Source: an uncultured Ignavibacteria bacterium (GTDB taxonomy: Bacteria > Zixibacteria > MSB-5A5 > DSPP01). From it: DNA of 64,000 nucleotides. Shown here in pieces: positions 1-64,000 of this stretch. The position numbers were made by a program, and so were the translations under genes. The stretch covers positions 13,492 to 77,491 of the forward strand of contig CAZSIT010000005.1 in the NCBI GenBank assembly GCA_964607165.1, given 5' to 3'. How positions within the stretch are numbered: position 1 is the stretch's first letter; each line of letters begins with the position of its first letter. The notes under the pieces are model-generated. The model was not told where the DNA came from. It worked only from the letters and a program-made list of their open reading frames with translations, and did no database searches.

Positions 1-1468
1 CAACGTCGGCATTGGCACCACCAGCCCCGGTTCTCATCAGCTTCAGGTCGGCCCGGGCGGGGCGGGGTTTGGAACCGACCTGCTCAACGTCACCGCCACG
101 AGCGGCAACAACGGCATAAGCGTCCGCAGCGGACCCGCCACCCCCGCGGCTACAGATGTGGCGGCGGTGCGCCTTTTCCGGGGAAGTTTTGAGACCGGTT
201 TCATCTCCGCGGAAAACGGTTACCTGTTCAAGATGTTCAACCGGATTGCCAGTGACGGCATCACCATCGACACCTTTGGGCAGACCGGCATCGGCACGAC
301 CACCCCAAAGAACAAATTGGATGTCGAAGGGGGAGCGGTAATTGGCGGGACCTACTCCGGCACCAACACCGCTCCGGCCCACGGCCTTTTGGTGCAGGGC
401 AACGTCGGCATCGGGACTACCAGCCCCGAGGAAGCCTTGCACGTTCACGAAGGAAGCGCAGGCGCCGTTACCGCCAACGCCAGCTCGGTTGCCGTCTTTG
501 AGAAAGCGGGAGCCGCCTACCTTTCCATCCTTACCCCGGATGCCAACGAAAAGGGCATTCTTTTTGGACAACCGGCCAATGCCCAAGCGGGGGGAATTAT
601 CTACGACGCCGGTTCCATACAGGATGGATTTCAGTTCCGGACTTTAAATAACTCAACCAGAATGGTGATAACCGACACCGGCGATGTCGGCATCGGGACG
701 ACCACGCCCGACGCAGGGCTCGAGGTGCAGCGAAGTGGCGTAACCGTGGCGGCGTTTGACCGTCAGACGAACGACGGAACGGTGATTTCCATTCAGCAGG
801 CCGGCATCCAGGAAGGGACCATCAGCGTCTCCGGTGTCACCGTCAGCTACAATGCTTTTACCGGTTCGCACTACGGCTGGACGGAGGAACTACTGGAACG
901 GGGGGAATTGGTTACGCTCACCGGAAAAAACCGCTCCTCTCACGATAATCCCAAATCCGAGGTTATCTATGGCGTCAAGCGGTCAACCATTCCCAACGAC
1001 CCGGCCTGTTTGGGGTCGTATCTTGGCTTGCAGGAATCAGGCCAACCGGCCGGCCCGGAAAACCCCCACCTCGTAATGGCGGTTGGCAATGGCGATATGT
1101 GGGTGGTGGATGAAGGCAAGGATGTCGAGATTGGCGATTATCTAATCTCTTCGAGCACATCTGGGCATGCAATGAAAGACAACGAAGAGTTTCCCACCAG
1201 CTATATCATCGCCCGGGCGGCTGAACCAGTGCGCTGGAGCGAAGTTACGGAAACCGCGGTGGGCAAGAAGCACAGGAAAATCTCGGTTTTCTTCGAAAGC
1301 TTCGTTAAGGTAAACATGCAGCCGTTTACCAGCGAACTATCACAGCTAAAAGCCGAAAACGAAAGCTTGAAAGGAAAAATGGAAGAACTGCAATCTCTTG
1401 TGCAGAAACTTTTGGCCAAAGAAAAAGGAGGGTTGGGCGAAGGATACACGCTGAAGTCGGAGAGATAG
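1..1468 (+). CDS. Glycine-rich repeat protein (repeated GNVGIGTTSP..L.V units) with a tail-fibre-like C-terminal region and terminal coiled coil. The 5' end is truncated by the window edge.
   Basis: The frame-2 ORF is open from position 2 and stops at 1466-1468. It shows NVGIGTT(S/T)P repeats at regular spacing and a heptad-like C-terminus (SELSQLKAENESLKGKMEELQSLVQKLLAKEK). This resembles tail-fibre-domain (peptidase S74 chaperone-type) proteins of Bacteroidota-like genomes. Confidence 0.55.
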   Translation, partial: NVGIGTTSPGSHQLQVGPGGAGFGTDLLNVTATSGNNGISVRSGPATPAATDVAAVRLFRGSFETGFISAENGYLFKMFNRIASDGITIDTFGQTGIGTTTPKNKLDVEGGAVIGGTYSGTNTAPAHGLLVQGNVGIGTTSPEEALHVHEGSAGAVTANASSVAVFEKAGAAYLSILTPDANEKGILFGQPANAQAGGIIYDAGSIQDGFQFRTLNNSTRMVITDTGDVGIGTTTPDAGLEVQRSGVTVAAFDRQTNDGTVISIQQAGIQEGTISVSGVTVSYNAFTGSHYGWTEELLERGELVTLTGKNRSSHDNPKSEVIYGVKRSTIPNDPACLGSYLGLQESGQPAGPENPHLVMAVGNGDMWVVDEGKDVEIGDYLISSSTSGHAMKDNEEFPTSYIIARAAEPVRWSEVTETAVGKKHRKISVFFESFVKVNMQPFTSELSQLKAENESLKGKMEELQSLVQKLLAKEKGGLGEGYTLKSER

Positions 1469-1480
1469 CCGGCATCAAGG

Positions 1481-1508
1481 GTAGGGGCGTATTGCAATAC
1501 GCCCCTAC
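1481..1508. repeat. REP element: perfect 28-bp palindrome GTAGGGGCGTATTGCAATACGCCCCTAC.
   Basis: It is a self-complementary palindrome read directly. It shares the GTAGGGGC/GCCCCTAC termini with more than 12 other hairpins in the window. Confidence 0.8.
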
Positions 1509-1576
1509 AAAACAACCTCACCCTTAATCCCTCTCCATCCTTCGGCTACGCTCAGGACAAGCGGGGTGGAGAGGGA

Positions 1577-1755
1577 GGGCGATGGATTCGACTTCGCTCA
1601 CCACAAGTTCACGAATCGCCCCTACATTAAAATCTGGTAGGGGCAGACCTCCGTGTCTGGCTTTCTTAAAAAGTGGGCGAACACGTAGGTTCGCCCCTAC
1701 GGTTGCGTCAGGAATAATTCCTGACGCAAGGGGCACGTTGCAACGTGCCCCTACA
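1577..1755. repeat. Cluster of REP-like hairpins (1577-1625, 1637-1661, 1673-1700, 1730-1754) interleaved with one TCAGGAATAATTCCTGA palindrome at 1705-1727.
   Basis: Each unit is a GC-rich stem that ends in CCCCTAC or starts with GTAGGGG, for example GGGCGAACacgtagGTTCGCCCCTAC and GGGGCACGTTGCAACGTGCCCCTAC. Confidence 0.7.
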
Positions 1756-2032
1756 TGAAAAACAGGGATTAGGGATTAGAAGAAAAAAGAGCCGCTTTAA
1801 TATTGATTTTGCGCCTCCCTAAATTGTTTCACGTGAAACAATTCCCTTAAGGCAAAAAGCCGCTTCGCCTTTGCCAAACGCGAAACGGATTTTTCGTAGG
1901 GGCGAACAGCCGCTCGTCCCTGGTGGTAGCCTCGACTTCACTTGTCCTGAGCGAAGTCGAAGGAGTCGAGGGTTTTCCGACACTTCCCTCGACTACACTC
2001 GCGACAAGAAAGTGTCGGCTACCAGCCATAAT

Positions 2033-2057
2033 CCCCTCTCCATTAAATGGAGAGGGG
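2033..2057. repeat. REP subtype CCCCTCTCCATTAAATGGAGAGGGG.
   Basis: It is a palindrome. The same stem recurs at 1529-1575 (long loop), 31367-31390 and 34172-34198. Confidence 0.7.
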
Positions 2058-2111
2058 GTTCGGGGGTGAGGTAAACTTGCTCCCCCTCTCTTTTTTTCGT
2101 AGCTTAATCCA

Positions 2112-2780
2112 GTGCAAAAAATGGTGACCCTCGAGGATGTTAAAAAAAACGAGGAAGTTCAATCTTTTATTGAAATGGCCGACCGCGTTCTTGGGGTCAT
2201 CGGCTACACCGAGCACGGCTTGCGTCACACCGCCCTGGTGGCCAATATTGCCCACAACGTGATGAGCCGGCTCAAGCGCCCGGAGCGCCAGGCCCAGCTG
2301 GCCTCAATCGCCGCCTTGCTGCACGACGTCGGCAACGTGATATCGCGCGACTACCACGCCCAGACCGGAGCTTTGATCGCCCAGCGGGTTTTGTCGCAAA
2401 TGGGGATGCCGACCGAGGAGGTTCTGGAAATTATGGCGGCCATTGGCAATCACGAAGAACGCGGCGGGCAGCCGGTGAACGAAATCGGCGCGGCCTTGAT
2501 TTTGGCGGACAAATCGGACGTGCACCGCTCGCGGGTGCGCGTCACCGGTTCCATCACCCAGGACATTCACGACCGGGTCAATTATGCCGCCACTTCATCT
2601 TTTCTTCGAGTAGAAGAGGGAGACAGCACTATTTCTCTGGAAATCAGAATTGACACTTCCATTTCACAGGTAATGGAATATTTTGAGATTTTTCTTTCGC
2701 GGATGGCCTTTTGCCGGCGGGCGGCGGAATTTTTGAAAACCAAGTTTGAGCTGGAAATCAACGGGCAGCGGCTTTTATGA
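2112..2780 (+). CDS. HD-domain phosphohydrolase.
   Basis: It carries the H..HD metal-binding motif (HGLRHTALVANIAH ... LLHDVGN) and has the size typical of standalone HD hydrolases. Confidence 0.7.
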   Translation: MQKMVTLEDVKKNEEVQSFIEMADRVLGVIGYTEHGLRHTALVANIAHNVMSRLKRPERQAQLASIAALLHDVGNVISRDYHAQTGALIAQRVLSQMGMPTEEVLEIMAAIGNHEERGGQPVNEIGAALILADKSDVHRSRVRVTGSITQDIHDRVNYAATSSFLRVEEGDSTISLEIRIDTSISQVMEYFEIFLSRMAFCRRAAEFLKTKFELEINGQRLL

Positions 2781-3799
2781 GCGAATACAAAAAAGCGGGC
2801 GTGGACATCGCCTTAGCCGAGCAGGTCAAAAACAAAATCAAACTGCAAGTGGCTTCCACGCGCACGCCGGCGGTTTTGGCGGATGTAGGCGCTTTTGGAG
2901 GGATGTTCGCTTTTCCCAGAGATTATAAGGAACCGGTTTTGGTGGCGACCACCGATGGGGTCGGAACTAAACTGAAAGTGGCAATTACAGCAGGAAGATT
3001 AGATACGGTCGGCGAAGATTTGGTCAACCACTCGGTCAACGACCTTTTGGTTCAGGGAGCGGCGCCGCTTTTCTTTATGGATTATCAGGCCTGGGGAAAG
3101 TTGGATGCCGCCGCCGGAGAAAGTTTGATGGAAGGACTCGTCCGCGGCTGCAAACGGCACAACTGCCCGCTTTTGGGCGGCGAAACGGCGGAGATGCCGG
3201 GATTTTATGCTCCCGGCGAGTTCGACTTGGCCGGTTTTATGGTTGGGATTGTCGAGCGCAAAAAAATTCTGGACGGACGGGCAATTACGGCGGGGGATGT
3301 TTTGATTGGCTTGGCCTCGTCCGGCCTGCACACCAATGGATATTCGCTGGCGCGCAAAGTTTTGCTCGACTCCGGCACGTTCAAGCTGGACAGTTTTTTG
3401 CCGGATTACCGGGCGACTTTGGCGGATGAATTGTTGCGGGTACATCGTTCCTATTTTCACCTCTTGCATCCATTGATTTTGCAGGGAAAACTCTCCGGTT
3501 TGGCGCATATTACCGGCGGGGGAATTCCGGGAAACTTGATTCGCATTCTGCCCTCGGGCGCTACGGCGATTGTCGATACCGGTGCTTGGGAGGTGCCGCC
3601 GATTTTTCGGCTTATACAAAAAGCGGGTGAAGTCGGTAAACAGGAAATGTATCAGGTTTTCAATATGGGAATCGGAATGGTTTGCGTGGTGCCAAAAGAC
3701 AAGGTGGATGACTTCATGCGCGACTTGAAAGGCCGGGAAGAAAAATTCTGGACTATCGGCGAGATTTCGACCGGCAAGCACGAGGTTGTGTTGAAGTGA
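2777..3799 (+). CDS. purM: Phosphoribosylformylglycinamidine cyclo-ligase (AIR synthetase).
   Basis: It aligns over full length to PurM (VGAFGGMF, GGETAEMPG, HITGGG motifs). Its ATG overlaps the upstream stop as ATGA. Confidence 0.92.
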   Translation: MSEYKKAGVDIALAEQVKNKIKLQVASTRTPAVLADVGAFGGMFAFPRDYKEPVLVATTDGVGTKLKVAITAGRLDTVGEDLVNHSVNDLLVQGAAPLFFMDYQAWGKLDAAAGESLMEGLVRGCKRHNCPLLGGETAEMPGFYAPGEFDLAGFMVGIVERKKILDGRAITAGDVLIGLASSGLHTNGYSLARKVLLDSGTFKLDSFLPDYRATLADELLRVHRSYFHLLHPLILQGKLSGLAHITGGGIPGNLIRILPSGATAIVDTGAWEVPPIFRLIQKAGEVGKQEMYQVFNMGIGMVCVVPKDKVDDFMRDLKGREEKFWTIGEISTGKHEVVLK

Positions 3800-4140
3800 G
3801 CCAGGTCTTGGAGCCGGTTTTAAAGAAACTGGAAGAGTTGGGAAAAGTGATTGTGGCCTTGGGGCCGCCGGGGGCATCGGCCAATTTAGTGGGGGAAATT
3901 TCCTTTAAGGTGAGCCCCAACGAGATATTGTTAGAAGTAAAAGGGTGCGGCTGCCACGTGCATATTCAATCCAACGGCTTTCAAACTTTGCATTTCAAAG
4001 AGGAAGAGTCCGGACAGGGGGAAGAGCCGGTAGTGGAGTTTGCCGATGCCCAGGATCAGCCGGTTCTGCGCATCTGGTGCCCGTACGAACCGGAAAAATA
4101 TTTCGCCGTGCGGGACTTTCTGCAGCACGGCTCGGCCTAA
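3796..4140 (+). CDS. Hypothetical small protein with a CGCHVH motif.
   Basis: The ORF has a GTG start overlapping the purM stop as GTGA, lies on the same strand and fills the purM-gpmI gap. No family was recognised. Confidence 0.35.
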   Translation: MSQVLEPVLKKLEELGKVIVALGPPGASANLVGEISFKVSPNEILLEVKGCGCHVHIQSNGFQTLHFKEEESGQGEEPVVEFADAQDQPVLRIWCPYEPEKYFAVRDFLQHGSA

Positions 4141-4147
4141 TTAAAAA

Positions 4148-5668
4148 ATGCTTATCCTTATCATTTTGGACGGCTACGGCATTCGGGAGGCCGATTCTTA
4201 CAATGCGGTCACCCTGGCAAAAAAACCGAATTTAGATCGGCTGTTTTCGCAAAATCCATATACCCAACTGGGGGCTTCGGGCCGTTCGGTCGGTCTGCCG
4301 GAAGGGCAGATGGGTAACTCGGAAGTGGGGCATATGAACTTTGGCGCCGGCAGAATCGTCTATCAGGAAATCACCCGCATCGACAAGGCTATTGAAGAAG
4401 GGGAGTTTTTCGAAAATCCGGCATTGATCGAGGCCTTGGAAAAGACCAAGAAGGATAAAGTAAAGCTGCATATTTTAGGGTTGGTCTCGGACGGCGGAGT
4501 GCATTCCTCCGTAGAGCACCTTTTTGCTTTACTTCAAATGGCCAAGGAACGGAAAGTTCGCGATGTCTTTGTGCACGCTTTTTTGGACGGGCGCGATTGC
4601 CCGCCCATTTCCGGTGCAGGTTTTATTCAGCAGGTTCTCGATTTTTGTTTGCGCGAGAAAATAGGCGAGCTGGCCACGATTTGCGGACGCTACTTCGCAA
4701 TGGATAGAGATAAGCGCTGGGAAAGGACTTCCAAAGCCTACCGGCTCATCGTCGCCGGTGAAGGCGCCAAAACCAAAGACCCGGTTGGAGCGGTTAAAAA
4801 TTTCTACGACCAAAAGATTACGGATGAATTTATGGAGCCGATTTACGTCGAGAGCAGCCGGCCTAATTTGATTGCGGAAGGTGACTGTGTCATCTTCTTC
4901 AATTTTCGTACCGACCGGGGACGGCAGCTTTCCTTTCTTTTAACCGAGCCCTCAATGGATGTTGAAGGAATAAAAAAGAAGTCGCGGATCGATTTGTACA
5001 CAATGACTCATTATGACGACAAATTGCAAGCCAAAGTTGCTTTTCCGCAAATGGTTTTGAAAAATATTTTTGGTGAAGTGCTATCGCGCGCAGGAAAAAG
5101 ACAGTTGCGGATTGCCGAAACGGAAAAATATCCGCACGTCACCTTTTTTTTCAACGGACAAAACGAAACGCCCTTTTCGGGCGAAGACCGCATTTTAATC
5201 CCTTCCCCCAAAGTTCCCACTTACGATTTGCAGCCGGAGATGAGCGCCCCGGAAGTGACCGAAAAAGTGGTTGAAGCGGTTTTATCGCGCAAATATGACG
5301 TTATTATACTGAACTATGCCAATCCGGATATGGTGGGGCATACGGGAGTTTTGAAGGCGGCCATGGCGGCAGTGGAAACGGTAGATACCGGAGTGGGGAA
5401 AGTTATGGATGCAGTGCGAAAAGTCGGCGGCACCGCTTTAATAACCGCCGACCACGGGAACTGCGAAACGATGTGGGACTTTGCCACCAACGGCCCGCAT
5501 ACGGCGCACACCACCAACCCGGTGCCCTGTACGCTGATCGCTCCGGAAAAGAGGTATGCTTTGCGCTCCGGCGGAATTTTGGCTGACTTTGCCCCGACTT
5601 TTTTAGAGCTTTTGGGCATTCCTCAGCCCGCCGAAATGACCGGCCGCTCGCTTATTGCGAATGACTGA
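4148..5668 (+). CDS. gpmI: 2,3-bisphosphoglycerate-independent phosphoglycerate mutase.
   Basis: It shows full-length iPGM hallmarks (ILDGYG...NAV, GNSEVGH, DHGN). Confidence 0.92.
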   Translation: MLILIILDGYGIREADSYNAVTLAKKPNLDRLFSQNPYTQLGASGRSVGLPEGQMGNSEVGHMNFGAGRIVYQEITRIDKAIEEGEFFENPALIEALEKTKKDKVKLHILGLVSDGGVHSSVEHLFALLQMAKERKVRDVFVHAFLDGRDCPPISGAGFIQQVLDFCLREKIGELATICGRYFAMDRDKRWERTSKAYRLIVAGEGAKTKDPVGAVKNFYDQKITDEFMEPIYVESSRPNLIAEGDCVIFFNFRTDRGRQLSFLLTEPSMDVEGIKKKSRIDLYTMTHYDDKLQAKVAFPQMVLKNIFGEVLSRAGKRQLRIAETEKYPHVTFFFNGQNETPFSGEDRILIPSPKVPTYDLQPEMSAPEVTEKVVEAVLSRKYDVIILNYANPDMVGHTGVLKAAMAAVETVDTGVGKVMDAVRKVGGTALITADHGNCETMWDFATNGPHTAHTTNPVPCTLIAPEKRYALRSGGILADFAPTFLELLGIPQPAEMTGRSLIAND

Positions 5669-7211
5669 AGTTTTGGAAACCGGCAAACAGGTCGGCACTT
5701 ATTTAGAGACGAAACCAAGAATTTTTCTGCGCGATTATTTTTTGATCGTTTTTAGCGCACTGGCTTTAATTTTTGCCTATCCGCCTTTTCCAACCGGCTT
5801 TTTAGCTTATTTCGCTTTAGTTCCGTTGCTTTTTGCTTTGAAGAATAAAACTCCAAAACAACATCTTGGACTGGCTTATGTCTATGGTCTTATCTCCAAT
5901 GCCGGACTGCTTTTTTGGACCTGGAGGGTGACTTTGCCCGGCACGGTGGCGATGATTCTGATTTTGGCGCTCTACTGGGCTGTGCCGTTCTGGCTTTTTG
6001 GGCATATGAAAAAAGTTTGGGGAAATAAGGCCTATTTTATTCTACCTTTTCTCTTAGTCGGGCTGGAATACTTCCGCACCCTGGGAGAGTTGGCTTTTCC
6101 CTGGACTAATTTAAGCTACACCCAGAGCTACTACACCGCCTGGTTGCAGGTTTTGCCTTTTGCGGGAGATACTTTACTTTCCTTTTGGATTGTGATTCTC
6201 AATCTGCTGATTTTTTACGCGTTACAAGTTTCCGGCAAGAAGCGCTGGCTCGGTTTTGCGGCTGGTTTCCTCTTATGGTTAGTTCCGGGAGTTTACGGCG
6301 GTTGGGTCCTGGATAACGCAAAGAGCGAGCCGGCTTTGAAGGTTGCACTTTTGCAGGGAAATATCGACAGTTACAGCAAGTGGGATTCGGCTTTCACCCA
6401 GTCCAGCTTTGATACCTATAGCGAATTAGCCTTCAAAGCTTCCGTTTTTGGCGCTGACTTTTTAGTCTGGCCGGAAACGGCCGCCCCCTGTTATCTCTTG
6501 CGGGAGCCGAACTATTTATATCAGGTGATGGCCATTTCCAACGTAATTAAAAAAGAGATGTTAGTCGGGACTTTGGATTACCGCTCGGTGGGGCCGAATC
6601 AATACCTTTATTATAATGCCGCCTTTCATTTCGATACGTTGGGCCGCACTTCGTTTCCCTATTGTAAAATGCATTTGGTGCCGTTTGGAGAAACGATTCC
6701 GTTTTCGGGAAAATTGAAAGTTCTCCAAGATATTCACGTCGGCCAGGCCGATTTTACTCCGGGAGATTCGATTCTGCTTTTAAAATCTTCCTTCAGCCCG
6801 TATGGAGTTTTGATTTGCTTCGAAGCGGTCTTTCCCGATCTGGTTCGGCGTTTCGTTTTGAAAGGAGCCGGGTTTTTGGTCGGCATCACCAACGATGGCT
6901 GGTACGGCCGCACCTCCGGGCCCTATCAGCATGAGCGGATTGCCCTTTTTCGGGCGGTGGAAAATCGGATTGCCTTTGTGCGCGCCGCCAATTCCGGTGT
7001 TTCCGCCGGTTTTGACCCGTATGGACAGGTTTTGTCGCAGAGCGGGCTTTTTAAAAAGCAGATTATTCTTGCTTCCATCCCCTTAAAGGGCAAAACCACT
7101 TTTTATACCCGCTGGGGAGATTTTTTCCCGCAGATTTGTTCGGTAATTAGTTTGCTTTCTTTTCTTTCTTTAATGGAAACAAAGCGTAGAAAAAAAGCTG
7201 GAAGAGTTTAG
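5655..7211 (+). CDS. lnt: Apolipoprotein N-acyltransferase.
   Basis: It has N-terminal multi-TM helices plus a C-terminal CN-hydrolase domain (LLQGNI, WPETAAP, CFEAVF). Confidence 0.88.
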   Translation: MRMTEVLETGKQVGTYLETKPRIFLRDYFLIVFSALALIFAYPPFPTGFLAYFALVPLLFALKNKTPKQHLGLAYVYGLISNAGLLFWTWRVTLPGTVAMILILALYWAVPFWLFGHMKKVWGNKAYFILPFLLVGLEYFRTLGELAFPWTNLSYTQSYYTAWLQVLPFAGDTLLSFWIVILNLLIFYALQVSGKKRWLGFAAGFLLWLVPGVYGGWVLDNAKSEPALKVALLQGNIDSYSKWDSAFTQSSFDTYSELAFKASVFGADFLVWPETAAPCYLLREPNYLYQVMAISNVIKKEMLVGTLDYRSVGPNQYLYYNAAFHFDTLGRTSFPYCKMHLVPFGETIPFSGKLKVLQDIHVGQADFTPGDSILLLKSSFSPYGVLICFEAVFPDLVRRFVLKGAGFLVGITNDGWYGRTSGPYQHERIALFRAVENRIAFVRAANSGVSAGFDPYGQVLSQSGLFKKQIILASIPLKGKTTFYTRWGDFFPQICSVISLLSFLSLMETKRRKKAGRV

Positions 7212-7212
7212 A

Positions 7213-9462
7213 ATGAAGAAAAGCCTTCTTTTACTTGCAGTTTTATGTATGGTCGTTGCTTCTTCAGCCCGGGCTTTGGTAGTCGGGTCTTGGAAAAACT
7301 TTACAAACACTAATGACGTGCGCGGTTTTGCTTATACCCAAGGTTTTCTCTGGGTGGCTACCACGGGTGGGCTGGTCAAGTTTAATCCGGCCACCAATTC
7401 ACGCGAAGTTTTTACCAACGCCGAAGGCTTGGGGGGAAACTTTCTTTTATCCATCGCCGCCGATGCAAAAGGAAATCTGTGGATGGGGGCGGACAATGGA
7501 ACTTTGACCAAATACGAACCGGGTCAAAACCGTTTTACGATTTTTCCATTTATCGACCGGGATAATCGCGCTTTGAAACTTCAATCTATTCTACCCGACG
7601 GCGACCGGCTCTGGATTGGCACCGATGTCGGCGTGGCACTGTTTTTGACCGAGCGGAACGGGGGTGAGATTAAAGAGATTTACCGGCAGTTCGGCTCCAT
7701 CGATATCGAAACACCGGTCCGGGCCCTGACTTTTTTTCGCGATTCCATCTGGGTAGCCACGCCGCAAGGAGTGGCGGGGGCATCCAAAAACGACCCGAAT
7801 TTGCTCGATTTTTCCCACTGGAAAAGCTTCCGGAAGAGCCCCAGCATCGGTTTAACCAGTGAGGACTGTTATTCCCTTTTAGTATTTCAGGATACCCTTT
7901 TAGTTGGCACCTCCAGCGGCGTTTTTGCTTACCTTCCTGATTCGGTTCGCTTTCGGGCCTATCGTTCGCATTTGGCCTCCGGCCTTGTCGCCTCGATGGC
8001 TTTCGCGGGCGATACCTTGTTTTCCGCCTGGCAATATGGATTGGTGGGTACGATTCCTGGGAACTATTTCGACATGGCGGGCGACTCCGTCAACAACTCG
8101 CGTTTTTTCCCCTCGCTTTTTATTACACCTCAAAAAGAGCTCTTTGTTTCCTTGAACGGGCGCGGTTTTGCCAGGGACCGCGGAGAAAGAAGTTTTGAAA
8201 GGCCTTCGGGAAAAATTTTTCGTCCCCCTGGCCCGCCTGGAAATTACTTTGATGACCTGGCCGTCGATGCGGCCGGGCGGGTCTGGTGTTCCAACGATAT
8301 TTATGGCGCCTCGATGTTTGATGTTAATAGCTCGAAGTGGACGGTTTTTGACACTGTTCCAGAGCTGACGGGACAGGCTTGGGGGATAGATATTGACCAA
8401 GCTGACAACAAATGGTATTCCTTCTGGGGCGGGGGCGCTTCCGTAGCGTGGGGTTTTCAGCCGGATAGTCTTTTACGGTACGACACTTTGAATTCACCTC
8501 TGGTGGGTATTCCCGGTTTCAACTATTTCGTTTTAGTGACGGATGTAGCCGTAGATTATCAGGGGAACGTATGGTTTGCCAACAGTCTATCTTCCAACGG
8601 GCAGGCACTGGTGGTTCGCAAACCGGACGGTAGCTTTGAAGTTTTCGGCCCGGCGGACGGTTTTTTTTCCAATGATATTGTGGCTTTATATCCCGCTGGC
8701 GATCATATCTGGATTGCTTTTAAACCGACTGGGGGTCCGGGGGTGGCTGACTTTAACTTTAACGGCACGGTTTCGAACCACAGCGATGATGTTTTAATTT
8801 ACTACAATAAAGACAATAACTTTATTCTCTCCAATCGGGTGACCGCTATTACCGTTGACCGCCGGGGTACTTTGTGGGCCGGCACCGGCCTCGGTTTATC
8901 CCGCTTCAATGCCGATTTTCAGGTTTTTGAAACGATTAACTTGCCCCAGCCGCTTGGCCCGCAGGTGAATTCGATTGTCGTTGACCCGCGCAACAATAAA
9001 TGGATTGGCACAACGCGGGGATTGGCCGTGATTACCGAGGAAGAAGAAATGTTTGGCCCCTATTTGCCGGAAAATTCCGGTCTGGTCAGCCCTTTGATTA
9101 ACGATATGGTTTTCGACCCAAAGACCGGCTACCTGTGGATTGGCACAACCGGTGGACTCTCGCGTCTTTCCACCCAAGTTTTGGAGGAAGCTGCCCCGCT
9201 TTTAAAAGTGGAAGCGTTTCCCAATCCTTTGTTATTGCGCGATACGGGAGGGAGGGCTTATTTCCGGGGTCTTCCTTTGGATGCAACGGTGAACGTATAT
9301 AACATAGCCGGTGAAGAAGTGCGCAGCCTGAAAAACAGCGATTTTTGGGATGGCAGAAACTCCAAAGGAGAGTTGGTGGCTTCAGGAGTTTACCTTTTTT
9401 TGGTCGCCGACTCGAACGGAGAGCGTTTTACCGGAAAATTAGCCGTCATTCGCCAATTCTGA
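7213..9462 (+). CDS. Secreted beta-propeller repeat protein (two-component-regulator propeller type) with a C-terminal T9SS/FlgD-Ig-like sorting domain.
   Basis: It has a signal peptide, repeated WIGT/WVAT propeller blades, and a C-terminus (AFPNP...VNVYNIAGEEVRSL...WDGRN..GE.VASGVYLF.V...GKLAVIR) matching the FlgD-Ig/por-secretion CTD. Confidence 0.6.
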   Translation: MKKSLLLLAVLCMVVASSARALVVGSWKNFTNTNDVRGFAYTQGFLWVATTGGLVKFNPATNSREVFTNAEGLGGNFLLSIAADAKGNLWMGADNGTLTKYEPGQNRFTIFPFIDRDNRALKLQSILPDGDRLWIGTDVGVALFLTERNGGEIKEIYRQFGSIDIETPVRALTFFRDSIWVATPQGVAGASKNDPNLLDFSHWKSFRKSPSIGLTSEDCYSLLVFQDTLLVGTSSGVFAYLPDSVRFRAYRSHLASGLVASMAFAGDTLFSAWQYGLVGTIPGNYFDMAGDSVNNSRFFPSLFITPQKELFVSLNGRGFARDRGERSFERPSGKIFRPPGPPGNYFDDLAVDAAGRVWCSNDIYGASMFDVNSSKWTVFDTVPELTGQAWGIDIDQADNKWYSFWGGGASVAWGFQPDSLLRYDTLNSPLVGIPGFNYFVLVTDVAVDYQGNVWFANSLSSNGQALVVRKPDGSFEVFGPADGFFSNDIVALYPAGDHIWIAFKPTGGPGVADFNFNGTVSNHSDDVLIYYNKDNNFILSNRVTAITVDRRGTLWAGTGLGLSRFNADFQVFETINLPQPLGPQVNSIVVDPRNNKWIGTTRGLAVITEEEEMFGPYLPENSGLVSPLINDMVFDPKTGYLWIGTTGGLSRLSTQVLEEAAPLLKVEAFPNPLLLRDTGGRAYFRGLPLDATVNVYNIAGEEVRSLKNSDFWDGRNSKGELVASGVYLFLVADSNGERFTGKLAVIRQF

Positions 9463-9464
9463 CC

Positions 9465-10418
9465 TTGGTTGAGCTTCTTACTCCAGCGGAGCTGGATAAA
9501 AAAAAGTGGGAGGATTTGTTGAACGGCTCCGCCCATTCAACTTTTTTTCAGACGGCCGAGTGGTGTCAAATCTGGGGAAAAAGCTTTCCGTTTTTTACCA
9601 GCTATTTTCTGGTTGATATCCGTTCCGACGGCTCTTATCGGGCCGGCCTGCCCTATGTGCAAGCCAAAAAACTTCTGTCCGGTTATTATTCGATGCCAAT
9701 GGGGACGTATGGGGGTGTCGTCGGCTTTCCGGACGTGGCGGCGACAGGGCTTTACGAACGCTGGATGGAAATTACTTCCGGAATAAAACGGGAAAGACTG
9801 GCCGTTTTCTGTGAAGCCCGGCAATTGGAATTGGAAAAACTCGGTTTTTCGGTCAGCTCCGGTTTTTCCCATCGCTTGAGTTTACCCGAGAAGAGACGCC
9901 CGACGCTTTCCCGTTCAGCTGAAAAGCAAATTGGAGAAGCGCTGGAGGCCGGCTTTTCTTTCATAAAGGTGGAGAGAAAACAAGATTTGGCCGATTTTTA
10001 CACTCTGATTGGCAGAGGAAAGAAAAAAACGTTTTATACAAGAAAATTTTATGAAAAAGTTGCTGGTCTTTTGCTTCCCAGCGGCAAGGCCGCTTGGTTT
10101 TTGGCAAAAAAGGATGGAAAAGTGGCCGGTTATCTTTTATGCTTTCCCTTTCGGGATGAATTATTTTTATGGGATGCCGATTTCGATCCAAAATTTTCCA
10201 AATTTCGCCCCGGTTACTTCTTGATGGCAAAAGTAATCGACTGGGCAGTCAACAAAGGTTTTAGGAAAATCAACTTTGGCCAATCGCCGGTTGACGCTTT
10301 TGGAGTAACTCTCCTTAAAGAAAGAATGGGAGCGGAAAAAGTGCCGGTTTATCAATATACCTACTCCTCGAAGATGGTGAAAAAACTTCGTTCGGTCTAC
10401 GAAAAGTTTAAAAAATGA
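9465..10418 (+). CDS. FemAB/BioF2-like GNAT-fold acyltransferase.
   Basis: It is similar to Acetyltransf_6/FemAB family proteins found in polysaccharide loci. A TTG start is proposed just after the upstream stop; the ATG at 9345 would overlap the upstream gene by 118 nt. Confidence 0.5.
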   Translation: MVELLTPAELDKKKWEDLLNGSAHSTFFQTAEWCQIWGKSFPFFTSYFLVDIRSDGSYRAGLPYVQAKKLLSGYYSMPMGTYGGVVGFPDVAATGLYERWMEITSGIKRERLAVFCEARQLELEKLGFSVSSGFSHRLSLPEKRRPTLSRSAEKQIGEALEAGFSFIKVERKQDLADFYTLIGRGKKKTFYTRKFYEKVAGLLLPSGKAAWFLAKKDGKVAGYLLCFPFRDELFLWDADFDPKFSKFRPGYFLMAKVIDWAVNKGFRKINFGQSPVDAFGVTLLKERMGAEKVPVYQYTYSSKMVKKLRSVYEKFKK

Positions 10419-11482
10419 AACTTCTCTTTCTGGGCGACGCCTCAAGCATTCATTTTGCCCGTTGGGCGCATTATTTTGCCCAGCGCGGGCACGAGGTTTT
10501 TACCTCGTCGGCAGAGCCGCCAAAAGAAGAGCTTCCCAACTTCAAGCGTCTGGCCGGCCCCATCAAGTGGCAGCCGTTACGCTATTTAGCCTTGAAAGGT
10601 CAGGTTCGTCAGATGATTACGGAATTAAAGCCCGATTTAGTGAATGCGCACTTTGTTCCCAACTATGGTCTTTTGGGAGCGCTTTCCGGCTTTCATCCGC
10701 TGGTTATTTCCACCTGGGGTTCGGATGTTTTGATTTCTCCTCACAAAAGCTTCCTTCACAAAGCCCGGGCGGCTTATGCTCTTTCAAAAGCCGATTTGGT
10801 CACGACCGATGCCAAAATTTCCCTCGTCGCGGTGGTTCGTTTGGGAGTCAAAAGTGAAAAGGTATTAATGACACCTATGGGCGTTCCAGCGGCTTTTTTG
10901 GAGTCGGGAAGAAAGAAGACACTGGAGAAAAAGGAAATGGTGACCATCTTCTCCTGTCGCCGTCTGGAGAAATTATACAACGTAGAAACTTTGCTTTTGG
11001 CTTTGGCTCGATTGAAAACCGGAAGGCCCTGGCAGGCTTTTATTTTGGGTGAGGGCTCTCAAAAACGAAAGCTGGAGAAGCTGGCCCAGCGATTAAAATT
11101 GGGCTATAAGGTTTCTTTTATGGGGGCATTACCCGTTTCTTATTATCAGGAGCTGTTGCTGAAAAGCGATATCTATGTTTCCACCGCGCTTTCCGATTCC
11201 ACTTCGGTTTCTTTGCTGGAAGCAATGGCAGCCAAACTGGCCTGTATTGTCACCGAAATTCCGGGCAACAGCGAATGGATAAAAGTTATGGAAAACGGAT
11301 TAACCTTTGTCCGAAGGGGTGAGAAAATGCTGGCCTATCTAATTGAACAGTTGGTCGATGACAACGACTTGCGCATCAAGCTGGCGGAGAAGGCCTTTGA
11401 GGAAGTTGAGACAAAAGCGGTTTGGGAGGAGAATATGGCCGAAGTGGAAAAAGCTTTTCTAAAGCTGGTTGATAAAGGTTGA
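10415..11482 (+). CDS. Glycosyltransferase family 4 (GT-B).
   Basis: Its C-terminal GT1/GT4 motifs include E..A(M)A ... P.V.T and LLEAMAAKLACIV. Confidence 0.75.
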   Translation: MKLLFLGDASSIHFARWAHYFAQRGHEVFTSSAEPPKEELPNFKRLAGPIKWQPLRYLALKGQVRQMITELKPDLVNAHFVPNYGLLGALSGFHPLVISTWGSDVLISPHKSFLHKARAAYALSKADLVTTDAKISLVAVVRLGVKSEKVLMTPMGVPAAFLESGRKKTLEKKEMVTIFSCRRLEKLYNVETLLLALARLKTGRPWQAFILGEGSQKRKLEKLAQRLKLGYKVSFMGALPVSYYQELLLKSDIYVSTALSDSTSVSLLEAMAAKLACIVTEIPGNSEWIKVMENGLTFVRRGEKMLAYLIEQLVDDNDLRIKLAEKAFEEVETKAVWEENMAEVEKAFLKLVDKG

Positions 11483-12714
11483 AACCCCGCTCGGTTCTTC
11501 TCATCAGCTATTATTTTCCGCCGCTTGGAATGGCCGGCGTGCAGCGTCCTTTAAAACTGGCCAAATATCTTTTCCGTTTGGGCTGGAAAGTTTATGTCCT
11601 AACCGTTAAACCTGTTTCCTATTGGGAAACCGATGATACACTGTTAAAAGACTTTCCAAAAGAAATCCCAATTTTTCGCGCCGGTTCACTGGACCCGGCA
11701 CGGCTGAAATACCTTTTGGGCCAAAAAAAGCGGGTCGAATCAGGGGCTCGGTCTCACCCCCGTTTCTTGTGGGATTCCAAAATCGGCTTTGTCCCGTTTG
11801 CCTATCTTAAAGCCTCCCGGTTAATCGAAAAATTCGACATTCCGATGGTTTGGACGACTTCGCCGGCCCCTTCGATTCATCTGGTTGGCCAGCTTTTAAA
11901 AAAAAGAAAGGGAGTGCACTGGGTAGCTGACTTTCGCGACCCGTGGGAAGTAGAGGCGCCGGAAGCACGATCCTCGTTTGGGCAAAAAAGAGAAGCAAAA
12001 CTGAAAGGATGGTTGTCCTCTGCCGATGGAGCGACGGTGGTTAATGATAGTTTAAATAAATATTTTTACTCCTTGGCCAGTTCTACCAAAATTGAAACCG
12101 TTTTTAACGGTTTCGAGCCGAAGAATCAAACAAGGCAGTTGCCTGCAAACTCGAAAATTTTCACGCTGGCCTATTGCGGCACATTAAATCCTGTTACGAA
12201 TCCGTATCTTTTTTTGAAAGCGCTGGCGCGCTGGAAAGAGGAGACTAAAAATTCGTTTCGGCTGCTTTTGATTGGTAAAACATTAGGATTGCCTCTATCC
12301 GAATGGTTGACGGGGCTTGGCTTAGTTGATAATACCGAAATCGTAGGATATTTATACCACGAACAAGCGATTAAAAGGCTTTCGGAAGCCGACCTTTTTT
12401 TACTTTTTCTTACTCTGGAAGAAAAATACAAGCTTACTTTACCAGCCAAGATTTTTGAGTATATAGGCTTGGGCCGGCCGATTCTGTCCGTTTCCTCCCC
12501 TCACGGTGCCGTGGCTGATTTTTTGGCCTCCTTTTCGGTCGGCTGCCTGTGTGATACAGAAGAAGCGATAGTGAAAAGTTTGCAGCTCTACCACCAGCTC
12601 TGGGAAGCGCAGGGGTATTTGCGAATTCCGGAAACGGAGCGGGCCCGCTTCGGCTGGGATAAGGAAGCCCAAAAACTTTCAGCTTTCTTGGAAACGAAAC
12701 TAAAAAAAGTATGA
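11479..12714 (+). CDS. Glycosyltransferase, GT4-like.
   Basis: It has the N-terminal Rossmann segment typical of GT4 (LLISYYFPPLGMAGVQR) and translationally overlaps its neighbours. Confidence 0.65.
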   Translation: MKPRSVLLISYYFPPLGMAGVQRPLKLAKYLFRLGWKVYVLTVKPVSYWETDDTLLKDFPKEIPIFRAGSLDPARLKYLLGQKKRVESGARSHPRFLWDSKIGFVPFAYLKASRLIEKFDIPMVWTTSPAPSIHLVGQLLKKRKGVHWVADFRDPWEVEAPEARSSFGQKREAKLKGWLSSADGATVVNDSLNKYFYSLASSTKIETVFNGFEPKNQTRQLPANSKIFTLAYCGTLNPVTNPYLFLKALARWKEETKNSFRLLLIGKTLGLPLSEWLTGLGLVDNTEIVGYLYHEQAIKRLSEADLFLLFLTLEEKYKLTLPAKIFEYIGLGRPILSVSSPHGAVADFLASFSVGCLCDTEEAIVKSLQLYHQLWEAQGYLRIPETERARFGWDKEAQKLSAFLETKLKKV

Positions 12715-14159
12715 ATTTTTGGCAGCGCTTATCCATCGGGCAGAAAATTCTTTCACTCCTTCTCTTGCACTCCGGGTTGCTTTTAATTTTCGTTTTTTTT
12801 CGCTATATCGATGCCGACGAAGGACTTTACCTCTCCGCCGCCCGCGAAGTTTTCTGGGGGCATCGTCCCTATCTCGATTTTATGTACGTTCAAACCCCGT
12901 ACTATCCCTATTTTCTCGCACCGCTTTCCCATTTCGGCTGGAGCGGCCTGTTTTTTTGCCGCTTGATTTCGGCTTTAGCTCCTCTTTTCACCGGCGCGCT
13001 TATTTTTTCTTTGGCCCGCCGGCTTTGGAACGAAAAAACCGCCTTCGTTTTGTGGGGCTTCTGGATATTGAACGGCTTGGTGCTCGTATGGGGCTCGGTT
13101 GCCAAACCGGCCGGATGGGGAGATTTTCTTCTTTTTTTGGGTTTCTGGGCGCTTTTTTTTGGCGCAAATAAATTTGCTGCATTTTTTTCCGGGCTAAGTT
13201 CAGGAATGGCCGTCAATTTACGCGGCTTTTTACTTTTTCCTGCGGCTGTCTGGCCTTTTAGTCTGGTTGCGGATAAGACTCGCAAGGCAAAGGATATTCT
13301 TTTTTGGCTATGCGGTTTCTTGGTCGCCCTGACTTTTTGTTTCTATTTTCTTTTTCAATCGCGGGGGGCCTTCTTTTTCAATAACTATACTTATCATCGC
13401 CTTTGGGGGACGGAAGTCCTTTCCGAGCGGTTTACTTTTTTTCATCGGGTTGCCGCCCTGATGAAGTTCCTGTTTTTCCCCCAAAACCTGGTTCTGTACC
13501 TGCTTGCTGCCGTGGGCATTGTTTTGCGACCAACCGATTTTCGTAAATGGCATCTTATGTTAGTTGCCGGAACGGCTGCAATTATTTTGCATATAGCGTT
13601 TTTTGCTTCCATCCCCTCGATGGTTCAATACTATGTGGAAACGCTGCCTTATTTGGCTCTGTTGGCTGGGTTCGGGTTGGCAGGTCTCCGGGAGAAAACC
13701 TCGAGTAATTTTTGGAGGTTGGGGAAATGGGGATTGATTTCTGCTCATGTTATTTCTTTGGGATTGGTGGTTTATATCTTTCTTTTAGGCCAGCGCCCTC
13801 GCGACCAGCAATATCTTTTGTCCAACGTCCGTCCGGTTGTGACTTATTTGGTTCGGAATGGAACTCCATCCGACACCATTTTTTCCGAATGGCCCGGCTA
13901 TGCCGTTCTGGCCGGTATGCGGCTACCTCGAGGTACGGAAACGGTCGGGCTGGATGTCGCCCATCTTTTAAGTCAGAAAGAAAAAAAAGCTTATCACATC
14001 CTCGATTCTGCCAGAGTTGATTCGATTCTTGCGAACAAGGGAGTAAAATGGGTGGTAACCGGTGGGACGGTTACCGAGGTTTGGCCAAAGCCGCTTGGAG
14101 CCGGCTATAAGCCTGCTTTCAAATCCGGCCCAATTGCCGTTTATCGCCGCAATGAATAG
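12711..14159 (+). CDS. GT-C membrane glycosyltransferase of the ArnT/PMT (GT39/GT83) type.
   Basis: It is multi-TM with a first periplasmic loop carrying a DADEGLY...A motif similar to the ArnT/PMT DE motif. Confidence 0.65.
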   Translation: MNFWQRLSIGQKILSLLLLHSGLLLIFVFFRYIDADEGLYLSAAREVFWGHRPYLDFMYVQTPYYPYFLAPLSHFGWSGLFFCRLISALAPLFTGALIFSLARRLWNEKTAFVLWGFWILNGLVLVWGSVAKPAGWGDFLLFLGFWALFFGANKFAAFFSGLSSGMAVNLRGFLLFPAAVWPFSLVADKTRKAKDILFWLCGFLVALTFCFYFLFQSRGAFFFNNYTYHRLWGTEVLSERFTFFHRVAALMKFLFFPQNLVLYLLAAVGIVLRPTDFRKWHLMLVAGTAAIILHIAFFASIPSMVQYYVETLPYLALLAGFGLAGLREKTSSNFWRLGKWGLISAHVISLGLVVYIFLLGQRPRDQQYLLSNVRPVVTYLVRNGTPSDTIFSEWPGYAVLAGMRLPRGTETVGLDVAHLLSQKEKKAYHILDSARVDSILANKGVKWVVTGGTVTEVWPKPLGAGYKPAFKSGPIAVYRRNE

Positions 14160-15012
14160 CCCCAAAGTTTCGATAATCTGCGTAACCTTTAATTCAGCCG
14201 AATTTCTGTCTGAATTCTTTCAAAGTGTCGAAAAGCTGCCGAAGGGATGGGCGGAAGCTCTTTTCATAGATAATGCTTCAAAGGACAAGACCATTGAGCT
14301 GATTGGAAATTGGGGCAGAGCTGATCATTTAATAACCAACCTCCAAAACTTGGGCTGGTCGGCCGCCAATAATCAGGGGATTGCTGCTTCAAACGGGGAA
14401 ATGGTTCTTTTTGCAAACCCGGATATCCACTTTGAACCGGCAGCTCTGCAAGAATTAGTCCGGTTTCTGGATGAAAGACAGGAATTTGCAGCCGTAGCCC
14501 CACAGCTTATAAATCCGGACGGTTCGATTCAACCCTCCTGCCGTCAGTTACCCGCCATACTTGACCTTTTCTTTCAAATTGTAGGATTGGGAAGACTTTT
14601 CCCCAAAACAATTTTTAACCGCTGGAAAATGCCCGATTTCGACCATCAAAGCTTCAAGGAAGTGGAACAACCAATGACCTCGGCGCTTTTAATCCGGCGC
14701 GAAGCATTTGAGAAAGCAGGAAAACTGGACGAGCGCTTTTTCGTCTTCTTCGGTGACGTTGACTTGGCACACCGGTTAAAAAAGGCCGGATTTCGCCTTG
14801 CTTTCTGGCCGGAAGCAAAGGTTTTTCACCATCGTGGAGGCTCAACAGAGAAAATGCGAGCCGCTTTCTACTTTTCTTCCCACTTTGGTTTTTTTCGCTA
14901 TCTTTGGAAATGGTCGAATCTGCTGGAAAAAGCCGGACTACTATTACTATGGCCATTGGTTCTGGTCTCCGCATCCGGTAGAGCTTTCATTTACTTTTTT
15001 TCCCGGCGCTAA
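14152..15012 (+). CDS. Glycosyltransferase family 2.
   Basis: Its start is SIICVTFNS...IDNAS.D.T (GT2 DXD region). The ATG at 14152 overlaps the upstream stop (ATGAATAG). Confidence 0.75.
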   Translation: MNSPKVSIICVTFNSAEFLSEFFQSVEKLPKGWAEALFIDNASKDKTIELIGNWGRADHLITNLQNLGWSAANNQGIAASNGEMVLFANPDIHFEPAALQELVRFLDERQEFAAVAPQLINPDGSIQPSCRQLPAILDLFFQIVGLGRLFPKTIFNRWKMPDFDHQSFKEVEQPMTSALLIRREAFEKAGKLDERFFVFFGDVDLAHRLKKAGFRLAFWPEAKVFHHRGGSTEKMRAAFYFSSHFGFFRYLWKWSNLLEKAGLLLLWPLVLVSASGRAFIYFFSRR

Positions 15013-15130
15013 AGCTTTCTCGATTTCTCTTTAAAGTCTTTTTGTGAGCGTTGTGCCTACCGGCTTTAGCCGGGAAATGAGGCCGTTTATCTGCCCGTAA
15101 AAGTTTTTTTCAAAAAAATCCACTTTCTGC

Positions 15131-15160
15131 TTGACAAAAAGGGTGGTGAGCAAGTAATAT
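15131..15160 (+). promoter_or_regulatory. Sigma70-like promoter of the dcw cluster (Pmra): TTGACA-N18-TAATAT.
   Basis: The consensus hexamers lie 135 nt upstream of mraZ and are followed by GTGG(G) direct repeats at 15164-15197. Confidence 0.5.
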
Positions 15161-15295
15161 GGAGTGGTTTTTTTTGGGTGGAAGTGGGGAAAAGTGGTAA
15201 AGAGGATTTAGGCAGGCATCCAGGTTTTTTAAAGAACAAGGCCTTCCATTGCAAGGGAGGCCCCGGAATCGGAACGGAGGAGAGCTCTTTTTTTA

Positions 15296-15742
15296 ATGCC
15301 AAGCTATACCGGTAATTATCGCAGCGCCGTGGACGATAAGGGGCGTTTGGCCATCCCGGCCAAACTGCGCCGAAACGGCGGGGAGAAATTCTTTCTATCC
15401 ATCGGCTTCAACGGCTACCTGGCGCTTTATCCCGAATCGGAATGGGAGGAAATAGGCAAAAATTTGAGCACCCAGCCGTTCACGTTCGGCGCCTATCGGG
15501 ATTTCAACCGTTTTTTGTATGCCACCGCGCAGGAAGTTGTTCCCGACCCGCAGGGCCGTATTCTAATTCCGGAGGATTATTTAAAGGAGGCGGGTATTAC
15601 CGGCGAGGCGGTGGTTCTGGGCGCCGCGCGCTGGATGGAAATCTGGAGCCCGGCCCGATACAAAGCGTTCGTTGCCCGTTTCAAACCGAAATGGGAGAAA
15701 GCAGCCGAAAAGATTTTTTCAAAAAACTCTAAACCGGCGTAG
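15296..15742 (+). CDS. mraZ: Transcriptional regulator MraZ.
   Basis: It has duplicated MraZ domains (DDKGRLAIPAKLR ... PQGRILIPEDY). Confidence 0.85.
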   Translation: MPSYTGNYRSAVDDKGRLAIPAKLRRNGGEKFFLSIGFNGYLALYPESEWEEIGKNLSTQPFTFGAYRDFNRFLYATAQEVVPDPQGRILIPEDYLKEAGITGEAVVLGAARWMEIWSPARYKAFVARFKPKWEKAAEKIFSKNSKPA

Positions 15743-15745
15743 CGT

Positions 15746-16648
15746 GTGCACCGTCCGGTTCTGGTTCGGGAGGCAATGTCATTTTGGTACCATCGGCCGT
15801 ATGGAATCTATCTGGACGCAACCTTTGGCGGCGGAGGGCATACTAAAGCTTTGTTAGCGACTTCCGGTTTTGAAGGAAAGGTGATAGGAACCGACCGGGA
15901 TCCAGAAACGGCTAAAATGAATTTGGATTCCCCTCGATTTACTTACTATCAGGCTAATTTTAGCCAAATACCGGAGGTTTTATCCAAAGCCGGAGTTTCG
16001 CGCCTTTCGGGGATTCTGTTCGACTTTGGCCTCTCTTCGCTGCAACTCGATGATTCGTCCCGGGGGTTTTCATTTCAAGCGGAAGGGCCTTTGGATATGC
16101 GTTTTGATTTGTCGCAACCTTTTACAGCCGAGCAAGTTTTGAACGAATATCCCGAGGAAAAGTTGGCGGAAATTTTTCGTAATTTTGGAGAAGAGCCGAG
16201 AGCAAGAAGTCTGGCCCGGTTTATTGTGGCTGCTCGAAAAAAGGAAAGGGTTTCCACCACCGGTCAGCTTCGCCTGCTTCTGCTCAAATTCTGGAAACGT
16301 CCTCACCCGCGTCGCTTTTTAGCACGCATTTTTCAGGCGCTGCGAATGGAAGTAAATCAAGAATTGGCGAACATTCGTTTGGGCCTGGAGGGTTCGCTTC
16401 CATTTTTGGAAGCGGGGGGACGGCTGGTGGCCATTTCCTACCATTCGCTCGAGGACAAGCAGGTTAAGGATTTTTTTAAAAGAGAATCAAAAGATTGCAT
16501 CTGTCCGCCTGAATTTCCCGTTTGCCGCTGTGGCCATCGCTCAACGCTTAAGATTTTGACCGCCAAACCGGTGGCTCCCTCGGCCAAAGAAAGAATGGAA
16601 AATCCACGCTCGGCTTCCGCCAAACTGCGGGCGGCGGAGAAAATATGA
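15746..16648 (+). CDS. rsmH: 16S rRNA (cytosine1402-N4)-methyltransferase.
   Basis: It carries RsmH motifs (DATFGGGGH, DFGLSS, ISYHSLED). Confidence 0.9.
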   Translation: MHRPVLVREAMSFWYHRPYGIYLDATFGGGGHTKALLATSGFEGKVIGTDRDPETAKMNLDSPRFTYYQANFSQIPEVLSKAGVSRLSGILFDFGLSSLQLDDSSRGFSFQAEGPLDMRFDLSQPFTAEQVLNEYPEEKLAEIFRNFGEEPRARSLARFIVAARKKERVSTTGQLRLLLLKFWKRPHPRRFLARIFQALRMEVNQELANIRLGLEGSLPFLEAGGRLVAISYHSLEDKQVKDFFKRESKDCICPPEFPVCRCGHRSTLKILTAKPVAPSAKERMENPRSASAKLRAAEKI

Positions 16649-17070
16649 GAAGGTTTTTCGCTTTTTATTTCTTCCTCTTTAGAACCCGCCTGGCCAGGGT
16701 CTTCGGCTGGATTTTTCTCATAATTTTTCTGTGCGCAGCCTATATAGCCGAACGGGTTAAGGTTTATTCCTTTTTGGACGAAGTCGCCCGGCTCGAAAAC
16801 GAGAAAACCGGGCTGGAGGAAGCTAATGATTATCTAAATAAGGATCTGGCCCGAATGTCTTCCTTGGAAGAGCTGTTGCCGCGGGCGCAGAATATCGGGC
16901 TGGATTTTCCCGTTTCGCGGCAATTGGCGCGCCTGCCTTTGCATCCAATGCTGCCGGATAAATTGTGGGAAAGGGCTGCCCGGCAAAAAGGCCTTTGGGC
17001 GACGATAAGGCAAAAATTCCCTTTGAAAGAGGCCGCGGTTTCGGCGCAGGAGTTTAAGAATGGCCGGTAG
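16645..17070 (+). CDS. ftsL: Cell division protein FtsL (septum formation initiator family).
   Basis: It is a small single-TM protein with a periplasmic coiled coil, positioned between rsmH and ftsI. Confidence 0.7.
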   Translation: MRRFFAFYFFLFRTRLARVFGWIFLIIFLCAAYIAERVKVYSFLDEVARLENEKTGLEEANDYLNKDLARMSSLEELLPRAQNIGLDFPVSRQLARLPLHPMLPDKLWERAARQKGLWATIRQKFPLKEAAVSAQEFKNGR

Positions 17071-19003
17071 GTTTCTTTTTGGCATATCGCGCGTGCGGGT
17101 GAAATTTCTTTTAACCCTGTCGGTTTTGATTTGGCTTTCGATTTTGGCCCGGCTGGCTCAAATTCAGGTGCTCTCCGGCCCGCGCTACGCCAAAATGGCG
17201 GATGAACAGGAAAAAGGGCAAAAAGTTTTAATCGGAAACCGGGGAGTAATTTACGACCGCAACGGCGAAGTTTTGGCGCAAAACATTCCGGCCTATTCGT
17301 TTTTCAGTTACGCCGAAAGTCTGCCCTCGATACGGCAGCTAGTGGCCACCTTCTCCGGCCAGCTTTCCGAGAAAGAGGCGCGCGAGAAAAAGAATCGGAA
17401 AGGCTTTGTTTGGCTGGCACGTGGGCTGGAAAAAGTGGAGGCCTTGCGGGTCGGGCGCAAACTGACTTCAGGCGTTTATCCCGTGCAAGAAGAGCGCCGC
17501 AATTATCCTTTCGGTACCTTGGGGGTGGACTGGCTTGGATTCGTGGATACCGATAGAAAAGGGCTGGCCGGTTTGGAACTGTATTACGATTCCAAACTTC
17601 AGGGGACCTCCATTCGGCGTCCCTTGCTGCGCGATGCGCGAGGGAATTTGTATTCGGTCGAAAAGGGAGAAACAGCCCCTCGAGCGGGGCAGAGTCTGAT
17701 AACCACCATCGATGTCAATATGCAGGCGGTTTTGGAGAGCGAACTCTCTTTAGGGGTTGAAAAAAGCAAGGCGGAAGCGGGCGCGGGAGTTTTTTTGGAT
17801 CCCAAAACAGGGGAAATTTTGGCGATGGCCTATATCCCCGCCGACCGTTCGAACCCGCGGTTAACCCGCCAGAAAAATCGGCTGATTTCCGATATTTACG
17901 AACCGGGCTCCACATTTAAAGTGGTTACGGCGGCGGCGGCATTAGAAGAAAAAAAGTTTGGTCCCGCCAGCCTGATTTATGCTGAAAAAGGGGTTTTCAA
18001 AATCGGCAAACATAGCATTCACGACGTGCATAAGTACGATTGGCTCACGTTTGAAGATGCCATAGTCAAATCTTCCAACATTGCCCTGGCCAAAATTGGT
18101 CTGGCGATAGGAGGGTCCAGCTTCTACAAATTGGCCCATCGCTTCGGTTTTGGGGAAAAGAGCGGCATCGATTTGCCGGGGGAGGTGGGGGGCTGGCTGT
18201 CTTCCGAAAAAAGCTGGAAAGAGTTGCAGCTGGCCACCAATTCCTATGGATATGGGGTGGCGGTCACTCCCTTGCAGCTCGTCAGCGCCTATGCCACTGT
18301 GGCCAATGATGGTGTTCGGATGAAGCCCTATATAGTCAAAGAAATCCGCGATGAGAATGGAAAAACGGTGCTTAGCGCTCTGCCGCAGGAAGCCGAACGG
18401 GTCATCTCGAAAGAGACGGCGGAGACTCTACGGCGCTTCTTTTCTGGCGTGGTAGACTCGGGAACCGGCCGGGCCGCTCAACTGGAAGGAATTTCGGTAG
18501 CGGGAAAAACAGGCACGGCCAAGAAACCGGACCCTTTGACCCATCGCTATCTTCAGGGGCGCTATGTCGCTTCCTTCGTCGGTTTTTTCCCGGCCGATTC
18601 TCCGCGCGTGGTCGGCTTTATCTCTCTGGATGAGCCCAAAGGTCACTACTACGGCGGGGAAGTGGCAGCGCCGATTTTTAAAAAAGTAGCCGAAAAGATT
18701 TTGTCTTTGTTGTCGGTGCCGCTTGAAACCAGAGATGTTCCTGCACCTTCAACAACCTGGATACAGATGGCCTCGGCCGAAAGCAGTAAAGAATGGGCGC
18801 CGCGCAACTGTCCGGGCGGGCTGGTTCCCGATTTTTCCGGGTTTTCGGTGCGCCGGGCCTTGGATGAGGCTTGCGCCCGGCGGCTTTCCGTGCGGGTAAA
18901 AGGTAAAGGAGTGGTAAAGGAGCAGTCGTTGCCTCCCGGAAGCCCGGCCGATTCGACCGAAGTGCTGGTACTTTCCTGCGCCCCACCATTTAGGAATGAA
19001 TGA
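17060..19003 (+). CDS. ftsI: Peptidoglycan D,D-transpeptidase FtsI (PBP3).
   Basis: It has a PBP dimerisation domain, a transpeptidase domain (STFK, SSN, KTGT) and a C-terminal PASTA-like domain. Confidence 0.9.
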   Translation: MAGRFLFGISRVRVKFLLTLSVLIWLSILARLAQIQVLSGPRYAKMADEQEKGQKVLIGNRGVIYDRNGEVLAQNIPAYSFFSYAESLPSIRQLVATFSGQLSEKEAREKKNRKGFVWLARGLEKVEALRVGRKLTSGVYPVQEERRNYPFGTLGVDWLGFVDTDRKGLAGLELYYDSKLQGTSIRRPLLRDARGNLYSVEKGETAPRAGQSLITTIDVNMQAVLESELSLGVEKSKAEAGAGVFLDPKTGEILAMAYIPADRSNPRLTRQKNRLISDIYEPGSTFKVVTAAAALEEKKFGPASLIYAEKGVFKIGKHSIHDVHKYDWLTFEDAIVKSSNIALAKIGLAIGGSSFYKLAHRFGFGEKSGIDLPGEVGGWLSSEKSWKELQLATNSYGYGVAVTPLQLVSAYATVANDGVRMKPYIVKEIRDENGKTVLSALPQEAERVISKETAETLRRFFSGVVDSGTGRAAQLEGISVAGKTGTAKKPDPLTHRYLQGRYVASFVGFFPADSPRVVGFISLDEPKGHYYGGEVAAPIFKKVAEKILSLLSVPLETRDVPAPSTTWIQMASAESSKEWAPRNCPGGLVPDFSGFSVRRALDEACARRLSVRVKGKGVVKEQSLPPGSPADSTEVLVLSCAPPFRNE

Positions 19004-20507
19004 CCTGTTTTCCGCCCAAATGCCTATGCCGCTTAAAAAAGAGGAAATTTTGAAGCTTATGCCCCAAGCCAAACTGATAGGAAAACTGCCGGGTGAATTT
19101 TTGGCGGTTGAATGTGATTCGCGCAAAGTCGTTCCCAACTCCCTCTTTTTCGCCATACCCGGCTTTAAGCAGGATGGCCGTCGGTTTGTCCCGGATGCGG
19201 TCAAGCGCGGCGCAACCGCCGTAGTCTCGGTAGATTTCGGTTTGGAGAATGAGGTTGCCTGGATTGTGGTTCCGGATGTTCGCAATGCCTTGGCGCAAGT
19301 TTCCCATCTGGCTTATCGGTATCCGACCAATTCTTTGACTCTTTTTGCCGTCACCGGAACAAACGGCAAGACCACCGTGTCGTATTTAATGCGTTCGATT
19401 TTGGAAAAAGCGGGCCTAACGCCCGCGCTTTTGGGCACCATCGCCTACGAATTTGGCTCCGATTCGACTCCGGCTTGGAATACCACTCCGGAGTCTCTCG
19501 ATTTAGCCCGCTTCTTCTACAACGTGGTTGGGCGAGGGGGAAAATCTGCCTCGATGGAAGTTTCCTCGCATGCTTTGGCTTTAGGCCGCGTAGATGGGAT
19601 TATGTTTGACGTCGCAGTTTTTACCAATTTGACCCGTGACCACCTCGATTTCCACAAAACAATCGAAATTTACCGGGAGGAAAAACTCAAACTTTTCACC
19701 CGTCATCTCAAACCAAACGGCAAAGCAGTTTTGAACATGGATTCAAACGAGTTTGAATTTTTCCGCGCCTTAACCAAGGGAGAAATTTTCACTTATTCTG
19801 TGGAAAGTTCAAAAGCTGATCTGTTCTGCACCCGATACGGCTATGTGACCGACGGAACCGAAATCGAGCTAACTTTTCGCGGGCAGAAATTCAATGTCTC
19901 CTCGCCCTTGGTCGGCCCGTTTAACTTGCAAAACCTTTTAGCGGCGGCGGCGGCTGGCCTGGCTTATGGCTTTACTCCTCAAGTTGTAAAAGTTGGCTTG
20001 GAAAAGTCGCCGTCCGTTCCGGGAAGGGTGGAACGGATTAAAATGGGCCAGCCTTTCCCGGTAGTGGTCGATTACGCGCATACTCCGGATGGCATCGAGC
20101 AAATCTTAAAATTGGCGCGTTTTTTCAATCCCAAGCGGGTGCTTATCGCTTTCGGCTGCGGCGGAGACCGGGATAAAGGCAAGCGCCCCTTGATGGGGCA
20201 AGTGGCCGAAAAATATGCGGATTTTATTTTTCTCACCTCCGACAACCCCCGTACCGAGCCGCCGGAGCAAATCATCGAAGACACCCTGGCCGGCTTTTCC
20301 GACCGTTCCAAGGTTCGCGTCATTGTTGACCGCAAAGAGGCGTTGTTTGAAATGGTGAAGGCTGCTCGGGAAGGCGACTTTCTGGTCGCCTGCGGTAAGG
20401 GGCACGAAGTTTATCAGCAAATCGGCGATAAAAAAATTCCATTTGATGACCGGGAAGTTTTGAAAGAAGCGTTAAAGCAGAGGGGTTATGCTGGCAGCGG
20501 CGACTGA
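18996..20507 (+). CDS. murE: UDP-N-acetylmuramoyl-tripeptide--2,6-diaminopimelate ligase.
   Basis: It carries Mur ligase motifs (GTNGKTT, DNPR). Confidence 0.92.
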   Translation: MNDLFSAQMPMPLKKEEILKLMPQAKLIGKLPGEFLAVECDSRKVVPNSLFFAIPGFKQDGRRFVPDAVKRGATAVVSVDFGLENEVAWIVVPDVRNALAQVSHLAYRYPTNSLTLFAVTGTNGKTTVSYLMRSILEKAGLTPALLGTIAYEFGSDSTPAWNTTPESLDLARFFYNVVGRGGKSASMEVSSHALALGRVDGIMFDVAVFTNLTRDHLDFHKTIEIYREEKLKLFTRHLKPNGKAVLNMDSNEFEFFRALTKGEIFTYSVESSKADLFCTRYGYVTDGTEIELTFRGQKFNVSSPLVGPFNLQNLLAAAAAGLAYGFTPQVVKVGLEKSPSVPGRVERIKMGQPFPVVVDYAHTPDGIEQILKLARFFNPKRVLIAFGCGGDRDKGKRPLMGQVAEKYADFIFLTSDNPRTEPPEQIIEDTLAGFSDRSKVRVIVDRKEALFEMVKAAREGDFLVACGKGHEVYQQIGDKKIPFDDREVLKEALKQRGYAGSGD

Positions 20508-21948
20508 TTGGACCAAGATGGCTAAACAAAGCCCATCTTATCGCGTAAGCTTTGGCGAAGCGGGCGGGCTTTCTGCGGGCCAAATTACTTGGGCTACAAA
20601 GGGAGAGCTGGTAGGCGTAAGCCGGGATGAGAAATTTTCGGCTATCACGACTGATACCCGCGAGCTTGTTGCCGGTGACATCTTTTTCGCCCTTCCGGGC
20701 GAAAAGACCGACGGCCATAGATTTCTTCAAAAGGCGTTCGCGGCCGGTGCGGGCCTGGCCGTCGTATCAAAAAGTTGGCATACTCAAAATCGCTCGGTTG
20801 AAAAGCCGCTCTTGGTTGTTGCGGATACCTTGCAGGCATTGGGAGATTTGGCCGCCTGGTATCGCGGGCGCTTCACGTTAAAAGTGGCTGGCATAACCGG
20901 TTCCTCCGGTAAAACTACGGCCAAAGAAATGACTTTTCAGGCCTTGTCCACCAGTTTCATGGCCACAGGCTCTCTGGGAAACTTCAATAACTTGATAGGT
21001 CTGCCTTTGTCCGTTTTCACCTTGAAGAAAGAGCACCGGGCAGCCGTTTATGAGCTCGGAATCAGTAAAAAAGGGGAGATGGCTCGGCTCACCTTAATCT
21101 GCCGTCCGGACTACGGCGTAGTTTTAAATATCTCAGAAGCTCACCTTAAAGGTTTGGGAACCAAAGAAAAAGTGATGGAAGCCAAGCTGGAACTGGCCCT
21201 TGGCCTGCCTCCCGGCGGAACTCTTTTTCTGAACGCTGACGACCCGATGCTTTCCACCTATCTTGCCCTGAAAGAAATAAATGTCCGCTGGTTCGGTATC
21301 GAGAAGAAAGCCGACTTCCGGGCTACCGAATTGAGATTGAATGCTTTTGGCGGTTACGACTTCCTATATAATGGTAAACTTTCGGTAACGCTTTCCATCC
21401 TCGGCCGCCACCAAATTTACAACGCCTTGGTTGCTTTAGCTCTTTGTGAAGCACTGGGTGCCGATTTGGAAAAAGCAAGACAAACTCTATCAGGATTTCA
21501 TCCGGTTGCCTGGCGGATGGAATTGGAACGGGTTGCCGGCCTTACGATTTTAAACGACAGCTACAATGCCAACCCCGACTCTATGCGGGCCGCTTTAGCT
21601 ACCTTAGCCGAGCAAAAAGCGGCCCGCAGGGTGGCCTGCCTGGGAGATATGAAAGAGTTGGGGGAGAAGTCAAAATCTTTGCATGCGGAAGTAGGTAAGA
21701 CTGCCGCTTCTTTTGGCTTGGACTTGCTGATTGTGGTCGGTCTGGAGTCGAAAGCTCTGGCCGATGCGGCTCTTGCTTCGGGAATGGATTCCAAAAGAGT
21801 TTTTTGGTTTGTTTCTCAAAAAGAAGCGCTGGATTTCTTGCTTGGCTTTGTCCGTTCCGGCGATATGGTTTTGGTAAAAGCCTCGCGCGGCACCGGCCTG
21901 GATTTGCTGGTTCAGGGTTTAAAGGAAGGGTTCGGGGGGAGGAACTAA
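20488..21948 (+). CDS. murF: UDP-MurNAc-tripeptide--D-alanyl-D-alanine ligase.
   Basis: It has the Mur ligase fold (GSSGKTT) in MurF position. The ATG at 20488 has a GAGGGG Shine-Dalgarno 5 nt upstream. Confidence 0.9.
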   Translation: MLAAATDWTKMAKQSPSYRVSFGEAGGLSAGQITWATKGELVGVSRDEKFSAITTDTRELVAGDIFFALPGEKTDGHRFLQKAFAAGAGLAVVSKSWHTQNRSVEKPLLVVADTLQALGDLAAWYRGRFTLKVAGITGSSGKTTAKEMTFQALSTSFMATGSLGNFNNLIGLPLSVFTLKKEHRAAVYELGISKKGEMARLTLICRPDYGVVLNISEAHLKGLGTKEKVMEAKLELALGLPPGGTLFLNADDPMLSTYLALKEINVRWFGIEKKADFRATELRLNAFGGYDFLYNGKLSVTLSILGRHQIYNALVALALCEALGADLEKARQTLSGFHPVAWRMELERVAGLTILNDSYNANPDSMRAALATLAEQKAARRVACLGDMKELGEKSKSLHAEVGKTAASFGLDLLIVVGLESKALADAALASGMDSKRVFWFVSQKEALDFLLGFVRSGDMVLVKASRGTGLDLLVQGLKEGFGGRN

Positions 21949-23033
21949 TGCTCTATCACCTCCTCTATCCCCTGGCGGATTACATCTCCGGTTTCAATAT
22001 TTTTCGTTACATCACTTTCCGCACGGCCAACGCTACAGTTACGGCCCTCTTTATCGCCTGGATTTTAGGGCCCTATTTCATCCGCAAACTGGCCCAAATG
22101 CAGCTGAAGGAAAAAATTCGCGAGGAAGGGCCGGAAAGCCATCAATCCAAAGCTGGAACCCCCACGATGGGAGGGCTTATCATCCTGGCGGCGATTTTGA
22201 TTCCGACCCTGCTCTGGGCCAACCTGACCAATCGCTACATCCAGCTTATCGTTTTGGCTACCCTTTGGACCGGGGCCGTCGGTTTTATGGATGATTATCT
22301 GAAAGTCATCAAACATCAGAAAAAAGGGATGGTGGCGCGCAAAAAATTCTCCGCTCAAATTCTATTGGGCCTGCTTTTCGGCACCGCGCTCTATTTCTTT
22401 CCCCCTTCAGCCGGTTTCACTCCCGATACCGATATCCCGTTTTTTAAAAACTACTACATCCCCTTCGGCCCGTTTTATATCCCCTTTGTGATGCTGATAA
22501 TCACCGGCGCTTCCAACGCCGTCAATTTAGCCGACGGTTTGGACGGGCTGGCCATCGGATTATGCGGCATCTGTTTTATGGCTTTAGCCGGCCTGGCTTA
22601 CGTCACCGGCCGCGTCGATTTTTCCGGCTACCTAACCATCACCTATTTGGAAGGGGCGGGCGAGTTGACTGTTTTCTGCGGCGCGGTGATGGGCGCTGCT
22701 TTGGGTTTTCTCTGGTTCAATTCCTACCCGGCGCAGGTCTTTATGGGAGATACCGGCTCTTTGTCTTTAGGGGGCTCGCTGGGCGCCGTGGCGGTGCTTT
22801 TAAAAAAAGAGATGCTCCTGGTAATTCTGGGGGGGGTCTTCGTGGCCGAAGCGTTATCAGTCATTTTGCAGGTGGGCTCTTTTAAGTTGAGGGGCAAGCG
22901 GATTTTCAAAATGGCTCCCCTCCATCACCACTTCGAGCTTTCCGGCTGGCCGGAGTCGAAGGTGGTCGTCCGCTTCTGGATTTTAGGGGCGCTTTTTGCC
23001 TTGTTAACCTTAAGCACGTTGAAAATTAGATAA
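21948..23033 (+). CDS. mraY: Phospho-N-acetylmuramoyl-pentapeptide transferase.
   Basis: It has MraY motifs (NAVNLADGLDGLA, MGDTGSL). Its ATG overlaps the murF stop as TAATG. Confidence 0.92.
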   Translation: MLYHLLYPLADYISGFNIFRYITFRTANATVTALFIAWILGPYFIRKLAQMQLKEKIREEGPESHQSKAGTPTMGGLIILAAILIPTLLWANLTNRYIQLIVLATLWTGAVGFMDDYLKVIKHQKKGMVARKKFSAQILLGLLFGTALYFFPPSAGFTPDTDIPFFKNYYIPFGPFYIPFVMLIITGASNAVNLADGLDGLAIGLCGICFMALAGLAYVTGRVDFSGYLTITYLEGAGELTVFCGAVMGAALGFLWFNSYPAQVFMGDTGSLSLGGSLGAVAVLLKKEMLLVILGGVFVAEALSVILQVGSFKLRGKRIFKMAPLHHHFELSGWPESKVVVRFWILGALFALLTLSTLKIR

Positions 23034-24436
23034 TGCCCTATCATCCCGAACGTATAAAAGGAAAACAAATCACTATCTTGGGAATGGCCCGCTCCGGCAT
23101 CGCTTTGGCCAAGTTGGTTAAACAGTTCGGCGCAACCCCCTTTGTTTCCGACCAAAAAGAGGCGAACGCTTTGGCGGAGTCGCTTTCTGATCTGCAAAAA
23201 CTGGGGGTAGTTTACGAAACCGGCGGGCATACTTCTGCCTGTCTGGATGGCAAAGACTTTTTGGTGGTAAGCCCCGGCGTGCCCAAAGATGCTCCGATTT
23301 TAGAACAAGCCCAAAGTCGCGGGTTGCCGATTTTCGGCGAGATTGAAGTTGCCTACTGGCTTTGCAAATCGCCAATCATTGCTGTTACCGGCTCGAACGG
23401 AAAAACTACTACGACCGCTTGGTTGGGAAATATTTTTTCCTCTTCTGGAGTTTCCACCAAAGTTGCCGGCAACATCGGCCTGCCCTTTTCAGCCGTAGTT
23501 GCCGAAAAAACTTTTTATCAAATGATTGTTTTGGAAATCTCGTCGTTTCAATTGGAATATATCGAAGAGTTCGCCCCGGAAATTAGCCTGTTTTTAAACC
23601 TGTCGCCCGATCATCTCGACCGCTATGCGAGTTTTGAAGAATACCGGGCGGCCAAGTTGCGCATCTTTGAAAACTTTGTCCCCGGCAAAAAAACGGTTTT
23701 GAATTATGACGACGCTTTCCTGCGGAATTATGCCGGGAGTTTAAAAGGGGGAGAGATTTATTTTTTCTCGACGAAAGAAAAAGTTTCTCCGGGGGCTTAT
23801 CTCGAAGGAGAACAGCTTGTTTTTGTCGGACCGAAAGGGAAAGTAGCGTTGGTTAAACAAGACGAACTTCCCATCAAAGGCCCGCACAACTGCGCCAACG
23901 CATTGGCCGCCGCAGCTGCGGCTTTGGCTTGGGGCTTGCCGGCTGAGGGAGTGATTAAAGGATTGTTAAGTTTCACCGGCGTGCCCCATCGCTTGGAGCC
24001 GGTCGCTACTATCAACGGCGTCAATTTTATCAACGACTCCAAAGCCACCAACGTCGATTCGGTCTGGTATGCTTTGCAATCCGTTAAGCCGCCCATCATC
24101 CTTATTGCCGGTGGCAAGGACAAAGGGGCCGGCTATGCGCCTTTGCGGGAGTATTTCCCAGGCCGGGTCAAAGCAATGGTTCTGATTGGACAGGCCAAAA
24201 ATTTAATCCGTCAGACACTGGGAGATCTGGCGCCAGCTTATGAAGCGGCCATTTTACCCGAAGCGGTCGAGAAAGCTTTTGATTTAGCCAAAGCCGGCGA
24301 TACGGTTCTCTTTTCCCCGGCCTGTTCCTCCTTCGATATGTTTACCAATTTCGAAGAGAGGGGAGAGGTTTTTAAAAAAACGGTTATGGAAATAAAGCGC
24401 AGAGTGGAGAAAAAATGGAAAACCGCTGGGGCTTAG
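23033..24436 (+). CDS. murD: UDP-N-acetylmuramoylalanine--D-glutamate ligase.
   Basis: It has MurD-specific N-terminal and Mur ligase motifs (GSNGKTTT). Confidence 0.92.
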   Translation: MPYHPERIKGKQITILGMARSGIALAKLVKQFGATPFVSDQKEANALAESLSDLQKLGVVYETGGHTSACLDGKDFLVVSPGVPKDAPILEQAQSRGLPIFGEIEVAYWLCKSPIIAVTGSNGKTTTTAWLGNIFSSSGVSTKVAGNIGLPFSAVVAEKTFYQMIVLEISSFQLEYIEEFAPEISLFLNLSPDHLDRYASFEEYRAAKLRIFENFVPGKKTVLNYDDAFLRNYAGSLKGGEIYFFSTKEKVSPGAYLEGEQLVFVGPKGKVALVKQDELPIKGPHNCANALAAAAAALAWGLPAEGVIKGLLSFTGVPHRLEPVATINGVNFINDSKATNVDSVWYALQSVKPPIILIAGGKDKGAGYAPLREYFPGRVKAMVLIGQAKNLIRQTLGDLAPAYEAAILPEAVEKAFDLAKAGDTVLFSPACSSFDMFTNFEERGEVFKKTVMEIKRRVEKKWKTAGA

Positions 24437-25548
24437 ATTTTTTTCTTTTGACCGTGGTTCTGATTTTGATGAGCGTCGGCGTGGTGATGGTCTATTCCTC
24501 CTCCCATTTCATCGCCGAGAAAAGGTTCGACTCGCCTCACTTTTTCCTCCTGCGCCAGCTGGTCTGGAGTCTAATCGCTATGGGCGCCATCTTCGTTCTC
24601 TCACGCATTGACTATCATCTCTATCGCAAAATCGCCCTGCCGCTTTTGGCCATCGCTTTTGTCCTGTTGGTGGCGGTACTTTTTGCCCGGCCGATCAAGG
24701 GAGCGCATCGCTGGATTACCTTTAAAGCTTTCCAATTTCAGCCTTCTGAATTTTTCAAGTTTGCACTGGCTGTTTATCTCGCCCACTCCCTGGCCAAGCG
24801 CTCCGGCCGGGTCAGAGAATGGCGCTATCTTTTGATTCCCTATGCCCCCATTCTCTTTTTGGCTTTCTTTTTAATAATGAAAGAGCCGGACCTGGGCACG
24901 TTTATCACCATCGCCTGCATGACTTTTCTGGGTCTGTTTGTAGTCGGCGCCCGGATTAAACAGATGGCCATGGTAACTATTCCTGTGGTTCTGGCGGGAT
25001 TAATTCTGGTTTTCGGTTTCGGCTACAAAAAGACCCGGGTACTGGATTACGCCCGCTCTTTTGCCGACCCGGCGGAGGGGAGCTATCAGGTCAAACAGGC
25101 AGTTTTAGCTTTGGGTTCCGGCGGAGTGTTTGGACAGGGCTTAGGAGAAGGGCATCAAAAAATGTTTTATCTGCCGGAACCGCACACCGATTTTATTTTT
25201 GCTTCCATCGGCGAAGAGGGCGGCTTTGTCGGTCTGGCCATCCTGCTCTTTTTCTTCCTGGTTTTAATCTGGCGGGGCTGGATGATTGCCGTCCGCGCTC
25301 CGGACCTGTTCGGTTTCCTTTTGGCTTTTATTCTGACGGCTTCAATTTTTGTTTCGGTAGTTCTGAATGTGGCCGTCGTTACCGGCTTGGTTCCAACCAC
25401 CGGGATTCCGCTGCCCTTTTTGAGCTACGGCGGCAGCTCTCTTTTAGTGGTGGCTCTTTCCATTGGAGTTTTGCAAAATATCGCTGCTCAATCCAAGCTG
25501 TATGAAGCCGCCCGCGCTGCCAGGGAAAGGAGAAGCCGCTTTGCGTAA
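24415..25548 (+). CDS. ftsW: Peptidoglycan glycosyltransferase FtsW (SEDS family).
   Basis: It has 10-TM SEDS topology and conserved SEDS motifs. Confidence 0.9.
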   Translation: MENRWGLDFFLLTVVLILMSVGVVMVYSSSHFIAEKRFDSPHFFLLRQLVWSLIAMGAIFVLSRIDYHLYRKIALPLLAIAFVLLVAVLFARPIKGAHRWITFKAFQFQPSEFFKFALAVYLAHSLAKRSGRVREWRYLLIPYAPILFLAFFLIMKEPDLGTFITIACMTFLGLFVVGARIKQMAMVTIPVVLAGLILVFGFGYKKTRVLDYARSFADPAEGSYQVKQAVLALGSGGVFGQGLGEGHQKMFYLPEPHTDFIFASIGEEGGFVGLAILLFFFLVLIWRGWMIAVRAPDLFGFLLAFILTASIFVSVVLNVAVVTGLVPTTGIPLPFLSYGGSSLLVVALSIGVLQNIAAQSKLYEAARAARERRSRFA

Positions 25549-26686
25549 GGTTTTGTTTGCCGGCGGCGGCACCGGCGGGCATATCTATCCTGCCTTAGCT
25601 ATGGCACAGGAACTGGCTGCCCGTTTCCCCGGTTTCCAGCCGGTTTTTGTCGGCCGGGCCGGCGGGCCGGAAGAAAAAATTGTCCCCGCGGCCGGCTTTG
25701 AACTGTTCACCTTAAAGGTGGCCGGAATTGCCCGCTTCTGGTCGCTCAGAAATTTGCTTGTTCCGCTCAAACTTTTGGGTGCGTTGTTGGCCGCCCGCAA
25801 ACTGCTCAATAAGCTCTGCCCTTCGGTGGTAGTCGGCACCGGCGGCTATGTCTCCTTCCCGGTTTTGTTCTGGGCGCAGTGGAAAAAAGTCCCGAATATT
25901 TTACAGGAGCAGAATTCCGTTCCCGGGTTGGTAACCCGTTTGTTGGCCCCGCGCGCCAATCTGGTCTTTCTCGGTTTTGCCGAATCGGCCCGCTTTTTCT
26001 CCAAACTGGAAAACCTGCTCTACGCCGGCAATCCGGTGCGGCCCAATCTAAACAAGAAAAGGGAAGAGGGAGCAGCAGTGTTTGGTTTATCGCCGGATAA
26101 AAAAACCGTTTTCATATTTGGCGGCAGCCAAGGAGCACGCAAGCTGAACGAAGCGGTCAGGAGTTGGGTTTCGACTGGAAATACTTCCAGCTTTCAGATT
26201 CTTTGGCAAACCGGCTTGCGCTGGTTTCAAGAACACGAAACTCAATTGAATCAAAGTCCCAATTGTGTGGTTGTCCGCCCCTACATCGATGATATGGCCG
26301 CCGCCTATGCCTGCGCCGATTTGGTCGTCTGCCGCGCGGGGGCTTTGTCGATTGCCGAATTGAGCGCTTTGGGAAAGCCCTCAATTTTAATTCCCTACGA
26401 ATTAGCCGCTGCCGACCACCAAACCAAAAATGCCGAAGCTTTGGTGCGTGTTGGCGGAGCCTTTTTGCTCAAGGAAAAAGAGTTGGGTTCCGGAATTTTG
26501 GCCGAAAAGATTACAGAGTTGTTGAATGACCCAAACGGACTTAAGAAAATGTCTCAAAAATCAAAGCAATTCGGCCGGCCGGAAGCGGCCCGCCAGATGG
26601 CCGTGGAAATAGTGAAGTTGGCTTCAAAAGTTAAAATGGAGGAGGCTTCCGCGGCATGTCTAAACCCTAAGGAGGTGCAATGTTAA
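25541..26686 (+). CDS. murG: UDP-GlcNAc:lipid I GlcNAc transferase.
   Basis: Its N-terminus is GGGTGGHIYPALA. The TTG at 25541 is a plausible start overlapping the ftsW 3' end; the ORF's first ATG is far upstream inside ftsW. Confidence 0.9.
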   Translation: MRKVLFAGGGTGGHIYPALAMAQELAARFPGFQPVFVGRAGGPEEKIVPAAGFELFTLKVAGIARFWSLRNLLVPLKLLGALLAARKLLNKLCPSVVVGTGGYVSFPVLFWAQWKKVPNILQEQNSVPGLVTRLLAPRANLVFLGFAESARFFSKLENLLYAGNPVRPNLNKKREEGAAVFGLSPDKKTVFIFGGSQGARKLNEAVRSWVSTGNTSSFQILWQTGLRWFQEHETQLNQSPNCVVVRPYIDDMAAAYACADLVVCRAGALSIAELSALGKPSILIPYELAAADHQTKNAEALVRVGGAFLLKEKELGSGILAEKITELLNDPNGLKKMSQKSKQFGRPEAARQMAVEIVKLASKVKMEEASAACLNPKEVQC

Positions 26687-28098
26687 CTATGGTCAAAGAA
26701 AAAAGAGCCGCTCTTCCGGTTTTACGCAAAATAAAGAAGCTGCATTTTGTCGGCATCGGCGGCACCGGTATGTGCGGAATGGCCGAAGTTTTGTTCAATC
26801 TCGGTTATAAAATCAGCGGCTCCGATTTGGCTCCCTCGGAAGCGACCGAGCGTTTGGCCGGCTTGGGCATTCCGGTCACTTTTGGCCATAAGCCGGAAAA
26901 TGTAACGGGCGCCGACGTGGTGGTCGTTTCCTCCGCCGTTCGCGAAGAAAATCCGGAAGTGGCCGCCGCCCGCAAAAATAAAATTCCGGTTATCCGCCGG
27001 GCGGAAATGTTAGGCGAGTTGATGCGTATGAAATTCGGCATCGCCGTCTCGGGCACGCACGGGAAGACTACCACGACCTCAATGATTGGCCAGATTCTGT
27101 CCTCTGCCGGTTTGGACCCGACCATCGTGGTCGGCGGCCGGGTGGTCAACCTGGGCACAAACGCCCGTTTGGGGGAAGGGGAGTTTATGGTTTGCGAAGC
27201 GGACGAATACGACCGCTCCTTTTTAATGCTTTCGCCCCATATCGCCGTGGCGACCACATTGGAGGCGGACCATCTCGATTACTACAAAAATTTGGGCGAG
27301 ATTAAAGAGGCTTTCATTCAGTTCTTGAACAGCGTTCCGTTCTACGGTTCGATTGTGCTATGCGCCGATGAGCCGAATCTGTGCGCCATCGAGCCCGCTT
27401 TGACCCGACCGGTCATTCGCTACGGTGTTTCCTGTCCAATCGGCGAATGCGACTATTGTGCGGGTGGCGTCACGATGGAGGGTTTAACCACCCATTTTTT
27501 GCTCGAATCGAAATTTGGAGATAGCGAAAAGCTCTTTTTGCGCGTTCCCGGCCTGCACAACGTCAAAAACGCCTTGGCCGCCGCCATCGTCGGCCGGGAG
27601 CTGGGTCTTTCCTGGGAGAAAATTGCTTTAGGTCTTTCCGAATTTCGCGGCGTGCGCCGCCGCTTCGAGCTCAAAGGGGAAGGGCGCGGGGTGATTGTGG
27701 TGGACGATTACGCCCACCACCCCACCGAGATAGAAGCCACCTTGCGAGCCGCCCGCGCCGCTTTCCCCGGCCGGAATATCATCGCGGTATTCCAGCCCCA
27801 TCTCTTTTCGCGCACGCGTGATTTTGCCCTCGAATTTGCCGTGGCTTTGAAGGCGGCCGACCGCGTCGTTCTGACCGAAATCTACCCGTCCCGCGAGGAA
27901 CCGATTCCGGGTGTCAGCTCGGCTCTGATTGTTCAGGGTTTCGAAAAAGGCGGCTTTAAAAACTTCGATTTTGTGGCCCGCTGGGAGGAGGTGCCGGAGG
28001 TCTTGCTTCCCAAGCTTCAGAAAGGGGACGTCGTCATTACTTTGGGCGCCGGCTCCATTTACCGTGCCGCCGATAAGCTGGTGGAGCTTCTAAAGTGA
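26680..28098 (+). CDS. murC: UDP-N-acetylmuramate--L-alanine ligase.
   Basis: It carries MurC motifs (HFVGIGGTGM, GTHGKTTTT). Confidence 0.92.
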   Translation: MLTMVKEKRAALPVLRKIKKLHFVGIGGTGMCGMAEVLFNLGYKISGSDLAPSEATERLAGLGIPVTFGHKPENVTGADVVVVSSAVREENPEVAAARKNKIPVIRRAEMLGELMRMKFGIAVSGTHGKTTTTSMIGQILSSAGLDPTIVVGGRVVNLGTNARLGEGEFMVCEADEYDRSFLMLSPHIAVATTLEADHLDYYKNLGEIKEAFIQFLNSVPFYGSIVLCADEPNLCAIEPALTRPVIRYGVSCPIGECDYCAGGVTMEGLTTHFLLESKFGDSEKLFLRVPGLHNVKNALAAAIVGRELGLSWEKIALGLSEFRGVRRRFELKGEGRGVIVVDDYAHHPTEIEATLRAARAAFPGRNIIAVFQPHLFSRTRDFALEFAVALKAADRVVLTEIYPSREEPIPGVSSALIVQGFEKGGFKNFDFVARWEEVPEVLLPKLQKGDVVITLGAGSIYRAADKLVELLK

Positions 28099-28820
28099 GG
28101 CGAATTTTGCGCGACGCCGGTTTGGCCGGGCTTTTAGGAGTTTTTGCGCTACCCGGGTATTTCTACTTTGGTCCGCATCCGCCCATTGTCCGCCAAATTG
28201 AAGTGGAAGGAGCGGAGAAAATTCCGCCCGCCGAGATTGCCTGCAAACTGGAAAACTTGAAAGGCCGGCACTTTTCACACTTTTCCACTATAAAGGCCGC
28301 CCGCGCGGTTTTGAAAGACCGGCGCATCGAAAAAGTGGCGGTACGTTTTACTTTCCCAAATAAACTGATTGTCTGGGTCAAGGAGAAGAAATTCGATTTC
28401 ACTTTAGCTGCCGATAAACTCTACGGCCTTTCCGAAAAGCTGGAGATTTTTCCTTTGACTCCGGAAGATAAGATTGCCGGAAAATTAGTTGTCTCCGGCT
28501 GTGGATGGTTTAACGGCTGGTATTACGTTCCGGCAAAATCAGCGGCAATGGGGCGCTTTGCCAATTTTTTGCAGAACGTTCGCACGGAGTATCCGGAGTT
28601 TTTAGATAAGCTTTCACAGCTGGATTTTGAAGACCGCAACAACGTCAAAGTTTACTTTTTGGACACCGGCGCCGAAGTAAACTTGGGCGCTCCGCCCTAC
28701 GAGCCAAAACTTGTTTTATTAAAACAGCTTTTGGCAACCGGGGTTCCCGCCGGCAATCTGGATTTGCGCCAAAAAAATTCGGTGTACGCCTTCACCGGTT
28801 CTTCGGAAGGGGGAAAATGA
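28095..28820 (+). CDS. ftsQ: Cell division protein FtsQ.
   Basis: It is a single-TM protein with POTRA-like and FtsQ-type beta domains, positioned between murC and ftsA. Confidence 0.75.
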   Translation: MRRILRDAGLAGLLGVFALPGYFYFGPHPPIVRQIEVEGAEKIPPAEIACKLENLKGRHFSHFSTIKAARAVLKDRRIEKVAVRFTFPNKLIVWVKEKKFDFTLAADKLYGLSEKLEIFPLTPEDKIAGKLVVSGCGWFNGWYYVPAKSAAMGRFANFLQNVRTEYPEFLDKLSQLDFEDRNNVKVYFLDTGAEVNLGAPPYEPKLVLLKQLLATGVPAGNLDLRQKNSVYAFTGSSEGGK

Positions 28821-30037
28821 ATCGGACGGCTGTTTCCGCGCTCGATATCGGTTCCACCAAAGTCACAGCGGTGGTGGTGGAAACCAACGGCGACCGCCAG
28901 CCGAAGCTGGTCGGTTTGGGCACAGCCCCCACGCGCGGCGTCAAGCGCGGGGTGGTGGTGGACCTCTTCGGCGCGGTCGATTCCATCCGCCAGGCCGTCC
29001 GGGATGCCGAGCTGGTTTTCGGCCTTCCGATAGAACGGATTGTGGTCGGCATTAGTGGAGAGCATCTGAAAAGCCTGCACAGCCGGGGTGGAGTTTCGGT
29101 TGCGCACTCTACTTTGGGAATCTCCGAGCAGGATTTAGCCCGAGCCGTCGCGCAAGCCCGTGCGGTCATTCTGCCCCAGGACCGGGAAATTTTTCATACC
29201 ATTCCGTTTGAATTTTCGCTGGACGGCCAGGGTGGTATCAAAGACCCGCGCGGAATGTCCGGCTCCCGTTTGGAAGCGGATGTTCATCTGGTCACCGGTT
29301 CGACCACGGCCGCTCAAAATCTTTTCCGTTGCGTGGAAAAAGCGGAAGTCGAGCCCTGCGATTTGGTTTTGTCCGTTCTGGGCGCTTCGGAAGCGGTCTT
29401 TTCGCAAGCCGAAAGGGAACGCGGCTCAATCCTTTTGGACATTGGCGGAGCATCCACGCATATGGCGGTTTTTCTTGAAGGGGAGCTTTTGCACACTTTC
29501 GTCATTCCGCTCGGCGGCGGCAACGTTACCAACGATATAGCCATCGGCCTGCGTCTGGAGCCGCCGGAGGCCGAGGAGTTGAAAAAAAGCTTTGGCGTGG
29601 CCTGCTCGCACATGGTCGATCCGGAAGAGGCCTTGGTTTTGCCCCCTTCCGCTGGAAGAGGAGAACGAAAAGTTTCGCAGTCTCTCTTGGCGGCCATCAT
29701 CGAGCCGCGGATGGAAGAAATCTACGGCCTGGCCTTGCGCGAAGTCCGCTCGCTGGGCTTGACCGAATTTCTCACCGGCGGCGTCGTTTTAACCGGCGGG
29801 GCTTCCCTTTTGGCCGGGGCGGCGCCTTTGGCGGAAGAAGTTTTCGATTTGCCGGCGCGAATCGGCATTCCCAAAGGTTTCGGCGGCACCATCGAGCAAG
29901 CTGTCAACCCCCAATACGCCACCGCCATCGGCTTAGCGCTTTTCGGTTGCAACAACCGGCTGGGCCAAAAGAAACCGCGCGGAGGCGTTTTTGGCCTATG
30001 GGAAAAAACCGTTGACTGGATGCGCGAATATTTGTAA
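28817..30037 (+). CDS. ftsA: Cell division protein FtsA.
   Basis: It has the actin-like ATPase fold (LDIGSTKV, DIGGG.T). Confidence 0.92.
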   Translation: MNRTAVSALDIGSTKVTAVVVETNGDRQPKLVGLGTAPTRGVKRGVVVDLFGAVDSIRQAVRDAELVFGLPIERIVVGISGEHLKSLHSRGGVSVAHSTLGISEQDLARAVAQARAVILPQDREIFHTIPFEFSLDGQGGIKDPRGMSGSRLEADVHLVTGSTTAAQNLFRCVEKAEVEPCDLVLSVLGASEAVFSQAERERGSILLDIGGASTHMAVFLEGELLHTFVIPLGGGNVTNDIAIGLRLEPPEAEELKKSFGVACSHMVDPEEALVLPPSAGRGERKVSQSLLAAIIEPRMEEIYGLALREVRSLGLTEFLTGGVVLTGGASLLAGAAPLAEEVFDLPARIGIPKGFGGTIEQAVNPQYATAIGLALFGCNNRLGQKKPRGGVFGLWEKTVDWMREYL

Positions 30038-30068
30038 TAACTAAACCCACAAACCGATAGGAGCAGGT

Positions 30069-31277
30069 ATGAAAGAAAAGATGTCCACCGCACCAGAAAT
30101 GTTTGTTGACCTCGACTTAGACGCGCTTTCCGGAGCCAAAATCAAGGTGGTTGGGGTCGGCGGGGCGGGCGGCAATGCCGTCAATCGGATGATTGAAGGC
30201 GGCTTGCGAGGGGTCGATTTCATCACCATCAACACCGATGCCCAGGTTCTGGAGTCCTCCCTGGCGCCGCACAAAATTCAAATCGGTTCTCAAATCACCC
30301 GCGGCCTGGGGGCGGGCGCCCGCCCCGAGGTGGGGCGTCAAGCCATCGAGGAAAACCGCGACCTGGTCTCCGAATTTTTAGTTGGCGCCGATATGGTCTT
30401 TGTTACCGCCGGTATGGGAGGCGGCACCGGCACCGGCGCCGCTCCCATCGTGGCGGAAATCGCCAAGGACTCCGGCGCTCTCGCTGTGGCCATCGTAACC
30501 AAGCCGTTCGAGTTCGAAGGCAAGAAACGGATGAGCCGGGCTTTGGCCGGATTGGACGAGCTGAAATCGCGCGTCGATACTCTAATTATAATTCCCAACC
30601 AGCGCCTGCTTTCGCTGGTGGGTGCTGATACGCCACTCACCGCCGCTTTCTTTAAGGCCGACGACGTCTTAATGCAAGCGACCCGCGGCATCTCCGAGCT
30701 TATCACCGTTCCGGGCTTAATCAACTGCGATTTTGCCGACGTGCGCACGGTGATGGCGGAATCGGGGGACGCCATTATGGGCACGGGAGTGGGCCAGGGC
30801 CCGAACAAGGGAGAGGAAGCGGCGCGCGCGGCGATTTCCAGCCCGCTTTTGGAAAACGTTTCCATCTTGGGCGCCAAAGGGGTTCTGGTCAACGTCACCG
30901 GCGGAAACGACGTTACCCTATCGGAAGTGAACCAAGCGACTTCGGTTGTTTACGAAGCGGTCGGCGCGGATGCCAACATTATCTTCGGCGCGGTCATCGA
31001 CCCCACACTGAAAGATGAGATGCGCGTCACCGTCATCGCCACCGGATTTATTTCCTGCAACGGCGCCACGATGGAAGTCGAATCGCGCGTCTCCGATTTG
31101 TTTTCGCAGGCGCGGCATCGTCTCGGCCTGGACAAAGTCGGCGTGACCACCCGCCGCGAAGCCGAAGAGCCGGTGGCGGTCGCCAAAAGGGATGCGATGG
31201 ACCCGAACAATTTGGAATTGCCGGCGTTTATGCGCAAGCAAATGAACGGAGGAGTGCGCAAAGACGCGTTCCGTTAA
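30069..31277 (+). CDS. ftsZ: Cell division GTPase FtsZ.
   Basis: It has the tubulin signature GGGTGTG and the T7 loop. Confidence 0.95.
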   Translation: MKEKMSTAPEMFVDLDLDALSGAKIKVVGVGGAGGNAVNRMIEGGLRGVDFITINTDAQVLESSLAPHKIQIGSQITRGLGAGARPEVGRQAIEENRDLVSEFLVGADMVFVTAGMGGGTGTGAAPIVAEIAKDSGALAVAIVTKPFEFEGKKRMSRALAGLDELKSRVDTLIIIPNQRLLSLVGADTPLTAAFFKADDVLMQATRGISELITVPGLINCDFADVRTVMAESGDAIMGTGVGQGPNKGEEAARAAISSPLLENVSILGAKGVLVNVTGGNDVTLSEVNQATSVVYEAVGADANIIFGAVIDPTLKDEMRVTVIATGFISCNGATMEVESRVSDLFSQARHRLGLDKVGVTTRREAEEPVAVAKRDAMDPNNLELPAFMRKQMNGGVRKDAFR

Positions 31278-31308
31278 TCCAATTCCTGTTCTTTTTGTGG
31301 GTTACGCA

Positions 31309-31361
31309 GGGGCGAATCTTCAGATTCGCCCAAAAGGGTGAACCTAAAGGTTCACCCCTAC
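31309..31361. repeat. REP pair in alternating orientation, as in E. coli BIMEs: GGGGCGAATCTTCAGATTCGCCC then GGGTGAACCTAAAGGTTCACCCCTAC.
   Basis: Two hairpins lie in head-to-head orientation. A near-identical pair is at 37153-37204. Confidence 0.7.
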
Positions 31362-31366
31362 ATTTT

Positions 31367-31470
31367 CCCCTCTTCATTTATGGAGAGGGGTTTGGTGGCG
31401 CACATTGGTTTTTGTAATGTGCGACGGGCACCGAATGCAAAGACCATTCGGTGCCACCGAATAGGGGGTG
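31367..31470. repeat. REP subtype CCCCTCTTCATTTATGGAGAGGGG followed by a compound hairpin (GGCACCGAAT...ATTCGGTGCC).
   Basis: Inverted repeats were read directly in the ftsZ-rpmB intergenic region. Confidence 0.6.
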
Positions 31471-31475
31471 TGCGA

Positions 31476-31700
31476 TTAAGATTCGATGGCGGGTTTGGCT
31501 TTGGGCCGATGCGTAACTTTTAGAACCTTGCCGGCTTTCAGGCAGGAAGAACAGACCTTGATGCGGGTATGCTTGCCGTTAATATTAGCCCGCACCGGAT
31601 GCAGATTGGGGAAAAAGCGCCGGGGGCTCACGTTGTGGGCGTGGCTGACGTTTCTGCCCGTCATAGGTCCTTTTCCGCAAATGTCACATATTTTGGCCAT
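31476..31700 (-). CDS. rpmB: 50S ribosomal protein L28.
   Basis: [33 protein letters not shown] matches bL28. The start was taken at the internal Met of the longer ORF. Confidence 0.85.
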
Positions 31701-31754
31701 AATTCCCTTTCTTAAGGCGTTGCAATTTAATGATTTTTTCGAGAAAGGCAAGGG

Positions 31755-32366
31755 CTAATCTTCCCGGTGTAATTTCTCTCTCCCAAAATTATTCCAAAAA
31801 TCTTGTTCAATTTTATCCACCTGCCCTCTTGGATTTTCTTGGTCAAATTCCCATCTCAACGGATTATTAAAAATGTATTCCCGAATTTTGTTGAACGCTT
31901 CTTCGTTTCGAATAATGTGTTCGTAATAATTCCGCTGCCACACCGGCAACCCGGGTGTTTTCCGTAATTCGTTTATCCGCTTTGCAGAATTCATTTTGAA
32001 CCATCCGATGATTTTTGGCAATAACATCAATCGCCGCGCCTTCCGTGTTGCTTGTATCGGTTTTTGTAAGGGCAATTCATGAATTGCCCCTACCGTTTCA
32101 TTGATAATGATGATCCCATGCACATGATTCGGCATGACCACGCATTCATCCAATTCTACATTCCGATAACGCCCGGCAATTTGAAACCAAAATTGTTGCG
32201 CAATTTTCCCCTGGGGCGTTAATCTCATTTCTCCATCTACAACATCCCCAAACAGATTTTCTCTATCCTTGGCCAGAATGGTCACATAATACGCACCCTC
32301 CCGCGCATAATCATAATCCTTCAGCCGTATCGACCGCCGATGATGTATATCCGGATTGTACTTCAT
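31755..32366 (-). CDS. rayT: REP-associated tyrosine transposase (RAYT, IS200/IS605-like Y1 HUH family).
   Basis: It carries the HUH motif HVHGIII and a Tyr motif WQRNYYEHIIRNEE...NNPLRW typical of RAYT/TnpA-REP. It lies among REP elements. Confidence 0.8.
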   Translation of the reverse strand: MKYNPDIHHRRSIRLKDYDYAREGAYYVTILAKDRENLFGDVVDGEMRLTPQGKIAQQFWFQIAGRYRNVELDECVVMPNHVHGIIIINETVGAIHELPLQKPIQATRKARRLMLLPKIIGWFKMNSAKRINELRKTPGLPVWQRNYYEHIIRNEEAFNKIREYIFNNPLRWEFDQENPRGQVDKIEQDFWNNFGREKLHRED

Positions 32367-32528
32367 ATCCTGTCCGGATAGTATGAAAAAAGTTCAGGTT
32401 TTTGAAGGGGCGTTGTCGAGCCGCCAATAATGTATTACCCCTACAATTTAGCAGGCTAAAAAAACGCCTTACCTGCGCCACAAGGCTGACTTGTTGACGC
32501 GGTGAGTTGCTCGCTTACGAGATAAAAA

Positions 32529-32553
32529 AGAGGCGGCTCGAAAGGGCCGCCTC
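32529..32553 (-). terminator. Rho-independent terminator (GAGGCGGC-loop-GCCGCCTC, followed by a T-run on the minus strand) downstream of the 32600-33001 gene.
   Basis: A perfect 8-bp GC stem is followed by TTTTTTAT on the minus strand. Confidence 0.5.
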
Positions 32554-32599
32554 TTTTGTTGCTCGGAAAAAAATGTGTTTCTCACATTGAATTTAACCA

Positions 32600-33001
32600 T
32601 TAGAAGCAAGGAGGCCGCTTGCGAGGGGAAAAAATCAACGTATCAACTTGATTTGATTGATTGGTCAACCATATTTGACCCACATCAATCGTCATATCGG
32701 TCTGAACCTTGATCCTTTTGATTATCAGCTTGTTGTGACCGGTTGCAGTTACTTCAATATCGTAAATACCGGGAGGCACTTTCAGTATCCTGAAGTAGCC
32801 ACTTTTATCTGTAATGGCAGTTTGGGCAGTTTTTTCACTGTTCTTTACAAGTGTCGCTACAGTTCTCACTATGGGTTCTTTCATTTTCTTGTCTAAAACC
32901 TTGCCGGAGATTTTACCGTTAGCTGCGGAAAGGGAGATTGGGAATAAAAGGATTAGCCCAAGTAATATTATTAATACGATGAAAATCCTCGCGTTTCTCA
33001 T
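32600..33001 (-). CDS. Small secreted protein with a carboxypeptidase-regulatory-like (CarbopepD_reg) beta-sandwich domain.
   Basis: It has a signal peptide plus G.V.D...PI..A.V motifs. The coding sequence is AT-rich. Confidence 0.45.
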   Translation of the reverse strand: MRNARIFIVLIILLGLILLFPISLSAANGKISGKVLDKKMKEPIVRTVATLVKNSEKTAQTAITDKSGYFRILKVPPGIYDIEVTATGHNKLIIKRIKVQTDMTIDVGQIWLTNQSNQVDTLIFSPRKRPPCF

Positions 33002-33042
33002 AACTGCCTTCCAATACTAATATACGGCAGAATTCAAGAACT

Positions 33043-33070
33043 GTAGGGGTTTGATTAATCAAACCCCTAC
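33043..33070. repeat. REP element: perfect palindrome GTAGGGGTTTGATTAATCAAACCCCTAC.
   Basis: It is a perfect 28-bp palindrome. The stop codon of the AraC-Ogt gene (33059-33061) sits inside it. Confidence 0.8.
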
Positions 33071-33937
33071 AACCTCTTTCCTTCCCGCTTCCCACACCAG
33101 CATCGCCTTCTTTCTTGGCGTGCCCCAGCGGTAGTTGCCGAAGGCGCCGATTTTCTGGATGACCCGGTGGCAGGGGATTAAATAGGCGACGTAGTTATTG
33201 GCCACCGCAGTTCCCACAGCGCGGGAAGCGGCCGGCCGGCCGATGCGCTCGGCAATCTTTTCGTATGAGGCCACACAGCCGGGCGGGATTTTCAAAAGCG
33301 CCTCCCAGACCTTTATCTGGAAATTGGTGCCCTTCAAAAAAAGCTTCATAGGCGTGCCGTTTTGGTTTGTGCCGCCGAAGATTCTTTCCACGTACGGCTT
33401 GGTCGCTTTCCCATTTTCGGCAATCTGGGCGTTGGGCCAATTGGCAGCCAGATATTGCAGGGCCTTTTTGGGATTTTCGTTTTCGATAAAGGAAAGCCCG
33501 CAGATGCCGCGCTCGGTCACAGCTAAAAGGCATTCGCCAAAAGGGGTGGGGTGAATGCCGTAGGAGATTTTCAAACCGGCCCCTTTTTGCTTGTATTCCC
33601 CCGGCGTCATCGCCTCCACGTTCACAAACAAATCGTGCAAACGGCCTGGGCCGGAGAGGCCGGATTCGTAGGCAACATCCAGAACGCTCTCTGATTCCTG
33701 GAGCAGTTTTTTGGCGTAATCAAGGGTCAGAAATTCCAGAAACTTTTTGGGGCTGACGCCGGCCCAACGGGAAAAGAGGCGCTGGAAGTGGAATTCGCTC
33801 AAATGGACACTATTGGCGATTTCCTTTAAGCCGGGCTGGTTGCGGAAGTGTTCTTCCAAATAGCGTATCGCCTGTTCCATCCGAGTGTAGTCGTGGGAGA
33901 GTTTTGCGAAATCGACGGTTTCGACCTGCGTGTTCAT
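33059..33937 (-). CDS. AraC-family HTH / methylated-DNA-[protein]-cysteine S-methyltransferase (Ogt) fusion. It is Ada-like but lacks the N-terminal Zn methylphosphotriester domain.
   Basis: It has an AraC HTH (HLSEFHFQRLF...) and Ogt active-site PCHRV. The start was taken at MNTQ, which has an upstream GGAAGGAAGGAAT RBS. Confidence 0.8.
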   Translation of the reverse strand: MNTQVETVDFAKLSHDYTRMEQAIRYLEEHFRNQPGLKEIANSVHLSEFHFQRLFSRWAGVSPKKFLEFLTLDYAKKLLQESESVLDVAYESGLSGPGRLHDLFVNVEAMTPGEYKQKGAGLKISYGIHPTPFGECLLAVTERGICGLSFIENENPKKALQYLAANWPNAQIAENGKATKPYVERIFGGTNQNGTPMKLFLKGTNFQIKVWEALLKIPPGCVASYEKIAERIGRPAASRAVGTAVANNYVAYLIPCHRVIQKIGAFGNYRWGTPRKKAMLVWEAGRKEVVGV

Positions 33938-34128
33938 ATTCCTTCCTTCCGGTAATATAGGGGTTATTTTTGCGGTTGCGTAATTCATACATACGACAAA
34001 CAAAGGTATATGCGGGGGATAACAACCCGATTCTTGCTCACCTGCTAACCTAAGCCCTTTGCCCCCCCTGGCCGAGTCCCGAGCTCGTCTCGGGCAGGCC
34101 TTCCCGAAACGGGAAGGGGAAAGAGAAA

Positions 34129-34224
34129 GGCGAATGCCATTCGCCCCTACGAAAAACCGCCTCACCCCCGACCCCCTCTCCATTCAATGGAGAGGGGGAA
34201 AGGCACGGCGCGCTGTGCCCCTAC
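34129..34224. repeat. REP cluster of three hairpins: GGCGAATGCCATTCGCCCCTAC, CCCCCTCTCCATTCAATGGAGAGGGGG and GGCACGGCGCGCTGTGCCCCTAC.
   Basis: These are inverted repeats with the family's CCCCTAC ends, lying in a divergent intergenic region. Confidence 0.7.
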
Positions 34225-34283
34225 AATAAAAACAGATGTTTATAGAGATTTGATAACGTATAATATTATGGGTGGAGTAAATA

Positions 34284-34928
34284 ATGAAATCTGACAGCTT
34301 GATTCTGCCGATTTTCCCGCTAAAAACGGTGCTTTTTCCGGGAGTGCCGATGCCTTTGCATATTTTTGAGGAGCGCTACCGGCGAATGATTAATGAATGC
34401 CTGGCGGAAAACAAAAGCTTTGGGGTGGTGCTAATCAAAAAGGGGCAGGAGACCGGTCCTCCGGCGGTGCCATTTGAAATCGGCACGGAAGCGAAAATTT
34501 CCCGCGCGGAGCGGTTGGATGACGGGCAGCTGAACATTCTGGCCATCGGGCTGCGGCGGTTTAGAATCCAGAAACTTTTGGAACCGGCGCCCTACCTTTC
34601 GGCAGAAGTGACCTTCCTGCAAGATGAAGATGGAAACCGGGAGCAGGCGCTTTTGACCGACCAGATTTTGCGGCTGGTTTTGCTCGATTTCATTCAGCTC
34701 ACCTCGATTTTCACGCTGGTGCCGGTTTATCCTTTCGATTTACCCTCCGACCCGGCGCGCTTTTCGTATTTAGCGGCGCATCTTTTAAACCTCCCGGCCA
34801 AAACCAAGCAGAAGCTTTTGGAAGCATCGACAGTGGAGGAACGGTTGAAGACAGCGCGCGACCTTTTGGTGGCGGAGCGGATGCGCTTCGTCAAAGAGCA
34901 GGTGGAAAAAGCCTTTTCCGAAAATTAA
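34284..34928 (+). CDS. Standalone LON N-terminal (substrate-binding) domain protein.
   Basis: Its N-terminus is typical of the Lon N domain (LPIFPLKTVLFPGVPMPLHIFEERY). Confidence 0.6.
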   Translation: MKSDSLILPIFPLKTVLFPGVPMPLHIFEERYRRMINECLAENKSFGVVLIKKGQETGPPAVPFEIGTEAKISRAERLDDGQLNILAIGLRRFRIQKLLEPAPYLSAEVTFLQDEDGNREQALLTDQILRLVLLDFIQLTSIFTLVPVYPFDLPSDPARFSYLAAHLLNLPAKTKQKLLEASTVEERLKTARDLLVAERMRFVKEQVEKAFSEN

Positions 34929-34962
34929 AAAACCCCGCCCGGTTGCCCGAGCGGAGTTTGGA
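34929..34962 (-). terminator. Putative terminator for the minus-strand lipoprotein gene (CTCCGCTCGGG-caac-CCGGGCGGGG plus T5).
   Basis: An imperfect GC hairpin is followed by TTTTT on the minus strand, between convergent genes. Confidence 0.4.
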
Positions 34963-34975
34963 AAAACGTTTCGAA

Positions 34976-35785
34976 TTAATTCCCGGTAGTTGAGACTTCT
35001 TTTTTGGTCTCAAAATTCGGCGGCGTCAACTGTTTCTCCGGCACCGTTACCGTCAACGGGCTTTGCAAGTTGAAGGTCAAGGTCAAGCCGGCTGGATAGA
35101 TTATGTTTTCACGTCCGGTGGCAGCAGCCGCTCCCGTTCCCGCCGCCGCTCCGGCAACGGCGCCGATTAAGGCGCCTTTCTTTTTACCCAAAAGTCCACC
35201 GACGATCGCGCCGGCTGCGGCTCCGCCGCCAATCATCCCGACTTCCCGGCCGGTGTGCGATTTACCCTTTTTGTAAACGGTGTCCACTTCCACCGCGTAG
35301 GTTTTGCCCTTCGGCGTGGTAATCTCGGTCACCACGAAAGCAATCTCGGGGGAAGTTTTCAACGTGCCGCCTTTAACCAGCTTGGTGATTACGCCTGTGC
35401 AAGTGGAGCCCGAGGGAATGAGAATTTTGCCTTCCATTTCCACCGGTTCATCCAGCGTGCCGGTGAAAGCATCGCCTTCCTGGTTTTTGTTGGTTTGCAA
35501 GGTATCGTTCAAGGTGACTTTAAGCGGCGTGCCGGATGGAATGGTAACCTTTACGTATTTTGGTTTGGGCGGAGTTTTCTTTTCCACCGTTTTTACCGGT
35601 TCGGTTTTGGTTTCCATCGGCGGGGTTTCGGTCGTGGTTGTGGGCTGTTCGGTTGTTGCTGGGGTGGTCTGGCCGAAGGACTCGTCCGTCGGCTGGGTTT
35701 GGTCGGCAGTTTCCTCTTTTTTGCTGCAGCCGACAGCCATAAAAGCGGCGAGCAAAAACAGGGTTAAAATTCTTTTTGCGCTCAT
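34976..35785 (-). CDS. Lipoprotein with a low-complexity T/P/E-rich linker and a C-terminal glycine-zipper (SlyB/Pcp-like) segment.
   Basis: It has a lipobox (AVGC) after the signal peptide and a long G/A zipper near the C-terminus. Confidence 0.55.
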   Translation of the reverse strand: MSAKRILTLFLLAAFMAVGCSKKEETADQTQPTDESFGQTTPATTEQPTTTTETPPMETKTEPVKTVEKKTPPKPKYVKVTIPSGTPLKVTLNDTLQTNKNQEGDAFTGTLDEPVEMEGKILIPSGSTCTGVITKLVKGGTLKTSPEIAFVVTEITTPKGKTYAVEVDTVYKKGKSHTGREVGMIGGGAAAGAIVGGLLGKKKGALIGAVAGAAAGTGAAAATGRENIIYPAGLTLTFNLQSPLTVTVPEKQLTPPNFETKKEVSTTGN

Positions 35786-35999
35786 TTTTCCTCCTTCTAT
35801 TCTCTTTTACAAACTACAAACCCGCTTGGGCGGACATCTTTTGAACTTTTAAAATACCTACGGAACCCGCCGGGCGCAAGGAAAATGCGCCGTATTGTAT
35901 TATCGGCAGGAAGGCGGGAAGGTAGAGGGAGTTTGTAAAAGGATACGACAAGGTTTTTCGCTTCCTCAAGGTGACAAAAGCGCTTTTACGTAAAACCAG

Positions 36000-36027
36000 T
36001 TGACGGGTTTTGGGCGATTTCTATATT
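36000..36027 (+). promoter_or_regulatory. Candidate promoter TTGACG-N16-TATATT upstream of the tRNA-Lys pair.
   Basis: The hexamers match the sigma70 consensus, but the spacing to the tRNA (about 125 nt) is long. Confidence 0.3.
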
Positions 36028-36156
36028 CGGCTTGGCTTATCCCTGGCCCGCCGTAGGCAGGCTCGGGTAGGCGCTCCAGCCATTTTGAAGACGAAGTATT
36101 CCTTCGCCTTCAGCTGAAGCCGTCAAATTGAATGCGGATTCAGCGTTAGAACGACT

Positions 36157-36228
36157 GGGGGTGTAGCTCAGTGGTAGAGCATCTGCCTTTTAAGCAGGAG
36201 GTCGATGGTTCGATCCCATCCACCCTCA
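36157..36228 (+). tRNA. tRNA-Lys (anticodon UUU).
   Basis: It folds as a cloverleaf with the anticodon loop CTTTTAA, TTCGATC in the T-loop, and a 7-bp acceptor stem with discriminator A. Confidence 0.85.
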
Positions 36229-36235
36229 GATAAAT

Positions 36236-36273
36236 ACAGAGATTAGAGACCGGAGATTAGAGATTAGTAAAAA
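36236..36273 (+). repeat. GAGATTA heptad-repeat trailer element (ACAGAGATTAGAGACCGGAGATTAGAGATTAGTAAAAA).
   Basis: It is a tandem 7-nt periodic repeat immediately 3' of tRNA-Lys(UUU). Near-identical copies are at 38775-38813 and a partial copy at 36365-36390. Confidence 0.7.
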
Positions 36274-36284
36274 CAAAAAATCTT

Positions 36285-36357
<73 letters not shown>

Positions 36358-36394
36358 TAGAAGACAGAGATTAGATTCGAGATTAGAAAACTCC

Positions 36395-37156
36395 TTGAAA
36401 TCCGCTCTTGAATTAGCCAAAAAAGCTTCTTTGAAGGCCGGGGAAGCGGCCTTACGCTATTTTCACGGTGGCGCTAATGTTTCCATCAAATCCGACGGAA
36501 CGCCGGTGACCCAAGCGGATAAAGAGGCGGAAGAAATAATCATCCATGTTCTCAAAAAAGAAATGCCGGACTGTGGGTTTTTAGGAGAAGAATTCGGCGA
36601 GCAAGGCCCAAAGGATAAGCGTTGGATTATAGACCCGATTGACGGGACCAAAAATTTTATACGAGGAATACCGGTCTGGGCGGTGATGATTGGATTGGAG
36701 GAAGGGGGAGAAATTACCGCTGGGGTTGTCTATAATCCTGCAACGAAACAGCTCTGGACGGCGGCAAAAGACTTGGGGGCGTATTACAACGGCGAACGAA
36801 TTTCGATTTCCGCCATCGATTCGCTCGCAAATGCCCAACTGTTGCACAGCGGGTTGAATACGATGCGGAAAAGCAAGTACTGGGATGGGTTCTTACGGCT
36901 GGTAGAATCAACCAAACGCCAACGCGGGCCGGGAGATTTTCTGGGATATACGATGGTGGCGCAGGGACAAGGGGAGATTTATTTGGAGAATGAATTGAAG
37001 CCGTGGGATATTGCCGCAAATCAAATTATCGTAAAAGAAGCCGGCGGAGAGTTTACGGATTTTGAGGGGGGTTCAAGCATTTATTCCGGGTCGGCCTTGG
37101 CGACGAATGGAAAGTTGCATCGGCTGGTTTTGGAGATTCTTCAAGGCCAGACGTAG
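36395..37156 (+). CDS. Inositol monophosphatase family protein (SuhB/HisN-like).
   Basis: It has IMPase motifs (WIIDPIDGT, ...GD...). A TTG start is proposed downstream of the heptad repeat, since the longer ORF from 36350 would be translated through repeat DNA. Confidence 0.75.
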   Translation: MKSALELAKKASLKAGEAALRYFHGGANVSIKSDGTPVTQADKEAEEIIIHVLKKEMPDCGFLGEEFGEQGPKDKRWIIDPIDGTKNFIRGIPVWAVMIGLEEGGEITAGVVYNPATKQLWTAAKDLGAYYNGERISISAIDSLANAQLLHSGLNTMRKSKYWDGFLRLVESTKRQRGPGDFLGYTMVAQGQGEIYLENELKPWDIAANQIIVKEAGGEFTDFEGGSSIYSGSALATNGKLHRLVLEILQGQT

Positions 37157-37204
37157 GGGCGAATCGCCAGATTCGCCCGGGTGAGCCTGAAGGTTCACCC
37201 CTAC
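37153..37204. repeat. REP pair in alternating orientation, as in E. coli BIMEs: GTAGGGGCGAATCGCCAGATTCGCCC then GGGTGAGCCTGAAGGTTCACCCCTAC.
   Basis: This is the second copy of the two-hairpin unit seen at 31309-31361. Confidence 0.7.
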
Positions 37205-37279
37205 ATTTGAAACATTTTGATATTTCCTTATATTTCACCGTTGGGCGGGTATGTCCCCGTTCATCAGAGGAGGTTATTT

Positions 37280-37774
37280 ATGTTTATGGGCAGAGTAGTA
37301 CGTACGGCTGGGTTAGTCGCCGGAATTTTTGCGTTCGCTGTTTTTGCTTTTGCGGGCGAAGAAGAAGAAAAACAGCTTACCAAACAAGATGTGCCTGTGG
37401 CCGTGCTTGCGGCTTTCGAAAAAGCTTATCCAAAAGCGGTGGTTAAGGGCTATTCAAAGGAAGAAAAAGATGGAAAAACCCTTTACGAAGTCGAAAGCTT
37501 GGAAGGCAAAACTCATCTCGACGTTTCATACCTCGAGGACGGCAGCCTGTTTGTGACGGAGGAAGTCGTGGCCGTGAAAAGTCTGCCGGAGGCGGTGAGA
37601 CAGACAGTCAAAAAAGAGCATCCGAAAGGAAAGATTAAACTGGCGGAGAAAATTACAGAGGGAACGATCGTTGAATATGAAGTAGTTGTCGCCCTTGGGA
37701 AAAAGAAGTTCGAAATAAAGCTGGATGCAAGCGGCAAAGTTTTAGAGAGCGAAGAGGCGAAAGAAGCCGAATAG
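37280..37774 (+). CDS. Secreted PepSY-like domain protein (two repeats).
   Basis: It has a signal peptide and duplicated GK.LYEVE...G.E...D..G motifs. The start was taken at the ATG with an upstream GGAGG. Confidence 0.55.
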   Translation: MFMGRVVRTAGLVAGIFAFAVFAFAGEEEEKQLTKQDVPVAVLAAFEKAYPKAVVKGYSKEEKDGKTLYEVESLEGKTHLDVSYLEDGSLFVTEEVVAVKSLPEAVRQTVKKEHPKGKIKLAEKITEGTIVEYEVVVALGKKKFEIKLDASGKVLESEEAKEAE

Positions 37775-37785
37775 GGTTGTAAGAA

Positions 37786-37810
37786 GGGCGAACACGAGGT
37801 TCGCCCCTAC
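37786..37810. repeat. REP: GGGCGAACACGAGGTTCGCCCCTAC.
   Basis: It is almost identical to the REP at 1673-1700. Confidence 0.7.
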
Positions 37811-37977
37811 GAAACATTTTGGCGTTGCTTGCGGTTGAAAATAGGGCTGGAACTGTGGCCCTCTTTTGCCGTATATTATACGGTCGGGCGGGCATGACCC
37901 CGCCTCTGTACCAGTTTCTCCCCGGCTTCCCCGCCTGTCCGAGCTCCGATGCAATCGGAGCCAGGAGGGCAATCTCT

Positions 37978-38336
37978 GGGGGCGATCGGTTTCGACGAGG
38001 ACAAGGAGAAAAAGCTGGCCTGTCGAGCACCCCGTAAGCTCGTTAATCTCGCGGGATACCATTAAGTGCGAACGATTACGTTGCACTGGCTGCCTAATAA
38101 AATAGCGTAGCCCGTTTGACCTGCGCATGCCCTTTGGCGTAGGATCAGGCGTCGACCAAAAGGGCTGGGTGGCCGGGTGTTCGGGACCGGCGGCCGAGGA
38201 GAACTCTCGAGCTGGTCCGGGCTTGAGCCCGCCTGCGGCATAAGTCCGGATGAATAAAAAAGAAAAAAGGCTACACAGGTAGATGGCTTTTTTGAATTTC
38301 CTTCGGACGCGGGTTCGATTCCCGCCGCCTCCACCA
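37978..38336 (+). ncRNA. ssrA: Transfer-messenger RNA (tmRNA, SsrA), standard one-piece. Its tag ORF encodes ANDYVALAA followed by two stop codons.
   Basis: The 5' end is GGGGGCG and the 3' end CGCCUCCACCA, forming an acceptor stem with a G3·U wobble, the Ala identity element. It has a tRNA-like T-arm GCGGGTTCGATTCCCGC. The tag reading frame GCG AAC GAT TAC GTT GCA CTG GCT GCC TAA TAA sits at 38068-38100. Confidence 0.85.
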
Positions 38337-38348
38337 ATTTCAACCACA

Positions 38349-38427
38349 TTTGAATTTCCTTCGGACGCGGGTTCGCCTGCCCGAGCCGGGGACCTCTGGC
38401 CACGGCCAGGGATTCCCCCCGCCTCCA
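38349..38427 (+). repeat. Direct repeat A: copy of the ssrA 3' end (T-arm plus acceptor). It carries a 39-nt insertion in the T-loop and lacks the CCA end.
   Basis: Positions 38349-38375 are identical to tmRNA 38290-38316. Then comes CCTGCCCGAGCCGGGGACCTCTGGCCACGGCCAGGGATT, then CCCCCGCCTCCA. Confidence 0.75.
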
Positions 38428-38431
38428 TTTT

Positions 38432-38701
38432 TTGAATATATTCCGGCCAATGCCATATTATTTTTATGTGTTGCAATCTTCAAAGGATGGTTCCCTTTAC
38501 AAAGGAAGTGCTGAAAATATTGAGATACGTTTAGCCCAGCACAATTCCGGAAAAACGAAAAGTTTGAAGCATCGAATTCCCTTCAAAATGGTTTACTTCG
38601 AAGAATTTTCGACCCGTGAGGAGGCTTTGGCACGGGAGAAGTGGTCGAAAAGTTTGCAGGGAGGCAAAGTTCTTCGCGAACTGTTAAGGGGAAAAATCTA
38701 A
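38432..38701 (+). CDS. GIY-YIG nuclease family protein (UPF0213/YhbQ-like).
   Basis: It has the GIY-YIG core YVLQSSKDGSLYKGSAENIEIRLAQHNSG plus a conserved Glu region (EEFSTREEALAREKW). The ORF exactly fills the space between direct repeats A and B, and it is AT-rich. Confidence 0.8.
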   Translation: MNIFRPMPYYFYVLQSSKDGSLYKGSAENIEIRLAQHNSGKTKSLKHRIPFKMVYFEEFSTREEALAREKWSKSLQGGKVLRELLRGKI

Positions 38702-38703
38702 TC

Positions 38704-38767
38704 GGATGCGGGTTCGCCTGCCCGAGCCGGGGCCTCGTGCCACGGCCAGGGATTCCCACCGCCTCCA
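38704..38767 (+). repeat. Direct repeat B: second ssrA-3'-end-like copy with the same 39-nt T-loop insertion.
   Basis: It is about 90% identical to repeat A. It starts 3 nt after the GIY-YIG stop and is followed at once by the GAGATTA heptad element (38775-38813). Confidence 0.75.
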
Positions 38768-38774
38768 TTTTAAT

Positions 38775-38813
38775 ACAGAGATTGGAGACTGGAGATTAGA
38801 GATTAGTAAAAAA
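38775..38813 (+). repeat. GAGATTA heptad-repeat trailer element (third copy).
   Basis: ACAGAGATTGGAGACTGGAGATTAGAGATTAGTAAAAAA is about 90% identical to 36236-36273. Confidence 0.7.
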
Positions 38814-38920
38814 CCGAATCGTCACTTTTTATTTGGTAGTGGCAACCTTTAGGTTTCCATATCTTGATTTTATGCTGACACATATGAAAAAACGAAAAGA
38901 GAGATGAGGCGGGTGATGGT

Positions 38921-40117
38921 ATGTCCTTGACAGATATTTGGTTGAAGTCTCGAAATCAGCTTGAAGAAAAACACATCCAACAAATAATTTCCTTTTCGGG
39001 GGACGGACAACTTAAGGATGGAAGCAAAGCGTCGGACGAATTCCGAAGTTTTCTTTCAAATGTACCCTCGATTTTTCTTCGCCGATATGCAGATCAATGT
39101 CTGCAAAATTCGTTTAACAATTCAGGACTTGTACTTCAAGATATTATTAATCAAGTTGGACGACGCTTAGGTTTCAAAGTTACGGATGGCAGGTATCGTG
39201 GCACTGTCGGCCAAATTGGATATGATGGTATATGGGACTTTCCTTTAGAGCATTCGGTAATTGTGGAGGTTAAAACAACCGATGCATACCGAATTGATCT
39301 GGACACCATTGCTCAATACCGGCGGACTTTAATTGATAATGGAACGATTTCAAAAGAGAATTCATCAATTCTAATCATTGTTGGTCGTGGCGACACTGGG
39401 GACTTAGAAGCTCAGATTAGAGGGTCACGTCATGCGTGGGACGTTAGACTAATCAGCATTGACGCGCTCATGAGATTGTTGGCATTAAAAGAAGCCGTTG
39501 AAGACCCGAAAATTATTAACAGAATCCATGCAATATTGATTCCGAGAGAGTTTACTAAACTTGACGAGATAATTGAGGTTGTGTTTTCCACTGCTGAAGA
39601 TGTGAAACAAGAGGAAGTAGAAAAAGTAGACGTTCAGGATAAACTCACTACGAAAACGGATACTCCGGTCTCATTCCACGAAGCGTGCATTGACCGTATA
39701 CAAAAACATTTGAAATGCTCTCTTGTCAAGCGTTCTCGCGCTTCATTTTCATCGGCGGACGGCTCACTTGCTTTGATCTGTGCTATTTCAAAAACCTACG
39801 ATAAAGATACTCGAATGGTGTTTTGGTTTGCTTTTCACCCTCACCAAAGGGAATTCTTAGAGCATGCAAAACAAGGCTTCGTTGCGTTCGGGTGCGGATC
39901 AGTGGAAACCTTGTTATTAATACCGGCGCCAGAGTTTTTGCCATGGTTAGATGGAATGAACATAACTGAACTTGAAAACAAAAAATATTATTGGCATGTC
40001 CATATTTTCTATGAAAATGGAAAGTTCAGTCTTTATAGAAAGAAGGGGGCAAAGCAATTTGATTTAACGAAATTTTTGATTCCCGGCGAATCAAGTGCAA
40101 AACGACCCAATAAATAA
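38921..40117 (+). CDS. Hypothetical 398-aa protein. It has an Mrr-cat-like PD-(D/E)xK nuclease motif in the N-terminal half and an uncharacterised C-terminal domain.
   Basis: GQIGYDGIWDF...VIVEVKTT fits the D...(D/E)xK pattern of Mrr-type restriction endonuclease cores. The C-terminal 200 aa (..FWFAFHPHQREF...YYWHVHIFYENG..) match nothing I recognise. The gene is strongly AT-rich relative to its flanks and has an upstream GAGG RBS. Confidence 0.5.
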   Translation: MSLTDIWLKSRNQLEEKHIQQIISFSGDGQLKDGSKASDEFRSFLSNVPSIFLRRYADQCLQNSFNNSGLVLQDIINQVGRRLGFKVTDGRYRGTVGQIGYDGIWDFPLEHSVIVEVKTTDAYRIDLDTIAQYRRTLIDNGTISKENSSILIIVGRGDTGDLEAQIRGSRHAWDVRLISIDALMRLLALKEAVEDPKIINRIHAILIPREFTKLDEIIEVVFSTAEDVKQEEVEKVDVQDKLTTKTDTPVSFHEACIDRIQKHLKCSLVKRSRASFSSADGSLALICAISKTYDKDTRMVFWFAFHPHQREFLEHAKQGFVAFGCGSVETLLLIPAPEFLPWLDGMNITELENKKYYWHVHIFYENGKFSLYRKKGAKQFDLTKFLIPGESSAKRPNK

Positions 40118-40257
40118 AACTTTCTCTATAAACAACGCGAAGAATTGGCAGCTTTAGAGCAAGCAAAAATGTGAACCGCCCCGATGACAGTCACAGTAGA
40201 AGAGGGAGCCCAAAATGTTCACTACCCTGATAACCATCACTTATAAGGAGGTAAAAT

Positions 40258-41076
40258 ATGACTGAATTGACACCCGAAATGGAATCCCTCAAAACCAAGC
40301 TAAAAGCCACCTGGATGGCGGGAGATTTTGGGCAGATTGCCAAATCGATAGAGGATGGGGCGGCGGAGTTCATCACCCGCCTGCAAATTCCTAAAGGTGC
40401 CAAAGTGCTGGACGTGGCCTGCGGCACCGGAAATTTGGCCGTCCCGGCGGCGCGGGCAGGCGCGGTTGTAACCGGTCTCGATTTCGCAACCAACCTCGTC
40501 GAGCAAGCGCGCGTGCGGGCTAAAGCGGAAGGGTTGAACATCGAGTACCACGAAGGGGATGCGGAAGCGATGCCTTATACGGATGGCTCCTTCGACGTGG
40601 TGGTTACGATGTTTGGCGCGATGTTCTGCCCGCGGCCCGAGCGGGCGGCGGCGGAACTCATTCGCGTTTGCAAGCCGGGCGGGCAGATTGCAATGGCCAA
40701 CTGGACGCCTGCGGGATTCGCGGGCCAGATGTTCAAACTTTCCGGAATGTACGCCCCGCCCCCTCCCGGAATGCACCCGCCGGTTTTGTGGGGGGATGAA
40801 GAGACCGTGAAAGAACGCTTGCGCGAAGGAATCGGGGATTTGAAGTTCACCAAGCGAATGATGATTATCAAATATTCTTTCGGCCCGGCAGAAGTCGTCG
40901 AGCATTTCATCCGCTACTTTGGCCCAACCAAAAAGGCCTACGAATCGCTGGATGCGAGGGGGCAACAAGCGTATCGGGAAGATATGGTGAAGCTCTGGTC
41001 GCAACACAACCGCGCCACCGGCGGCAGCACGCGCGTGGAAGGAGAATATCTCGAAGCAATCGCAGTGCGGGGTTGA
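40258..41076 (+). CDS. Class I SAM-dependent methyltransferase.
   Basis: It has SAM-binding motif I (VLDVACGTGNLA) and a strong AAGGAGGT RBS. Confidence 0.8.
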   Translation: MTELTPEMESLKTKLKATWMAGDFGQIAKSIEDGAAEFITRLQIPKGAKVLDVACGTGNLAVPAARAGAVVTGLDFATNLVEQARVRAKAEGLNIEYHEGDAEAMPYTDGSFDVVVTMFGAMFCPRPERAAAELIRVCKPGGQIAMANWTPAGFAGQMFKLSGMYAPPPPGMHPPVLWGDEETVKERLREGIGDLKFTKRMMIIKYSFGPAEVVEHFIRYFGPTKKAYESLDARGQQAYREDMVKLWSQHNRATGGSTRVEGEYLEAIAVRG

Positions 41077-41132
41077 TGGCGGGTCTACGGCATCATCAAA
41101 AACCCGCATTTCAAGCTGGAGAAATGAAATAA

Positions 41133-41588
41133 TTGGCAAAGATTACTTTAAAGGAGGTAACGAAGGAAAATTGGCTGGAAGCGATTAAGCTCGCTGTTCA
41201 CCCGGAACAAGAACGTTTTGTTCCTTCGGTGGCAATTTCTCTGGCAAAGGCTTACATCAAACCGGAAGGCGAGACGGTAACGCCGTATGCCATTTACGCC
41301 GAAGGAAAGATGGTGGGTTTTTTCACCTATACTTACACCCCTGAAAGCGCCGACAACTACTGGATTGGAGGGTTTTTAATCGACAGGGCCCTTCAAGGTC
41401 AGGGATATGGCAAAACAGCGATGAGAGATATTATGGAGCAAATACCAAAACTCTTTCCGAAATGCCGGAAGGTCGGCCTGACCGTGCATCCCGATAATCA
41501 TCCGGCCCAAAAACTTTACAAAGGTTTCGGCTTTAAGGACACCGGTCGGATTTACGAAGGGGAAATTGTCTATCGTTTGGAGTTATGA
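41133..41588 (+). CDS. GNAT family N-acetyltransferase.
   Basis: It has GNAT motif A (RALQGQGYGKTAM). Confidence 0.8.
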   Translation: MAKITLKEVTKENWLEAIKLAVHPEQERFVPSVAISLAKAYIKPEGETVTPYAIYAEGKMVGFFTYTYTPESADNYWIGGFLIDRALQGQGYGKTAMRDIMEQIPKLFPKCRKVGLTVHPDNHPAQKLYKGFGFKDTGRIYEGEIVYRLEL

Positions 41589-42574
41589 TAAAATACGTTC
41601 ATTCTGCGCAGGGAATTGAAGTCAAGCAGCTGCAAGGTTTCTTTGAAGGCTGGCCCAACCCGCCTTCAACCGAAACTTTTTTAAGAATTCTCGCCGAAAG
41701 CGATGAAGTTGTTTTGGCTGTGGATGAAGAATCCGAAAAGGCCGTTGGATTTATCACGGCCATAACCGATGGGGTTTTGTCTGCCTACGTCCCTTTTCTT
41801 GAGGTTTTGCCCACTTTTCAAAAGAAAGGAGTCGGCAGTGAATTGGTGCGTCGAATGCTGGCTCGGCTGAAAGATTTTTATATGATAGATTTGACTTGCG
41901 ACCCGGACAAGCAACCCTTTTACGCATCGCTTGGGATGAAACCGGCCACGGGAATGATGATACGCAATTACGAACGGCAGTCGGGGGCATTGTTTTCCAA
42001 TTCTGCTGAACAGAAATTCAAAAAATTGGAAACGCAAAGATTAATTATAAGGCGCTTTCAAAATTCTGACCTTGCCGCCATTTTTGCTTACCGAAACGAC
42101 CCGGAGGTGGCCCGCTATCAAAGATTCGGTTCGGTTAGCGAAGCGCAGCTGTCCGTTTTAATCCAAGGGCAGCAGTCGATAGAGCCGGGCACGCCGGGGC
42201 AATGGTTTCAATTTGCCATCGCGTTGAAGGAAACCGGAGAGCTTATCGGCGATTGCGCTTTGCGAATGGATAAAGAAGATACCGGGCGGGCGGAAGTCGG
42301 TTTTACCCTTTCCCGTCCGTATCAGGGCAAGGGGTTTGCAACCGAGGCGGTTACTTGCGTTCTGGATTATGCTTTTGCCGAACTCGGGCTCGAGCGCATT
42401 TTCGCCCTTACGGACTGCGAAAACCAGCCCTCCATTGCTTTATTGGAACGGCTGGATATGTTGCGGGAAGGCCATCTGCTCAAGAATTTCTTATGGAAAG
42501 GGGAAAGGCGGGATGAGTATCGGTATGCTATCTTGAAAGATGAATGGCTGCAGAAAAGAAAAGGGAAGAATTAG
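41585..42574 (+). CDS. Tandem GNAT acetyltransferase: an N-terminal GNAT domain plus a C-terminal RimJ/RimL-like GNAT domain.
   Basis: It has two motif-A regions (QKKGVGSELV and QGKGFATEAV). The second half begins LETQRLIIRRF, typical of Acetyltransf_3. Confidence 0.75.
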   Translation: MIKYVHSAQGIEVKQLQGFFEGWPNPPSTETFLRILAESDEVVLAVDEESEKAVGFITAITDGVLSAYVPFLEVLPTFQKKGVGSELVRRMLARLKDFYMIDLTCDPDKQPFYASLGMKPATGMMIRNYERQSGALFSNSAEQKFKKLETQRLIIRRFQNSDLAAIFAYRNDPEVARYQRFGSVSEAQLSVLIQGQQSIEPGTPGQWFQFAIALKETGELIGDCALRMDKEDTGRAEVGFTLSRPYQGKGFATEAVTCVLDYAFAELGLERIFALTDCENQPSIALLERLDMLREGHLLKNFLWKGERRDEYRYAILKDEWLQKRKGKN

Positions 42575-42650
42575 ATGGGGTTGAAAATCTGACAAGTCGA
42601 TGCCTTCACGGACAAGCCGTTCGCCGGAAATCAACTGACAGGATGTTAAC
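42575..42650 (+). pseudogene. 5' fragment of a PhzF-family gene with an in-frame stop (MGLKI*QVDAFTDKPFAGNQ..).
   Basis: It parallels the start of the intact PhzF gene at 43597 (MRLKIYQVDAFTDRPFAGNP..), with TGA in place of the Tyr codon, and is then truncated. Confidence 0.6.
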
Positions 42651-42734
42651 CGGTCAGGGCTGCATTTTTGGGTTTTCCGGCGGTTCGTGTAGTAAGCGGA
42701 ACGAAGCCCTGCAAGTGGCCAGCATAATAAAACG

Positions 42735-43529
42735 ATGGCGGATGTAGCCACAAACCTTACTCAAGTTCTCACCCTGTACGATAAAGAACGCCAGGAGGCA
42801 GCGCCTGCTGGCATCAGGCGGGAAGCAACCCCGAATATTGTCCTGCTTATCGATCTTGCCGGCAGGGAAAGCACGGTCATTTACACTCGTCTTACCAGCG
42901 AGAACGTTGAAAGCACAATCCGCGGGGAAATAGAGTATTTCGAAAATATGGGGCAGGATTTTGAATGGAAAGTCTTTGCGCACGATACGCCGGCTGACCT
43001 GAAGGCCCGCCTGATAGCCCAGGGTTTTGAGGCCGAAGAGCCGGAAGCTATTTTGGTGCTCGATTTGCAGGAAATGCCAGAGACCCTGTTGCCGCCGGTT
43101 TCCCGGGACGTGCGGCGCATTGCCGACCCGGGCAAAATTAACGATGTTCTCACCGTGCTGGAAGAGGTATGGAAGGAAGACCGCAGCTGGCTGACCCGGC
43201 GATTGGCCGCAGAATTGCGCACTATTCCGGAGTATCTCAGCGTCTACGTGGCCTACGCGGATGGAGCGCCGGTCAGCACGGCTTGGATATATTTTCCCAG
43301 GCGGGGCCCGTTCGCCAGCCTGTTTGGAGGTTCAACTCTTCCCGCCTACCGCAAGCGCGGCCTTTATACGGCCTTGCTGGCCGTGCGTGCCCAAGAAGCG
43401 CATCGTCGGGGGGTGCGTTTTCTGACGGTGGATGCACAAGCGATGAGCCGTCCAATTCTGGAGAAATTCGATTTTCAACTGTTGACTTGGGCCTGTGCCT
43501 GCACGTGGCGCGTTAACCGTCCGCGTTGA
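42735..43529 (+). CDS. GNAT family acetyltransferase with an N-terminal accessory domain.
   Basis: It has C-terminal GNAT motif A (YRKRGLYTALLA). Confidence 0.65.
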   Translation: MADVATNLTQVLTLYDKERQEAAPAGIRREATPNIVLLIDLAGRESTVIYTRLTSENVESTIRGEIEYFENMGQDFEWKVFAHDTPADLKARLIAQGFEAEEPEAILVLDLQEMPETLLPPVSRDVRRIADPGKINDVLTVLEEVWKEDRSWLTRRLAAELRTIPEYLSVYVAYADGAPVSTAWIYFPRRGPFASLFGGSTLPAYRKRGLYTALLAVRAQEAHRRGVRFLTVDAQAMSRPILEKFDFQLLTWACACTWRVNRPR

Positions 43530-43596
43530 AAATGTCAAACATTACCATAAAGGTGCTGACCAAAGAAATTCGCCTGGAAGCGCTTATTCTTTTGGA

Positions 43597-44391
43597 ATGA
43601 GACTGAAAATTTATCAAGTGGACGCCTTCACCGACCGGCCGTTCGCCGGAAATCCGGCGGGGGTCTGCATTCTTCCTCAAGCAGGAGATGAAAAGTGGAT
43701 GCGGGATGTGGCGCGGGAGATGAACGTAGCAGAGACCGCTTTTTTAGTCAAACAAAGCGACGGCTACAACCTGCGCTGGTTTACGCCTGCCGTCGAGGTT
43801 GACCTGTGCGGCCACGCCACGCTCGCCTCGGCACATATTTTGTGGGAAACGGGGCAGCTGCCTTCTAATCAACAGGCGAAATTTCATACCAAAAGCGGGC
43901 TTTTGACGGCGGCGCAGAAAGGAAAACATATCGAAATGGATTTTCCGGCGACTCCCGCAGAACCAATAAATCCTCCGGACGGCTTGTTAGGGGCTCTGGG
44001 GGTAGCCCCGGCGTATGTCGGGAAAAATCGGTTTGACTATTTAGTAGAGGTTGATTCCGAAAAAACCGTTCGCGATTTGAAACCAGATTTTCGGTTGATT
44101 AAAGAGCTGGGTGGACGGGGAGTAATCGTCACCAGCCGTTCCGCTTCTGCGCAATATGATTTTGTCTCCCGTTTCTTTGCTCCCGCGGCGGGGATTGACG
44201 AAGACCCGGTGACCGGCTCGGCGCATTGCACGCTGGGGCCATATTGGTCTAAAAAACTGGAGAAAAACGAGATGATTGCTTACCAAGCATCATTTCGTGG
44301 AGGAGTGGTGCAGGTTCGGGTTAGCGGCGACCGGGTGTTTCTGGGTGGGCAAGCGGTGACGGTTTTGCAGGCGGAACTTATTGGAGTTTGA
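43597..44391 (+). CDS. PhzF-family (DAP-epimerase fold) isomerase.
   Basis: It has the PhzF N-terminus KIYQVDAFTDRPFAGNPAGVC and a C-terminal GSAHC motif. Confidence 0.85.
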   Translation: MRLKIYQVDAFTDRPFAGNPAGVCILPQAGDEKWMRDVAREMNVAETAFLVKQSDGYNLRWFTPAVEVDLCGHATLASAHILWETGQLPSNQQAKFHTKSGLLTAAQKGKHIEMDFPATPAEPINPPDGLLGALGVAPAYVGKNRFDYLVEVDSEKTVRDLKPDFRLIKELGGRGVIVTSRSASAQYDFVSRFFAPAAGIDEDPVTGSAHCTLGPYWSKKLEKNEMIAYQASFRGGVVQVRVSGDRVFLGGQAVTVLQAELIGV

Positions 44392-44738
44392 TAGTGGATA
44401 GCTTAGAAAAAAATTATCGAGTTGCTTTTGAAGAAGCGCTGGCGAAACTGCCGACTGCAGAGGGAAAACGGTTTGCCAACGTCTTTATGCGCGGGGATTT
44501 GGCGGTGGAAATTTATGCTCCGCGCGGAAGCGACCCGCAAAAACCGCACAGCCGGGACGAAATTTACCTCGTAGCGCGGGGCAAGGGGTTTTACCTTTGT
44601 GGAGAAACGCGCCAGCCGTTCGCTCCCGGCGATTTTCTATTCGCTCCGGCCGGAATCGTTCACCGGTTTGAAGATTTTAGCGATGATTTTGCCGTGTGGG
44701 TCATCTTTTTTGGGCCGGAAGGAGGGATGTCGGCTTGA
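44388..44738 (+). CDS. Cupin domain protein.
   Basis: It is small and has a G(X)5HXH...E-like cupin signature region (FAPAGIVHRFEDF). Confidence 0.7.
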   Translation: MIVDSLEKNYRVAFEEALAKLPTAEGKRFANVFMRGDLAVEIYAPRGSDPQKPHSRDEIYLVARGKGFYLCGETRQPFAPGDFLFAPAGIVHRFEDFSDDFAVWVIFFGPEGGMSA

Positions 44739-44829
44739 CGGTTAAAACGGTTGACTGTAACGCCTGTTTTTTTACGGTTAAAATAAAAAAGAAAAATATA
44801 GCACCGGTCTCGGTGAAAGGAGGAGGGAT

Positions 44830-45045
44830 ATGAATACGTTCAAGTGGCTGGTTGCCCTAATCTTGCTGGCTCTCGGCGCCATTGCCATTTTTCAAAATAT
44901 GGAAACGGTATCAATCAAGTTTCTGATTTATACGGTTTCCATCTCGCGGGCGCTATTGATTTTGGGTTCTATTTTGGTGGGAGTGATTTTGGGGATGTTA
45001 TATGCCAACACGCTATTAAAACGGCGGGAGCAGAAAAAGAAGTAA
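44830..45045 (+). CDS. LapA/DUF1049-like small inner-membrane protein.
   Basis: It has two TM helices, a basic C-terminal tail and a strong AAAGGAGGAGGG RBS. Confidence 0.5.
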   Translation: MNTFKWLVALILLALGAIAIFQNMETVSIKFLIYTVSISRALLILGSILVGVILGMLYANTLLKRREQKKK

Positions 45046-45174
45046 TTTATGACTTCGACAACTTAAAAAAAAACGGTTGCCTTTGGAAACCGCTTTGGTT
45101 TTCTTGTGTATCATAAATGGTAGGCCGGCAGAGTGCCGTCCTTTTGAAAAACTTTAACTTTTTTAGGAGGTTTT

Positions 45175-45546
45175 ATGGATGCTCCCGTAGTTCATTTTGA
45201 AATCCCGGCCAAAAATCCGGAAACGCTCTCCGGTTTTTATACCGGCATTTTCGGCTGGAAAATCGAAAAGGTTCCTGGTATGGATTATTGGATGGTTAAT
45301 ACCAAATCCACGCAGGAAGCGCCCGGCATCAACGGCGGATTGATGAAGAAAATGTCCGACCAGCACGTTCCCACCAACTACGTCAACGTCACCTCCGTGG
45401 ACGACTGGAGCAAAAAGGTGAAGGAGGCAGGCGGGATGGTGGTAATGCCCAAAAAGGCGGTGCCTTCAATGGGGCATTTTGCTGTCTGTTTAGACCCGGA
45501 AGGGAACTGCTTTGGGCTCTGGCAAGATGACCCAAGCGCCAAGTAA
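45175..45546 (+). CDS. VOC (glyoxalase/bleomycin-resistance/dioxygenase) family protein.
   Basis: VHFEIPAKNPETLSGFYTGIFGW is the VOC N-terminal beta-alpha-beta-beta-beta module. Confidence 0.75.
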   Translation: MDAPVVHFEIPAKNPETLSGFYTGIFGWKIEKVPGMDYWMVNTKSTQEAPGINGGLMKKMSDQHVPTNYVNVTSVDDWSKKVKEAGGMVVMPKKAVPSMGHFAVCLDPEGNCFGLWQDDPSAK

Positions 45547-45560
45547 TTTTTCCACCCTTC

Positions 45561-45593
45561 AAGCCCCTTCCTTGTGGAAGGGGCTTTTTTTTT
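45561..45593 (+). terminator. Rho-independent terminator (AAGCCCCTTCC-ttgt-GGAAGGGGCTT plus T9).
   Basis: A perfect 11-bp stem is followed by a long T tract 15 nt after the VOC stop. Confidence 0.7.
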
Positions 45594-45604
45594 GTTGACT
45601 TTGA

Positions 45605-46402
45605 TTGGTCAAAAGCTACTTTTTTGCCGTGCGGAAACGATTCCTGCTTTCGGTTTGTGCCGGTTTACTTTTTTCATCAACTTCCCAGGCCCGGTTTGTG
45701 CCGAAATGGTTTGGGCGGATTTCGGGCGGCTATTCGTATTGGAAGCTGGATGACTTAAATCAACGGATTGAAAACCGGGGGCCATTTTTCAATAAAGTTG
45801 GTGAATCAAACTATTTTTTTGAACGGTTGCCTTCCAGTCATCCTTCCTTTAACCTAGGAGTGCAGTACGATCTATTTACTAAAATCTCGTTTCTTGCCAC
45901 CTTTGAATATCGCCAGGCGACCCGGGAAAATGGAGCGACCAACGACAGTTTCCGGGTAGAGGGAATAACCCGCCCACGGCAAATCAATTTTGGATTGGAT
46001 GGGTTTTGGCGGTTGGGTCCAAAAGGCGAGCTTATGATTGGAGGCGGTAGCGGCGTATCTTTCGCCCGCTTTCGGGATGATATTCGAATTTTTGACCGGC
46101 GCACCGAACCCGACTCGCTTACCGAGTTTTTTCTGGAAAAGTACAGTGCCGTTGCAATCTTTGGCGAGCTCCGAGCTATTTACTTTTTATCCTTTGCGCT
46201 GTTTTCCGACCAGCGTTTTTTTCTGGAAGCTTTAGGACGGCTCAATCCGATAGAGCCCTTTGTCGGAACTACAAATAAAGATGGCAACGTTTTTTACGAT
46301 GTCGAGGCCACTTTTTTTCCGCCGGGGGTTTCCACGTCCAAGCCGGTGAAATTGGACTTTTCCGGTTTTTATCTGGGGTTTGGGGCGGACTTTCGGCTGT
46401 AG
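45605..46402 (+). CDS. Putative outer-membrane beta-barrel protein.
   Basis: It has a TTG start, a signal peptide, alternating amphipathic beta-strand pattern and a C-terminal ...FGADFRL. Confidence 0.45.
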   Translation: MVKSYFFAVRKRFLLSVCAGLLFSSTSQARFVPKWFGRISGGYSYWKLDDLNQRIENRGPFFNKVGESNYFFERLPSSHPSFNLGVQYDLFTKISFLATFEYRQATRENGATNDSFRVEGITRPRQINFGLDGFWRLGPKGELMIGGGSGVSFARFRDDIRIFDRRTEPDSLTEFFLEKYSAVAIFGELRAIYFLSFALFSDQRFFLEALGRLNPIEPFVGTTNKDGNVFYDVEATFFPPGVSTSKPVKLDFSGFYLGFGADFRL

Positions 46403-46411
46403 GGTTCCCAA

Positions 46412-47938
46412 ATGTCGCCGACCGCACGCATCCGCATTTGGGCTTCTGTACATCCGCTCGGGTTTCTTTTAGCTATCGGCCTTATTCTCCGGCTGCTTGC
46501 CGCCGTTTTCGCGCGCGGATATATGGGCACCGATGACCACTTTCAGGTTATCGAGATTGCCGCCGATTGGGAGCGCGGCCATCCGGTTTTTCTGTCGGGG
46601 GACTCCCAGTTTTACCGCTCGCTTCTTTATCCCGGTCTGAATTGGGTTTTGATGGCTTTTTTACACAAGCTCGGAGTTTACCACCCCGATACGGTGATGC
46701 TGATCAATCGGCTCTTGCATGCTCTGCTTTCCCTGTGGACGATAGCACTGACCTATAAGTTCGGACTGCTTCTGGCCGACCGACGGACGGCATTCACAGC
46801 CGCACTTTTGGTCGCCGCCTATGCGGTAATGCCATATGTGGCCGTGCGCAATTTGATTGAATCGTTTTGTATGCCTTTTCTATTATGGGGACTGTATGAA
46901 ACGGCCAAAGTAGAAATGAAGAAATCCGAAAAACCCGAGCGCTCGTGGGCTTGGGCCGGGTTGGCTTTCGGCCTGGCCTTTATCATTCGCTGGCAGGTGG
47001 CGGCCGCGATTTTGGGCGTCGGTCTATATTGGCTTCATCGAAAGCAGTGGCGTGGCTTGGCCTTAGCAACTGTCTTTGGATTGCTTCCGGTCCTGGCGGA
47101 AGCCGTCTGGGACTGGTGGGCACACGGAGTTTTCTTTGGTTCGTTCTGGGCATATATCAAGCACAATCTGGCCCATTCCCGCGATTACGTGGTCGGCCCC
47201 TGGTATCGCTATTTGCTTTTGCTTCTGGGAATTCTCATTCCACCCTTTTCCTTTCTGTTTTTAGCCGCCATCGTGCGCTGGGTCAAACGCTTTGGAGTTT
47301 TGATTTGGGCTGCGCTTGCTTTTTTGATTATCCATTCCGTCGTCCCCGGCAAGCAGGAACGCTTTATTTTGCCCGTCTTTCCGCTTCTGGCCTTGATGGG
47401 AACGGCCGGGCTGCAGTTCTGGGAAGAAAAGAAGCCGTTGCTCGGGCCGTGGATTCGGGGCGGTTGGATTTGGTTCTGGAGCGTGAATACCGTTTTGCTT
47501 TTCGTTGCCATTTTCAACTACGGCCAGAAGGCGCGGGTTGCATCTTTCGTTTACCTTTACGAACGGGGGGATGCCCGAGGGGTAGTGGTCGATTTCACCG
47601 AGCGGGGGACGCTTTTGCCGCTGTATTACTTGGACGGCGCCGATCCCTCGCGGCCAAGACCGGAGATATATCGGGCGTACAGCCCGGCCGATTTCGACAG
47701 TTTGCGCTTGCGGCATTTGGGTATAATGGTCCCGCCGGTTGTGCCTCTGAACTATGTCATTATCTTTTCGCAGGGGAAGTTGGAGGAGCATTTAAAAGTG
47801 ATTAACGACCATCTGGCGCGGGCGGAAGTGCTCGCCCATATCCCTCCCTGCCTCGCCGACCGGATTTTGCTCTGGCTCAACCCGAAATACAATCACTCCA
47901 AAGAGGCCTGGGTTTGCCGGTTGGAAATTGCGAAGTGA
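46412..47938 (+). CDS. GT-C fold membrane glycosyltransferase resembling the GT22 family (Alg9/PIG-B-type mannosyltransferases).
   Basis: It is multi-TM with a first-loop motif GTDDHFQVIEIA, comparable to the conserved (D/E)EHFQS motif of GT22 enzymes. Confidence 0.55.
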   Translation: MSPTARIRIWASVHPLGFLLAIGLILRLLAAVFARGYMGTDDHFQVIEIAADWERGHPVFLSGDSQFYRSLLYPGLNWVLMAFLHKLGVYHPDTVMLINRLLHALLSLWTIALTYKFGLLLADRRTAFTAALLVAAYAVMPYVAVRNLIESFCMPFLLWGLYETAKVEMKKSEKPERSWAWAGLAFGLAFIIRWQVAAAILGVGLYWLHRKQWRGLALATVFGLLPVLAEAVWDWWAHGVFFGSFWAYIKHNLAHSRDYVVGPWYRYLLLLLGILIPPFSFLFLAAIVRWVKRFGVLIWAALAFLIIHSVVPGKQERFILPVFPLLALMGTAGLQFWEEKKPLLGPWIRGGWIWFWSVNTVLLFVAIFNYGQKARVASFVYLYERGDARGVVVDFTERGTLLPLYYLDGADPSRPRPEIYRAYSPADFDSLRLRHLGIMVPPVVPLNYVIIFSQGKLEEHLKVINDHLARAEVLAHIPPCLADRILLWLNPKYNHSKEAWVCRLEIAK

Positions 47939-47968
47939 AATAAATGGACACTTTGGCCGACTTTCCGC

Positions 47969-47996
47969 TTGACTTGAGTACAGGAGGCGGTATATT
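47969..47996 (+). promoter_or_regulatory. Sigma70-like promoter TTGACT-N16/17-TATATT for the leader-dapF-trp operon.
   Basis: It has consensus hexamers and is followed by a GGAGG RBS and a leader ORF. Confidence 0.5.
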
Positions 47997-48016
47997 AAAT
48001 AGTAGGAGGTCGAAAA

Positions 48017-48091
48017 ATGAAGGAATTAATCCGCTCGCAGACTCGTTTGAATTGGGGTTGGTATTGGCTGTTCTGCTTGCGGGTGGGTTAG
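48017..48091 (+). CDS. Trp-rich leader peptide MKELIRSQTRLNWGWYWLFCLRVG (24 aa).
   Basis: GGAGG lies 7 nt upstream of the ATG. Three Trp codons fall within five codons (48053-48067). The ORF stops 21 nt before an intrinsic terminator. Confidence 0.55.
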   Translation: MKELIRSQTRLNWGWYWLFCLRVG

Positions 48092-48111
48092 GACTTTTTT
48101 CCTTTAAACTT

Positions 48112-48136
48112 AGCCCGCCCTCGGCGGGCTTTTTTG
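48112..48136 (+). terminator. Attenuator terminator (GCCCGCC-ctc-GGCGGGC plus T6) between the leader peptide and dapF.
   Basis: A GC hairpin and U-run lie 37 nt upstream of the dapF ATG. An alternative pairing of CGGGTGGG (the leader 3' end) with CCCGCCC is possible. Confidence 0.6.
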
Positions 48137-48172
48137 TTGGCTGAAAATGCTGGAAAGTCGGAAATTGAGCGA

Positions 48173-48994
48173 ATGAATCTGAAATTTCATAAAATGGAAG
48201 CGGCTGGAAACGACTTTATTTTGATAGAGCGGAAGAAACTGCCGGAGAACATGCTTGCCGCTCTGGCCAAAAAGTTGTGCCACCGGCATACGGGAGTAGG
48301 TGGGGATGGCCTGATTGTACTCGAAAAAGGGCGGGTGGCGGAGTGGCGGATGAGGATTTTTAACGCCGACGGCTCGGATGGGCAGACTTCGGGAAACGGA
48401 GCACGCTGCCTGGCGCACCTCCTTTACCAATCTATGCGCCAGCGGGGTAATCGCGTGGTATTTGAGACTAGCCGGGGAGCTTTGGAAGTGGTGTGCTTGC
48501 GGGAGAATTATTATCGAGTCAATATGGGGCAGCCGGTTTGGGAAGCAGAGAGGATTCCTTTGAATTCGACGGAGAATGCTTTCATAAATCGCCCGATTGA
48601 GTCGGGCGGACAAACTTTTTTGGGGACGGCCGTTTCGGTGGGAAACCCCCATCTGGTATTATTCGTCGATTCGATTCCCTCCGATTGGCGGGAGCTGGGA
48701 AAAAAGTTGGAACGGCACCCGCTTTTCCCCCAGGGAGTAAACGTGGAGTTTGCCCGGGTTCGAAATAAAAAATCGGTAATTTTGGTGGTCTGGGAGCGGG
48801 GGGTGGGAGAGACTTTGGCTTGTGGGAGCGGTTCGGTCGCCGTCCTTGCGGCGGGGGTTCTAACCGGACGTTTGGCGCGAAGGGCAAAGATTAAAATGCC
48901 GGGCGGAGTTTTGGACGTGGAGTGGAAAATAAACGGCTCTCTCTATCTCTCCGGGCCGGTGCGGCAGGTTTTTTCGGGGGAGATGGAGCTGTGA
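48173..48994 (+). CDS. dapF: Diaminopimelate epimerase.
   Basis: Its N-terminus is MNLKFHKMEAAGNDFIL and it has catalytic Cys motifs (GNGARC, ACGSGS). The start was taken at the ATG after the attenuator. Confidence 0.88.
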   Translation: MNLKFHKMEAAGNDFILIERKKLPENMLAALAKKLCHRHTGVGGDGLIVLEKGRVAEWRMRIFNADGSDGQTSGNGARCLAHLLYQSMRQRGNRVVFETSRGALEVVCLRENYYRVNMGQPVWEAERIPLNSTENAFINRPIESGGQTFLGTAVSVGNPHLVLFVDSIPSDWRELGKKLERHPLFPQGVNVEFARVRNKKSVILVVWERGVGETLACGSGSVAVLAAGVLTGRLARRAKIKMPGGVLDVEWKINGSLYLSGPVRQVFSGEMEL

Positions 48995-50469
48995 CTTCGT
49001 TTGAAGAATTTGAGGCCTTAGCCCGGCAGGGAAACGTGGTTCCGGTTTGGGAGGAAGTGCCGGCTGACCTTTTGACGCCGGTTTCGGCTTTTCTGCGAAT
49101 TTCGAAAGGGACAAAATATGCTTTTCTTTTGGAATCGGTGGAAGGCGGAGAGAAATTAGCGCGCTATTCTTTTTTGGGAGCCAATCCGAAATTAGTTTTT
49201 CAAAGCAGGGGGAATCGGGTGACGGTTTTGGCCGGCACCACAAGGAAAAGTCGTATAGTGAAAAATCCTCTGGATGAAATGAAAAGCTTTTTTTCGGTTT
49301 ACAAAGCTCCGCAGGTGGCCGGTCTGCCCCGCTTTTGGGGCGGGGGGGTGGGGTATTTTGGCTATGATTTGGTGCGGCATATTGAGAAGCTTCCCGTCCG
49401 GAAAAAAGAGGAGCTTGGTTTTCCGGATTTATGTTTGGGTTTGTACGACAGCGTATTAATTTTTGACCATTTGAAACATAAAATCATAATCGTGCGCTCC
49501 GTTTCGCTGAAAGAGCCGGCGGTCACGGCCAAAAAATTGTATTTGGCCGCCGTTCGCGACGTCTTGGCCATCAAACAAAAATTGGAAAAGCCGTTTGCCC
49601 TGCCAAAAAAGCGAGGCTCAAAATTCCAACCGGATGTTCCGGTTTCCAACATTTCCAGAGAAAAATTTATTTCGGCGGTGAAGATTGCCAAAGATTACAT
49701 CACCGCCGGCGATATTTTTCAGGTGGTGCTCTCCCAGCGCTTTTCGGTTCCACTGCGAGCGGAAAGTTTTTCGGTTTACCGGGCGCTGCGGTCGGTCAAT
49801 CCGTCCCCGTATCTCTATTTTTTGAAAATGGATAAGTTTTCGGCGGCCGGTTCTTCGCCGGAGATGCTGGTGCGGGTGGAGGAGGGTTTTGCCGAAACGC
49901 GGCCGATAGCCGGTACCCGTCCAAGGGGAAAAAACGAAGAGGAAGACCGGCGGCTGGCCAAAGAGCTTTTGGGGGATGAAAAGGAAACGGCGGAGCACGT
50001 GATGTTAGTCGATTTGGGGCGCAACGACATCGGACGGATTGCCGAAGCGGGGAGCGTTTGCCTGACCGACCGGATGAAAGTCGAGAAATATTCACACGTG
50101 ATGCACATCGTTTCCGGGGTGCGGGGGAAGGTGCGCCCGGATGTCGGCTGTTTTGACGCGCTGGCCGCCTGCTTTCCGGCCGGGACGGTTACCGGCGCTC
50201 CCAAGGTGCGGGCGATGGAAATAATCGAAGAGTTGGAGAGTTCCCGGCGGGGGATTTACGCCGGAGCGGTGGGATATTTCGATTTTTCCGGAAATCTGGA
50301 CAGCTGCATTGCGATTCGAACCGTGGTATGCAGCAGGGAAAAAGCTTACGTTCAGGCGGGAGCGGGTATCGTTTACGACTCCGTGCCGGAGCGGGAGTAT
50401 GACGAAACGGTTTCCAAAGCGGCGGGGATGCTTGCGGCGATAAATCGGGCGAATCGCGGAGAAATATGA
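48991..50469 (+). CDS. trpE: Anthranilate synthase component I.
   Basis: It has TrpE motifs (LLESVEGG, full chorismate-binding domain). The GTG start overlaps the dapF stop (GTGA). Confidence 0.92.
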   Translation: MTSFEEFEALARQGNVVPVWEEVPADLLTPVSAFLRISKGTKYAFLLESVEGGEKLARYSFLGANPKLVFQSRGNRVTVLAGTTRKSRIVKNPLDEMKSFFSVYKAPQVAGLPRFWGGGVGYFGYDLVRHIEKLPVRKKEELGFPDLCLGLYDSVLIFDHLKHKIIIVRSVSLKEPAVTAKKLYLAAVRDVLAIKQKLEKPFALPKKRGSKFQPDVPVSNISREKFISAVKIAKDYITAGDIFQVVLSQRFSVPLRAESFSVYRALRSVNPSPYLYFLKMDKFSAAGSSPEMLVRVEEGFAETRPIAGTRPRGKNEEEDRRLAKELLGDEKETAEHVMLVDLGRNDIGRIAEAGSVCLTDRMKVEKYSHVMHIVSGVRGKVRPDVGCFDALAACFPAGTVTGAPKVRAMEIIEELESSRRGIYAGAVGYFDFSGNLDSCIAIRTVVCSREKAYVQAGAGIVYDSVPEREYDETVSKAAGMLAAINRANRGEI

Positions 50470-51044
50470 TTTTTCTTTTGGATAATTATGATTCGTTTAC
50501 TTACAATCTGTATCAATATATGCTGGAGCTGGGAGAAGAAGTGAAAGTGGCGCGCAACAATGAGGTCACGACGGCGGCGGTTGAGAATCTTTCTCCTGCA
50601 GCAATAGTGATTTCTCCCGGGCCTAGGCGGCCGGAGGAGGCGGGAATTTCCCTAGAATTAGTGCGGATGCTGGGGGAAAGAATTCCGATTCTGGGAGTTT
50701 GTCTGGGACACCAGGCCATCGGCTTCGCTTTTGGAGCGGAAATAGTCGGAGCCAAGCGGATTATGCACGGGAAAGTTTCCGCAATTGGGCACGATGGCAA
50801 AACAATTTTTGAAAATTTGGAAAATCCCTTTTTTGCCACCCGCTATCATTCGTTGACAGTAGAACCTTCATCTGTTCCCCCTGATTTGGAAGTTTCGGCC
50901 ACGGCGGATGATGGCACGATAATGGGGTTGAGGCACCGGCGTTTTAAAATTGAGGGGGTGCAGTTCCATCCGGAGTCTTTTTTGACTTCCTGCGGGAAAA
51001 AGTTGCTGGCTAATTTTCTAAAAGTGGCGAAGGCTAATGCTTAG
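50466..51044 (+). CDS. trpG: Anthranilate synthase component II (glutamine amidotransferase).
   Basis: It has the class I GATase triad context (GVCLGHQ, HPES). Confidence 0.9.
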   Translation: MIFLLDNYDSFTYNLYQYMLELGEEVKVARNNEVTTAAVENLSPAAIVISPGPRRPEEAGISLELVRMLGERIPILGVCLGHQAIGFAFGAEIVGAKRIMHGKVSAIGHDGKTIFENLENPFFATRYHSLTVEPSSVPPDLEVSATADDGTIMGLRHRRFKIEGVQFHPESFLTSCGKKLLANFLKVAKANA

Positions 51045-52050
51045 AGCGTATTTGCAAAAAGTGGTTGCGGGCGAAATTTTAACATTGGCCGAGGCGCAGA
51101 AGGTAATGGAGCTGATTATGTCAGGCGTTGCGCCGCCGGTTCAAATCGGTGCCTTGGCGACCGCTTTGCGCTTGCGGGGAGAGACGGTGGAGGAGTTGGT
51201 GGGGTTCGCTTCGGTAATGCGGGAGCGAGCTGTGAAAATAAAGGATTCTGACCCAAAGGCGGTGGATACTTGCGGGACGGGAGGAGATGGAGCCGGCACC
51301 TTCAACATCTCCACGGCGGCGGCTTTGATCGCAGCGGGCGCCGGAGCAACGGTCGTCAAGCATGGCGGGCGGGGAGTTTCCTCCGCTTGCGGTTCGGCGG
51401 ATGTTCTGGCAGAGTTGGGTGTAAACATCGAAGCTGTGCCGGAAGTAGTGGAGCGGAATGTCAATGAAATTGGCATCGGCTTTTGCTTTGCCCCGGTTTT
51501 TCATCCGGCGATGGCCGCGGCAGCGCCAATACGCAAAGAATTAGGCATCCGCACTTTCTTCAACTTCTTGGGACCGCTGTCCAATCCGGCAGGAGTAAAA
51601 CGTCAGGTTTTGGGAGTTTTCCATTCGGATTGGACGGTGAAGTTGGCCAGCGTGCTGAAACAGATGGGAAGTGAGCATTCGCTGGTTTTTTCCAATGAAG
51701 GCGGTCTGGATGAACTTTCTTTTGCTCACCCTTCGAGAGTCTCGGAATTGGCAAATGAAAAAATTGAAAATTATCGATTAGAAACGAACGGGTGGGGGTA
51801 TCCTGCGACTAATTCGGCCGAGCTTTCCGGCTCTACCGCTACAGAAAACGCGAAAATAATTTGGAGTATACTTAAAGGAGAAAAGGGCCCCCGGCGGGAT
51901 GTGGCGGTTTTAAATGCGGCGGCGGCTATTTATGTCGCCGGTAAAACCGGCTCGATTCGGGAGGGTTTGCCTGTGGCGGAAGAGGCGATTGATTCGGGAC
52001 GGGCCTTTGAGAAACTGGAGCAGCTGATAAAAGAGAGTAATCGGCGATGA
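51037..52050 (+). CDS. trpD: Anthranilate phosphoribosyltransferase.
   Basis: It carries the GTGGDG and KHGGR motifs. Confidence 0.92.
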   Translation: MLRAYLQKVVAGEILTLAEAQKVMELIMSGVAPPVQIGALATALRLRGETVEELVGFASVMRERAVKIKDSDPKAVDTCGTGGDGAGTFNISTAAALIAAGAGATVVKHGGRGVSSACGSADVLAELGVNIEAVPEVVERNVNEIGIGFCFAPVFHPAMAAAAPIRKELGIRTFFNFLGPLSNPAGVKRQVLGVFHSDWTVKLASVLKQMGSEHSLVFSNEGGLDELSFAHPSRVSELANEKIENYRLETNGWGYPATNSAELSGSTATENAKIIWSILKGEKGPRRDVAVLNAAAAIYVAGKTGSIREGLPVAEEAIDSGRAFEKLEQLIKESNRR

Positions 52051-52838
52051 ACGTGCTGCAGGCGATTTTTGCTCGTACGAGGAAGGAATTAAAAAAGCAA
52101 AAACGGGCGGTTCCGATTGATTCGATGATGCGCAGTATGGCGCTTTCGCGGCCGCGCTTTCTGGAAGCCTTGAAAAAGCCCGGGCCTTCCATCATCGCGG
52201 AGTTCAAACGGGCTTCCCCTTCGGAGGGTGCAATTTGTTCCACGGGGAAAGCGGAAGAAATCGCCACCGCTTATACTTCCGCCGGCGCCACGGCTTTGTC
52301 CGTGCTGACGGAGAAAAATTATTTTTCCGGCTCTTCCGGGGATTTGATAGCGGCCAGAAAAAACTCCAGTTTACCTATTTTGCGGAAAGATTTCATTTTG
52401 GATGGGTATCAAATCGTCGAGACCAAAAGCTGGGGGGCGGATGCGATTTTGATTATCGCGGCTTTGCTCAACGACAAAAAACTCTACGGTTTTTTGCAGG
52501 CCAGCCGGCGCTGGGAACTGGATGCGGTAGTCGAGGTGCACAGCAAAAGCGAGGTAGAGCGGGCCTTGGCTTTTGGGGCGGATATCATTGGAGTCAACAA
52601 CCGCGATTTGAAAACGATGAAGGTTGATGTACGCGTCTCTTTTGAGCTGGCGGAGAAAATGGATGGGCGGACTGTTTTTATAAGCGAGTCGGGCATCGAT
52701 TCGCCGGAAACGGTTGCCAAGCTCTATAAGTTAGGATACAAAGGATTCCTGATAGGCACGCATTTTATGAAACAGCCGGAGCCGGGCAAAGCTTTGTCCC
52801 GATTTATTGCCGACTTAAAGAAATTGACCCATGCTTAA
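52047..52838 (+). CDS. trpC: Indole-3-glycerol phosphate synthase.
   Basis: It has the IAEFKRASPS motif and a TIM barrel. Confidence 0.9.
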   Translation: MNVLQAIFARTRKELKKQKRAVPIDSMMRSMALSRPRFLEALKKPGPSIIAEFKRASPSEGAICSTGKAEEIATAYTSAGATALSVLTEKNYFSGSSGDLIAARKNSSLPILRKDFILDGYQIVETKSWGADAILIIAALLNDKKLYGFLQASRRWELDAVVEVHSKSEVERALAFGADIIGVNNRDLKTMKVDVRVSFELAEKMDGRTVFISESGIDSPETVAKLYKLGYKGFLIGTHFMKQPEPGKALSRFIADLKKLTHA

Positions 52839-53451
52839 AGTAAAAATTTGCGGCATAACCAATCTCAAAGACGCTCTGCTGGCGGAAAAGTTGGGCGCCG
52901 ACATGCTGGGGTTTATTTTTTATCTTAATAGCTCGCGTTACGTAGTGCCGTCGCGGGTGGGCAAAATAATTCCCCTGCTTTCGCCGTTTACCCGCACGGC
53001 GGGTGTATTCGTTAACGAATCTGTTTCAAAAGTTCTGCGGATTGCTCGAAATCTGAAATTGGATTTTGTACAGCTGGCGGGAGAGGAAAGCCCCGGTTAC
53101 ATCAAAAAAATACAGAGCGTCTTTCCGGTGATAAAGGCTTTTCGAGTCGGTTCCGATTTCAGGCTTTCCACCGTCCGGCGCTCACCGGCTCGGCTGCGGC
53201 TGGTTGATTCCAACGTGGACGGTTTTTACGGTGGCAGCGGAAGAACTTTTGATTGGAAAAACATTTCTTCTCTCAAAGGGGATTCCCGGCTGATGCTGGC
53301 GGGCGGCCTCGGCACTGAAAATATCCGAGAAGCATACGAAACGCTTCAACCGGCGGCGGTCGACTTGACCAGTTCAATGGAGGCCCGCCCCGGGAAAAAA
53401 GACCCGGCCAAGCTGAAAAATTTTTTTGAGGTGGTAAATGAGCTACGTTAG
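52831..53451 (+). CDS. trpF: Phosphoribosylanthranilate isomerase.
   Basis: KICGIT...GADMLGFIF is typical of TrpF. Confidence 0.85.
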
Positions 53452-54640
53452 GGCCGTTAAAAATTACCGCTGGCCGGATAGAAGCGGACATTTTGGCCCG
53501 TACGGCGGGCGTTTTGTGCCCGAGACTTTGATGGCGCCGCTTTTTCTTCTGGAAAAAGAATACCTGAAAGCCAAAAAAGATCCGAAGTTTCGAACGGAGC
53601 TAAAAACGGTTTTGGCTGATTATGCGGGAAGGCCTTCACCTTTATTTTTTGCTGAGCGGACTTCGAAAAAGTTGGGGTTTGATTTATATCTGAAGCGCGA
53701 AGATTTGAATCATACCGGCGCGCATAAAATCAACAATACCCTGGGACAAGTTTTGCTGGCTTTGCGAATGGGAAAGCGGCGCATCATTGCCGAAACGGGA
53801 GCCGGGCAGCACGGGCTGGCGACGGCCACGGTGTGCGCCAAGTATGGGTTGGAGTGCGTGGTTTATATGGGAGAGGAGGATGTGCGCCGGCAGGCGCCCA
53901 ACGTCTATAAGATGAAACTTTTAGGGGCGAAAGTTATTTCGGTTTCTTCAGGAGCCAAAACTTTGAAGGATGCCACCAACGAGGCGTTGCGGGATTGGGT
54001 TACCAACGTTCGAACAACATTCTATATCATCGGCTCGGTGGTGGGACCGCATCCCTACCCGATGATGGTGCGGGATTTTCAGTCGGTCATCGGCAGAGAG
54101 ACAAAAATTCAATTTGCCAAAATGAAAGGAGGGTTGCCGGATTATCTGATTGCCTGCGTGGGGGGCGGCTCTAACGCCATCGGGCTTTTTTGTCCATTTT
54201 TGAAAACCAAAGTGAAGATGATTGGGGTGGAGGCGGCCGGTTTGGGTCTTTCGACCCATCACCATTCCGCCACTTTGACCAAAGGGAGGCCGGGAGTTTT
54301 GCACGGGAGCAAAAGTTATCTTTTGCAGAACGCCGACGGCCAGGTGCAGCTGCCGCACTCCATTTCCGCCGGTCTGGATTATCCGGGAGTGGGGCCGGAA
54401 CATTCGTTTCTCAAGGATGCGGGGCGAGTGGAGTATCAAATCGCCAGCGACCGGGAAGCGCTGGAAGGGTTTCGTTTTCTTTCGCAAACGGAGGGGATTA
54501 TTCCGGCTCTTGAGCCGGCACACGCTTTAGGGTATCTACTGAAAGGAAATAAGCGTTTTAGCGGCCGTTCGGTTATTTGCTGTCTTTCGGGGCGCGGCGA
54601 CAAGGATATGGGAATTGTTCGGGAGCGATTGAAAATATGA
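53438..54640 (+). CDS. trpB: Tryptophan synthase beta chain.
   Basis: It has the PLP lysine motif HTGAHKINN and GGGSNAIG. Confidence 0.95.
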
Positions 54641-55428
54641 ACCGGATCGGGAAGTTCTGGAAAAAGGGAAAAAAAGCTTTGGTGCCTTTCGTTACGGCCG
54701 GGTTTCCCCATAAAAATTTCACGCCGGAGTTGATTCTGGCGCTGGCTGACGCAGGAGCCGATATGGTGGAAATTGGCATTCCTTTTTCCGACCCGGTGGC
54801 GGATGGGCCGACCATTCAGGCTTCTTCGCAAGTCGCTTTGCAAAACGGTTTACGGTTGAAAGATATTTTTCGCCAGGTAGAGAAAATTCGCGCCAAGTCG
54901 GATATTCCTTTGCTTTTGATGGGATATTACAATCCGATTCTGGCCTGCGGATTGGAAAAGTTTGCACAGGCGGCATCCAATGCCGGCGTGGACGGTTTGA
55001 TAGTTCCCGATTTGCCGCCGGAGGAGGGGAATGGTTTGGGAACCGCCTGTCGCAAAGCCGGTTTATCGCTGGTTTACCTGATTGCCCCAACCACGCCGCC
55101 GGAGCGGATTTCAAAAATCGGAAAGGCTTCGAACGGTTTTTGCTACTGCGTTTCGACCACGGGCGTTACCGGGGAACGAAAAAAATTGAGCGCGGGCTTG
55201 AAAGATTTTTTACTTTGCGTGCGGATGCGAACCAAAAAGCCCTTTGTAGTCGGGTTTGGGATTTCGACGCCAGAGCAGGCGGCTACCCTTGCCCCCCTGG
55301 CCGACGGCGTCGTGGTGGGCAGCGCGTTGGTGCAAATATTTTTGGAGGACGAAAATCGGCGGTCGGCTTTGCGCAAAGCTTGCAGGCTGGTTAAGAAAAT
55401 GGCGGAAGGGTTGAATGGAATTGGATGA
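54637..55428 (+). CDS. trpA: Tryptophan synthase alpha chain.
   Basis: It carries TAGFP, YYNPIL and GVDG motifs. The ATG overlaps the trpB stop (ATGA). Confidence 0.9.
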
Positions 55429-55696
55429 ACTGCGCAAACAAATCGATGATTTGGATCGCCGCCTGGTTCTTCTTTTGAACCAGCGGGCGCGTTTAGTAGA
55501 GGAAGTCGGGAAGGTTAAGAAGCGGTCAGGTATGGAAGTTTACGCTCCGGAGCGGGAGAAGGAGATTTTGAAGCTGGTAATCGATACCAATGGCGGGCCT
55601 TTTTCCAGCTCCGCCATCGTGCGGCTGTTCGAGCGTATTTTAGATGAGTCGCGCAGTTTGGAGCGCCACGTTGCCGAGGATGCGAAGGGGAAATAG
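55415..55696 (+). CDS. Chorismate mutase (AroQ class).
   Basis: [33 protein letters not shown] is the AroQ helical bundle signature. Confidence 0.75.
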   Translation: MELDELRKQIDDLDRRLVLLLNQRARLVEEVGKVKKRSGMEVYAPEREKEILKLVIDTNGGPFSSSAIVRLFERILDESRSLERHVAEDAKGK

Positions 55697-56710
55697 ATGG
55701 TTATCGTAATGCAGCCGGGGGCTAAAGAAGAAGAGATTCAAAAAGTAATCGAGCGGCTGGTGGAAAAAGGGTTTGATGTGCACCGCTCCACCGGCGCCGA
55801 GCGAACCGTTCTGGGAGCCATCGGCAACAAAAATGGCATCGACATCCGTGATTTTGAAATTTTAGACGGGGTGCACGAAGTTCTGCGCATCAGCGAACCG
55901 TACAAGTTAGCGGGCCGAACGTTTCAGCGCGAAGATACGCGCATCATGGTTGGCGGAGTAACCATCGGCGGGCCGGAGGTGGTGGTGATGGCCGGGCCCT
56001 GCTCGGTGGAAAGCCGCCAGCAGATTAAAACCATCGCCAAGCTGGTCAAAGAGGCAGGCGCGAAGGTTCTGCGGGGTGGGGCTTTCAAGCCGCGCACCTC
56101 GCCTTACTCTTTTCAGGGTCTGGGTGAAGAAGGTTTGAAATACCTGCGCGAAGCGGCGGATGCCAATGGGCTTTTGACCGTGTCGGAAATTATGGACTGG
56201 ATGGATATCCCCCTCGCCATCCGCTACATCGATATCATCCAGATCGGCGCGCGCAACATGCAGAATTTTACGCTCTTGAAAGAACTGGGAAATTTGAACA
56301 AGCCGATTTTGCTCAAGCGGGGGATGGCAGCGACCATCGAGGAACTTTTGATGGCGGCGGAATACATAATGTCCGGCGGCAACCGGCAGGTGATTTTGTG
56401 CGAACGGGGAATCCGCACCTTTGAAAATTCGACCCGCAACACCTTGGACATTTCCGCCATTCCGGTGGTGAAAAAGAAATCGCATTTGCCGATTATCGCC
56501 GACCCTTCGCACGGCACCGGTTTGCGCGACCACGTCGCGCCGATGGCCCGGGCGGCGGTTGTCGCCGGCGCGGACGGGCTTTTAATCGAGGTCCATCAGG
56601 AGCCAGACCAGGCGCTTTCGGACGGGGCCCAGTCGCTTTTCCCTGAGCAGTTTGCGGAGTTGATGAAAGAATTGAAAATTATGGCGCAGGCGATAGGCCG
56701 AACAATTTAA
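55697..56710 (+). CDS. 3-deoxy-7-phosphoheptulonate (DAHP) synthase, type I-beta, with an N-terminal ferredoxin-like regulatory domain.
   Basis: It has the KDO8PS/DAHPS I-beta core ([24 protein letters not shown]). Confidence 0.9.
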
Positions 56711-58407
56711 TGCAAGCGTTCAAAATTGAAATCGCCCGCAAGTTGGCAGAAAAAATTGGAGCGGAATGGGAGGCGGTGGTCAAAGATATCGAAGTGCCGC
56801 CGCAATCGGAGTTTGGAGATTTTGCCTTTCCCTGCCACGGGCTGGCCAAGATTTTGAAAAAAAACCCGGTTCAAATCGCCGCCGAACTGGCGGCAACGCT
56901 CGCGGTCGGCAACGGAATAAGGCGGATTGAGGCAAAGGCGGGATATGTCAATTTTTGGATTGAGCGAACGAAAGCGACCGGAGAAGTTCTGCGGCAGGTT
57001 TTTTCGCAAAAGGAAAACTACGGTTCGAGCGCAGTTGGGAACGGCAAAACGATTGTCATAGATTTCTCCTCCCCCAATATCGCCAAACATTTTGGCGTGG
57101 GGCACTTACGCTCGACTGCCATCGGGCATTCGCTGACGCGGATTTACAAGAAACTTGGTTATCAAGTGGCGGGCATCAATCACCTCGGAGACTGGGGGAC
57201 TCAATTCGGCCAGTTGATTGCCGCTTTCAAGAAATGGGGGAGTGAAAACGAACTGCAACGAAACCCTATCGGCCATCTTTACGAGCTATATGTTCGCTTC
57301 CATCGTGAGGCGAAGGAAAACTCGGCTTTAGAAGAGGACGGGAGGCTCTGGTTCAAAAAATTAGAGGAAGGGAACGCAGAAGCCGCAGCGCTCTGGCAGC
57401 ATTTCAAGGACTTGAGCCTGGCGGAGTTTGAGCGGGTTTATTCCGCTCTGGGAATTCGCTTCGATTACTTCACCGGAGAAAGCTTTTACAACGACAAAAT
57501 GGAGCGGGTGATAAAGCTTCTGGCCGACAAAAACCTTTCCTCGATTTCGGAGGAGGCCTTGATTGTCGATTTGTCGGCTTATGATATGCCGCCTTTGCTT
57601 TTGAAAAAGAAAGATGAAGCCACCCTGTATTCCACGCGCGATCTGGCGGCGGCTTGGTATCGCTGGGAGACTTTCGGCTTTGAGCGTTCGCTTTACGTGG
57701 TGGGCGTGGCCCAGAGCCTGCATTTCAAGCAGCTGTTCAAAACTCTCGAGTTGGCTGGTTTTGATTGGCATTCCCGGATGGTGCACGTCGATTTCGGCTG
57801 GGTCAGGTTCGGCGATGAAATTATGGCGACGCGTGAAGGGAACGTAATCTTTTTGAAAGAAGTTCTGGACAAAGGGGTCGAACTGGCCAAGAAGACCATT
57901 TTGGAGAAAAATCCGGAATTGAAGGACGTTGAAAAGACTTCCCAAATGATTGCGGTGGGGGCGATTATGTTTGCCGATTTGTCGACCCGAAGGCATAAGG
58001 ACATCAACTTTATCTGGGAAGAAGTTTTGAACTTTGAAGGAGATACCGGGCCGTACCTGCAGTATACCCACGCCCGGCTTTCCTCCCTTTTGCGCAAATA
58101 CGGCCGACCGGTTTCGGGTAATGTCGATTTTAGCTGGCTCTCTAATGATTTGGCTTGGCCGGTGGTGCGGGAGCTGGACCGTTTTCCACAGACGGTGGCG
58201 GCGGCGGCAGAATATTACGAGCCCTCTTTTGTCGCCAGCTATCTTTTGGATTTGACCAAAGCCTTCAACGCTTTTTATCAGAAGGAGCGAATCTTGACCG
58301 ATGATGAAAAAGCTACGGCAGCGAAAGTTCTTTTGGTCGATGGTGTACGCACGATTTTGAAAGAGGGGCTTTATTTGCTCGGCATCGAAGCGCCGGAGGA
58401 GATGTGA
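56710..58407 (+). CDS. argS: Arginine--tRNA ligase.
   Basis: It has the class I HIGH-like motif (PNIAKHFGVGHLRST) and a DALR anticodon-binding domain. Confidence 0.92.
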   Translation: MQAFKIEIARKLAEKIGAEWEAVVKDIEVPPQSEFGDFAFPCHGLAKILKKNPVQIAAELAATLAVGNGIRRIEAKAGYVNFWIERTKATGEVLRQVFSQKENYGSSAVGNGKTIVIDFSSPNIAKHFGVGHLRSTAIGHSLTRIYKKLGYQVAGINHLGDWGTQFGQLIAAFKKWGSENELQRNPIGHLYELYVRFHREAKENSALEEDGRLWFKKLEEGNAEAAALWQHFKDLSLAEFERVYSALGIRFDYFTGESFYNDKMERVIKLLADKNLSSISEEALIVDLSAYDMPPLLLKKKDEATLYSTRDLAAAWYRWETFGFERSLYVVGVAQSLHFKQLFKTLELAGFDWHSRMVHVDFGWVRFGDEIMATREGNVIFLKEVLDKGVELAKKTILEKNPELKDVEKTSQMIAVGAIMFADLSTRRHKDINFIWEEVLNFEGDTGPYLQYTHARLSSLLRKYGRPVSGNVDFSWLSNDLAWPVVRELDRFPQTVAAAAEYYEPSFVASYLLDLTKAFNAFYQKERILTDDEKATAAKVLLVDGVRTILKEGLYLLGIEAPEEM

Positions 58408-59240
58408 AACCGTTCAAACGCGTCGCCATAATCGGCACCGGCCTCATCGGCGGGTCTATCGGCCTGGCTCTGCGGAAAAGCAAATTGGAGCGGATCGGCT
58501 TTGACCGTCCGGCAGTTTTGAGAGAGGCGTTAAAGCGCAAAGCGATTGACCAAAAGGCCAAAACGCTGGCGGTAGCGGTGCGCTCGGCGGATTTAATTCT
58601 GCTGGCTCTCCCGGTTGGAGATATTCTGGCGGTGCTGCCTCATCTGGTCCGAACGGCTCCGGCGAACGCCGTCATCACGGATGCGGGAAGCACCAAAAGA
58701 GAAATTTGTGGGCTGGCCCATCAACTGGGACTGAAAAACTTCGTCGGCGGGCATCCGCTGGCCGGAAAGGAAGAAAGCGGGGTTGAAAATGCCGATGGAA
58801 AGTTGTTTGCAGACCGAAACTGGTTTCTCTGCCCCAATAAAAACTCAAAATCTTTGAGCCGGATGAAAAGTTTCGTCCACCTGTTAGGCGCAAAGCCGGT
58901 GGTTGTCGAGCCGGGTGAGCATGACCGGATTCTGGCAGCGACCTCCCACCTTCCACAGCTGATTTCAACTATTCTTGCGGCTTCGGTCGCGGAGCTTCTG
59001 GGAAAAGAGACAAACAAAATAAAAACTTTTGCCGGTTCAGGATTGAAAGACACCACCCGATTGGCCGGTTCTCCCTATTCGGTTTGGAAGGACGTTTTTG
59101 CTACCAACCGAAGTGAATTGGAGAATGCCCTCCAGAATTTCAAAATGCGGCTAAACAGCCTGTCGAACCGGTTTACTTCTACGGAACCACTGGAGCAGGA
59201 ATTTGCAATCGGGAATCGATTCAGTAAGGGCTTAGAATAA
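58404..59240 (+). CDS. tyrA: Prephenate dehydrogenase.
   Basis: It has an N-terminal Rossmann segment (VAIIGTGLIGGS) and the TyrA catalytic region. Confidence 0.85.
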   Translation: MKPFKRVAIIGTGLIGGSIGLALRKSKLERIGFDRPAVLREALKRKAIDQKAKTLAVAVRSADLILLALPVGDILAVLPHLVRTAPANAVITDAGSTKREICGLAHQLGLKNFVGGHPLAGKEESGVENADGKLFADRNWFLCPNKNSKSLSRMKSFVHLLGAKPVVVEPGEHDRILAATSHLPQLISTILAASVAELLGKETNKIKTFAGSGLKDTTRLAGSPYSVWKDVFATNRSELENALQNFKMRLNSLSNRFTSTEPLEQEFAIGNRFSKGLE

Positions 59241-59241
59241 A

Positions 59242-60267
59242 ATGCTGGTGGTAATGGAACGCGGCGCCACGCCGCAACAAATCGAAACGGTCTGTCGGGA
59301 AATTTCAAAGATGGGTTTAACCCCGCACGCCTTGCCCGGCGCCCAGCGGACGGTGGTCGGCATCACCGGAAATCTGGGAATGGTCAATTCTTCCCGGCTG
59401 GAGACTTTGTCCGGTGTTATCGAAATCATTCACGTTACCCAGCCGTTCAAGCTGGTCAGCCGGGAGTTCAAAAAAGAGGATACGGTTGTCCTAATCAAAG
59501 GGGATGGAAACACGGTCGAAATTGGAGGGCCGAAAGTTTGCGTGATGGCCGGGCCGTGCGCGGTGGAGAGCCGGGAGCAGGCTTTGACCATTGCAGAAAA
59601 AGTCAAAAAAGCGGGGGCGACAATTTTCCGCGGCGGGGCTTTCAAACCGCGCACGTCGCCGTACAGTTTTCAAGGGCTTGGGGAGGAAGGGCTGAAAATT
59701 TTGGCGGAGGTGCGGGAGCGGACCGGGCTTTTTATCGTTACCGAAGCGGTGGATACGGAGAGTTTAGGTTTGGTCGAAGCTTACACCGACATCATCCAGA
59801 TTGGGGCGCGCAATATGCAGAACTTTTCGCTTTTAAAGCGGGCGGGCAAATCGCAAAAGCCGGTTTTGCTCAAACGCGGAATGTCGGCCACCTTGGAAGA
59901 GCTTTTGATGGCGGCGGAATATATCGTGGCCGAGGGAAATCCGAACGTCATTCTCTGCGAGCGGGGCGTGCGCACCTTTGCCGACCATACGCGCAACACG
60001 CTGGATTTGTCTGCCATTCCGTATGTCGAACGCACCAGCCATCTGCCCATCCTTGCCGACCCTTCGCACGGGACGGGGCGGCGGGAAAAAGTTTTGCCGA
60101 TGTCGCGCGCCGCTATTGCCGCCGGGGCGGACGGGCTTATAATCGAAGTGCACCACAAGCCGGAGGAGGCGCTTTCGGACGGGCCGGAGTCGATTTATCC
60201 GGAACAGTTTGAGGTTTTGATGAAAGAAATTGCGGGTATTGCGCGGGTGATTGGGCGTTCGGTATGA
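59242..60267 (+). CDS. DAHP synthase type I-beta, second paralog.
   Basis: It is about 60-65% identical to the 55697 paralog over the catalytic core. Confidence 0.9.
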   Translation: MLVVMERGATPQQIETVCREISKMGLTPHALPGAQRTVVGITGNLGMVNSSRLETLSGVIEIIHVTQPFKLVSREFKKEDTVVLIKGDGNTVEIGGPKVCVMAGPCAVESREQALTIAEKVKKAGATIFRGGAFKPRTSPYSFQGLGEEGLKILAEVRERTGLFIVTEAVDTESLGLVEAYTDIIQIGARNMQNFSLLKRAGKSQKPVLLKRGMSATLEELLMAAEYIVAEGNPNVILCERGVRTFADHTRNTLDLSAIPYVERTSHLPILADPSHGTGRREKVLPMSRAAIAAGADGLIIEVHHKPEEALSDGPESIYPEQFEVLMKEIAGIARVIGRSV

Positions 60268-60307
60268 GAAAGATAGTCTTGACTGGAAAACGAAAATTGA
60301 GTTGTTG

Positions 60308-60357
60308 GTTGCGTCAGGAGTTACTCCTGACACCTGTGCTTGGAGTAACTCCCGACA
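60308..60357 (+). repeat. Two adjacent palindromes, GTCAGGAGTTACTCCTGAC and GGAGTAACTCC. They share a motif family with 1705-1727.
   Basis: They are self-complementary sequences read directly and lie upstream of aroA. Confidence 0.6.
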
Positions 60358-60382
60358 CAACTTTTGTCATGAGGCGCTCGCT

Positions 60383-61756
60383 ATGAAAAAAGTGGTGCTG
60401 ACCAAAAAAGGGGAGGTGAGCTCGGAGTTCAAGGTTATCCGGCCAGCCGGCGCGCTCAAAGGAGAAGTCAGCGTTCCCGGCGACAAATCGATTTCGCATC
60501 GAGCGGCGATTTTGGCTTCGGTAGCCTCCGGGAGTTCGGAATTTTCCAATTTTTCTCCGAGCTTAGATTGTCTTTCCACTTTGACCTGCCTGGAAGCTCT
60601 TGGAGTGCAGATTCAGAAAGAAGGAAATCGAATTTCCGTTTTAGGAAAGGGTTTCGGCAGCTTTCAACCGCCTTCCGAGCCGTTTTTTTGCGGCAACTCC
60701 GGCACCACGATGAGGCTTTTATGCGGTCTTTTAGCCGGTTCAAACTTTGAAGTGGCTTTGGATGGGGATGCTTCTTTACGTTTGCGGCCAATGGATAGAG
60801 TTCTGGCGCCGCTTTCGCAAATGGGGCTGAAAATTGTCAAGAACGGCCCGCCTCCATTCGCCATTTTTGGGGGGAAACTTTCCGGCATTGAATATGTAAT
60901 GCCCGTGGCTTCGGCGCAGGTGAAATCGGCTCTGCTCTTGGCGGGGTTACAAGCGGAGGGAAAAACTACCGTAGTTGAAAAGATTCCCACGCGCGACCAT
61001 ACCGAGCGGATGCTTTCGGCGATGAAGGCACCCATTGAGCTTGTGCTTCCAAATTATGACCTTTCCACCCTTGAAGGAAGATTAGCCAAAGAAGAGGGGA
61101 TGGAAAAAAGAATTTCGGTGACGAAGGCCGGCTCGCTTACTCCTCTTAATTTTGAAATTCCGGGGGACATTTCCAGCGCCGCATTTTTGATTGCGGCGGC
61201 AGTTCTGGTTCCGAAGTCAAAAATTACCGTGCGGCAGGTGGGATTGAATCCGACCCGAACGGCTTTTTTGAACGTGCTGAAGCGGATGGGCGCGGAGACG
61301 AGCTGGAAAATCGAGGAAGAAAGATGCGGGGAACCGGTCGGTTCGGTTATTGTGAAGTCAAGCAAATTGAAGGGAGTTAAAATTGCCGGAGGGGTGATTC
61401 CCAATTTGATTGACGAGCTGCCCCTTTTGGCCTGTCTGGCGGCCTGTGCCGAAGGGACGACAGTAATTCGGGATGCGAATGAGCTGCGCAGGAAAGAATC
61501 GGATCGAATTAGTGCGGTTTCCGCCAACCTGCGCAAAATGGGAGTGAAAGTGGGCGAACTGGAGGATGGCTGGGCGATTGAAGGGGGAGCGGAGCTTGCC
61601 GGCGCGGAGATTGAAACTTTTGGTGACCATCGGATTGCTATGGCCTTTTCGGTTCTGGGCTTGGTTGCCGAGGGGGAAACTTTAATCCGCCAGCCGGACT
61701 GCGTGGAGGTTTCTTTTCCCGGCTTTTTTGAAACGCTTGAAAGGTTAACTGAATGA
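60383..61756 (+). CDS. aroA: 3-phosphoshikimate 1-carboxyvinyltransferase (EPSP synthase).
   Basis: It carries the LPGDKSISHR and NSGTTMR motifs. The start was taken at MKKVVL. Confidence 0.9.
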   Translation: MKKVVLTKKGEVSSEFKVIRPAGALKGEVSVPGDKSISHRAAILASVASGSSEFSNFSPSLDCLSTLTCLEALGVQIQKEGNRISVLGKGFGSFQPPSEPFFCGNSGTTMRLLCGLLAGSNFEVALDGDASLRLRPMDRVLAPLSQMGLKIVKNGPPPFAIFGGKLSGIEYVMPVASAQVKSALLLAGLQAEGKTTVVEKIPTRDHTERMLSAMKAPIELVLPNYDLSTLEGRLAKEEGMEKRISVTKAGSLTPLNFEIPGDISSAAFLIAAAVLVPKSKITVRQVGLNPTRTAFLNVLKRMGAETSWKIEEERCGEPVGSVIVKSSKLKGVKIAGGVIPNLIDELPLLACLAACAEGTTVIRDANELRRKESDRISAVSANLRKMGVKVGELEDGWAIEGGAELAGAEIETFGDHRIAMAFSVLGLVAEGETLIRQPDCVEVSFPGFFETLERLTE

Positions 61757-62613
61757 AAAATAAATTGCGGCCGGGGCTGACTGGTATCGTCGGTTATCCT
61801 TTGGACCATTCCCTGTCTCCCTTTATTCACAATTTCAGTTTTGCCGTTTTAAAGCTGCCGTATGTTTTCGTTAAAATCGAAGTTCCTGCGGCTAAATTGA
61901 AGCGCACCGCGCAGGCGTTAACCGATTTGGGTTTCGTAGGTGCCAACGTGACGATGCCGCACAAGGAAAGCGTAATCGGTTTGATTGATTCGCTTTCGCC
62001 GGAGGCGCAAGCCGTAGGCGCCGTTAACACGCTGGTTCTGAACAATGGGAAAATAAAAGGATACAATACCGATTCCGAAGGTTTTGCTCGTTCGCTTGAA
62101 AAATTTGCCGGCCGGAAGAAGTTCGAGTCGGCGGCGATTTTTGGAGCGGGGGGAGCGGCCGCGGCCGTGGCGTATGCCTTGTTTTGCCGTTTTGGCACGC
62201 GCCGCTTTCAATTCATCTGCCGCAACTGGCGCAAGGCGGAAAAAAGTTTGGCTAAAAAAAACATTTTTTCCGGCAAGGTCTGGGTCGATTTTGTGGATTG
62301 GGCAAACCCGGAGGCGGCGGTGGCTTCCTCCGATATCGTCATCAACGCCACTCCGGTGGGAATGGATGGGAAAAGAAGTTTTCCGATTTCGCCCGCAGCT
62401 TTTAACCAGAATCAAGTGGCTTATGATTTGATTTATTCTGCAACCATGACTCCGTTTTTACGCGTTGCCAAGAAAGGCGGAGCGAAAACGCTGGGGGGGC
62501 TGGAGATGCTTTTGGAGCAGGCGGCCTTGTCTTTTAAACTCTGGACCGGTCGGGAAATGCCTTTGGCCAAAGTCCGAAAGGAGCTGAATCGTTCCGGCTT
62601 TGGGCAGAGGTGA
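61753..62613 (+). CDS. aroE: Shikimate dehydrogenase.
   Basis: It has a GVIGYPL.HSLSP-type N-terminus and GAGGAA NADP-binding motif. Confidence 0.85.
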   Translation: MKNKLRPGLTGIVGYPLDHSLSPFIHNFSFAVLKLPYVFVKIEVPAAKLKRTAQALTDLGFVGANVTMPHKESVIGLIDSLSPEAQAVGAVNTLVLNNGKIKGYNTDSEGFARSLEKFAGRKKFESAAIFGAGGAAAAVAYALFCRFGTRRFQFICRNWRKAEKSLAKKNIFSGKVWVDFVDWANPEAAVASSDIVINATPVGMDGKRSFPISPAAFNQNQVAYDLIYSATMTPFLRVAKKGGAKTLGGLEMLLEQAALSFKLWTGREMPLAKVRKELNRSGFGQR

Positions 62614-62666
62614 AAAGTTGTTTTCCTTGAGCGTTTATTTTTTGGGATTTCTGCCGGCGGGATTTT

Positions 62667-63218
62667 ATGCAACAGCTTGAAAGTAACAATATTTTTCTGT
62701 GCGGTTTTATGGGCGCCGGCAAATCGGCGGTGTGCAAAAAGCTGGCTATGAAACTGGGCTGGGCCTATGTGGACATCGACCGGGAAGTCGAGCGGCTGGA
62801 AAACAAAAAAATCTTCGACGTTTTCGCCTTGCGCGGGGAAGAGTATTTCCGGGCGCGGGAAGAGGAGATGATTGACTGGGTGACGCGCTCCGAACGGCGG
62901 GTGATTTCTTTGGGAGGTGGGGCCTTGCTTTCAGAAAAAAACCGGCAAAAGATTTCGGAAAGCGGAATTTTGGTATGGCTTTCTGCTTCTCCCGCAGTGC
63001 TTTTGGAACGGCTGGGGCGCAGCTACCAGCGCCCACTTCTAAAGCCGGAATGGTTGGATGAGAGCGGAAATCCTTCCGCAATATTTTTGGCGTTTTTGGC
63101 CGAGCGGGAGAAGGAATACAAAAAGGCCTGGCTTTCGATTTCGACCGGCGGGAAAACGGCCGAGCAGGCGGCGGAAGAGCTTTTTGCCAAGCTCAAACAG
63201 GTGCACTATGTCGCCTAA
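62667..63218 (+). CDS. aroK: Shikimate kinase.
   Basis: It has the P-loop GFMGAGKS. Confidence 0.85.
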   Translation: MQQLESNNIFLCGFMGAGKSAVCKKLAMKLGWAYVDIDREVERLENKKIFDVFALRGEEYFRAREEEMIDWVTRSERRVISLGGGALLSEKNRQKISESGILVWLSASPAVLLERLGRSYQRPLLKPEWLDESGNPSAIFLAFLAEREKEYKKAWLSISTGGKTAEQAAEELFAKLKQVHYVA

Positions 63219-64000
63219 ACTTTTCATCCGCACCGAGCGAGTTTCCTATCCCATTTACGTAGAAAAGGGAATACTGAACAAGCTTTTCTCTTTGATTGCT
63301 TCCATTGGAATCTTCGAAGCCGTAGTGGTGATTAGCGACCGGAACGTGGCCGGGCTGTATCTCGATTCGGTCGAAAAAGCGCTGCCCAGGCCGGCTTTTT
63401 TCATCGTCATCCAAGAAGGGGAAGCCTCCAAATCGCTGGGGGAATATGAGCGGTTGATGGGAGAGCTTTTGCAGAAGAAGCTGGGACGGGATTTTCTTTT
63501 GATAGCTCTGGGGGGCGGGGTGGTCGGCGATTTGGCCGGTTACGTGGCGGCGACCTACAAGCGCGGGATTCCGTATCTTCAAATTCCTACCACGCTCTTG
63601 GCGCAAATTGATTCTTCGGTAGGCGGCAAGGTAGGCATCAATCATCCTCTGGGGAAGAATCTTATTGGCGCACTGTACCACCCCAAAGCGGTGGTGGCAG
63701 ACCCGGAGTTTTTGGAGACTTTGCCTCGGCGCGAAATCGTTTCCGGCCTGGCGGAAGCGGCCAAATATGCCTTTTTGAAAAAAGGCGGTTTTCTTTCCGA
63801 TTTGAAAAACCGCCTGCCGCAGTTTTTGGATGGAAATTTAGACGGCATCGAGGACATAATTGTTCACGGGTTGTCCATCAAGGCGGAACTGGTCGAGCAG
63901 GATGAAGAAGACCGGGGAGTGCGGCAATATCTCAACCTCGGCCACACCTTCGGGCACGCTCTCGAACAGGCGACCGGCTACGGTTTTTTGCGCCACGGCG
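63207..64000 (+). CDS. aroB: 3-dehydroquinate synthase (3' end truncated by the window edge).
   Basis: It has the GGGVVGDLAGYVAATY, DSSVGGKVGIN and HTFGHALE motifs. The start overlaps the aroK 3' end. Confidence 0.88.

Follow-up and report, generated by a model that had tools for sequence, protein, structure and literature searches.

REPs are among the most abundant repeats of bacteria. Where the gene of a RAYT, a REP-associated tyrosine transposase, has its own type of substrate within the reading frame, it provides a natural handle on the question of how RAYTs maintain REPs. Exactly this intragenic arrangement has been described by Quentin, Siguier, Chandler and Fichant (2018; BMC Genomics 19:475; PMC6006769) for subclass 2.4, identical with Group 4 of the RAYTs in Bertels et al. 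(2017). The subclass comprises 124 sequences, the median length being 194 aa, and its members carry the motifs NH[IFV]H, WQ and YIxNNP (Table 1 of that paper); the class 2 signature is Y---NP, and YIxNNP is that of the subclass. The median distance between HuH and Y is 88 aa in subclass 2.4, compared with 58-67 in most subclasses, and this enlargement is due to a variable insertion between beta3 and alphaC. The subclass is further marked by 8 additional residues where alphaB ends, and the core is followed by no conserved domain. The REPs of the subclass are of the 'long' or 'double foot' type, with a 5' GT[AG]G, three G-C pairs at the base of the stem and a 3' C[TC]AC. A REP lying in frame between HuH and Y is a unique feature of subclass 2.4, and Table S1 gives GTAGGGGCAATTCATGAATTGCCCCTAC as a double-foot REP of a subclass 2.4 gene of Chlorobium chlorochromatii (ABB27827.1). 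The insert in the loop was seen as peripheral, with 'little impact on protein activity' (PMC6006769). Di Nocera et al. (2013; PMC3733652) reported intragenic REPs only in non-RAYT genes, and intragenic REPs in RAYT genes go unmentioned in Nunvar 2010, Ton-Hoang 2012 and Bertels 2017. A text search of the literature for the encoded peptides and for REP-within-RAYT phrases returned nothing relevant, and the arrangement was found described only in Quentin et al. 2018.

The gene considered here occupies positions 31755-32366 on the minus strand of the window (the whole stretch of DNA that was analysed, 64 kb). It comes from an uncultured organism (metagenome sample 3300010391), whereas subclass 2.4 has mainly been described in Cyanobacteria and Bacteroidetes. 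A preliminary description, made from the letters of the sequence, had proposed a RAYT gene at this place; the reading frame is present as claimed, with an ATG start and 203 codons, and the identity of its product as a RAYT-type Y1/HUH transposase is borne out by Pfam, Foldseek and all three subclass 2.4 motifs. The 203-aa protein scores 28.7 bits with Pfam Y1_Tnp (PF01797; gathering cutoff 23), and Pfam finds no further domain in it beyond Y1_Tnp. With the NCBIfam equivalog NF047646 (REP_Tyr_transpos) it reaches 61.2 bits, under the curated cutoff of 80, in a match that is split in two by a loop; going by these scores, the protein is related to the NF047646 family yet falls below the equivalog threshold. 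An AlphaFold2 model built from 35 homologues has a mean pLDDT of 83.5 and a pTM of 0.79, and Foldseek matched this model to the ISDra2 TnpA, to E. coli TnpA-REP in complex with a REP hairpin (4ER8), and to the IS200 and IS608 transposases with E~1e-6. More than 8000 homologues are found in the protein database. The same protein is also present in independent JGI and Logan (SRR6155509) assemblies, so the palindrome within its gene is unlikely to be an assembly artefact.

The HVH that had been noted in the protein was found at residues 81-83, as part of the HuH motif NHVH (N80-H83; 32118-32129, minus strand), which conforms to the subclass 2.4 pattern NH[IFV]H. N80 and H81 are invariant and H83 is near-invariant in alignment A1. 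The tyrosine motif had been placed in NYYEHIIRN, and this assignment was mistaken: the stretch WQRNYYEHIIR (W143-R153; 31908-31940, minus strand) aligns instead to W94-R104 of E. coli TnpA-REP (4ER8), the part of that enzyme that recognises GTAG, and is predicted to recognise the GTAG foot. In the profile alignment, W143, Q144, E149, H150 and R153 fall on E. coli W94, Q95, E100, H101 and R104, which are reported as GTAG-binding residues (PMC6006769), and all five are invariant or near-invariant in alignment A1. Since the same profile alignment puts YIFNNP (164-169; 31860-31877, minus strand) on Y115-P120 of 4ER8, the catalytic tyrosine is Y164, with N168 and P169 completing the motif. Y164, I165 and N168 are invariant in alignment A1.

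All the subclass 2.4 features that were examined in the window protein are present. It has the motifs NHVH, W143-Q144 and YIFNNP and a length of 203 aa against the median of 194, and the spacing of 83 aa between H81 and Y164 is enlarged through a variable beta3-alphaC insertion. A REP at 32066-32093 lies between the codons of H83 and Y164 with the frame left open; it is of the double-foot type, the GTAG-binding residues are conserved in the gene, and on the sense strand the REP is one base from the published GTAGGGGCAATTCATGAATTGCCCCTAC. The locus departs from the subclass in its surroundings, as cognate REPs are found neither in the flanks of the gene nor in the rest of the 64 kb, and in one foot of its REP, which is degenerate (GTAA).

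E. coli TnpA-REP (subclass 2.2; 4ER8) shares the Y1/HUH fold (Foldseek E = 1.2e-6), and its GTAG-recognition residues W, Q, E, H and R and its catalytic Y---NP align with those of the window protein. In the profile alignment with 4ER8, however, the end of the HUH segment (residue 66) and W94 are about 25 residues apart in the E. coli protein, whereas about 55 residues separate the equivalent points, 88 and 143, in the window protein. The E. coli enzyme is also extended at its C-terminus, where it has a Ser motif (PMC6006769), and E. coli REPs differ in having a single foot and a bulged stem, with no REP inside the E. coli gene. The TnpA proteins of IS200/IS605 (subclass 1.1) are alike in fold and in HUH/Tyr chemistry, and their substrates are ssDNA hairpins; they have Y---Q where the window protein has Y---NP, and the window gene, a single copy in the window, lacks subterminal IS ends and tnpB. 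Other intragenic REPs and the Rickettsia palindromic elements (RPEs) resemble the present case in being palindromic repeats that coding sequences accommodate in frame, presumably where the protein is flexible. Those elements, though, are sporadic, vary in site and lie in genes that have no connection with REP mobilisation, whereas in the family of the window gene the host is the presumed enzyme of the REP, the site is constant and most members carry the element.

The palindrome that the preliminary description had reported within the coding sequence was confirmed at 32066-32093, where the plus strand reads GTAAGGGCAATTCATGAATTGCCCCTAC. Written about its centre, this strand is made up of the halves GTAAGGGCAATTCA and TGAATTGCCCCTAC. 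The arms GGGCAATTCA and TGAATTGCCC form a perfect 20-bp palindrome, which is the core of a 28-bp palindrome; over the full 28 bp there is one mismatch, A.C on the plus strand, which becomes a G.U wobble in the mRNA. The sense (minus) strand reads GTAGGGGCAATTCATGAATTGCCCTTAC and has the layout GTAG-GGGC...GCCC-TTAC, with a canonical 5' foot and a 3' foot that is one base off, so that the foot of the other strand is the degenerate GTAA. The palindrome itself, the homologous loci and the published consensus all point to an intragenic 'double-foot' GTAG REP that encodes V92-L100, the codons of 32067-32093 (minus strand) spelling VGAIHELPL. Allowing up to three mismatches, the 20-mer occurs once in the 64-kb window against 0.01 times expected, which is more than chance would give. 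There are 13 copies of the octamer GTAGGGGC, where 1.3 would be expected, and most of these octamers are in intergenic palindromes of the same architecture with other cores. The sense RNA of the palindrome is predicted to form a 12-bp stem of -17.2 kcal/mol (z = -4.7), and as DNA the palindrome forms a weaker hairpin than this on either strand. The reading of the palindrome as an intrinsic terminator was rejected because no U/T-tract follows the hairpin 3' on either strand.

The segment of the protein that hosts the REP is a variable beta3-alphaC loop (N89-M114; 32025-32102, minus strand) that is predicted to be disordered from the AlphaFold2 model and alignment A1. In the model, residues 89-114 are a coil that links the HUH strand (81-88) to the helix that follows (115-135), and pLDDT drops below 50 at residues 96-102 and 104-111. 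Length variation in alignment A1 is confined to the region of this loop. Since the loop is disordered and remote from the catalytic centre, the enzyme tolerates the insert. The DNA element is primary here, and the VGAIHELPL peptide is its by-product.

Two outcomes had been named as fatal to the idea of an in-frame REP, namely that homologous RAYTs share the same residues without the palindromic DNA, and that the palindrome is absent in close relatives. We therefore set the gene beside DNA from 160 homologous loci, drawn from genomes and metagenomes of many phyla. Among these and the window locus, 147 loci have recognisable HUH and WQ motifs, and in 124 of the 147 a palindrome lies between the two motifs, just past the HUH strand, which disposes of the second outcome. 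All but three of these palindromes (121 of the 124) have the form GTAGGGGC-N12/13-GCCCCTAC, and the homologues' palindromes comprise 58 distinct cores, all self-complementary. The reading phases 0, 1 and 2 are represented 87, 34 and 0 times: phase 0 encodes VGAxxxxPL (87 cases), phase 1 encodes (G/R)RGxxxxAPT (34 cases), and phase 2 is absent because the TAG of the foot would become an in-frame stop. The palindromic DNA thus persists where the residues differ, with 58 cores in two phases, and is therefore not a coincidence of codon choice. Strong palindromes reach 4.09 per kb in the loop, compared with 0.09 in the rest of the coding sequence and 0.21 in the flanks.

Conservation of the element is found at the level of DNA. 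In 51 distinct 28-mers, 95.9% of stem positions are paired, against 40-47% with slid partners, and 113 double (compensatory) changes are concentrated in four core pairs; the sequences counted were chosen as palindromes, and these figures measure compensation rather than existence, for which third-codon-position identity and the density of palindromes per kb serve as independent controls. The GTAG/CTAC feet and the GGGC base of the stem are at least 90% conserved in alignment A2. In the 11 loci with the AATTCATGAATT core, third codon positions are 90.5% identical within the palindrome, compared with 42.5% in the HUH motif and 45.7% in the WQ motif of the same 11 genes, motifs that are 60-70% identical in protein. 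In the 35 closest homologues, VGAIHE[LS]PL is nearly invariant and at the same position, V92, G93, A94, I95, H96, E97 and P99 each being at least 90% conserved. Both the GTAA...CTAC and the GTAG...TTAC variants are found among the homologues in alignment A2; a strand asymmetry of the degenerate foot was considered and rejected, as this alignment has no consistent bias.

A detectable internal palindrome is missing in 23 of the 147 relatives, and the internal copy is therefore not indispensable. The segment is not simply absent from most of these relatives, since the distances between HuH and WQ overlap in distribution, with medians of 64 and 67 in relatives with and without a palindrome, respectively. 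Most of those that lack a palindrome probably carry decayed inserts, as in locus L024, and a few short loops of 44-54 aa appear to be free of an insert. Some other relatives have modified the element. In L037 (about 3031-3080), L082 and L146, the right half-arm and foot of the intragenic REP are tandemly duplicated in frame as units of 15 nt (e.g. ...ATGAATTGCCCCTAC ATGAATTGCCCCTAC), the boundaries of which coincide with the centre of the palindrome and the foot; the resulting proteins (P0027, P0049 and P0057) have HELPL/HESPI peptide repeats and a longer loop. A peptide of the VGAIHESPL type also recurs at the N-terminus of P0091 and at the C-terminus of P0004, P0005 and P0065, where the annotated ORFs extend through flanking REPs; these extensions probably reflect start codons that were called wrongly, or read-through of REPs overlapping the ends of the genes.

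The internal copies resemble the REPs that lie around the same genes. Of 113 loci, 49 have an external palindrome that agrees with the internal core to within one mismatch in 12-13 nt, whereas pairing each gene with the flanks of another locus chosen at random gave a mean of 3.1 matches and a maximum of 10 in 1000 permutations. The match lies within 300 bp of the gene in 41 of the 49 loci, and the median distance between gene and core-matching external palindrome, which can be on either side, is 87 bp. Identical palindromes are also found in the non-coding flanks of homologous loci. P0037 (locus L161), a paralogue from the same metagenome sample, has two internal palindromes, and a copy of one of them is located about 150 bp upstream of its start. 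Genes with the same core are also more similar in protein (0.59 versus 0.52; permutation maximum 0.55). A GTAG palindrome within 300 bp was detected at 45 of 90 loci with an internal REP and at 4 of 26 without (Fisher p = 0.0016), a comparison that is supportive only, being made with a crude regular expression by which a few variant feet (e.g. L004, L012) were put in the wrong class.

At the window locus itself, a search with the 20-mer core, allowing up to three mismatches, found no second AATTCATGAATT-core REP elsewhere in the 64 kb, and the nearest GTAG-type palindromes, at 33042-33071 and 31310-31357, have other cores. Since its flanks lack the same core, the window gene is not in a classical REPtron, in which a RAYT gene has its own REPs on its flanks at distances of up to about 1 kb. 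A degenerate GGGGCG...CCCCTAC remnant is present at 32408-32444 (CCCCTAC at 32438), about 45-80 bp upstream of the RAYT start, and may be a decayed flanking REP.

Taken together, the gene is very probably a subclass 2.4 TnpA-REP/RAYT gene, the coding sequence of which holds an in-frame copy of the REP type of its own subclass. The preliminary description had left a choice between a REP accommodated in frame and an internal copy of the enzyme's own substrate; a REP in frame, of the RAYT's own substrate type, is supported by the survey and by the catalogued consensus one base off. By analogy with E. coli TnpA-REP, the enzyme would bind GTAG-footed REP hairpins on ssDNA, and would cleave and rejoin REPs by means of Y164 and a metal bound by the HUH residues. 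REPs of this type populate intergenic DNA, including that of this window, and the copy in the loop is inherited together with the RAYT gene. As the conserved feet, the compensated core and the match with the flanks in many genomes show, this copy is kept recognisable as a REP across the homologues, which implies that it may be maintained by ongoing homogenisation or renewed insertion through the RAYT/REP system, or else by selection. Whatever effect the internal REP has on the protein or its expression is probably minor, and the feedback on expression or recombination that the preliminary description proposed is speculative.

It can be asked whether the peptide rather than the DNA is what has been conserved, VGAIHELPL being a functional protein motif that happens to be palindromic through a coincidence of codon choice. 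The conservation of V92, G93, A94, I95, H96, E97 and P99 in the 35 closest homologues (at least 90%) is what such a motif would lead one to expect. However, the same DNA architecture encodes unrelated peptides elsewhere, such as (G/R)RGxxxxAPT in phase 1, with 58 cores overall; synonymous positions are 90% identical inside the palindrome and about 44% outside it; the segment is predicted to be disordered; and identical palindromes lie in non-coding flanks. An explanation at the level of the peptide is rejected by the differing phases and cores and by the third-position identity, and we give it practically no credence. It is also improbable, if somewhat less so, that the palindrome is a generic mRNA hairpin, that is, a translational pause, an RNase target or a stabiliser unrelated to recognition by the RAYT. 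The 12-bp stem of the sense RNA, at -17.2 kcal/mol (z = -4.7), would suit such a role, and effects of REPs on translation and on the fate of mRNAs are known (work cited in PMC6006769), but the features most conserved are the GTAG/CTAC feet and the GGGC base, which are features of RAYT recognition and not of stem stability. Moreover, the core co-varies with the flanking REPs, and no U-tract follows the hairpin.

More serious is the proposal that selection acts on the internal REP as a cis-element, and that it is not just a passenger which the gene tolerates; this reading we consider rather unlikely. As a master copy, the internal REP would guarantee that REP and RAYT are inherited together and could reseed or re-homogenise the REP family, for instance after horizontal transfer. 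As an autoregulatory site, it would be bound or cleaved by the RAYT in its own gene (as ssDNA) or as an mRNA hairpin, limiting the enzyme's own expression. Several observations fit a selected element: 84% of relatives carry the internal REP, confined to one loop; its DNA is much more strongly conserved across phyla than are synonymous sites in other parts of the gene; the internal copy matches the flanking REPs; a flanking GTAG palindrome is commoner where an internal REP is present (45/90 against 4/26, by the crude classifier); and in this window the internal copy is the sole one of its core type in 64 kb, as expected of a master copy. Against these stand the 16% of relatives without an internal REP, the lack of a consistent strand asymmetry in the canonical foot (alignment A2) and the published view of the loop as peripheral to activity (PMC6006769), which our data do not contradict; turnover through the REP/RAYT machinery would also suffice to yield the same patterns. 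If selection does act on the internal REP, it would explain three features: the retention of a perfect REP of the cognate type, always at the one position, in 84% of subclass 2.4 genes, the freezing of its synonymous sites across phyla, and the lack of a second copy of its type in this window.

Nothing categorically new is to be learned from this locus alone, as both the arrangement and a REP differing by one base have already been published. The survey nevertheless adds weight to the view that the internal copy is actively maintained as a REP and is not drifting, a point that the published paper leaves open; the added weight comes from the two phases, the 58 compensated cores, the frozen synonymous sites and the matches with the flanks. 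The results also carry a warning for annotators: VGAIHELPL and GRGxxxxAPT look like conserved peptides but are REPs in translation.

The window contains other repeats. Intergenic GTAG-type palindromes are found at 1481-1508, 1675-1696, 31310-31357, 33042-33071, 37157-37178 and 37786-37806. Clusters with GTAGGGGC...GCCCCTAC feet and different cores lie at 1481-1903, 31310-31357, 33042-33071, 34129-34150, 34195-34224, 37153-37204 and 37786-37810. A second RAYT that might own these other REP cores was sought in the window by tblastn, and none was found. The RAYT genes of L016 (Zixibacteria SM23_73_2) and L069 have an intragenic REP with exactly the sequence of the palindrome at 1481-1508, GTAGGGGCGTATTGCAATACGCCCCTAC, and this identity suggests that more RAYT paralogues, with other specificities, are present in this genome. 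A second, unrelated palindromic family, CCCCTCTCCATT(N)AATGGAGAGGGG, occurs at 2033-2057, 34172-34198, 31367-31390 and 1528-1576, and also in L161 at 2722-2744; its copies are scattered among the GTAG REPs, within the very intergenic clusters that these form. Segments like TTCGGCTACGCTCAGG(A/G)CAAGC recur beside both palindrome families, and with them the two families look like composite mosaic repeat arrays.

Downstream of the RAYT gene and in the same orientation is the gene for ribosomal protein L28 (rpmB; 31476-31700, minus strand), the called product of which matches Pfam Ribosomal_L28. The two genes are 54 bp apart if L28 starts with MAKICDICG at 31700, the JGI call for L28 starting 90 nt after the RAYT stop. 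Upstream of the RAYT gene, at 32526-32557, lies the terminator-like hairpin of the preceding gene. Because of the 54-bp spacing on the same strand and of this hairpin, the RAYT gene may be co-transcribed with rpmB.

Follow-up and report, generated by a model that had tools for sequence, protein, structure and literature searches.

A small GIY-YIG nuclease gene between hairpin-interrupted copies of the ssrA 3' end: a candidate integrase-less cassette of tRNA and tmRNA genes

Directly behind the tmRNA gene (ssrA) in the 64 kb stretch of DNA analysed here, referred to as the window, two partial copies of the gene's own 3' end enclose a small GIY-YIG nuclease gene, and an AT-rich region follows. 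The locus raises the question of what kind of element has settled there. The first-pass annotation regarded the whole span as a single AT-rich, decayed integrase islet and mentioned a self-contained small module targeting tRNA-like T-arms as the alternative. The span is not one islet. It consists of three layers, namely a GIY-YIG/hairpin module, GAGATTA heptads and an AT-rich cargo, and the ssrA flank of the window is a layered hotspot. Its features are as follows:

37978..38336, + strand: ssrA (tmRNA gene), intact, with the tag ANDYVALAA and an encoded CCA (ARAGORN; Rfam RF00023, 183.8 bits, full length)
38337..38348, + strand: 12-nt spacer ATTTCAACCACA from ssrA to copy 1 (sequence, locus comparison)
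38349..38427, + strand: copy 1, a gene-less unit made of segment A', a 36-nt hairpin and segment B
38428..38449, + strand: T-run and 22-nt leader TTTTTTGAATATATTCCGGCCA, 5' of the GIY-YIG start
38450..38701, + strand: GIY-YIG nuclease gene, 83 aa, catalytic domain only, UPF0213-like (Pfam PF01541)
38702..38767, + strand: copy 2, made of A', a 35-nt hairpin and B
38768..38815, + strand: heptad (GAGATTR) trailer, the native 3' flank of stable RNA genes in this lineage, outside the inserted module
38816..40212, + strand: strain-specific AT-rich cargo block (about 1.4 kb) holding a 398-aa ORF
38921-40117, + strand: the 398-aa ORF, with an N-terminal PD-(D/E)XK restriction-endonuclease fold
40258..41076, + strand: conserved 272-aa class-I SAM methyltransferase, UbiE-like (Pfam, synteny)

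The two outer layers can be set apart from the module. The heptads, at first counted as an element of the islet, do not belong to it, because other tRNA genes of this genome carry them as a general 3' trailer as well. The trailer of the window is 95% identical to 36233-36273, downstream of tRNA-Lys(TTT), and heptads are also found 3' of tRNA-Lys(CTT), of tRNA-Lys in L004 and L005, and of tRNA-Gln in L051. Further downstream, the AT-rich region is confirmed, with 38-42% GC over 38800-40150 against 50-62% in the flanks, and just the roughly 1.4 kb with the 398-aa ORF is strain-specific. This ORF had been described as an Mrr-like nuclease. It has the core fold and the D...(D/E)xK motif of the PD-(D/E)XK restriction endonucleases. 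The Mrr affiliation is not supported, as no Pfam family (Mrr included), NCBIfam or PADLOC family scores above threshold and, structurally, it comes closest to type II and IIS enzymes and not to Mrr. No repeats were found flanking the cargo, and the content of the hotspot is different in every relative. The 398-aa restriction-endonuclease-like gene is a separate, recent and unrelated cargo in a variable hotspot beyond the native heptad trailer. The methyltransferase marks the right-hand boundary of this hotspot in all relatives, and the sequence upstream of it (40213-40260) is native and common to L001. On family and synteny grounds, it is unlikely to be the DNA methyltransferase partner of the 398-aa ORF.

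The innermost layer begins where the tmRNA gene ends, with CCA at 38334-38336 as originally described. Both following copies comprise the T-arm and acceptor of ssrA and are 91-97% identical to each other. In copy 1, A' (38349-38375) repeats 27 nt of ssrA as far as the T-loop TTCG, the hairpin covers 38376-38411 (36 nt), and B (38412-38427, ATTCCCCCCGCCTCCA) follows without CCA. In copy 2, A' (38702-38716, TCGGATGCGGGTTCG) begins immediately 3' of the GIY-YIG stop codon and is followed by the hairpin (38717-38751, 35 nt) and B (38752-38767, ATTCCCACCGCCTCCA). The hairpin is GC-rich in both copies and sits between the T-loop TTCG and ATT. The two B segments match ssrA 38318-38333, and therefore represent a direct repeat of the target 3' end. 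Some details of the first-pass annotation have to be corrected accordingly: the limits of the first copy stand and the second begins at 38702 instead of 38704, while the insertion in the T-loop, given as 39 nt, is 36 nt long in copy 1 and 35 nt in copy 2. Both copies in the window lack CCA, but this is not a fixed feature, since the distal copy of L001 and L003 ends in CCA; in L001, L004 and L005, ssrA itself has no encoded CCA. The insert junctions (left 22 nt, right 19 nt) occur exactly twice each in the 64 kb, compared with mean counts of 0.01 (22-nt) and 0.04 (19-nt) in dinucleotide-preserving shuffles, of which 0/100 reached two. An Rfam search of 35500-41000 with E up to 1 returned the tmRNA, two tRNAs and weak permuted-tmRNA echoes only; it gave no match of the repeats to a group I intron or another RNA family. 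A promoter and terminator scan yielded nothing informative. The tmRNA gene is the target and the probable transcriptional driver of the module.

The gene between the copies matches Pfam PF01541 over residues 9-73 with 54.6 bits (gathering cut-off 22.6), and its relatives in the PDB are 1ywl (E 5.5e-8) and 1zg2. All orthologues have 83 aa and the N-terminus MPYYFY, and the real start is therefore probably the ATG at 38450, 22 nt downstream of copy 1. The 4-nt and 3-nt gaps previously assigned to this ORF disappear, the former having been counted from a mechanical TTG start at 38432, and the TAA stop (38699-38701) directly abuts copy 2. Among 15-20 diverse members, Y17, K18, G19, R27, H31 and N32 are invariant, and Y6 and E63 are conserved in at least 90%. 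Y6, Y17, G19, R27 and E63 presumably represent the positions of the GIY Tyr, the YIG Tyr-x-Gly, the Arg and the metal-binding Glu. The gene is under purifying selection (dN 0.1-0.2, dS saturated), and judged by this dN/dS pattern and the residues conserved at the motif positions, the protein looks functional. Across members, the protein has 79-83 aa, the GIY-YIG domain covers nearly all of it, and a separate DNA-binding domain is absent.

The comparison with related ssrA loci, from metagenome-assembled genomes labelled Limisphaerales and Zixibacteria, shows that the module is variable. A uniform presence in relatives, named in the first-pass annotation as speaking against an insertion, is not what is seen: the GIY-YIG/hairpin module occurs at six of the seven related loci and is structurally polymorphic. 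Three states can be distinguished. In S0 (L058), ssrA is followed by the spacer, a hairpin-interrupted copy and the heptads, and the GIY-YIG gene is absent. In S1 (L001, L004, L005), the order is ssrA, leader, GIY-YIG gene and interrupted copy, with neither a spacer nor an equivalent of copy 1; a closely similar 22-nt leader, identical in L001, directly follows ssrA. In S2 (the window, L002, L003), ssrA is followed by spacer, interrupted copy, leader, GIY-YIG gene and a second interrupted copy. A spacer similar to the 12 nt of the window and an equivalent of copy 1 are shared by L002, L003 and L058, and L002 has in addition a glyoxalase gene followed by a partial copy. An equivalent of copy 2 lies 3' of the GIY-YIG gene in L001-L005, L042, L098, L109, L135 and L162. 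No ssrA locus free of any hairpin copy, and thus no truly empty allele, was found in the lineage.

The evolutionary history of the module differs from that of its flanks, as the sequence comparisons demonstrate. The window and L001 are 98-100% identical from about 37780 to 38750, a block comprising the ssrA promoter, ssrA, the GIY-YIG gene and copy 2, whereas the flanking genes on both sides are just 83-90% identical. For this pair, dS is 0.04 in the GIY-YIG gene against 0.44 in the methyltransferase; for other pairs, the GIY-YIG dS is saturated and the flank dS is 0.6-0.9, all these values coming from a short gene and few pairs. The block includes an RNA gene under strong constraint. Its promoter region of 200 nt and the GIY-YIG gene are equally identical, and constraint alone is therefore insufficient to explain it. 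The absence of an integrase, already remarked upon, is borne out: there is no recombinase candidate among the ORFs listed between 36.5 and 42.5 kb (four ORFs, Pfam-scanned), no recombinase domain in the syntenic orthologues of the neighbouring genes, and none was seen in L001-L012.

The cassette belongs to a large class living at tRNA and tmRNA genes. A census of homologues found at least 6,700 protein clusters of about 80-aa GIY-YIG proteins, mostly from Bacteroidota and PVC (the genome scan for GIY-YIG genes rested on an alignment of 6 sequences). About 36 distinct homologue loci were compared. At every assessable locus, a co-oriented tRNA gene, tmRNA gene or tRNA fragment adjoins the GIY-YIG gene, with 0 opposite-strand cases. 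In roughly two thirds of the loci, the GIY-YIG start lies -3 to +50 nt from the 3' end of the RNA gene; in the remainder, the GIY-YIG gene is separated from the RNA gene by as much as about 300 nt or, in mirrored order, lies closely 5' of it. Nearly all loci also contain a hairpin-broken copy of the same RNA gene. The unit consists of a short leader, the 83-aa GIY-YIG gene, A' (8-27 nt of the target up to the loop), the GC-rich hairpin and B (the remainder of the target), and is co-oriented with, and directly behind, an intact target copy. This design of gene and interrupted copy is found at tRNA-Arg, Gln, Ser, Cys, Tyr, Met, Thr and Phe genes and in two ssrA lineages, so that a 0.3-0.5 kb unit with GIY-YIG always as the sole gene occurs across several phyla and at more than 10 different targets among t(m)RNA genes. 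These comparative data across tRNA and ssrA loci support the alternative of a small module targeting T-arms.

Presence and number of the units vary in close relatives, with 0, 1, 2 or 4 units across near-identical strains. Behind tRNA-Arg(ACG), near-identical contigs (L006-L011) carry 1, 2 or 4 units of 300 bp, and a Flavobacterium isolate and its relative (L160, L161) differ by having 1 and 2 units of 484 bp. Assemblies break at the GIY-YIG gene, which fits multi-copy repeats. The interrupted copy in L163 is a foreign tRNA-Arg allele, its acceptor strand reading CGGGACT where the resident gene has TGAGACT. The L162 unit is attached to no more than a 3' fragment of tRNA-Phe, implying that the sequence from the T-arm to the end is alone needed. 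Gene-less hairpin units are known from copy 1 of the window, L058, L119 (tRNA-Leu) and L051 (tRNA-Gln), and imply that duplication and hairpin can persist or arise without the GIY-YIG gene. A full-text literature search turned up no account of small GIY-YIG genes that adjoin tRNA genes and are accompanied by interrupted tRNA copies.

The hairpins form a family in which the ends, an asymmetric bulge (CCCGA) and the middle stem are conserved and the inner stem varies, with compensatory changes. The structure is supported by these changes between loci and not by the folding of the window insert as a stand-alone RNA, for which the z-scores are weak (-0.4 to -1.9). In all T-loop cases examined, the hairpins point the same way with respect to the RNA gene. 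Related hairpins occupy the D, anticodon, variable or T loop, and several can share one pseudo-copy. The window contains two solo members:

36041..36071, - strand: solo hairpin of the same family, CCTACCCGAGCC...GGCCAGGG, about 85 nt upstream of tRNA-Lys(TTT)
34066..34098, - strand: second solo hairpin, CCTGCCCGAGACGAGCTCGGGACTCGGCCAGGG, intergenic

All 4 hairpin copies in the window are thus at most 4.7 kb from the GIY-YIG gene, and none was found in the remaining 55 kb or so. A metagenome scan with an 18-nt junction gave mostly chance matches in GC-rich coding DNA, true hairpin copies being present in fewer than 20 of the loci inspected. L136, considered as a functional ssrA with an intron-like hairpin, was ruled out; no tmRNA is detectable there, just a 3' fragment.

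With slightly more conviction than doubt, we regard the GIY-YIG gene and the hairpin-interrupted copies as a selfish cassette, about 0.3 kb long, that has t(m)RNA genes as its targets, lacks an integrase and would behave like a homing endonuclease gene. Entry would take place by recombination at some point between the T-loop and the 3' end, regenerating a working ssrA and displacing the partial copy, as integrative islands do. The GIY-YIG nuclease may make the initiating break, and repair would then copy the cassette and co-convert ssrA in a homing-like manner. Without a promoter of its own, the gene would be expressed by read-through from ssrA. The hairpin would break the displaced copy in the loop where cutting or recombination takes place, thereby blocking re-cleavage and shortening direct repeats that could otherwise delete the cassette. 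Copy 1 may be a unit that lost its gene, or one that never had it. Several observations run against the homing-like reading, among them the gene-less hairpin units and the failure to find an ssrA locus of the lineage free of hairpin copies. The 83-aa protein consists of the catalytic domain only, unlike characterised homing endonucleases, leaving the recognition of a long site unexplained. The T-loop of the regenerated ssrA is intact and should stay cleavable if it is the target. The position of A' between gene and hairpin is not predicted by a single cut-and-paste insertion.

Several known systems resemble parts of this cassette. Seg proteins are about 200 aa long or more and have a DNA-binding domain, unlike the cassette protein with its 79-83 aa and catalytic domain only. 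In T4-like phages, segB, a free-standing GIY-YIG homing endonuclease gene, lies between tRNA-Arg and tRNA-Ile (PMC2988022). Like the cassette, it is an intergenic GIY-YIG gene beside tRNA genes, and it is passed on preferentially while flanking markers are co-converted (PMC2988022), the high-identity block shared by the window and L001 and centred on the GIY-YIG gene being comparable; unlike the cassette, segB has neither a target duplication nor a hairpin-interrupted copy. Of the hallmarks of a homing gene, the cassette shows a polymorphic site (gene-less L058; L006-L011; L160/L161) and a history incongruent with the flanks, or a co-conversion tract (the window-L001 block and the dS values, from a short gene and few pairs); a separate DNA-binding domain was not found. 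Group I introns often carry GIY-YIG genes, and one reportedly resides in the tmRNA T-loop of Clostridium botulinum. The T-loop as an insertion point of mobile elements is common to both cases. Unlike the intron, the cassette has no ribozyme (Rfam, E up to 1), leaves ssrA uninterrupted and places a 35-36 nt hairpin in a non-functional copy.

Integron cassettes consist of a promoterless single gene followed by an imperfect palindrome, attC, and are lined up in one orientation behind a strong promoter. The likeness to an ORF followed by a palindrome whose ends are conserved, whose centre varies and which has unpaired bases raises the possibility of a trans-mobilised cassette, in which the hairpin and the T-arm halves would form an attC-like folded site for a recombinase encoded elsewhere, with GIY-YIG as the commonest passenger or a stabilising gene. 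This is unlikely. The conserved ends, CCCGA bulge and middle stem around a variable inner stem do resemble the attC layout, the constant orientation in T-loop cases suggests a strand-specific folded substrate, arrays lie behind a strong promoter, and some units have other contents (spacer only, heptads, or the glyoxalase gene and partial copy of L002). However, the sequences are unrelated to attC, the palindrome lies inside a copy of the adjacent RNA gene, IntI, attI and Pc are missing (with no integrase candidate at the locus), and no conserved recombinase was seen at the loci compared. The content is almost always the same nuclease, and in Bacteroidota loci of 6 kb, hairpins are confined to about 400 nt around the GIY-YIG gene, an argument that the two are functionally linked.

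It is likewise improbable that the hairpin is the centre of the system, a GC-rich palindrome inserting like a REP or MITE repeat into tRNA-like loops, with the GIY-YIG protein as its structure-specific mobilising nuclease and analogue of RAYT. GIY-YIG relatives such as Slx1 are structure-specific nucleases, and an 83-aa catalytic domain would suit the recognition of structure better than that of sequence. Palindromic elements of Rickettsia are said to occur inside a tmRNA gene, and like them and REP/RAYT, the hairpins are short, GC-rich palindromes with conserved ends in structured RNA genes that a nuclease-type gene could mobilise. Their precise placement in D, anticodon, variable and T loops, with several per pseudo-copy and one T-loop of L135 filled by tandem hairpins, fits this proposal, as do the solo hairpins at 34066 and 36041, within 4.5 kb of the GIY-YIG gene and nowhere else in the 64 kb. 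Insertion into live genes is proposed to be lethal, so that hairpins would be seen just in non-functional duplicates. In contrast to REP/RAYT, the associated gene encodes a GIY-YIG protein and not an HUH transposase, and within the 64 kb of the window and the Bacteroidota loci, the hairpins cluster by the gene. No HUH (RAYT) or DDE transposase was noticed in the vicinity of the loci. Solo hairpins are few, and the proposal explains neither why the gene always abuts, in matching orientation, the 3' end of a t(m)RNA gene nor how the target came to be duplicated.

The decayed island of the first-pass annotation is very unlikely. It would resemble a CIME, with a crossover by a tyrosine or serine recombinase in the ssrA T-loop, later loss of the integrase, and the repeats as attL/attR scars. 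Integrase-mediated genomic islands at ssrA are established in Dehalococcoides (PMC3146451), and the use of the ssrA 3' end with regeneration of the gene, a distal 3'-end repeat and tandem arrays is shared with t(m)RNA islands and CIMEs (PMC3146451). Direct repeats of the ssrA 3' end are indeed the signature of ssrA-specific islands, cargo accumulates in a hotspot beyond the repeats, and recombinase genes adjoin the GIY-YIG unit in L162 and L163/L164. These are, however, just 2 of about 36 loci. In the window and at most other loci, the surrounding 3 kb or so contain no recombinase, and an island that lost its integrase does not account for a one-gene unit of 0.3-0.5 kb at so many targets and phyla. 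A crossover is expected to leave identity from its position to the 3' end only, whereas the cassette repeat extends 5' of the T-loop, with target sequence on both sides of a conserved hairpin. The hairpins form a conserved family, with several in some copies, and the design recurs at the D, anticodon and variable loops of tRNAs.

Least credible is a domesticated host function, a GIY-YIG housekeeping factor tied to t(m)RNA loci and acting, for instance, in the processing of RNA or the repair of highly transcribed tDNA, with the copies as by-products of local rearrangement, which would agree with the purifying selection, the retention at ssrA in six of seven related loci and the co-transcription geometry with the RNA gene, but not with a copy number of 0, 1, 2 or 4 across near-identical strains, different tRNAs and even a dead tRNA fragment as sites, the history incongruent with the flanks, and the assembly breaks that fit multi-copy repeats.

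Returning to the homing-like cassette, it would be among the smallest autonomous mobile DNAs if it moves by its own nuclease. Introns and inteins self-splice, and islands bring a replacement 3' end and an integrase. The cassette would represent a third way of placing a selfish gene in an essential RNA gene without killing it, bringing a replacement segment and using just a nuclease and a hairpin. Whether this extends to the whole class is a tentative matter, on which we would sooner doubt than assert: the GIY-YIG genes of about 80 aa that number in the thousands in Bacteroidota and PVC might encode the nuclease of a minimal mobile element that has so far gone unrecognised, namely a 0.3-kb cassette that uses loops of tRNA and tmRNA genes as attachment points via a conserved folded hairpin, rebuilds the host gene, leaves a hairpin-broken copy and forms arrays behind the RNA promoter. 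Such an element would be a nuclease-driven counterpart of integron cassettes or intron homing, needing neither recombinase nor ribozyme. It would explain why genes annotated as "GIY-YIG nuclease family protein" lie beside tRNA genes in their thousands, why apparent tRNA pseudogenes and fragments contain GC-rich inserts, and why contigs of Bacteroidota assemblies break at these sites. If the recognition rule were solved, an 80-aa nuclease and a short DNA hairpin marking specific tDNA loops might serve as a tool.

A phage or plasmid origin of the cassette was considered and rejected, as phage and plasmid records gave just distant UPF0213 matches (35-44% identity), and no cassette relatives were found in IMG/VR. 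The stand-alone proteins of the UPF0213/YhbQ type (1ywl, 1zg2) have the same domain and size as the cassette protein, and UPF0213 records from Listeria, Bacillus, Staphylococcus and rhizobia are just 35-44% identical to it.

The tmRNA gene of the window is intact and is followed by two partial copies of its own 3' end, each interrupted by a GC-rich hairpin.

Features of the ssrA locus (window coordinates unless stated otherwise; A', target-derived part left of the hairpin; B, target-derived rest to the 3' end, right of the hairpin)
37978-38336: ssrA, intact tmRNA gene (tag ANDYVALAA, CCA at the end, 183.8 bits; ARAGORN and Rfam agree)
38349-38427: copy 1, partial ssrA 3' end (A' of 27 nt, insert of 36 nt, then B)
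38702-38767: copy 2, partial ssrA 3' end (A' of 15 nt, insert of 35 nt, then B)
36230-36275, 36359-36392 and 38768-38815, and 6709-6745 of the related locus L051: GAGATTR/GGGATTR heptad element (ACAGAGATTAGAGACYGGAGATTAGAGATTAGTAAAAAC)

In both copies, A' extends to the T-loop TTCG, where the GC-rich insert follows, and B reads ATTCCCNCCGCCTCCA. Each insert junction occurs exactly twice in the 64 kb, compared with means of 0.01 and 0.04 in 100 shuffles, none of which contained two occurrences. The GIY-YIG ORF (Pfam, 54.6 bits) sits between copy 1 and copy 2, and its stop codon directly abuts the latter. Its start is probably the ATG at 38450 and not the mechanical TTG at 38432, because all orthologues are 83 aa long and begin with MPYYFY. 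On the 3' side of copy 2, the GAGATTR heptads precede a 1.2-kb ORF within DNA of 38-42% GC. Two weak Rfam matches to the permuted-tmRNA model also occur, at 37851-38097 and 38305-38377 (37.5 and 30.4 bits; gathering score 47), the second running from the ssrA 3' end into the beginning of copy 1. Rather than a two-piece tmRNA, these matches probably reflect the tandem T-arm sequences.

The span after ssrA had been read in the first-pass annotation as a single AT-rich inserted islet. Comparison with related loci does not bear this out: the span combines a module found throughout the lineage with a native trailer and cargo specific to the strain. All contigs that carry the nearest relatives of the GIY-YIG protein (70-96% identical) represent one locus of the chromosome, in which ssrA and the GIY gene are followed, further on, by a conserved gene for a 272-aa SAM methyltransferase; the upstream tRNA-Lys genes or a PepSY-like gene are also present on the contigs that reach far enough. 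The module exists in three states.

States of the ssrA module (hp, hairpin; L numbers, related loci from other genomes)
S2: ssrA-CCA, spacer, copy(hp), leader, GIY, copy(hp); window, L002, L003
S1: ssrA without encoded CCA, leader, GIY, copy(hp); L001, L004, L005
S0: ssrA-CCA, spacer, copy(hp), heptads, GIY gene absent; L058

Deletion between repeats could convert S2 into either S1 or S0, and insertion of one unit into S0 could equally produce S2; no ssrA locus free of any hairpin copy was found in the window's lineage. The tmRNA genes of L001 (497-852), L004 (3861-4217) and L005 (405-761) end in GCCTCCA followed by TTTTTT and encode no CCA, which must therefore be added post-transcriptionally; the ssrA of the window encodes it. 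The difference in encoded CCA coincides with the gain or loss of the gene-less unit.

The heptad element after copy 2 is 95% identical to the sequence 3' of tRNA-Lys(TTT) in the window, and heptads also lie 3' of tRNA-Lys(CTT), of tRNA-Lys in L004 and L005, and of tRNA-Gln in L051. Because they follow these tRNA genes too, the heptads are the ordinary trailer of stable RNA genes in this lineage. The element is present 3' of every tRNA or tmRNA gene seen in the window's lineage; candidate roles are those of a terminator, a processing signal or a protein-binding trailer specific to this lineage. The interval from the heptads to the methyltransferase gene differs in content from genome to genome.

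Cargo of the interval between the heptads and the methyltransferase gene
Window: 398-aa ORF
L001: 300-aa protein and kinase
L002: glyoxalase, YbaK-like gene, 224-aa protein
L003: empty
L004, L005, L058: YbaK-like gene

A third, partial copy (hairpin end, B and heptads) lies 3' of the glyoxalase gene in L002 (1330-1400), so this gene looks like a further cassette bounded by the same kind of repeat. Hairpin-bearing ssrA 3' fragments also occur in L136 (10460-10580) and L044 (14190-14270), with no tmRNA gene within several kb; the L136 fragment reaches more than 60 nt upstream of the T-loop. Each may mark the distal boundary of a larger island that entered at ssrA.

Among less closely related homologues (45-62% identical), the design recurs at ordinary tRNA genes. 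Immediately 3' of tRNA-Arg(ACG), the members of a Chitinophagales population carry one, two or four identical 300-bp units, each consisting of an 80-aa GIY gene and a T-arm/acceptor copy whose T-loop contains a 20-nt hairpin. Locus L012 has the mirror layout: the 5' half of tRNA-Arg(CCT), its D-loop holding a 32-nt hairpin, is followed by the GIY gene and then the intact tRNA. A Flavobacterium sp. MAHUQ-51 isolate carries two 484-bp units where a relative has one, and the hairpin of a Kaistella isolate is located in the anticodon loop. Muricauda sp. TY007 is another cultured carrier. A scan of one genome per species yielded 18 loci, 14 of which have a co-oriented tRNA within about 300 nt; k-mer mapping revealed interrupted second copies in nearly all of these, and three of the remaining four loci carry interrupted copies that escape ARAGORN calling. 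A scan for junctions in metagenomes added a second ssrA lineage (L042, tag ANAQPLALAA) as well as loci at tRNA-Tyr (L098), tRNA-Met (L109) and tRNA-Thr (L135). Across about 36 distinct loci, the GIY gene and its t(m)RNA are always on the same strand, and in roughly two thirds the GIY start falls between -3 and +50 nt of the RNA 3' end, a distance for which a random gene would have a chance of well under 1% by rough estimate. A profile search returned at least 6,744 protein clusters (E <= 1e-10), mostly from Bacteroidota, with Lentisphaerota, Kiritimatiellota and Limisphaerales also represented. Its best match, P0145, is a 168-aa protein combining PF10544 with PF01541. It is a possible two-domain relative of the cassette nuclease and might give a clue to the way other lineages achieve target binding.

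The inserts are one hairpin family. The ssrA/PVC type reads CCTGCCCGAGCC...GGCCAGGG, and the Bacteroidota types read CCCGCCCGAACG...CGTTCGGGCGGG or CCTGYCTGCCGNNAGGCAGG; lengths range between 19 and 96 nt. In the PVC-type hairpin, the outer stem, the 5' bulge (CCCGA) and the middle stem (GCCG/CGGC) are all conserved, and the inner stem varies by compensatory pairs between loci (AACCCG/CGGGTT, GCCCG/CGGGC, ACGAGT/ACTCGT, CACGA/TCGTG); its orientation relative to the RNA gene is constant in all T-loop cases examined. Hairpins occupy D, anticodon, variable or T loops, with several in some copies. The tRNA-Thr T-loop copy of L135 (415-500) holds three in tandem, the second and third of which are short forms (CCTGCCCGAGTCGGCCAGGG). 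In 6-kb Bacteroidota loci, hairpins occur only within about 400 nt of the GIY gene, and the window contains only two further copies, 2.4 and 4.4 kb upstream of this gene. Hairpin units without the gene are represented by copy 1 of the window, L058, L119 (tRNA-Leu) and L051 (tRNA-Gln).

The GIY-YIG gene is, by its substitution rates, under purifying selection (dN 0.1-0.2, dS saturated). The window and L001 share a block of 98-100% identity that begins with the ssrA promoter and runs through copy 2, whereas their flanks are 83-90% identical; despite this block, the two differ in state (S2 versus S1). For the same pair, dS is 0.04 for the GIY gene versus 0.44 for the methyltransferase gene. In other pairs, the divergence of the GIY gene exceeds that of the flanks. 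The interrupted tRNA-Arg copy of L163 is an allele different from the resident gene and was therefore probably brought in with the cassette. The L162 unit is located on nothing more than a 3' fragment of tRNA-Phe, next to an integrase. Several assemblies end inside the GIY gene (contig ends of L020, L028, L029 and L030, from an Emticicia isolate and a Lentisphaerota MAG), which suggests several near-identical copies per genome.

The anatomy of the cassette, its polymorphism, its association with t(m)RNA genes and a history incongruent with that of its flanks are established. Entry would occur through recombination in the segment from the loop to the 3' end, rebuilding the RNA gene. In the proposed mechanism, the GIY-YIG nuclease would introduce the initiating break and the flanks would be co-converted; its gene would be expressed via read-through. 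By interrupting the displaced copy, the hairpin would protect and stabilise it. Four difficulties face this mechanism: the GIY-YIG protein has no DNA-binding domain, the rebuilt RNA gene retains an intact loop, A', which derives from the target, separates the gene from the hairpin, and gene-less units exist. Because of these, three rivals stay alive, namely a cassette mobilised in trans via an attC-like hairpin, a hairpin-centred system in which the GIY-YIG protein mobilises the hairpin, and a domesticated host function. Least likely is a classical integrase island that has decayed.

Recombinase genes immediately adjoin GIY units in L162 (1-1023; a tyrosine integrase, at the tRNA-Phe fragment) and in L163 and L164 (1443-2649; a large serine recombinase, at tRNA-Arg). 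The same attachment genes are used by cassettes and by classical islands. In four loci with three independent targets (two ssrA lineages, tRNA-Tyr and tRNA-Met), the GIY ORF remains in frame across the T-arm copy and into the hairpin's left arm (L004 4240-4539, L042, L098, L109). The resulting C-terminal tails end in ...GSPARAG...; in the window's lineage, a stop codon in the same frame lies just before the copy.

No published account of the GIY-YIG/interrupted-copy arrangement was found in full-text searches of literature lying mostly outside subscription journals. The nearest known systems are T4 segB (PMC2988022) and ssrA islands with a T-loop insertion and a serine integrase (PMC3146451), along with integron cassettes and gene-invading palindromes.

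The 1.2-kb ORF of the window (38921-40117, 398 aa) had initially been called an Mrr-like nuclease. Its nuclease-type character holds, but the family assignment does not, as the ORF matches no Pfam, NCBIfam or PADLOC family. More than 3,800 homologue clusters exist (57-66% identical to the query), and none of the 120 listed has a Pfam domain; named sources are few and, judging by those, span several phyla. D102, E116 and K118 are invariant. The protein is similar to HindIII and FokI in its N-terminal fold, and a distinct, beta-rich C-terminal domain spans residues 250-390. Loci that lack the 398-aa ORF still carry the neighbouring methyltransferase, a conserved UbiE-like enzyme, and the ORF is therefore an orphan. 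Its family looks like an uncharacterised, horizontally mobile family of orphan nucleases.

Follow-up and report, generated by a model that had tools for sequence, protein, structure and literature searches.

The window, that is, the whole stretch of 64,000 nucleotides that was analysed, carries a gene whose 398-residue product may well be a self-contained restriction nuclease of the Type IV or END-like kind, in which one module would cleave and the other would sense, a reading that we regard as evenly poised between right and wrong. According to this proposal, the N-terminal ~230 residues, whose active site (D102, E116 and K118) is intact, would make up the cleavage domain, while the C-terminal ~145 residues would recognise the target and license cutting. 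Cutting would be expected to require the joining of two cleavage domains, as in FokI, where cleavage takes place when two such domains come together. Since the family has no obligatory methyltransferase, foreign DNA would have to be told apart from that of the host by some feature of the invader, for instance modified bases or a particular DNA structure, as is done by Type IV enzymes and by the recently described END nucleases, and the role of the protein would be anti-phage or anti-plasmid. The gene itself would be horizontally mobile cargo of genomic islands. Both the open reading frame and the peptide strings that the first-pass annotation quoted from it were found in the ORF listing, and the features of the gene and of its site are collected in Table 1.

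Table 1. Features of the two-domain nuclease gene and of the island in which it lies (positions in the window).
Feature	Position	Strand	Remarks
Two-domain nuclease gene, complete 398-aa ORF	38921..40117	+	ORF listing, ATG to stop; large unnamed family
N-terminal domain, residues 1-232: helical lead-in and PD-(D/E)xK core, FokI/HindIII/BspD6I-like	38921..39616	+	
D102 codon GAT, 'PD' aspartate	39224..39226	+	Invariant in 43/43 sequences
E116-V117-K118 codons GAG GTT AAA, '(D/E)xK' motif	39266..39274	+	E116 and K118 invariant
Most conserved block of the family, G155-S179, GRxDTGDLEAQIRGSRHAWDxRLIS	39383..39457	+	
Disordered acidic linker, residues 230-247	39608..39661	+	pLDDT <50; alignment length varies
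C-terminal domain, residues 248-390 (~145 aa), restriction-endonuclease fold	39662..40090	+	Proposed sensor/targeting module
Low-GC island, ~1.9 kb, GC about 0.40-0.44	38337..40250	.	Composition profile; flanked by tmRNA gene and GC 0.58 methyltransferase gene
tmRNA gene, tag ANDYVALAA	37978..38336	+	ARAGORN; Rfam RF00023, 183.8 bits; integration target, left island border
R1, partial tmRNA 3'-end copy, T-loop with ~35-nt insert	38346..38431	+	
89-aa GIY-YIG ORF, exactly spanning the R1-R2 gap	38432..38701	+	Pfam GIY-YIG, E 1.4e-14
R2, second interrupted tmRNA 3'-end copy	38702..38771	+	91-97% identical to R1

The nuclease core of the PD-(D/E)xK superfamily, which had been proposed from the sequence, has stood up, while its assignment to the Mrr type has not. 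In the full-length AF2 model (pLDDT 82.9, pTM 0.80) the N-terminal domain shows the alpha-beta-beta-beta-alpha-beta core of the superfamily, and an alignment of 43 homologues from many phyla leaves D102, E116 and K118 invariant. Judged by model and alignment, the domain is best described as a PD-(D/E)xK nuclease at the superfamily level, with metal-dependent DNA cleavage as its predicted activity. No match to Mrr_cat (PF04471) was obtained at E<=1 in Pfam, nor anything in NCBIfam, and the nearest structural neighbours are not Mrr-like: they are HindIII (the top match), FokI and BspD6I, all of them Type II/IIS enzymes, and the domain qualifies as a FokI-like cleavage domain. The likeness is one of fold, since similarity in sequence is undetectable (no Pfam or PDB profile match) and structure-based identity is 10-13%. 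The family further differs from these enzymes in having no cognate methyltransferase and an unrelated recognition module, and its domain order is the reverse of that in FokI, the nuclease coming first. Within the most conserved block, R156, D158, T159, L162, E163, A164, Q165, R167, G168, S169, A172, W173, R176 and S179 are invariant, and this block may be a dimer or DNA interface. In HindIII, a single domain both recognises and cuts DNA; because this top match recognises with its cutting domain, the N-terminal domain might have a specificity of its own, which counts against the proposed division of labour.

The remainder of the protein had been described as an unrecognised C-terminal domain of 200 residues. 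Its ordered part is shorter, and although it does remain without a match in the profile libraries, it adopts a restriction-endonuclease fold and not a new one. I-Ssp6803I is among its top fold matches, its predicted third strand reads YWFAFHP, and across 77 domain-bearing proteins the conservation of an Asp, Glu or Lys nowhere reaches 80%, the conserved signature being a Cys3-His/aromatic set (Cys and His at C256, C287, C325 and H359). Model and alignment thus portray the domain as a second nuclease fold that is, in all probability, catalytically dead. That it might derive from an internal duplication of the N-terminal domain was discarded (hhalign probability 0.2%). Membership of the BisI family was likewise rejected: the active site of these enzymes (NhoI, the N-terminal domain of Eco15I) comprises a Glu in helix alpha1, an xD and a QxK in strand beta3 (PMC11347163), and these motifs are absent here. 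No profile match links the two either, as a search of PDB sequences with the C-terminal alignment profile returned no NhoI or Eco15I and nothing beyond chance antibody matches. The Cys3-His signature could also mean that the C-terminal domain has a role other than DNA binding, a point that weighs against the reading preferred here.

A clue to what this domain may do comes from its re-use. An exhaustive profile search found it in 1,058 cluster representatives; 150 of these were listed, and every one of them has it at or close to the C terminus. Its partners include GmrSD, the commonest alternative (8 representatives), HEPN_Swt1/RiboL-PSP, SIR2 plus TPR, PIN_8, HNH and RelA/SpoT, with GIY-YIG represented by one batch hit. 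As all these partners are effector domains, the shared domain is suggested to be a sensor module. Proteins of the GmrSD type are known to carry variable C-terminal add-ons (DUF4268, DUF4357; PMC4619093), but GmrSD domains are missing from the window protein. Its C-terminal domain matches neither the DUF4268 nor the DUF4357 Pfam model, and the former (PF14088) found nothing in the window protein, in 10 GmrSD, HEPN or SIR2 fusions or in the 77 domain-bearing proteins. The gene contexts of the HEPN, GmrSD and SIR2 fusions are unremarkable, a further point against the preferred reading, and one gene that consists of the C-terminal domain by itself (P0123) was found on a short contig. More tentatively, and on balance with some doubt, the C-terminal domain could be an undescribed and widely re-used immune sensor, a dead restriction-endonuclease fold that links the recognition of a single kind of invader signal, plausibly DNA that is modified or otherwise non-self, to some eight unrelated effector chemistries (PD-ExK, GmrSD, HNH, GIY-YIG, PIN, HEPN, SIR2 and RelA/SpoT); in that case the 398-residue protein would found a new methyltransferase-less restriction family, common among the uncultured bacteria of soils and sediments.

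The same partners can be read in another way. What the C-terminal domain senses might not be DNA but a sign of infection, such as a phage protein, and the domain might then free the nuclease against any DNA, that of the host included, in the manner of an abortive-infection or toxin effector; CapRel is a single-chain sensor of this infection-cue type. SIR2, HEPN, PIN and RelA/SpoT are indeed effectors with targets other than invader DNA, neither a methyltransferase nor an immunity gene accompanies the nuclease, TA modules (ParD/ParE, VapBC/PIN, MNT) are frequent neighbours of its homologues, and the gene is disrupted or split in 4 of 80 loci, as expected of a costly gene. However, the fold of the C-terminal domain is that of a DNA enzyme, its commonest other partner, GmrSD, is a DNA-modification-dependent restriction enzyme, and the nuclease domain is nearest to restriction cleavage domains; we therefore consider such an effector rather unlikely.

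The gene neighbourhoods bear directly on the question of whether the host is protected by methylation. When 1,243 ORFs from 80 loci were clustered by all-against-all BLAST, no conserved partner gene emerged, no neighbour cluster extending beyond 8 of the 76 loci, and only two DNA methyltransferases, one of them of the N6 type, were encountered among 271 flanking ORFs. A C5-MTase-like ORF lies at most ~8 ORFs away in about 9 of the 76 loci, and Vsr is encoded within 5 ORFs of the homologue in 6. In two Geobacter loci, a methyltransferase, HATPase_c_3, an unknown gene, Vsr and the homologue make up a tight co-directional block. Taken with the structural matches to HindIII, FokI and BspD6I, these loci are what recommends a conventional Type II/IIS restriction endonuclease, the host being protected by a C5-MTase whose gene lies beside the nuclease in some genomes and at another place in the rest. 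Such an arrangement is nevertheless improbable: about 67 of the 76 loci, the window included, have no C5-MTase nearby, the modules that contain one vary in order and content from locus to locus, and in one case (locus L076) the nearby C5-MTase comes with a NotI-like nuclease of its own. The methyltransferase downstream of the window's island is a UbiE-type small-molecule enzyme whose GC content differs from that of the nuclease gene. Moreover, the C-terminal domain is common to effectors that are not DNases. A methyltransferase is thus not obligatory for this family, and as a nuclease without a cognate methyltransferase the protein resembles Type IV enzymes. Cleavage may require modified DNA, to which the domain shared with GmrSD and the occasional Vsr and C5-MTase neighbours lend indirect support. 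The few C5-MTase loci can also be taken as a facultative restriction-modification link, and to that extent they tell against the preferred reading.

The suspicion that this was a defence gene, raised by the first-pass annotation, has found support, though from evidence other than that foreseen. The fusions described above and the C5-MTase and Vsr genes at a minority of loci favour it, but the proposed survey of the neighbours of homologues gave little: PADLOC matches were found in about 8 of 142 immediate neighbours and many loci lie amid housekeeping genes, so that defence-island enrichment is weak, which also speaks against the restriction-nuclease reading.

The foreign composition and the integration hotspot that had been noticed were both verified. 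Among all 1197-nt windows of the stretch, the nuclease ORF has the lowest GC (0.405, with a GC3 of 0.366, against a window mean of 0.513, sd 0.031). The gene lies downstream of the tmRNA gene, within the low-GC island, and this tmRNA-adjacent position is an integration hotspot, in which two partial copies of the tmRNA 3' end bracket the GIY-YIG ORF, a neighbour separate from the nuclease gene. In the island, no integrase gene was found, and a repeat search revealed no right-hand att repeat 3' of the nuclease gene. Scanning for promoters and terminators yielded 7 promoter-like sites versus 3.2 expected, none of them convincingly positioned. A family member in a second tmRNA-adjacent low-GC island, this time with an integrase fragment, was recovered from a genome unrelated to that of the window (locus L048), and several loci of the family adjoin tRNA or tmRNA genes. 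It is because of these islands in two unrelated genomes, of an identity that stays at 49-60% across listed loci from many phyla, and of the split copies mentioned above that the gene is viewed as mobile.

Far from being an orphan, as first thought, the protein counts 3,801 homologues (E<=1e-3), of which the 120 listed are nearly all full length and 56-66% identical. One homologue belongs to Hydrogenophaga flava NBRC 102514 (locus L043). Relatives occur, with a very patchy spread over many phyla, in at least 359 of 185,579 species-representative genomes, and all the named ones are annotated as hypothetical. No characterised family was recognised: none of the profiles in Pfam, NCBIfam, PHROGs or PADLOC matched significantly (for PADLOC-DB v2.0.0, with 5,027 models, zero families at E<=1), and searches of PDB sequences, run with the sequence alone and with profiles of the whole protein and of its N-terminal and C-terminal parts, produced only chance antibody or P5CS matches. 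Weak profile matches to CttA_N and FTL_1293 fell below the cut-off and were treated as chance. Homologues were found neither in PLSDB nor in INPHARED, and a single truncated match appeared in IMG/VR; the family is thus host-encoded, all but missing from phages and missing altogether from plasmids.

This distribution bears on two further explanations, to both of which we give very little credence. A selfish, free-standing endonuclease of the homing type, spreading by cutting empty sites, would account for a single gene in very different contexts without a conserved neighbour, for the tRNA or tmRNA genes beside several loci and for the presence of a homing endonuclease, I-Ssp6803I, among the C-terminal fold matches. 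Yet it is contradicted by the near absence from phages and absence from plasmids, by the lack of an intron or intein context and of any repeated target-site signature in the repeat search, and by fusions to SIR2, HEPN and RelA/SpoT, which would make no sense. As for a housekeeping-like nuclease of DNA repair or recombination, Vsr, Rad52, UvrD and helicase genes were seen among the neighbours, but the patchy spread, foreign composition, island location, non-conserved synteny and disrupted copies are all at odds with it.

Among known systems, the closest match in operating logic to the proposed restriction nuclease is provided by the END nucleases (END-PaCF1 and relatives), which are solitary, methyltransferase-less and without a conserved neighbour, have an N-terminal nuclease followed by a catalytically dead DNA-enzyme fold acting as a sensor that is also found on other effectors, and protect against hypermodified phages (PMC12191111). 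The resemblance is in design and not in homology, and no sequence relationship was found. END combines a PLD (HxK) nuclease with an inactive EndoIII/Ogg1 fold, whereas the present family combines PD-ExK with a motif-less restriction-endonuclease fold, and Pfam detected no HhH-GPD (EndoIII/Ogg1) sensor domain in the 398-residue protein. END also has phage data, while this family is known here from sequences and models. The two-domain, modification-dependent Type IV enzymes MspJI, SauUSI and SRA-HNH similarly join a nuclease and a separate reader in one chain without a methyltransferase (PMC3479186, PMC3141236, PMC4333417), but their readers (the MspJI N-terminal DNA-binding domain, SRA and helicase-associated domains) have different folds.

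Should the restriction reading fail, the gene remains a well-defined two-domain nuclease. If it is true, this would be a large and phylogenetically broad single-gene restriction family that would be new, numbering at least 3,800 sequence clusters, which come almost entirely from uncultured bacteria and are called hypothetical by current annotation and defence-finder resources. The natural joining of a FokI-like module to a small reader domain might offer a tool for mapping DNA modifications. A sensor domain common to nucleases, RNases, NADases and alarmone synthetases would, in turn, represent a compact, plug-and-play form of immunity, and the ligand of the domain could be found from any of the fusions.

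The 398-codon ORF, which contains the peptides quoted in the first-pass annotation, and the nuclease motif recognized there are both real. So is the foreign composition claimed for the gene: the GC content is 0.405 (GC3 0.366) against a window mean of 0.513 (sd 0.031), the lowest of all 1197-nt stretches of the 64-kb window, and the methyltransferase gene downstream shows 0.584. The GC profile and the ORF listing were complemented by the finding of a tmRNA gene upstream, together with two partial copies of its 3' end (R1 and R2), which confirmed the proposed integration hotspot. On the right side of the nuclease gene, the ORF listing and a repeat search of the window revealed no repeat and no integrase gene.

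Features of the window and of loci in other genomes
Feature	Sequence	Position	Strand	Remarks
Two-domain nuclease gene	window	38921..40117	+	ATG-to-stop ORF
tmRNA gene	window	37978..38336		585 nt upstream of nuclease ORF; ARAGORN; Rfam RF00023, 183.8 bits
R1	window	38346-38431		between tmRNA gene and nuclease ORF
GIY-YIG ORF, 89 aa	window	38432-38701		flanked by R1 and R2
R2	window	38702-38771		between tmRNA gene and nuclease ORF
Two tRNA-Lys genes	window	36156-36358	+	TTT and CTT anticodons; ~1.6 kb upstream of tmRNA gene
374-aa ORF	window	33059-34183	-	contains LIPCHRVI
SmpB, tmRNA, integrase fragment, homologue	L048 (Desulfobacterales)	8048-11170		mirrors window layout
Homologue	L043 (Hydrogenophaga flava NBRC 102514)	10001-11170		identity 53%
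tRNA array with homologue	L072 (Verrucomicrobiota MAG contig)	8628-14213		18 tRNA genes
209-aa ORF	L072	10001-10630		N-terminal domain only
Three-gene cluster	L089	1595-7954		directly upstream of homologue
C5-methyltransferase block	L064 (Geobacter)	4833-11188		co-directional
C5-methyltransferase block	L071 (Geobacter)	4984-11182		co-directional
SIR2-TPR protein, then UDG-family gene	L098	6134-8477
SIR2-TPR protein, then UDG-family gene	L099	5629-7972

R1 and R2 (70-86 nt) consist of the T-arm plus acceptor strand of the tmRNA, with the T-loop interrupted in each by the same GC-rich insert of ~35 nt, and they exactly abut the start and stop of the GIY-YIG ORF. The unit spacing is 340-341 nt, and the 64-kb window contains no further copies. 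The folding energy of R1 is -36 kcal/mol (z -2.4). This arrangement could represent a small tmRNA-targeting GIY-YIG cassette or the remnants of serial integrations. The translation of the 374-aa ORF, read by eye, resembles an Ada-type regulator fused to an O6-alkylguanine-DNA alkyltransferase.

Single-sequence and profile searches of the protein and its family against Pfam, NCBIfam, PHROGs, PADLOC and PDB sequences returned nothing significant. The AlphaFold2 model, for which 43 homologues were used, was confident (pLDDT 82.9, pTM 0.80), and it predicts two ordered domains with a disordered acidic linker (residues 230-247) joining them. The protein is very probably an active PD-(D/E)xK nuclease. 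The C-terminal domain carries no catalytic signature, as judged from conservation in 77 proteins that contain it in other architectures: the positions conserved in at least 80% of them include F252, C256, C287, S290, W302, F305, Q309, L313, G324-C325-G326-S327, P335, T349 and Y357-W358-H359, with no Asp, Glu or Lys among those listed. BisI-family enzymes appeared among its top matches. However, these enzymes retain a Glu, an xD and a QxK motif (PMC11347163), whereas in the C-terminal domain none of the three is kept and the predicted third strand, where BisI has QxK, reads YWFAFHP. BisI membership was therefore rejected, and the domain is regarded, from its sequence, as catalytically dead by canonical criteria.

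The gene had also been described as an orphan, which was not borne out, since 3,801 homologues were retrieved at E<=1e-3 from 5.8 billion protein clusters, and relatives were present in at least 359 of 185,579 genomes (one per species), a lower bound because the scan used two peptide patterns. The best 120 of the 3,801 are nearly all full length (381-444 aa, query coverage 91-100%, identity 56-66%), contain no Pfam domain and, when named, are called hypothetical. Hosts include Acidobacteriota, Chloroflexota, Nitrospirota, Desulfobacterota, Verrucomicrobiota, Planctomycetota, Gemmatimonadota, Burkholderiales and Heliomicrobium, and the identity is 49-60% across 80 listed loci. Such high identity across distant hosts, together with the patchy presence, points to horizontal spread. 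The single archaeal case (L029) is a 1.6-kb contig binned as Bathyarchaeota, possibly by mis-binning. No member of the family occurs in 72,556 plasmids or 50,697 phage genomes, and 2.9 million IMG/VR contigs contain a single truncated one; this is thus a chromosomal gene of mostly uncultured bacteria. The one cultured carrier, Hydrogenophaga flava, is a publicly held strain and offers an experimental handle on the family. Split copies, with separate ORFs for the two domains due to frameshifts or truncations, were found in 4 of 80 loci (L018, L027, L032 and L072), suggesting recurrent inactivation; in L072 the truncated or split homologue lies within a tRNA array.

When ORFs were called in the 80 loci and 1,243 of them clustered, no conserved neighbour family emerged (maximum 8 of 76 loci). 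Pfam matches of the ORFs at ±1 and ±2 (n=271) were a mixture of some housekeeping functions and others typical of mobile or defence regions (four Vsr, helicases, two RhuM, DDE transposases, MNT, ParE, phage integrases and HTH regulators), and about 8 of 142 immediate neighbours matched PADLOC at E<=1e-10. The integrase fragment of L048 (152 aa, minus strand) appears, from its translation read by eye, to be the C-terminal part of a tyrosine recombinase, and the whole SmpB-to-homologue arrangement is contained, like that of the window, in a low-GC island (0.45-0.56, host ~0.69). In other annotated loci, the homologue is inserted between guaA/VapBC and dnaE, adjoins uvrD, or lies in a mobile region with Rad52, HTH, ParD, M78 peptidase and primase genes. 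The L089 cluster comprises DUF6361, a PLD-like protein of 623 aa and a DEAD-type helicase of 1086 aa, and has the look of a defence system in its own right.

Among the 271 flanking ORFs, DNA methyltransferases are limited to one of N6 and one of C5 type. Within about 8 ORFs, C5-methyltransferase genes accompany the homologue in ~9 of 76 loci; 6 of the 76 have a Vsr gene no more than 5 ORFs away. The companions of these genes are HATPase_c_3 ATPases, a KAP NTPase or a UvrD-PD-(D/E)xK helicase-nuclease. The two Geobacter loci share a tight block of C5-methyltransferase, HATPase_c_3 (~720 aa), an unknown gene (376-428 aa), Vsr and homologue, which in L071 interrupts an ABC-2 transporter operon and hence moved as a unit; the HATPase_c_3/unknown pair beside Dcm-Vsr may itself constitute a restriction module. 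This minority cassette, like the structural neighbours of the nuclease, would fit a conventional Type II/IIS nuclease whose C5-methyltransferase is encoded nearby or elsewhere, an improbable reading given that ~88% of loci (~67 of 76, window included) have no such gene near the homologue and that in L076 the methyltransferase has its own NotI-like nuclease. Methyltransferase neighbours are read instead as occasional residence in restriction-modification-rich 'immigration control' clusters, not as obligatory partnership.

When 1.84 billion cluster representatives were searched exhaustively with its profile, the C-terminal domain turned up in 1,058 proteins at E<=1e-3 (717 at 1e-10, 155 at 1e-30), at or near the C-terminal end in all 150 of those listed. 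Among 149 classified (P0121-P0269), 72 carry the same N-terminal nuclease, whole or in fragments, and 77 do not. Pfam scans of the latter identified GmrSD_N with or without GmrSD_C (8 representatives), GmrSD_C (6), HEPN_Swt1 (2, one also with RiboL-PSP HEPN), SIR2_2 with TPR (2), and PIN_8, HNH, RelA/SpoT and GIY-YIG (1 each, the last by batch match only), while several more have an N-terminus without a Pfam match. Every recognized partner is an effector or toxin domain that serves in prokaryotic immunity, and a single C-terminal domain common to so many effectors is most simply read as a sensing or targeting part. On both the L098 and L099 contigs, the SIR2-TPR protein with this domain is directly followed by a uracil-DNA glycosylase-family gene. 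The SIR2, HEPN, PIN and RelA/SpoT fusions and the toxin-antitoxin-rich surroundings would also suit a toxin or abortive-infection effector that uses its C-terminal domain to sense a cue other than DNA; this reading is considered unlikely and accords less well with the DNA-enzyme fold of the domain and with the GmrSD bias among its partners.

The observations are thus a predicted intact FokI/HindIII-like cleavage domain, a second nuclease-fold domain without conserved catalytic residues that is re-used on other effectors, and a gene with no conserved partner or methyltransferase that travels as island cargo. In the model proposed, the C-terminal domain would recognize a feature of the invading nucleic acid and license cutting by the N-terminal domain, probably after pairing of two cleavage domains, as in FokI; self would be told from non-self by that feature and not by host methylation. 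As a whole, this model is advanced with about even confidence, and a homing-type selfish nuclease or a repair nuclease are each considered very improbable. The logic of the model is that of Type IV enzymes and of END nucleases. The latter, shown by experiment to be solitary and methyltransferase-less, are built from a PLD nuclease and an inactive EndoIII sensor that recurs in fusions with other effectors, and they restrict hypermodified phages (PMC12191111). The frequent GmrSD partnership and the Vsr/C5-methyltransferase neighbours hint that the cue could be modified cytosine, or modified DNA more generally, a lead and not a result.

The nuclease-domain superfamily, and the design of a cleavage module plus a reader module without methyltransferase, are already known. 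New are the family itself, which is large and has no name in any of the libraries searched, and, judged by Pfam matching, the C-terminal domain. The GmrSD literature lists DUF4268 and DUF4357 as C-terminal add-ons (PMC4619093); the domain matched no Pfam model, these two included, and may be remotely related to DUF4268 or already described in the literature. The first-pass observation is thus confirmed in part, and the earlier interpretation of the gene as a novel defence or toxin candidate is partly supported: the window protein is a credible candidate for a new single-gene restriction-type defence enzyme, and its C-terminal domain is a candidate for a potentially general sensor domain.
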